This document shows positions 1-17,080 of a stretch of DNA of 17,080 bases, one piece after another. The notes beneath the pieces were generated by a model. It ran no database searches and was not told the origin of the DNA. It worked only from the letters and a program-made list of their open reading frames with translations. Location of the stretch: the IMG/VR virus record IMGVR_UViG_3300006201_000132. One strand, given 5' to 3'. Origin of the DNA: a virus. Position numbers and translations under genes: made by a program. How positions within the stretch are numbered: position 1 is the stretch's first letter; every line of letters starts with the position of its first letter.

Positions 1-213
1 ATATATAACTGTACCTCCCACTGACTCGCTTTCCCCCAAAGTGCAACTCTGCACCGTACCGCACACCCAACGTGCCGCCCTAAACTGCAACTAACTTTAC
101 TCACCATTGCACTATAATTCACCGCCTCACAACATTGTGTAGACTTTATGAACCCACGGCCTCCCACTTCCGCAGTGGGCGTGGTGGTGTATACTATGTG
201 ACGTCAGGAAGAA
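1..213. repeat. Left inverted terminal repeat (ITR-L), 213 bp
   Basis: Read directly: the reverse complement of 16868-17080 is identical to 1-213. Identity stops at 214 (c) versus the complement of 16867 (a). The repeat starts with ATATATA. Internal elements: 9-bp direct repeat CCTCCCACT at 14-22 and 160-168; TGCAACT at 42-48 and 86-92; small palindrome GTGCAACTCTGCAC at 41-54; imperfect hairpin at 154-184 (CCACG/CGTGG plus CCCACT/AGTGGG). Confidence 0.97.
190..206 (+). promoter_or_regulatory. Candidate inward-facing early promoter/operator inside ITR-L
   Basis: A -10-like TATACT lies at 190-195, 33 nt upstream of the ATG at 228. It is followed immediately by the perfect 8-bp palindrome TGACGTCA (199-206). 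A second -10-like TATAAT lies at 113-118. No convincing -35 was seen for either. The call is pattern-based only. Confidence 0.3.
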
Positions 214-227
214 CGGAAGGAGAAAAG

Positions 228-485
228 ATGACCACAGGAGGAATAAACATTTATGGGTGTATTTACGAAAGTGGCAGTCTTAAAGCTGTAGAGAAGTGGA
301 TAGTATACCAATGCGATACTTTCTATATTGCAGCGAAGAAATTGCATGACATGGGAACTATTGGCGACGATATTTTGGTTCTCCGAAGTGGTAATTATTG
401 TGCTCGTCGCGACAACTCGAAAGACCTATGGCGGCTTTATTGCAACAATGAATATGTAACCATCCTCGATAACATCATCTACTAA
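228..485 (+). CDS. Hypothetical small protein (85 aa), first left-arm gene
   Basis: The ATG at 228 is preceded by GGAAGGAG with good spacing. The track ORF 135-485 starts at a TTG inside the ITR with no RBS, so the internal ATG is preferred. The region is AT-rich: about 37% G+C in the one hand-counted line 241-300. No family was recognised. Confidence 0.6.
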   Translation: MTTGGINIYGCIYESGSLKAVEKWIVYQCDTFYIAAKKLHDMGTIGDDILVLRSGNYCARRDNSKDLWRLYCNNEYVTILDNIIY

Positions 486-497
486 GGAGCACCCACC

Positions 498-692
498 ATG
501 ACCACCCTAGCCCAACTTCTCGCCCCCTTCAATGATACGACCAAGGTAGTTATCTGCACAAGCGAATATATCTCCCTCACCGACGGCGCAGAATACGCCG
601 TATATTGGAAGCAAAGCAATTCCCGAGTCCACCACTGCTATTTCAATTGCGCGGGAGAACTCGTTATCATTCTTGCGAAAGGAGACCGCTAA
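498..692 (+). CDS. Hypothetical small protein (64 aa), paralog family member 1
   Basis: AAGGAG lies 8 nt upstream of the ATG. The N-terminus MTTLAQLLAPFNDTTKVVIC matches the next gene's MITVSQLLEPFDDSLPVIVI. The stop overlaps the next start (TAATG at 690-694). Confidence 0.65.
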   Translation: MTTLAQLLAPFNDTTKVVICTSEYISLTDGAEYAVYWKQSNSRVHHCYFNCAGELVIILAKGDR

Positions 693-880
693 TGATTACA
701 GTAAGCCAATTGCTCGAACCCTTCGATGACTCCCTGCCCGTCATCGTCATATCCAAAGACCTAATCTCAGTCAACGAACATAAAACCATCGCCTGTCAAT
801 GGCGTAATTCCAATATTCCAGTTGACCGTGCTGGAATCTCGCCCAGCCGAACGCTTTGCATAGTTGTTGATGAGGATTGA
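692..880 (+). CDS. Hypothetical small protein (62 aa), paralog family member 2
   Basis: The internal ATG at 692 of track ORF 605-880 is preceded by AAAGGAG and is translationally coupled to the previous stop. It shares with 498-692 the N-terminal pattern M-x-T-x-x-Q-L-L-x-P-F-x-D and a W-x-x-S-N-x-x-V motif. Confidence 0.65.
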   Translation: MITVSQLLEPFDDSLPVIVISKDLISVNEHKTIACQWRNSNIPVDRAGISPSRTLCIVVDED

Positions 881-884
881 CACA

Positions 885-1046
885 ATGACCATAATTCATC
901 GCCTCCGCTTCACCCTCCACCTCTTACGCCACCGCACCGACCCTAACCACCTCGCCATTATGGCACTCGTCCACACAAATACCCGCCAGCTTATTCATGA
1001 AGTTTGGAGAAAGGAGCCGCACAATGAAACTCAAGAAACTACTTAA
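885..1046 (+). CDS. Hypothetical small His/Arg-rich protein (53 aa), possibly a diverged paralog
   Basis: The ATG at 885 has GAGGA 8 nt upstream. It is in frame with track ORF 864-1046 and begins 5 nt after the previous stop. The start MTIIHRLRF aligns loosely with the MT-x-L-x-x-L start of its neighbours. The composition is unusual, so the coding status is less certain. Confidence 0.4.
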   Translation: MTIIHRLRFTLHLLRHRTDPNHLAIMALVHTNTRQLIHEVWRKEPHNETQETT

Positions 1047-1146
1047 GATCATTAACCAACCTCAGCGCCTCGCCATCTTACACGCAACCCGAGACAATGC
1101 CGAATATGTTTGCTTTAGCTTGCTTGAAGATTTATCTAAAATCTAG
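1024..1146 (+). CDS. Hypothetical mini-protein (40 aa), short paralog
   Basis: This ORF is below the track cut-off and was found by hand. ATG 1024 is preceded by AAAGGAG 7 nt upstream. It translates to MKLKKLLKIINQPQRLAILHATRDNAEYVCFSLLEDLSKI, with a TAG stop at 1144-1146. The N-terminal pattern (L-K-K-L-L ... L-A-I-L) resembles the 498 and 692 proteins. Confidence 0.45.
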   Translation: MKLKKLLKIINQPQRLAILHATRDNAEYVCFSLLEDLSKI

Positions 1147-1191
1147 CAATTAGATTTACCTAATTGTTTTAAGATTTATCTAAAATCCAGC
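1127..1191. repeat. AT-rich iteron cluster at the convergence point
   Basis: AAGATTTATCTAAAATC is repeated perfectly at 1127-1143 and 1171-1187. The match extends to 21 nt with one mismatch. A third, degenerate core AGATTTACCTAA lies at 1152-1163. Core spacing is 24 and 20 bp. A 7-bp inverted repeat, CAATTAG (1147-1153) and CTAATTG (1160-1166), flanks the middle copy. Confidence 0.85.
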
Positions 1192-1200
1192 GAATAGAAA

Positions 1201-1222
1201 AGACCCGCCTAACAGCGGGTCT
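1201..1222. terminator. Bidirectional rho-independent terminator between the convergent left arm and the long minus-strand operon
   Basis: The stem is AGACCCGC/GCGGGTCT (8 bp, loop CTAACA). An A-run lies upstream on + (GAATAGAAAA), which is a T-run on the minus strand. TTTCCTATT follows on +. The hairpin lies 55 nt after the last + gene and 33 nt after the endolysin stop. Confidence 0.8.
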
Positions 1223-1254
1223 TTCCTATTCGTCATCGTCAAACCATTATACCG

Positions 1255-2154
1255 CTAGGCGGGCTTCATGTAAACCGTCCCCTTCTGAGTCCCCACAGCC
1301 ACATAGCACCGTTTTCCGGAATTCCCAATGTAAGTGCCCCACACATACCCCCCTGCCAGGGTGCGCGTGGAATCGAGATACACTGTATCCCCCTTATCCA
1401 GCGAACCCGCAATAGTTCCCTCCGTAGAGGGCTTGCGCCGAATGTTCACGCCCGAAGGCGCTACAACTTTCCACCGTCCCTTCAACGATTTGGGGAAAAC
1501 TTCGTCCACACTCGTTCCCGTAGCAGGCTTCGCAGGCTTCGGAGCCGTGTACCCGCACCACTCGGCCCACCCGTCGCGGGTCATATAGGCCTTGTTCAAA
1601 TCGAGCCGACCAGCCCAGCCCTCCAGATAACCATACTCGGTATACTGGCGAATCTCGCAGGCGTAAGCCCCCTCGTTCCACGGTTTCTTCTGGAAACCGT
1701 TCACCCTGTTATTGTTAGCGTACTGCGCCACCCACAGCCCCATACCGAATTCCTTGGCTACACTCTTGGGGATCTGAGAGAGCGACGCATACAGCATGAA
1801 CCGCCGCTCGGGTATCAACACTTTGAGTTCGCGGATGAACTCGCGCAAATAGTCCAGGTTACCATAGGCCCTGTTCTGGTATTTCTCCCAATCAATGCAC
1901 ACCATCACAGACCCAAGATCACCCTTAATCGCGTTATAGAACGCCGCCGCCTCGGCCTTCGCCCCGATACCCGAAATATAGTGGTAAGCTCCCACCAGAA
2001 GCCCGCGCCTCTTCGCTTGCTTGATCCACTTCGAATAGTAGGGGTTCTTGTATGTCTTCCCCTGCGTTGCCTTCACGATCACAAAATCAAGCTTAAGCTT
2101 ATCAAGGTCGATACCCTCGTTATGGCTTGAAATGTCAATCCCGTTAAGCGGCAT
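1255..2154 (-). CDS. Endolysin: GH25 muramidase with C-terminal SH3b-type cell-wall binding domain
   Basis: The N-terminus GIDISSHNEGIDLDKLKLDFVIVKATQGKTYKNPYY...GAYHY is the classic Glyco_hydro_25 signature. The C-terminal 75 aa or so (WKVVAPSGVNIRRKPSTEGTIAGSLDKGDTVYL...) looks like bacterial SH3. GAGGAGG lies upstream of ATG 2154. It is the last gene of the lysis cassette. Confidence 0.92.
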   Translation of the reverse strand: MPLNGIDISSHNEGIDLDKLKLDFVIVKATQGKTYKNPYYSKWIKQAKRRGLLVGAYHYISGIGAKAEAAAFYNAIKGDLGSVMVCIDWEKYQNRAYGNLDYLREFIRELKVLIPERRFMLYASLSQIPKSVAKEFGMGLWVAQYANNNRVNGFQKKPWNEGAYACEIRQYTEYGYLEGWAGRLDLNKAYMTRDGWAEWCGYTAPKPAKPATGTSVDEVFPKSLKGRWKVVAPSGVNIRRKPSTEGTIAGSLDKGDTVYLDSTRTLAGGYVWGTYIGNSGKRCYVAVGTQKGTVYMKPA

Positions 2155-2539
2155 GTTTACCTACCTCCTCGTCATCGTCGGCCAGCCCGTCGCGGGCGAA
2201 GTCAAAGAACTTCAAAAACTTGTTGGTCTTCAATCTCGGGTCAACCTCGCACACGTTTTCAACGACGCTCAGAATCTCAACGAAGATGATATAGCCACAG
2301 AGAAAATCGAGAATCGGGAAATGAAAGCCCAGGTCAACGTGCATTTGAGTAACATGACACGCGATACCCAAGGCAATCACCAGAATAAGCCCCGTCTTTT
2401 TCTTAATCCCCTCCCAGCCGTTCGATGAATTCCATTTCTTCGTAACGAAGCCCTTCACGTTGCCCGCCACCACGTCTAGCGCCATGAAGACCAGCGCGGC
2501 TGTGACCCAGGCGCATTCCACCCGTGTAAGCAATTCCAC
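2144..2539 (-). CDS. Holin (phage_holin_4_1-like, 131 aa)
   Basis: There are three hydrophobic segments and a charged C-terminus (DDDEEVGKH). The pattern D-x-x-x-G-x-x-K...KK-x-G...Y-I-x-x-E-x-L-S-x-x-E-N is typical of the toxin-secretion/phage-lysis holin family. It is the same length as phi29 gp14. It uses a GTG start at 2539 with AAGGAGGA upstream, and overlaps the endolysin start by 11 nt. Confidence 0.8.
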   Translation of the reverse strand: MELLTRVECAWVTAALVFMALDVVAGNVKGFVTKKWNSSNGWEGIKKKTGLILVIALGIACHVTQMHVDLGFHFPILDFLCGYIIFVEILSVVENVCEVDPRLKTNKFLKFFDFARDGLADDDEEVGKHAA

Positions 2540-2550
2540 TGCAATCCTCC

Positions 2551-3612
2551 TTAAACCAAGTTGAGATAACGCATGACATTATCCCATGTCGCCTTAACTT
2601 GCGGCGTGTCAAATCGAACTTGCCCCGTCATGTACATTCGTTTCATGCCCTTGAGCAATCCGCTTGACCGCTCCACCATGAGCATATCGGGCGTTTGATC
2701 GGCCCTGGTCAGCACGTAAGGCTTCGCATCGCTCGGGGTCTTCTGCGTCACGTACCACAAATTACGCTTGAAGTCGCGCCACATCCCGAGGGTAACCCCG
2801 TCGAACACCACCGAGAACTGATACCGTGCTTCGGCACTCTTGGCCTCCATGAAGGGCGATTCGTCCAAGGTAAACCGATTGCCCACCGCGTAATCGTAGT
2901 ACTCGGTTTCGGCAATCATAGACCCGAAACGAGTAGCCGTGACCCGCTCGGCGTAGGCAGTTGATTCGATCATCTCGCAGCAATGAAAGCCCTTCATTGC
3001 CGAACAGAACCGTTGCCCGATGCGCGGCGTGATTCGGAAGTACACGAAATAGGGGTTGACAATCGAAATGGCGTTGGCAAGAAACATAACCCGCACCCGA
3101 TCAGTGAAGCGGTCAACGGTGTTGTAGAACTCCAGGAAAATACGCACCTCGTTAGGTATGTAGTGAATGAACCCACGATCAATGATGAACTCATCGAACA
3201 CGATCAGATGAACGTTCGGATAAGGCACCGACTTCTTGCCTACCGTTGTAGAGAGAGCCACCAAATAGCAGAAGGTGCGCCAGGGGTGCGGGTTCTTCTC
3301 GGGGTTGCCCTGCTCGTCCACCTCGTCATAGGCGGGGCGCACCTGCGCCCTCATCCCGTGAACCCTGATTTCAAAGTCGGGGAACACGTCCGCTATATCA
3401 TCGAACAACTGTTCGCGGTCGGCGAACTCTGTTTCATAGCGGCGCATATAAATGAACTGCTGCCCCTTCGTCAGAAACCGCCGAAGCCCGCTCACCTTCA
3501 TTTCATATGTCTTCCCCACACCGCGCCCGCCAATGGCGTACATCCACATGGCATTCCTGGTCATGAGGTCGTGACACGACCAATGGATGCCGTCGTTAGC
3601 CAGCGTCGCCAT
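2551..3612 (-). CDS. DNA encapsidation (packaging) ATPase, phi29 gp16-like
   Basis: Walker A is GGRGVGKT and Walker B is HLIVFDEF. Long stretches match phi29 gp16 as I remember it: GxRGxGKxYxMK, QFIYxRRY, YIPNEV, NAxSxVNPYF. The start was moved to the second ATG (3612) because GGAGG lies 8 nt upstream and it forms a TAATG overlap with the preceding stop. The track start at 3636 has no RBS. Confidence 0.93.
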   Translation of the reverse strand: MATLANDGIHWSCHDLMTRNAMWMYAIGGRGVGKTYEMKVSGLRRFLTKGQQFIYMRRYETEFADREQLFDDIADVFPDFEIRVHGMRAQVRPAYDEVDEQGNPEKNPHPWRTFCYLVALSTTVGKKSVPYPNVHLIVFDEFIIDRGFIHYIPNEVRIFLEFYNTVDRFTDRVRVMFLANAISIVNPYFVYFRITPRIGQRFCSAMKGFHCCEMIESTAYAERVTATRFGSMIAETEYYDYAVGNRFTLDESPFMEAKSAEARYQFSVVFDGVTLGMWRDFKRNLWYVTQKTPSDAKPYVLTRADQTPDMLMVERSSGLLKGMKRMYMTGQVRFDTPQVKATWDNVMRYLNLV

Positions 3613-4880
3613 TAGAGATACCTCCGTAGTTGCCATTCGCGCTGTGTCTTGCAGTACTCGGTGGCACTGAGTTTGTTCCAGTGCGGCCCGGGGGCTGAAC
3701 CGTGCCCCATCAGCTTATCGCCGCCCATGTACATTTCGACGTGCTGGACTCCGTTGGTATGCGTTACCTGCAAAAGGTCGGCGGGCTGGGCCTTGTCCAC
3801 GGGAAAGGCAGTACCAGGCCCGCCGCTGGCAATCAACTTACCCTTACCGCGCTGAGCACCCGTGTAGGTGCCGATGTTCTTGCCCGTGACGAGCTGGTAG
3901 GCCCTCCACACTGTGGAAGAGCAGTCCCCATAGCCCGACTTGTCGGGGTGGAGCCTGTCCCCAGATTGGGAGTATTTAAATTTGTTTTCCCACGACTTGA
4001 ATAGCTCCACAATCCTGTTTTGCGCCTCGGTGCCCGTCGAAGACCCCGAGTCGGTATAGTCGTTCACCTGCGTTGTCCATCCGGGATTGCGGGCAGGAAT
4101 CCACCGCTGCGCACCAGCAGCATAGAACAGTACCCCATCGGCGTAGGGCGAACCGTCGGCCCCGTAGAGCACGAGGGTATCGCCCGTTTGGATGATATAG
4201 CGGAAATTCGCCGCCTCACTCGAAATGGTCTCCGAATCGCCGCCCGTGGTCACGTCCCCCACCTGGCCGTAATCGGGCGGTGCTGACGTGCCGTCCCACT
4301 TGTCCAGCAGCCGCTTCACTTCGTTGTACCGATTTCGGTACTTTGACAATACACGGTCGTTTAGGGCCGTGGTATGACAGGTGTTGAGGGTGGCCGTGCC
4401 CGCCGCCATGGAGCGGCAGACACGGCCGCAGGCGGCGGGGGTCTGGTGGTAGATGTTCAGCAGGTATACCAGCACTTTAGGGTTGTCCAGGCTCGCCCCG
4501 TACTGGCGTATGATGTAGTCAATTTGCTTGTCCTGCTGCTCATTGATCTGGGCTTCCTGCAAAGCGTGGTTGGCCGAAGAGGTCTTCGCCACGGCCTTCC
4601 AACTATTGCCCTCCACCTGTGTCCAATGGTAACCCTCCCACCATGACGAGTTGGCGGCGTGGGCCTCCACGTTCGCGCGGAGGCTCGCCGCTAACTTGGC
4701 GTAATCGTCGGGGGTCTCGTCCTTCATGCGGTGCAGGTGGTCGCCCGCCTCAGGCCCCCAGTACTGCCACATGCCCAAGGTGATAGCGTCTACCCAGTAA
4801 ACGCTGTTCCAGGTAAAGTCGGACTCCACCGCAGCAATGCAGTATTTGGAGTATTCGCGAACTTGGGATTTCGTGGCCAT
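3612..4880 (-). CDS. Tail-associated peptidoglycan hydrolase (phi29 gp13 position) with C-terminal NlpC/P60-like cysteine peptidase domain
   Basis: The C-terminus has YGDCSSTVWRAY (Cys nucleophile context), then HVEMYMG and GHG, which is an NlpC/P60- or CHAP-like arrangement. The N-terminal Trp-rich domain (ITLGMWQYWGPEAG...) may be lysozyme-like, but I did not recognise it confidently. The start was moved to ATG 4880 (RBS TAGGAGC). The track start at 4958 would overlap the fibre gene by 65 nt and lacks an RBS. Confidence 0.72.
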   Translation of the reverse strand: MATKSQVREYSKYCIAAVESDFTWNSVYWVDAITLGMWQYWGPEAGDHLHRMKDETPDDYAKLAASLRANVEAHAANSSWWEGYHWTQVEGNSWKAVAKTSSANHALQEAQINEQQDKQIDYIIRQYGASLDNPKVLVYLLNIYHQTPAACGRVCRSMAAGTATLNTCHTTALNDRVLSKYRNRYNEVKRLLDKWDGTSAPPDYGQVGDVTTGGDSETISSEAANFRYIIQTGDTLVLYGADGSPYADGVLFYAAGAQRWIPARNPGWTTQVNDYTDSGSSTGTEAQNRIVELFKSWENKFKYSQSGDRLHPDKSGYGDCSSTVWRAYQLVTGKNIGTYTGAQRGKGKLIASGGPGTAFPVDKAQPADLLQVTHTNGVQHVEMYMGGDKLMGHGSAPGPHWNKLSATEYCKTQREWQLRRYL

Positions 4881-4893
4881 GGTGGGTTTGCTC

Positions 4894-6654
4894 CTAACTG
4901 GGGATGAAAGAAAGCCGCGCTTGCCCAAATCCATTTTGGGCTGCTTGCATGTTACCAATTAAGTTAAAGTCATCGGCAACCAGCTTATTACCTGTTTTTG
5001 TGAACTCAACGGTTTGCGTGGCTCGTACATTATCCTGGAATAGTTGAGCCTCGAATGTGAGCGTATCGGGAACGTGCTCACCCGTTATCTCTAGCCCTGA
5101 AACCTCAACTAGGGCAGTGACGTATGCTGGGTTAACACTCTTTAACACACATAGAACTCCCGAATCCCGGTTTAGTGTAACCTCTGAAACTACGCCCTCG
5201 TTATAGCTAATTGATCCCCTTATTTCAAATGGCGCGATGGCGTTAGAACTGCCAGGCTTTCGAGACCCCGAAAGGGCAATAGGATAAGTACCGTTCAACT
5301 TCGGTTCCTCGGGGTCAGTTACGGGCGGGTTCGGTGTCATGCTGCCCCCCCCATTAGCGATAAACTCAATCACCAACGTGAGTTCCTTCGTGGAAGTGCC
5401 TCCCGTGTGCACTCCAAGGTCGCGCGTCTGGGCAGTAGGCGTGAACGAAAGCACACCGTCAACATAAGTCAGCGGGTAAGTCTGCGAACTTTCCAGCGTA
5501 GAGGACGAAACCTTTACGCTCGTGGGAACCTCAACGCCAGTACCGTTCTCGACAGTTGCAACAACGATTTTGCTTGTCGGCATATAAACGACATCCTCGC
5601 CCAATCGCGAGGAAAATTCGTATGTTGCACTCAGGTTATTCACAGTGAGTTTTTTGCCTGCGATCGAACCCGAGAACTTCGCCGTAGTGCTGCCGTCGTT
5701 ACCGCCCTCGGTCTCAAGGGAGGGAGCCGCGCCGAACGTGGCCGTAGCGGTCGGCTCAGTTGGCGGAGTAGGCGGGTTCGGATCGGTGTAGGAATAGGGA
5801 AATACAAGAGTCTGTTGCTGGTAAAACCTAGAGCTTGTCCCCGTCAAGGGGCTGTAAACGATCACTTCATCCTTATTCGATGCCGAGGAATGTTTAACCC
5901 ACACTGTAGCAGTTGTAAAACTGCTACCCACTTCAAATCCAACGGCGTTGCCAATGCCGTGTTTTTCCGCTGTGTACCCGGCGGGTAAGCTTATAACTTT
6001 TCTGGTGTCCAAACCAGCCGTTACATTCCCCCACTCAAAGCCCTGAATAAACGCAACATACATTAGTCCGTTTGCCGTAAAACACGGTACGGTTTTATTT
6101 TTAATGGTTGCGTTTCCTGCAAACGTCCACGGTGAAAGCTGGTTTTCAATCTCCCCAATAGCCGCCGTGTTGCTCATAACCCCCTGATAGGCGCTGTCAA
6201 TCTGCGTATGCAGAGCAGTAGCCGACTCCTCGTCGGTCACGCCCAGGTTGGCGAAGTAATTAACGTGCTCCTCCACCAGCGGCGTATTCTTGTCAACTTC
6301 GGTCTTGACCGCAGCCAACGCCTCTTGAGTTGCATACGTCTCGGGCACTGCATCCACTGTCGTTTTAAGGGTGTCGATTTCGTTCTGGAAATTCAAGTTG
6401 GTCGTGGCTTGGGCCGTCTGGTTCGAATCCACCTTCTCGTCCAATGCCTGAAGATTAATGTTCGTAGCATTGAGATTGGAGTTGGTCGTTGCCAGATCGG
6501 CCCGAATCCCCGCGACGCTCGCGTCGGTGTCATCCACAACGCCTTTCATGGCCCCGTCCAGGATGCGCATTGAAACATTGTACTGGTCGGTAAGGTCTGC
6601 CTTGTCCGTTCCCTCGTACAGCTCCAGCCTGTAATTTTCGGAATACTGTGTCAT
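4894..6654 (-). CDS. Tail fibre / receptor-binding protein (586 aa), modular
   Basis: The N-terminus YRLELYEGTDKADLTDQYN resembles the short N-terminal motif of many Gram-positive phage fibres. It is followed by an N/T/Q-rich coiled coil. Three beta-rich modules follow, separated by Pro-rich linkers (DPNPPTPPTEPT and TPNPPVTDPEEP). The gene sits where phi29 has gp12. Confidence 0.65.
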   Translation of the reverse strand: MTQYSENYRLELYEGTDKADLTDQYNVSMRILDGAMKGVVDDTDASVAGIRADLATTNSNLNATNINLQALDEKVDSNQTAQATTNLNFQNEIDTLKTTVDAVPETYATQEALAAVKTEVDKNTPLVEEHVNYFANLGVTDEESATALHTQIDSAYQGVMSNTAAIGEIENQLSPWTFAGNATIKNKTVPCFTANGLMYVAFIQGFEWGNVTAGLDTRKVISLPAGYTAEKHGIGNAVGFEVGSSFTTATVWVKHSSASNKDEVIVYSPLTGTSSRFYQQQTLVFPYSYTDPNPPTPPTEPTATATFGAAPSLETEGGNDGSTTAKFSGSIAGKKLTVNNLSATYEFSSRLGEDVVYMPTSKIVVATVENGTGVEVPTSVKVSSSTLESSQTYPLTYVDGVLSFTPTAQTRDLGVHTGGTSTKELTLVIEFIANGGGSMTPNPPVTDPEEPKLNGTYPIALSGSRKPGSSNAIAPFEIRGSISYNEGVVSEVTLNRDSGVLCVLKSVNPAYVTALVEVSGLEITGEHVPDTLTFEAQLFQDNVRATQTVEFTKTGNKLVADDFNLIGNMQAAQNGFGQARLSFIPS

Positions 6655-6662
6655 TTAACACT

Positions 6663-6696
6663 CCTTCCACGTGGAAGGGCGGCACCCGCGCCGCCC
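6663..6696 (-). promoter_or_regulatory. Two adjacent hairpins in the 57-bp gap before the fibre gene; the second contains the fibre SD
   Basis: A perfect 16-bp palindrome CCTTCCACGTGGAAGG lies at 6663-6678. On the minus strand its 3' arm is the GGAAGGAG Shine-Dalgarno of the fibre gene. A GC hairpin GGGCGGC/GCCGCCC (6677-6683 / 6690-6696, 6-nt loop) abuts it and shares 2 nt with it. Confidence 0.5.
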
Positions 6697-6711
6697 CAGG
6701 TTGATCTTATT

Positions 6712-7401
6712 CTATACGAAACAGCCCGCTGGCTTCCACCCCTCATTTGGGACGGCTCGGGCGCTGACCGTGGCAAGCCCTCGCGCCGTCAAGCCCGCTT
6801 CGTTGATTTCCTCGACGGTAACGCCGAACTCGGCGATCTGCTCGAGCGAATAGGCATCGGGGGTGAGCCAGCACCAGAGACGGCGCACGGCATCTTTGGA
6901 GGTCATCATTTTGCCTGCGGTCACGTCCCATATAACGTGCTGGTCGATAATAGTCGCGATATACTCCCGCAGCGCCTTGTTCAGCATGTCAATGCTCGTG
7001 TCGGTGTAGGCCGTCAGTTTTTCTGTCTGGGCTACCTGATCGGCAATGAAAGCCGCCGTTTGCTCGGCCTGCGACTTCTCGAAGTCAGCACGGGTCGCCT
7101 CGTCAGTACTCGCAATGAGCGCTTCCAGCTTTTCAAGTTGCGCCGTCAGATCGTCCACCAGCTTTTCGTTCAGCTTATCGATTTGCGTTTGAAGGGCGTT
7201 TACCGCCGTGTTCAGTTGGGGTGCGGTAACGACGTTCTCCTTAATCCACGTTTCCATCTCGTGAATCTGGTTAATTGCGCCCATCATATAGGCAATCTGT
7301 TGGGTAATGCTTACGCTCTCGTCGTACACAAGCGGCCAGGTGACGGCGTTGGGGCCGTAGGCGGGAAGCCCGCAGGACTCCCAGAACATTGTTCTACTCA
7401 T
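6712..7401 (-). CDS. Coiled-coil structural protein (229 aa), probable tail/appendage component
   Basis: It has good coding context: GAGAGG upstream and an 8-nt overlap with the lower-collar gene. The central region of about 100 aa is heptad-like (LNTAVNALQTQIDKLNEKLVDDLTAQLEKLEALI...). It lies between the lower collar and the fibre. The function is inferred from position only. Confidence 0.5.
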   Translation of the reverse strand: MSRTMFWESCGLPAYGPNAVTWPLVYDESVSITQQIAYMMGAINQIHEMETWIKENVVTAPQLNTAVNALQTQIDKLNEKLVDDLTAQLEKLEALIASTDEATRADFEKSQAEQTAAFIADQVAQTEKLTAYTDTSIDMLNKALREYIATIIDQHVIWDVTAGKMMTSKDAVRRLWCWLTPDAYSLEQIAEFGVTVEEINEAGLTARGLATVSARAVPNEGWKPAGCFV

Positions 7402-8182
7402 AGTAATAACCTCTCATTCCGAAACTACCGATCTCAGGTTTCCACAAACCCATAAAGCACACGTCCAATTCCGCGATGACCATCATATCAATGTTCAGCA
7501 GAGCCGAACGCAGACGCTGCACCGCCTCGGCGGCAGTGAGGCCCGTCAATCCCGCCACGTGCTCGGCGTACTTCGCCGTATCCGTGGCGTTCATCTTCGC
7601 TAACTCGTCAATGTCGGTGGAGTTGTCGGCGCTCGTCGTGGACGTTGCGCGGGTATCGCCCGTGGCGTTGCTCCTCGAATCAGCATCCACAAGAGATGAT
7701 GCGTAGTCCTCGCGCCCCGAAAGCTGCATTTGCGGGGTGGAGCTGTTCACCGTGCGGGCAGTGCTCGTCGTGTCCGAGGTCGTGGCCGTGTCGGCCTGCT
7801 CGGTGCGGCTCTCCCGGTACGAGTCCGTGCGGTCGGTGGTGCGCTCCTCTCCGTGGGCCGTGTTCCGCCAGCCGTCCGTTTGTATTTCATGGTTGGCGAA
7901 AGGGCTCTTATCCTTCAAGGCAAGGTCGGATTTGTACACCTCATTGTAGAGCGGCATAATCTCGTTCATTTTGCGGTTGATGAACATTTTGAACAGTTGC
8001 GGCGTTTCCGCCCCGATCTCCCGAAACCAGAAGTGTTCCACGATCTTGCGGTTAAGCTGCTCGCGGTAGGTCTCATCGAAGATCGGGTAGTGCTGCAAAC
8101 CGATGTCGAAGCCGTTTTCGATGAGGCACCCGAGTTCTACGGTGTAGGCCGCGCCGACATGGTAGTTAAGAAAGCCCGTCAT
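7394..8182 (-). CDS. Lower collar protein (phi29 gp11-like)
   Basis: It lies directly after the portal. The N-terminal half (YPIFDETYREQLNRKIVEHFWFREIGAETPQLFKMFINRKMNEIMPLYNEVY) matches the conserved REIG-x-ET ... IMP-x-YN pattern I associate with gp11-family lower collars. The central region is S/T/D-rich. GGAGGTGA lies upstream. Confidence 0.75.
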   Translation of the reverse strand: MTGFLNYHVGAAYTVELGCLIENGFDIGLQHYPIFDETYREQLNRKIVEHFWFREIGAETPQLFKMFINRKMNEIMPLYNEVYKSDLALKDKSPFANHEIQTDGWRNTAHGEERTTDRTDSYRESRTEQADTATTSDTTSTARTVNSSTPQMQLSGREDYASSLVDADSRSNATGDTRATSTTSADNSTDIDELAKMNATDTAKYAEHVAGLTGLTAAEAVQRLRSALLNIDMMVIAELDVCFMGLWKPEIGSFGMRGYYYE

Positions 8183-9104
8183 TATCGCTCACCTCCAATG
8201 CGGGATAATCCCCGTCCTCGGTGCCGCCCGCCGTGTTGACGATTTCCCACATCTCACTGGAAAAATCCCGGTTGAAGTCCACCCACATATCCAGCCCCCA
8301 GCGGCGGTTAATCTCCTTACACCCCTCGCGCAGACAATCCAGGGAAATAAGGCGCATGGTGGACAGCTCGACGTTGTTGGACTCAACTTCGGCGGTCTGC
8401 ACGCGCTCGGGCTTGTCAACGGGCGAGTTATCCACGCCCCAGCGGGTAAGGTAGTCGCGCCAAAGGTTGTTTTGAGCGTCTTGCAGCTTGTCATAGACAA
8501 AGGGCGCATCTGCGGCAAGGTACTTTGTCTCCACGCCGTCCATGAGCGCGTCAACGCCGATCACCACAGGTTCCCCGCCTTGCCATTGGCTCACGAGGTT
8601 GTTGATGGTCACGCGTTTTTCCTCGGGGCAGGTGATGATAACGGGGGTCATCTGCTGCGACAAGTTGCAGTCCATCGCACGGTCTAGGTACGCGAGTCGT
8701 GCAGCGAACCGCTGGAAGGTCGGGCGCATATTGTTACGGCGGTAGTTGAGCCACAGCGGTACGCACTCTTCGGCCTTGAGCAGTCGCCGGAAAGAGCCGT
8801 TCGCGCCGTAGGCGTTGAACGCGATGGGATTGTTGTACATATTGTAGGCACCGCCGGGCGTTGCCATGAGGGACAGAAACTTGTCGGTGGTCTCGTCGCG
8901 GAAGAACACCGACAAGCCCCGTTCCAAAAGCGTCAGGGTCAGAAAGCGGCGGTCGATCTCAACGGGTACGTTTTCCCATTTCAGTGTTGCACACGCTACC
9001 TGCTGGCACAGATCGAGCCAATAGTCGTAGTAAGCATCATTGGCGTTTGCTGTCTGATTCGGATTGTCGCGCGTCGTGATCTTGTTTTTTCGCTTGCGGG
9101 ACAT
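8166..9104 (-). CDS. Portal / head-tail connector (upper collar), phi29 gp10-like
   Basis: At 312 aa it is close to the 309 aa of gp10. The basic N-terminus is MSRKRKNK (gp10 begins MARKRSN). Further matches are WENVP (gp10 WENLP), MTPVI, and KYLAADAPFVYDKLQDAQNNLW (gp10 [20 protein letters not shown], from memory). TAATG couples it to the upstream gene. Confidence 0.9.
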   Translation of the reverse strand: MSRKRKNKITTRDNPNQTANANDAYYDYWLDLCQQVACATLKWENVPVEIDRRFLTLTLLERGLSVFFRDETTDKFLSLMATPGGAYNMYNNPIAFNAYGANGSFRRLLKAEECVPLWLNYRRNNMRPTFQRFAARLAYLDRAMDCNLSQQMTPVIITCPEEKRVTINNLVSQWQGGEPVVIGVDALMDGVETKYLAADAPFVYDKLQDAQNNLWRDYLTRWGVDNSPVDKPERVQTAEVESNNVELSTMRLISLDCLREGCKEINRRWGLDMWVDFNRDFSSEMWEIVNTAGGTEDGDYPALEVSDNDGLS

Positions 9105-11335
9105 TAGTAGGATACCCCCTTAAAGGTGTTCGCGTCATAGCTGATTTTTCCGATCTCATCGGGGTTTACCCACACGGTGACCCCGCTTTCAAAAATGCCG
9201 CGAATGGTTTGTTTAAAGGTCTCGGGTATCATACCGAAAATTACACAATCGCGCATCTGCCAATAGGTGAACTTGCTCATGCACTTGAGGTCAGCGGGTG
9301 GCACCAGAAAGCGGTTCACGTAGTAGCCGTATCGCTGAAAATATTGGCCGATCTGGCGAAGGTACTGCGGTTTGATTCTCTTCCATTTCAAGAAAACGCC
9401 CATGATGCCGTTTGCAACATTGTAGGTGGAGCCGTTCAGCTGACCTGAAACGCTGGGCTGGGTCAACTGAGCGTCGCGCACGGTGGCTTGAATACCTTGA
9501 ATGGCCTGCTGGTAATCGCCGTTCGCGGCGTAGTTGGCGTAGGTGTAATTAGTATCGGCCACCTGCCGCTGATAGGCCAAGTTGTTCCCCAGTGCCTGGT
9601 TAGCTGCCGAAAGCTGATTGGTGGTGGTGCGCGTTGTCCAGTCGGCGTTAGCCGTCATGTCCAGGTAGGCGGTGCCTGCCGCCAACGCGCCCTGAGCCGC
9701 CCCGCCGAGGTTACCGCTTACCAGCGAGCCTACAGCGCCAATACCCCCTGAGGCGATGCCTTTAATACCGCTCCAAGCGTTTTGCTCGAGGGCGATACCC
9801 GTTTGCTTCATGGCAAGGTTATTGGAAACATCTTGATTGGCCTGTTGGTTGCCCATGCTCGCGTCGGCGAGGTTAAGGGCGTTGTTTGCTGCCGTCAGTG
9901 ATTTTTGCTGTGCCCATGAAGCATTAGAATACTGGTAGGCAATTGAATTAGCATTCGAGGCAAGATAGTAAGTATACATGTTGTTGACTGTAGCCAACTG
10001 GGGAAAGCCTTCATAACTAACGGATGCATCCAAGAACTCGCCGCCTTCAACAGCCACATTGTCACTGAGTCCGGCCACATTCTCGCTTGTATAGGACTGT
10101 GCGGGGTTAAAACGCCCGTTGTAGCGGTGAGGCCAGTATACAAACTTCATGTTTGGAGGCGTTAAACAGCTACGCAGCTTGAAATGCGAAGTTTGCTCAA
10201 AGGTGGTGCCGTCCACGTTCTCGGATTCAAGGATACGCATATACTGCGGTTTCAGAACCACTGGGTTACCCTGATATGTGGTCATCTCAATAAAGCAATA
10301 GGGAAACTGCCACAACTTCAGGTAATTGTAAAAACCCTCGCCGATAAGATCGCTATAGAAATGTCTGAAAGTGTTTTGTACCATGTAATCACGAGTGTTA
10401 GTGGAGCGCTTATTAGGGCGATACATAACCACATTCGTTGATTTACCGCCAAGGTGAACGCCAGTTGGATAGTCCAAAGGGTAAACTAGCCACGAGGGAA
10501 TACACGTCATTGAGACAATTCCCTGGGAAACCCAGGGGGCATCTTGCAACTGCCGAAAGAATTTCGGGATGTCCGCGCCGTGTACCAGATAAGCATCGCA
10601 GCCAATGGGAACACCAAAGAGGTTGCAACCTTTAGCAGTCTTCAACTCGGGTTTCGTGGTGCTTCCCCAGTCCTCCGTTAGATCGGTATTGCTGATGACA
10701 AGCACAAACCACGCTGTATCGGCACCGCTTGTGTCTTTATTGAGCACAAAAAACTCTTGGTGAACAACGTCGTATTCATCGCCATATTCAAGGCCCTCGG
10801 GGTCTTGGATATAGTCGGCCATGTTGTACAGCGTCAGGTTTTTATTACTGGCGGCTATATGGCCTCGCGTGATATATGATCGTCCGAAGGTTATACGATC
10901 ATAATAGGTCATCCAAACATCGAGCTGCACGATAAGCGCCGTAGTATTCGGTGCGACGTACTGAACATCTTGAACGAAGTAATAGAACTTGTCGGGCTTT
11001 CGCGCCGGGGTGCTCGATCTCGTGGGGACGGGCTGAATGGGATTCTCCGCGATAAGATAGTTCATCTGGTTGCACTGGGAAAAGGGAAGGGGAACCATAA
11101 CAGGCTCCCCGTACTTAAGATAGACGAACCCCGTGAGGCGGGCCGAGTCAACCCGCCCCACGCGGTTTTGAAACCAGGTGTCACGCGCTTGCGTCGAATC
11201 GAAGCGCACCACATCGCGGTAACTCGAATCCCACGGGACGTTCGTCAGGGTAATGGAGGTGTTGGGAGTCCACACGCTGTAATCGAACTCGGGCGTATAG
11301 GGCTCCCGCTCCTCGGTAGTCTCGTAGGTCGCCAT
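9104..11335 (-). CDS. Tail knob / distal tail tube protein (phi29 gp9-like), 743 aa
   Basis: It lies between the capsid and portal genes, as gp9 does. The N-terminal region (LTNVPWDSSYRDVVRFDS...WF...YLIAEN...KFYYFVQDVQYVAPNTTALIVQLDVWMTY) parallels the gp9 N-terminus (ADVPFSNDYKNTRWF...YIMFQN...WFYAFVTELEF...EIDVLQTWMF). It contains a Gly/Ala-rich hydrophobic stretch at residues 521-558. Confidence 0.85.
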   Translation of the reverse strand: MATYETTEEREPYTPEFDYSVWTPNTSITLTNVPWDSSYRDVVRFDSTQARDTWFQNRVGRVDSARLTGFVYLKYGEPVMVPLPFSQCNQMNYLIAENPIQPVPTRSSTPARKPDKFYYFVQDVQYVAPNTTALIVQLDVWMTYYDRITFGRSYITRGHIAASNKNLTLYNMADYIQDPEGLEYGDEYDVVHQEFFVLNKDTSGADTAWFVLVISNTDLTEDWGSTTKPELKTAKGCNLFGVPIGCDAYLVHGADIPKFFRQLQDAPWVSQGIVSMTCIPSWLVYPLDYPTGVHLGGKSTNVVMYRPNKRSTNTRDYMVQNTFRHFYSDLIGEGFYNYLKLWQFPYCFIEMTTYQGNPVVLKPQYMRILESENVDGTTFEQTSHFKLRSCLTPPNMKFVYWPHRYNGRFNPAQSYTSENVAGLSDNVAVEGGEFLDASVSYEGFPQLATVNNMYTYYLASNANSIAYQYSNASWAQQKSLTAANNALNLADASMGNQQANQDVSNNLAMKQTGIALEQNAWSGIKGIASGGIGAVGSLVSGNLGGAAQGALAAGTAYLDMTANADWTTRTTTNQLSAANQALGNNLAYQRQVADTNYTYANYAANGDYQQAIQGIQATVRDAQLTQPSVSGQLNGSTYNVANGIMGVFLKWKRIKPQYLRQIGQYFQRYGYYVNRFLVPPADLKCMSKFTYWQMRDCVIFGMIPETFKQTIRGIFESGVTVWVNPDEIGKISYDANTFKGVSY

Positions 11336-11340
11336 GGTGT

Positions 11341-12765
11341 TTACTCCGCGGGTTCGGCGGGAACCCCCACCACAACATCGATAGTGCCCGTGATGTACTG
11401 GCCCTTAGTTGCCCCAGCCTTCGAGGGGTAAACGCTCGTGGCGGTCACGGTCAGCTTCGCGTTCGTCTCGCCCTTGCCAACGTGCAACATACCATCGGCA
11501 TCGATATAGGTTCGATCAGCCAGGGGCTTGCCAGCAGTGGCGCTGATAGACCACATAACACCCTGGGGAATCTCAATAGAGCCTTCGGGGTCGGTGGTAC
11601 CCGTAACGGTCGCCTTCAAACGAAGTTCGCCGCCAGGCTTGACGGTAGCAGCGCCGCCCTCAGCCTCCACGGCCACGCCCGTAACGTCGAAAGTGGGCTT
11701 GACCTGGGGAGTTCCCGCATTGGTGGTCAGCATCACGCTATTGACCATGCGAGAAAGGCTATAAATTCCGTCGTGGTGCCACCAGTAATTCCAGCTGCGG
11801 CCCTGAGGGTTCTCAATGGACTTGAAGGCCATATAGGTATCCCAGCAGAAGATATGGCGCTCGTCGCACATGATCGCCTGGCACCCCTCGATACCGAAAT
11901 CGTCAATGGGAATGATCTCAAGGCGAATGGCGTTGGTATCGCGGAAGGCGTAGGGAATCACGTAGGTATCGAGCACGGAGGCCAAATGTGGTTCAGCGAA
12001 AACGACGATCTTATGACCGCGCGAGGACGTGGGCCAGTGAAGGCCGTTGTAATCGCTCTTCATGAAATCGAAGTTGTATTTATACTCGTCGACGATCTGG
12101 GCGATATAGAGCGCCTGAGCCTCAACAGCGGCTTTGTCAAGCTTGTTTTCAACAGCGGGAACTTCGATCTTAAAATAACCGTGCTCCTGGTCATAGAGAC
12201 GGAAGAGGTTTTTCATGATCAAGAATTCGTCCAGCTCGTCGGAGATATAGGGGGCCTCCATGACCGAATTAACGTACTCCTGCAAACCGTATTCGTTGAG
12301 CATAGCACGACGCAGGAGCATTTCGTTCACCGTCAGTTTGTAATAGTCCTGGCGGTTAATGTCGTGGAAGGCGCTTGCGGTCTCGACGGGAGCGCAGCTG
12401 AAAATATCCTCGTGACATTCGTTCGGGTCATAGCGGTGTGCCTGAATGATATTGGTACGGTACTCCTCCACCGTATCGCCGTACTCCATCATACCGCGCT
12501 TGAGCGGCTTAAGCGGGTTGCTCCACGTCTGACCCTGCATGACAACCATACCGATCCGGTTGACAAGCGCGTTAGCGAACTCGTTCCAGGCAGGGCGGTA
12601 GGAATCCATAGCCTTAATGGTGGACGCAATGTCGCCCTGATCGGCGGCGGGGATGCGCTCCCGATAGGTGGGGCTCGCCTCCTCGCGAATGGCATTAAGG
12701 ATGTTAACGTTGGTGGCCTTCTCGTTGAGAGTGCGGACCTGGGTGTTGGTACGGGCAACCGGCAT
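11341..12765 (-). CDS. Major capsid protein (phi29 gp8-like, HK97 fold) with C-terminal Ig-like (Big_2-type) domain
   Basis: NILNAIREE, LVNRIGMVV, NPLKPLKRG and GDTVEE align with remembered gp8 motifs (IVNAIRN, LVDRIGLVV, NPLKKFKKG, GRTIEE). The C-terminal 100 aa or so (VTGVAVEAEGGAATVKPGGELRLKATVTGT...KLTVTATS) is a typical bacterial Ig-like group 2 pattern. Confidence 0.9.
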   Translation of the reverse strand: MPVARTNTQVRTLNEKATNVNILNAIREEASPTYRERIPAADQGDIASTIKAMDSYRPAWNEFANALVNRIGMVVMQGQTWSNPLKPLKRGMMEYGDTVEEYRTNIIQAHRYDPNECHEDIFSCAPVETASAFHDINRQDYYKLTVNEMLLRRAMLNEYGLQEYVNSVMEAPYISDELDEFLIMKNLFRLYDQEHGYFKIEVPAVENKLDKAAVEAQALYIAQIVDEYKYNFDFMKSDYNGLHWPTSSRGHKIVVFAEPHLASVLDTYVIPYAFRDTNAIRLEIIPIDDFGIEGCQAIMCDERHIFCWDTYMAFKSIENPQGRSWNYWWHHDGIYSLSRMVNSVMLTTNAGTPQVKPTFDVTGVAVEAEGGAATVKPGGELRLKATVTGTTDPEGSIEIPQGVMWSISATAGKPLADRTYIDADGMLHVGKGETNAKLTVTATSVYPSKAGATKGQYITGTIDVVVGVPAEPAE

Positions 12766-12767
12766 GA

Positions 12768-13115
12768 TTAATCCTCCTTACCGTCAGCGTCAACGTCGCT
12801 GAACAGATTGTCGATGTGAATAACTTCGCCCTCGTCGGTAACGTTCTCCTCCACGATGCCGTCACCGTCGTTCTCGGTGTCGCCTGCGGGAATCTGCATC
12901 AGCAGGTCGTAGTTTCGCGCCTTGAGGTCTTGCACACTCGCAGAAAGCGAGTCGTTACCTTCGGCGAGTTCCGCGATTTTCGCGTCGCGAACGCTCAGAT
13001 CATCGTCGTAGGCGCTGCCCTTGTCGTAGAGGTTGCGGAGCCATTGCGTAGTGCTCTCGTGGTCTCCCTCCTCGACACCTGCGAGCACCAGGGCCAAAAG
13101 CTGCTCGAAGTCCAT
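12768..13115 (-). CDS. Scaffolding protein candidate (115 aa, very acidic, coiled-coil)
   Basis: It lies immediately upstream of the capsid gene, as phi29 gp7 does. It is rich in D/E, has a heptad-like central segment, and is small. No sequence family was recognised, so the call rests on position and composition. Confidence 0.6.
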   Translation of the reverse strand: MDFEQLLALVLAGVEEGDHESTTQWLRNLYDKGSAYDDDLSVRDAKIAELAEGNDSLSASVQDLKARNYDLLMQIPAGDTENDGDGIVEENVTDEGEVIHIDNLFSDVDADGKED

Positions 13116-13129
13116 ATTTCCGTCCTTTC

Positions 13130-13166
13130 AAAAACGAAAAGCCCCGATGACGCAAGCCATCGGGGC
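13130..13166 (-). terminator. Strong intrinsic terminator at the early/late junction
   Basis: On the minus strand the stem is GCCCCGAUG/CAUCGGGGC. It extends to about 11 bp around a UUGC tetraloop and is followed by UUUUCGUUUUU (13140-13130). The U-tract ends 2 nt before the AAAGGA RBS of the scaffold gene. On the + strand no T-run follows the stem. Confidence 0.8.
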
Positions 13167-13292
13167 AATGGTTAATGGTGGCGAGCGCCCTCGGCGGCGG
13201 CTCTGGTCGCGTCCAGTCACAAACGGGGCGGTTTGACCCGTGCGAATCCCCGTACTGTTCTACACACCTGACCGAAAGCAGCCACCATCGGG
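13130..13292 (-). ncRNA. Candidate structured non-coding RNA (pRNA-like or regulatory leader), about 160 nt, 5' end undefined
   Basis: The 177-bp gap has no ORF. Complementarities seen by eye are: GAUGGUGGC (13289-13281) with GCCACCAUU (13182-13174); GCUUUCGG (13279-13272) with CCGAGGGC (13194-13187); and CAGUACGGGG (13256-13247) with CCCCGU..ACUG (13227-13222 and 13216-13213). The segment ends in the terminator hairpin. The position is syntenic with the phi29 pRNA gene. Confidence 0.35.
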
Positions 13293-13514
13293 CTAATGGT
13301 AGCTGTTTTCAAAGTTTTCCGCAATACCTTCAAACTCGTAGGCCATTTCTCGGCGGCTCGCGATATCGTTCTTCTCCATAACATCGGTAAACTCCCACAG
13401 GTTCATAACGGCGAGGCGCACCACCTCGCCACGAGACCAGTTCATTTTCATTGCCAACGTGTCCACATAGTCGGCTTGCTGGTCGGTAAGCGTGAAGCTG
13501 CGTTCAATGCTCAT
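13293..13514 (-). CDS. Ribbon-helix-helix (CopG/Arc-like) DNA-binding protein candidate, 73 aa
   Basis: The sequence from MSIERSFTLTDQQADYVDTLAMKMNWSRGEVVRLAVMNL fits the strand-helix-helix pattern of RHH regulators. ATG 13514 has TAAGGAGA 7 nt upstream. The longer track start at 13547 has no RBS. Confidence 0.5.
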   Translation of the reverse strand: MSIERSFTLTDQQADYVDTLAMKMNWSRGEVVRLAVMNLWEFTDVMEKNDIASRREMAYEFEGIAENFENSYH

Positions 13515-13557
13515 AATGTTTCTCCTTACTTGTCTAAATACATTCATGGTGGCTCAC

Positions 13558-15276
13558 TTACTTAATCGAAAAAGTTGTGGGCGTAAGCACGATGCCGCCC
13601 TTTACATGGTTTGGTCTCAGCTTACCCCAGAGTTCCAGGCCTTGACGGAAGTTGCCGAAATTGATTTGACTTCGCAAATTCTTCGGGCACCCGCAGGCTT
13701 TAACGTCTATATAGGGGGTCACTGGCACCATAGTATATACATCATCCACCATCTTGCCAACGTGGGTGACCCGTTCGGCGTAGGTCTTCGAGCGAACATA
13801 GCGGGCCAGGTCAAAATCGGATTCATGCTTCCAGGCCCCTAACTTGGTAGGGTGGACAAAATCGAGGTTGAGGGGTTCTTGCCCCAGGCAATGGATTGAA
13901 TCGGTATCTGCATACAGAAAACGGGAGTAGATGCGCTGGCAGTTGGTGATGATGTCGCGCCGCGCGTAAGCCGTGATGAACGCACCCATGGGGGTGTATA
14001 CAGGGGCGCGGGTCTCCTCCTCACCGAGGCGGTAACCTGTTTGACCCCCTTCCTTGAGGTAAGGCACCTTACCCGTAACGTCGGGGTTGGTCGCGAACTT
14101 GCCGTAAAGTGAGTTTAGCATCAGTTTAGCTCGCAACCGCTCGCCGCCCTCGGTGGTCTCCTTAATACGCATCCAATGGTCTATATACTCGCAGAACATA
14201 CCGCGCATTGCCTGGAATTTATAACCACCGTTCCACGAGACCACGACAACGTCATAGTGTTCACTCAACAAATCTAAGTCAACATTTGTCAAGGCTAAAT
14301 CCACCATGCCGTCTGAATCAATGACGTACTCGTGTTCGCTGAAATAGGGGTTGCCCTTGATTTGCACTGTGGGCAGATGATCGGGCTTGAGCTTAAGCGA
14401 GCAGGTTAGAAACTGAATGTAAAGCGGATATAGAGGGTCTTTGGTGTACCGCCCCGTGAAGTACGTGGGCAGGCCCACGGGCAGGGCATCGCTGTACATG
14501 ACGGAAGGGTACATACTGTTCTTATCGTAGACGCTGCCCATCCATATATTACGCCGTGGTTTGTCCTCGGAACAGGTGAAACGAGGATTGGCATACGTCC
14601 AACCGCCTTTGTAGGCTCGGCGTATCTCGGTATCCATTGCCACGGGAATTTCCGGGAAGAGTCTACGCCAGAGTTTTTTGCCCAACCCGTCCTGATACCA
14701 GGCGAGCGCATCGGCTCCCGTGGTCAGGCGCGTTAATCCTCGTTCGAAGTCCTGGCGTAGCGCCATGGACATAATGAGCACGTCGTTTTTCAGGTATTGC
14801 TTTTCCTCGTCGGTGAGGTGATGGCCGACAGGGCGCGGTGCGTCATAGTCAATTGAGAGCTTGGAAACGGGAAGCTTGAAGGCTCGGGCCACTTCCTCAA
14901 CACTCATGGTTAACTTCTTTAGGGAGTCCTTGAAGGTGACCACATTAAGCTGGCGCTTAGTGCGCTTGAAACAGACCTGAACTTGATAGTACTTCCCCAT
15001 GTTGGAAATGAGGGTGGAGAACTGGCGGGTGCCCGGTTTTTCCTTGACCCACTCCCATCCGTTGTTCAAAAGGTAGTTGACGATGAACTCGCCGTCAAAA
15101 GCGAGATTGTGGAACCACATATCGCAGTTTTCCACGTCCTCGCAGAAGGCCAGGAACGTTTCCATGTTCGTTCCCATCGTAACCGTTGCTTCTCCGCTGA
15201 TCTCGCAAGCTGCCCACGCCCAAACCCTGCAATCTTCCTCCTCCGTGGTGGTCTCGAAGTCAGCGGTGTAATCCAA
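13558..15276 (-). CDS. Protein-primed family B DNA polymerase (phi29 gp2-like), 572 aa
   Basis: The motifs present are: Exo I DFETTT; Exo II FHNLAFDGEFIVNYL; Exo III YLKNDVLIM; motif A YDKNSMYPSVMY; motif B KLMLNSLYGKFATNP; motif C LYADTDSIHC; and KxY RSKTYAE. It uses a TTG start at 15276-15274, with AAGGAGGTG 5 nt upstream overlapping the TP stop. Confidence 0.97.
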   Translation of the reverse strand: MDYTADFETTTEEEDCRVWAWAACEISGEATVTMGTNMETFLAFCEDVENCDMWFHNLAFDGEFIVNYLLNNGWEWVKEKPGTRQFSTLISNMGKYYQVQVCFKRTKRQLNVVTFKDSLKKLTMSVEEVARAFKLPVSKLSIDYDAPRPVGHHLTDEEKQYLKNDVLIMSMALRQDFERGLTRLTTGADALAWYQDGLGKKLWRRLFPEIPVAMDTEIRRAYKGGWTYANPRFTCSEDKPRRNIWMGSVYDKNSMYPSVMYSDALPVGLPTYFTGRYTKDPLYPLYIQFLTCSLKLKPDHLPTVQIKGNPYFSEHEYVIDSDGMVDLALTNVDLDLLSEHYDVVVVSWNGGYKFQAMRGMFCEYIDHWMRIKETTEGGERLRAKLMLNSLYGKFATNPDVTGKVPYLKEGGQTGYRLGEEETRAPVYTPMGAFITAYARRDIITNCQRIYSRFLYADTDSIHCLGQEPLNLDFVHPTKLGAWKHESDFDLARYVRSKTYAERVTHVGKMVDDVYTMVPVTPYIDVKACGCPKNLRSQINFGNFRQGLELWGKLRPNHVKGGIVLTPTTFSIK

Positions 15277-15288
15277 CGGTTCACCTCC

Positions 15289-16014
15289 TTACTTGCGTGG
15301 AAAATACCTTTCGTATTGCCGCCACCAGTCGGCCCCCTGACCAAAGGTCGGGGCGGTGCCGTAGCTGCGAAGGGTCTTTTCTCCCTGACGGGCCAGCTGT
15401 ATGTTTCGCTTGTGGATGTCGTTATGCAGTGTATCCCACTTGGCGAAGAGGTCTTTCACCTTGCTGCGCTTTTTCTTCCGGGTTCGGCTAAGGTACTGCT
15501 CTTCGATGTAGTCCAAGTTGTAATCGAGAAATTCCAGGTCTACATCATCCTCGAATTGAATATTGTCGGGCGGGTAGGCGAGCCGCCAAATGGTTGCGCC
15601 GAAGTCGCCTTGGTCGGCGAGCATTCGCAGTTGTTCGTTGCTGAGGTTGGCGATTCGGTAGGTAAGTTCATCGTTGCCTATGCTCTTCGCGGCTCGGGTG
15701 AAATTCTCTTTGATCGCCTTGGCTCGTCTGCGCTCGTAACCGGGGGCCAACTGCCGTTCCATCTGCTCAATAGCGGTTTTTATTTGCGCGTCGCTCTTGA
15801 AGTCCGAGCCTTTCACCCGCCGGCTCCCCTGAATATTGCCGTATGCTCTGTAAGGCTCGGGCTCCAATAGCGAGCGCTGGCCTACGGTCATTTCATTCTG
15901 CGCGAGTCCCGAGATATAGGGCTTCAAGGCCATCTTATCCCAGTACTTTTGGTGTTTCTTGTGCCACCGCTTATAGAGGCGGTCATAGCGTTGTTCAAGT
16001 TTTTTGCTGGGCAT
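15289..16014 (-). CDS. Terminal protein (TP) candidate, 241 aa
   Basis: It lies immediately upstream of, and is translationally linked to, the protein-primed polymerase, which is the invariant TP position in phi29-like phages. The size is in the TP range. The N-terminus is very basic (MPSKKLEQRYDRLYKRWHKKHQKYW). No sequence similarity was recognised, so the call is positional. Confidence 0.6.
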   Translation of the reverse strand: MPSKKLEQRYDRLYKRWHKKHQKYWDKMALKPYISGLAQNEMTVGQRSLLEPEPYRAYGNIQGSRRVKGSDFKSDAQIKTAIEQMERQLAPGYERRRAKAIKENFTRAAKSIGNDELTYRIANLSNEQLRMLADQGDFGATIWRLAYPPDNIQFEDDVDLEFLDYNLDYIEEQYLSRTRKKKRSKVKDLFAKWDTLHNDIHKRNIQLARQGEKTLRSYGTAPTFGQGADWWRQYERYFPRK

Positions 16015-16037
16015 CTGTGTACCTCCTTATATAAAGC

Positions 16038-16067
16038 GGCCCGCCGTGAAGGGGAGCACGGCGGGCC
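16038..16067 (-). terminator. Terminator-like hairpin (possible attenuator) between the SSB-like gene and the TP gene
   Basis: An 11-bp perfect GC-rich stem GGCCCGCCGTG/CACGGCGGGCC has an 8-nt loop. On the minus strand it is followed by GCUUUAUAUAAGGAGG, so a short interrupted U-tract runs into the TP RBS. Confidence 0.4.
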
Positions 16068-16094
16068 ATGGCAGGAGAGAAAGGAGTTGGCGAG

Positions 16095-16544
16095 TTAGCG
16101 GACAAACTCCAGGGACGTAAACTTGAAACCGTTCTTGCCCTGCTTCTTCACGGGCTTGACCTTAACGGACGGGTTCCACGGGGCGGGGAAGTTCTTAAGC
16201 GCGGTAGTGAGGTTGCGCATGGAGGTCTCTACGCCGCTGGACACGCAGGCATAGTTACCCTCGTCGCACATGAGCACGATGCGGTTGGCGGACTCGATAA
16301 CGCCCGTCTTCTCGTTCACAACCTCAATGGGCTGCACCACGTAATCGTGGATACCGATAACGTTGCCGATCTGATCTTCCAAGGCCTCGGCATCGGAAAG
16401 CGCGGCGGCGAGGTTGATAGCCTCCTCCATGGTCTCCGGCTCGAAGGTGGAGAAGTAGGCCATGGGGTTGGCGGCAGGGACGGGGGCCAGCGCGGCGTTC
16501 TCGTCGCGAACTTCCTCAAAGCTGGCAATGATCTCGTTGGTCAT
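16095..16544 (-). CDS. Single-stranded DNA-binding protein candidate (149 aa)
   Basis: The core VIGIHDYVVQPIEVVNEKTGVIESANRIVLMCDEGNYACVSSGVETSMRNL...PWNPSVKVKPVKKQGKNGFKFTSLEF resembles the small phage SSB family typified, from memory, by lactococcal phage p2 ORF34. The N-terminus is acidic. The position upstream of TP/DNAP matches phi29 gene 5. Confidence 0.5.
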   Translation of the reverse strand: MTNEIIASFEEVRDENAALAPVPAANPMAYFSTFEPETMEEAINLAAALSDAEALEDQIGNVIGIHDYVVQPIEVVNEKTGVIESANRIVLMCDEGNYACVSSGVETSMRNLTTALKNFPAPWNPSVKVKPVKKQGKNGFKFTSLEFVR

Positions 16545-16553
16545 GGTTCTGTT

Positions 16554-16576
16554 CCTTTCTGTGGTGTACTATTCTG
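16554..16576 (-). promoter_or_regulatory. Conserved leader motif, copy B (upstream of the SSB-like gene)
   Basis: The minus strand reads CAGAATAGTACACCACAGAAAGGAACAGAACCATG. It shares the blocks GAATAGTACA, CCACA, GAAAGGA and AACC..ATG with the leader of the 81-aa gene. The TAG within it is the stop codon of the 81-aa gene. Confidence 0.45.
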
Positions 16577-16814
16577 CGTTGTGCTCGATGGTTTCCAGTT
16601 CCGCGTGCTCCATGAACTCGCTATCAGGCATGGAGTATACTAGCGTAACCGGGGTAGCCGTGTCCAGCATGAAATTGGGGTGTTCCTTGCGGACTCTCGA
16701 CAGAAGGTGGCGGGTGCTGGTGTAGTGGCCCGCCACCTGGTAGCTTACGGGCGTTACCTCGCCGTCGATGAGGTCATAGCCGTGAGCCACCGTGGCTTTC
16801 CTTCTCAGTTGCAT
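16569..16814 (-). CDS. Hypothetical early protein (81 aa), first gene of the right-hand operon
   Basis: ATG 16814 has AAGGAGGTG upstream. No family was recognised. It occupies the position of phi29 gene 6 (dsDNA-binding protein), but that analogy is purely positional. Confidence 0.6.
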   Translation of the reverse strand: MQLRRKATVAHGYDLIDGEVTPVSYQVAGHYTSTRHLLSRVRKEHPNFMLDTATPVTLVYSMPDSEFMEHAELETIEHNAE

Positions 16815-16826
16815 TCGGTTTCACCT

Positions 16827-16854
16827 CCTTTCTTTTGTGGGCTGTACTATTCGG
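16827..16854 (-). promoter_or_regulatory. Conserved leader motif, copy A (upstream of the 81-aa gene)
   Basis: The minus strand reads CCGAATAGTACAGCCCACAAAAGAAAGGAGGTGAAACCGAATG, which aligns block-wise with copy B. Its core is the reverse complement of GTGG(GC)TGTACTAT. That core is related to GTGGTGTATACTAT in the ITR (184-197 / 16884-16897). Confidence 0.45.
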
Positions 16855-16867
16855 TTATCAAGGTGCT

Positions 16868-17080
16868 TTCTTCCTGACGTCACATAGTATACACCACCAC
16901 GCCCACTGCGGAAGTGGGAGGCCGTGGGTTCATAAAGTCTACACAATGTTGTGAGGCGGTGAATTATAGTGCAATGGTGAGTAAAGTTAGTTGCAGTTTA
17001 GGGCGGCACGTTGGGTGTGCGGTACGGTGCAGAGTTGCACTTTGGGGGAAAGCGAGTCAGTGGGAGGTACAGTTATATAT
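16868..17080. repeat. Right inverted terminal repeat (ITR-R), 213 bp
   Basis: Exact reverse complement of 1-213. It ends the window with ...ATATAT, which reads 5'-ATATATA on the minus strand. Confidence 0.97.
16875..16891 (-). promoter_or_regulatory. Mirror copy of the ITR promoter/operator candidate, facing the right-hand early operon
   Basis: Same sequence as 190-206, because it lies inside the ITR. TATACT on the minus strand is at 16891-16886 and TGACGTCA at 16882-16875. The first gene downstream on the minus strand starts at 16814. Confidence 0.3.

Follow-up and report, generated by a model that had tools for sequence, protein, structure and literature searches.

The stretch of DNA analysed here (the window, 17,080 bp) is a complete phi29-like genome with 213-bp perfect terminal inverted repeats and a G+C content of 54%, and its main genes all lie on the minus strand (Table 1). 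Its DNA polymerase is 45.6% identical to that of phi29, and a DNA-level search of GenBank phages with the window genome returned nothing close. An earlier note on this DNA had pointed to gp10-like and gp16-like motor genes, to a basic portal N-terminus, and to a structured non-coding segment that might encode an analogue of the phi29 packaging RNA (pRNA). The motor genes are borne out by matches to PF05352 (connector) and PF05894 (gp16), and the connector can be aligned with phi29 gp10 over the full length, with the N-terminus MSRKRKNK in the window against MARKRSNT in phi29 and the RKR kept. In the phi29 connector, this N-terminal RKR is the pRNA-binding segment.

The segment itself is non-coding and lies between an 84-aa ORF and a scaffold-like gene, just past the DNA polymerase and one small gene, as the earlier note had placed it. 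That note's description of it as the only sizeable ORF-free stretch is roughly right, in that it is the largest intergenic gap of the main minus-strand gene array.

Table 1. Features of the window, with positions numbered from its first letter; the RNA parts are listed in 5' to 3' order of the minus strand where possible.
Feature	Position	Strand	Remarks
SSB-like gene and candidate terminal-protein gene		minus	first in gene order
Protein-primed DNA polymerase	13558-15276	minus
84-aa ORF	13293-13547	minus	between DNA polymerase and RNA gap; stop codon 13295-13293
Candidate sigma-70-type promoter	13296-13324	minus	inside 3' end of 84-aa ORF; -35 TTGCGG (13324-13319), 17-nt spacer, -10 TACCAT (13301-13296)
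Core structured RNA	13174-13289	minus	116 nt; found by models R1 and R2; proposed counterpart of pRNA domain I
Helix A, 5' strand GAUGGUGGC	13281-13289	minus	pairs with 13182-13174; motif A[U/C]GGUG
Helix B, 5' strand UGCUUUCGGU	13271-13280	minus	pairs with 13195-13186; L018 fold, covariation
Helix C, 5' strand ACGGGG	13248-13253	minus	pairs with 13228-13223; 6/6 pairs changed on both sides
5' bulge AUUCGCA	13241-13247	minus	7 nt; proposed counterpart of pRNA CE (right-hand) loop
Helix E (CGG/CCG) with 6-nt loop	13229-13240	minus	loop GUCAAA at 13237-13232; 3/3 pairs compensatory, 100% paired
Helix C, 3' strand CCCCGU	13223-13228	minus
Hairpin D CUGG-ACGCGA-CCAG	13203-13216	minus	loop 13212-13207, proposed counterpart of pRNA D (left-hand) loop
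Helix B, 3' strand GCCGAGGGCG	13186-13195	minus	L018 fold, covariation
3-nt bulge CUC	13183-13185	minus	on 3' strand, between helices B and A
Helix A, 3' strand GCCACCAUU	13174-13182	minus	minimum-energy fold and covariation
Intrinsic terminator	13131-13166	minus	11-bp hairpin 13166-13141, then UUUUCGUUUU 13140-13131
Scaffold-like gene	12768-13115	minus	start codon at 13115; after RNA gap, followed by major capsid gene
Tail knob, gp10 connector, lower collar	8166-9104 (connector)	minus	after major capsid gene; followed by tail genes
gp16 packaging ATPase, holin, GH25 lysin	2551-3636 (gp16)	minus	last in gene order

Folding of the gap

For the minus strand of 13116-13300 the folding energy is -87.7 kcal/mol (z = -5.0), and none of 200 dinucleotide shuffles is as stable, whereas the plus strand of the same segment reaches only z = -1.0; the structure is thus specific to the strand. 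It consists of the 116-nt core, which has a GC content of 64%, with the terminator next to it. GC-rich sequence folds stably as a matter of course, and the gap might on that account be a non-functional spacer plus terminator that owes its stability to base composition; the related gap in L001, taken alone, has a fold z of only -1.6. Against this, the z of -5 in the window is obtained with shuffles that preserve dinucleotides, and further evidence against such a spacer comes from the relatives described below.

Helix A, which closes the core by pairing GAUGGUGGC with GCCACCAUU as had been proposed, is present in the minimum-energy fold and is backed by covariation. The second helix of the earlier proposal (GCUUUCGG/CCGAGGGC) appears in the fold of a relative, L018, and is also supported by covariation, but it is absent from the window's own minimum-energy fold. 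Changes on both sides are found at 8 of the 10 pairs of helix B, and helices A and B together make 19 bp interrupted by the 3-nt bulge CUC, an arrangement that is conserved with covariation; a 3-nt bulge occupies the matching site in L019, L103, L001, L022 and the L024 group.

The central hairpin differs from the earlier description in its details. What had been read as a 19-nt loop resolves into the 7-nt bulge, the 3-bp stem and the 6-nt loop of the C/E arm, while helix C can be extended by ACAG/UUGU over a 1-nt U bulge. A proposed CAGU/ACUG extension of this hairpin competes with hairpin D, a conserved element that the earlier note had not seen. Hairpin D is absent from the window's unconstrained minimum-energy fold, but enforcing it costs only 1.6 kcal/mol (-53.0 kcal/mol with the conserved helices enforced against -54.6 for the unconstrained optimum), and in the enforced fold the junction strands pair further, which leads to a three-way junction. 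The minimum-energy fold contains a different three-way junction, with a CGCC-GCCGAG-GGCG hairpin and possible pairing of its loop to UUCG in the bulge, and we dropped it because the relatives support helix B and hairpin D instead. The terminator hairpin and its U tract, also predicted earlier, were found by a terminator scan.

Relatives of the RNA and their detection

Homologues of the polymerase number roughly 7,900. Searching IMG/VR, metagenomes, genome bins and Logan/ENA assemblies with the polymerase yielded 192 loci. A gap of 140-230 nt is found at the matching place in all relatives with a polymerase identity of 54% or more. In L018, whose polymerase is 95% identical to that of the window, the RNA region carries three substitutions, all of which preserve pairing, while the adjacent ORF has diverged by about 25%, so that the RNA is better conserved than its flank. 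The stop codon of this adjacent ORF is mutated in L018, and the ORF extends 12 codons into the RNA.

A covariance model (R1) of helices A, B, C and E was built from a seed of eight RNAs from another clade, with the window left out. R1 finds the window element at full length (13175-13288, minus strand; 28.7 bits, E = 0.0011 in 722 kb) as its sole match in the window, and it also detects L030, L187, L188-192, L019 and L111, a set that includes loci outside its seed. With the second-round model R2 the window element scores 73 bits. Of 193 related loci, 36 have a homologous RNA (104-126 nt) that R2 recognizes at E <= 0.05, and the R2 matches up to E = 1 all lie just downstream of the polymerase and on the polymerase's strand, L111 excepted, with no off-target matches. 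The distance from paired 5' end to paired 3' end is 107-126 nt in 17 distinct sequences, and the core keeps a length of 104-126 nt as polymerase identity falls to 44%. Pattern search located the C/E arm in 21 loci, and covariance modelling located it in 36 sources; an nhmmer profile made from the first 13 RNAs returned no loci beyond its seed.

The RNA occurs only in genomes with gp10/gp16 motors. Its sources are human and animal gut metagenomes, together with one cultured member, the Hungatella phage CH17P1, which R2 matches at E = 6.5e-4. In this phage (OP172758.1) the predicted RNA spans record positions 13681-13798, with ACGCUA as the bulge and AUAGCA as the D loop. Host assignments taken from metagenome bins were inconsistent, ranging from Prevotella to Bacilli, and were not used.

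Shared architecture and covariation

All members share an architecture in which the ends pair as helix A (5' A[U/C]GGUG... with ...CAC[C/U][A/G]U 3'), helix B stacks on helix A with a 3-nt bulge between them, and a C/E arm follows that is made of an outer stem C, a 5' bulge of 5-8 nt, a stem E of 3-4 bp and a 6-nt loop. Loop E is GUGAAA in most members and nearly invariant; the window's GUCAAA departs from this consensus by one nucleotide. Hairpin D is present in all curated members, and some relatives (the L024 clade) have an extra small hairpin that turns the three-way junction into a four-way one.

In the model-made alignment A6, 92.1% of cells are paired, compared with 69.7% in shuffles and 34-52% with slid partners; 21 of 25 pairs have changed on both sides, and none of 500 shuffles reached the covariation score. 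A curated alignment of 17 sequences, which includes hairpin D, gives 94.4% paired against 62%, with changes on both sides at 32 of 42 pairs and again 0/500 shuffles, but since it was hand-built to fit the structure it counts for less; this bias is offset by the alignment made with the covariance model and by region-based permutation tests (see below). The segments were curated by hand because automatic choice of the longest terminal helix and the most stable hairpin often took terminator or helix-B strands and missed helix A or hairpin D. A plain MAFFT alignment of 12 gaps misaligned the 3' halves and was unusable for structure. In the curated alignment, gaps were replaced with N and the alignment was kept except for one column, which is adequate for pair counting; no model was built from it, as the N columns would have distorted one. 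Covariation in relatives thus supports helices A, B, C and E (92-94% paired).

These results contradict the idea of a non-functional GC-rich spacer, which we regard as extremely improbable: the element is detected by models, one of them seeded wholly from another clade, compensatory changes are found at 21 of 25 helix pairs, and its core length is held over deep polymerase divergence. We have very little doubt that the gap contains a conserved, structured, stand-alone RNA gene.

Complementarity between the bulge and the hairpin D loop

The ring of phi29 pRNA is closed by pairing between neighbouring molecules, the C/E-arm bulge of one binding the D loop of the next, and these loops covary between phages (PMC5066667, PMC12670572). 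Complementarity of this kind has been used by Jin, Bohmer and Guo (2025) as the criterion for accepting new pRNAs (PMC12670572). Every lineage of the family described here has a 5' bulge that complements its hairpin D loop, and the sequences involved differ from one lineage to another (Table 2); in the window, UCGC of the bulge (13245-13242) is matched by GCGA of hairpin D (13210-13207).

Table 2. Complementary sequences of the 5' bulge and the hairpin D loop in the window and related loci.
Source	Bulge	D loop	Remarks
Window	UCGC	GCGA
L024	UGCUA	UAGCA
L106	CGCUA	UAGCG
L188	GGGGA	UCCCC
L111	CGUUA	UAACG
L002	UGCC	GGCA
L029	UGCCA	UGGUA
L187	CAGC	GCUG
L101	GUCA	UGAC
L052	AGCAA	UUGCU	later R2 find
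L064	UGUAA	UUACA	later R2 find
L072	GCUA	UAGC	later R2 find

Among 19 non-redundant RNAs, cognate bulges and D loops form a mean of 3.7 Watson-Crick bp against 2.3 for non-cognate combinations, a difference reached in none of 50,000 permutations, and the excess also holds within the 16 GC-rich RNAs alone. When the whole C3-to-B3 region is used, so that no hairpin is chosen, the observed complementarity is reached in 1-55 of 50,000 permutations, and with this region-based measure all 24 RNAs give 1/50,000. The RNAs found later by R2 show 3-5 bp of bulge/D-loop complementarity; the five RNAs found after the hypothesis was formed, tested alone, give p ~0.07, which at n = 5 is not significant and underpowered. 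In the L001/L022/L103 subclade the bulge also complements a single-stranded stretch just 5' of helix B, which makes its partner ambiguous there.

The earlier note had proposed another complementarity, CAAAC/GUUUG, as a possible intermolecular pair. It is present in the window, but the corresponding loops of relatives (GUGAAA, GUAAAA, GUGAUA) have no matching partner, and the pair that covaries is the one between bulge and D loop. Covarying complementarity at these two positions is the signature that pRNA ring formation would be expected to leave, with the qualification that intermolecular pairing and intramolecular pairing (a pseudoknot) look alike in sequence.

Comparison with the pRNA of Bacillus phages

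Reviews describe pRNA as restricted to phi29 and its relatives among Bacillus phages (PMC11476376, PMC5066667), and a search in 2025 extended the list by Bacillus-phage examples only (PMC12670572). The canonical family is Rfam RF00044 (Phage_pRNA), with members from phi29, PZA, M2/Nf, B103, SF5, GA1, DLc1 and other Bacillus phages. The scan of the window with its covariance model, proposed in the earlier note, gave no match at E <= 10 (the gathering threshold of the family is 100 bits), and neither did scans of L024, L060, L091, L098, L101 and L188 at the same cutoff. As a positive case, RF00044 recognized a Bacillus-phage pRNA in L039 at 48 bits. In the other direction, R2 did not match the pRNAs of phi29 and L039, and an Rfam scan of the window returned no known family and no other pRNA candidate. 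Without an Rfam pRNA match, the window RNA has to be regarded as a new variant rather than a recognizable family member, and as neither model crosses between the families, what we claim is a common architecture and a probable common function, not homology. Known pRNAs themselves keep their structure at a sequence conservation of 12% (PMC5066667), and the new family resembles them in combining a preserved structure with very low sequence conservation.

Compared with the Rfam consensus for phi29 pRNA, the window RNA has the same order of elements (helix A, C/E arm, hairpin D) and similar sizes (Table 3). In both RNAs the C/E arm is interrupted by a single-nucleotide bulge and by a bulge loop on its 5' side before it ends in a short stem with a 6-nt loop, and this bulge loop is in both complementary to the hairpin D loop (3-5 bp) in a covarying manner. 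In both, the core is followed by a 3' hairpin domain, which is dispensable in pRNA and is a terminator hairpin in the window. As with the canonical pRNA of L039, which lies ~690 nt downstream of the polymerase, the RNA is encoded downstream of the DNA polymerase and on the same strand, and the genome, like that of phi29, encodes a gp16 ATPase and a gp10 connector whose N-terminus has the RKR.

Table 3. Elements of the window RNA and of phi29 pRNA (Rfam consensus).
Element	Window RNA	phi29 pRNA
End-paired helix	3-nt bulge	3-nt bulge
Helix C	4 + 1 + 6	5 + 1 + 4
5' bulge	7 nt	9 nt
Stem E	3 bp	4 bp
Loop E	6 nt	6 nt
Hairpin D stem	4 bp	6 bp
Hairpin D loop	6 nt	5 nt
Core length	116 nt	117-120 nt

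There are also clear differences beyond the lack of covariance-model similarity in both directions. Unlike phi29 pRNA, the window RNA is GC-rich, and the family has a bulge of 5-8 nt instead of 9 and a stem E of 3 bp instead of 4. The C/E arm ends in an almost invariant, GUGAAA-like loop, whereas phi29 has UUGAGU there; in the window clade the long helix carries its 3-nt bulge on the 3' strand, whereas the CCA bulge of phi29 is on the 5' strand; and the junction has more nucleotides than the 3-nt junction of phi29, up to the four-way form of the L024 clade. Finally, the hosts are not Bacillus, and the gene, instead of lying at the genome end as in the canonical case, sits next to gp16 or in mid-genome, with early genes on one side and late genes on the other.

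Genomic context and transcription

The candidate promoter of the window ends 7 nt before the A of AUGGUG. It is weak, with 7 of 12 consensus matches, and was not listed by a promoter scan. At the homologous position, relatives have strong promoters (TTGTGA-17-TATAAT in L019, TTGACT-17-TATAAT in L001 and TTGACA-17-TATATT in L024) whose ends lie 4-7 nt upstream of the paired 5' end. In the loci examined, the RNA is followed by a terminator or U tract, and in low-GC relatives a U run comes directly after helix A, so that the RNA would terminate itself. In the window, the terminator stands where pRNA has its domain II and likely sets the 3' end of the RNA, and the ribosome-binding site of the scaffold gene comes directly after it.

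This arrangement raises the possibility of a cis-acting leader or attenuator, riboswitch-like or of the put type, that controls read-through from early to late genes and in which bulge and loop form an intramolecular pseudoknot. Antitermination and attenuator RNAs of phages, the put RNAs of HK022 among them, act in cis on a single operon; like them, the window RNA is a structured RNA between a promoter and late genes, beside a terminator. In the window, as in its clade, the scaffold and capsid genes come directly after the element, the distant relatives examined have a gene start ~20-30 nt past the RNA 3' end, and pairing of bulge and loop within one molecule is compatible with the sequences. 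However, the neighbouring genes vary between lineages, which argues against a leader of one particular gene: the RNA precedes the scaffold gene in the window clade, lies directly upstream of gp16 in L096, L072, L071, L098, L101, L052 and CH17P1 (where it fills the unannotated gap between the 'DNA polymerase' and the 'DNA packaging protein'), lies directly downstream of gp16 in L064, and is divergent from the early operon with its own promoter in L111, the downstream gene in both L064 and L111 being a holin-like ORF. Moreover, the strong promoters just upstream of the paired 5' end in relatives point to a discrete RNA whose ends are paired, not to a leader that runs on into an mRNA. Unlike put-type RNAs, the window RNA is end-paired and self-contained; we know of no put-type element with covarying self-complementary loops, and an invariant hairpin loop combined with a freely covarying bulge and loop is the pattern of pRNA and not that of a ligand-binding pocket. 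We therefore consider a purely cis-acting leader unlikely. The repeated adjacency to gp16, for its part, fits a role in packaging.

A stand-alone RNA gene with promoter and terminator could also encode a trans-acting small RNA of another function, for example in host or phage gene regulation or as a decoy for a host factor, with a convergent likeness to pRNA, and the failure of covariance models to detect similarity to canonical pRNA in either direction speaks for this reading. Yet no conserved single-stranded antisense seed is evident, and the sole covarying long-range complementarity is internal. The match to pRNA domain I, the restriction to genomes with gp10 and gp16 and the frequent proximity to gp16 would all be coincidence, and the window would be left with no other candidate for a pRNA, which phi29-type gp16 ATPases need in the sole systems studied (PMC5066667). 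We rate such a small RNA as slightly less likely again than a leader.

Proposed function

Based on the anatomy of the RNA, its covarying self-complementary loops and its genomic context, we propose that the gap encodes a non-coding RNA of ~158 nt (the 116-nt core plus the terminator hairpin) that is probably the pRNA of this phi29-like phage. The suggestion of a pRNA analogue in the earlier note is supported in this sense by the size and helix order of domain I, by bulge/loop covariation and by the presence of gp10 and gp16, with the function inferred from them.

By analogy with phi29, we can present a rough proposal for how such an RNA might work. Through bulge-to-loop pairing between molecules, copies would assemble into a ring at the connector end of the prohead. 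There the basic N-terminus of the connector (RKR) would touch the RNA, and the GUGAAA-type loop, which hardly varies, would make contact with the prohead. Helix A/B, formed by the two ends and carrying the 3-nt bulge, would point away from the particle and serve as the docking site of the gp16 ATPase ring, and the RNA would leave after packaging.

The RNA gene is probably also a leaky stop between early and late transcription, because the scaffold ribosome-binding site directly follows the terminator and late transcripts must consequently read through it. A dual role as motor RNA and leaky terminator is thus likely, and it is compatible with a function of the RNA in packaging.

The searched literature confines pRNA to Bacillus phages (PMC11476376, PMC5066667, PMC12670572), and on that basis the non-Bacillus variant described here is new. 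The conserved RNA suggests that pRNA, so far known only from those phages, is widespread in phi29-like phages of the gut.

To our knowledge, pRNA is the only RNA known to be essential to a viral DNA-packaging motor. We lean towards the view that it is an ancient and widespread part of phi29-type motors in phages of gut Firmicutes, where it would be represented by a second family, unrecognizable by sequence, whose gene also marks the early/late boundary. That second family would combine a near-invariant GUGAAA loop for contact with the prohead and freely evolving loops for ring formation. If so, RNA-dependent packaging would be a general feature of this phage lineage, in many uncultured gut phages as well as in at least one cultured Hungatella phage, with a bearing on whether pRNA is ancestral. 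It would also provide dozens of natural variants for studying the invariant loop, where the bulge sits in the long helix and by which rules loops pair with one another, as well as new self-assembling GC-rich scaffolds for RNA nanotechnology. The cultured member, CH17P1, makes the proposed packaging function directly testable.

The RNA family would help to correct annotations as well, as public gene calls lay a spurious 166-aa ORF over the RNA in some contigs.

Conserved loop, and the partner of the bulge

The 6-nt loop that closes the C/E arm of the candidate pRNA (13232-13237 in the window) is almost invariant across the family, while the helices that surround it vary freely. Most members carry GUGAAA, the window has GUCAAA, and a few have GUAAAA or GUGAUA; with the E loop of phi29 (UUGAGU), the family loop has only the UGA core in common.

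The partner of the 5' bulge in this arm is ambiguous in one subclade (L001, L022 and L103 among the related loci; see the table), where the bulge, [A/G][C/U]GGCA, has two complementary sites. It can pair with the loop of hairpin D, but its complementarity is stronger (5-6 bp) to a single-stranded stretch directly 5' of helix B, which reads UGCCGU, UGCCG or UGUCGC in these members.

Genomic setting of the RNA gene

In a set of distant relatives, the RNA gene abuts the gene for the packaging ATPase gp16, lying upstream of it in most and downstream in the L064 group. A further family member, L111, has its RNA transcribed divergently from the early operon, with a promoter of the extended -10 type (TGgTAAAAT) and, 3' of the RNA, a hairpin and U run followed by an 80-aa holin-like ORF. 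A compensatory change gives its helix A the sequence GGGGA/UCCCC in place of GGUGA/UCACC.

Coordinates of the RNA in related loci, with the feature of interest in each
Locus	Position	Feature
L001	4286-4401	second possible bulge partner
L022	3989-4108	second possible bulge partner
L103	3840-3955	second possible bulge partner
L096	5202-5306	RNA gene abutting gp16 gene
L072	5280-5383	RNA gene abutting gp16 gene
L071	5231-5344	RNA gene abutting gp16 gene
L098	5240-5354	RNA gene abutting gp16 gene
L101	5184-5292	RNA gene abutting gp16 gene
L064	5007-5110	RNA gene abutting gp16 gene
L111	311-429 (-)	RNA divergent from early operon
L193 (Hungatella phage CH17P1)	5774-5891 (OP172758.1 13681-13798)	RNA in a cultured phage

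Between the polymerase gene and the RNA, 3' of the former, the window encodes an 84-aa ORF (13293-13547, minus strand), the 3' end of which contains the candidate RNA promoter. Its product resembles a ribbon-helix-helix protein, going by a weak PF01402 match of the L106 homologue. In L018 (counterpart at 3446-3706) TAT replaces the TAG stop, which lets the ORF run on for 12 codons and overlap helices A and B on their 5' strands. The RNA gene itself is covered by a 166-aa ORF in the public annotation of L188 (3609-4109) and likewise of L190-L192; this is probably a misannotation. The gene called in the equivalent region of L189 is a scaffold-like one of 109 aa that starts 3' of the RNA.

Hungatella phage CH17P1 carries the RNA in a 235-nt unannotated gap between the genes for DNA polymerase and a 'DNA packaging protein'. 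Since this phage is cultured and its host is named, it offers a ready experimental system.

Other features of the window

Elsewhere in the window, 16701-16764 (minus strand) gives a weak Rfam match to the Xanthomonadaceae sRNA Xoo2 (21.8 bits, E = 2; the gathering score is 45). The match is at chance level, and the segment looks like a GC-rich hairpin. The genome ends in perfect inverted terminal repeats of 213 bp (1-213 and 16868-17080), far longer than the 6 bp annotated for phi29. At the left end, small plus-strand ORFs (135-1146) point towards the main array of minus-strand genes, from which they are separated by a long hairpin of 19 bp (1191-1232).
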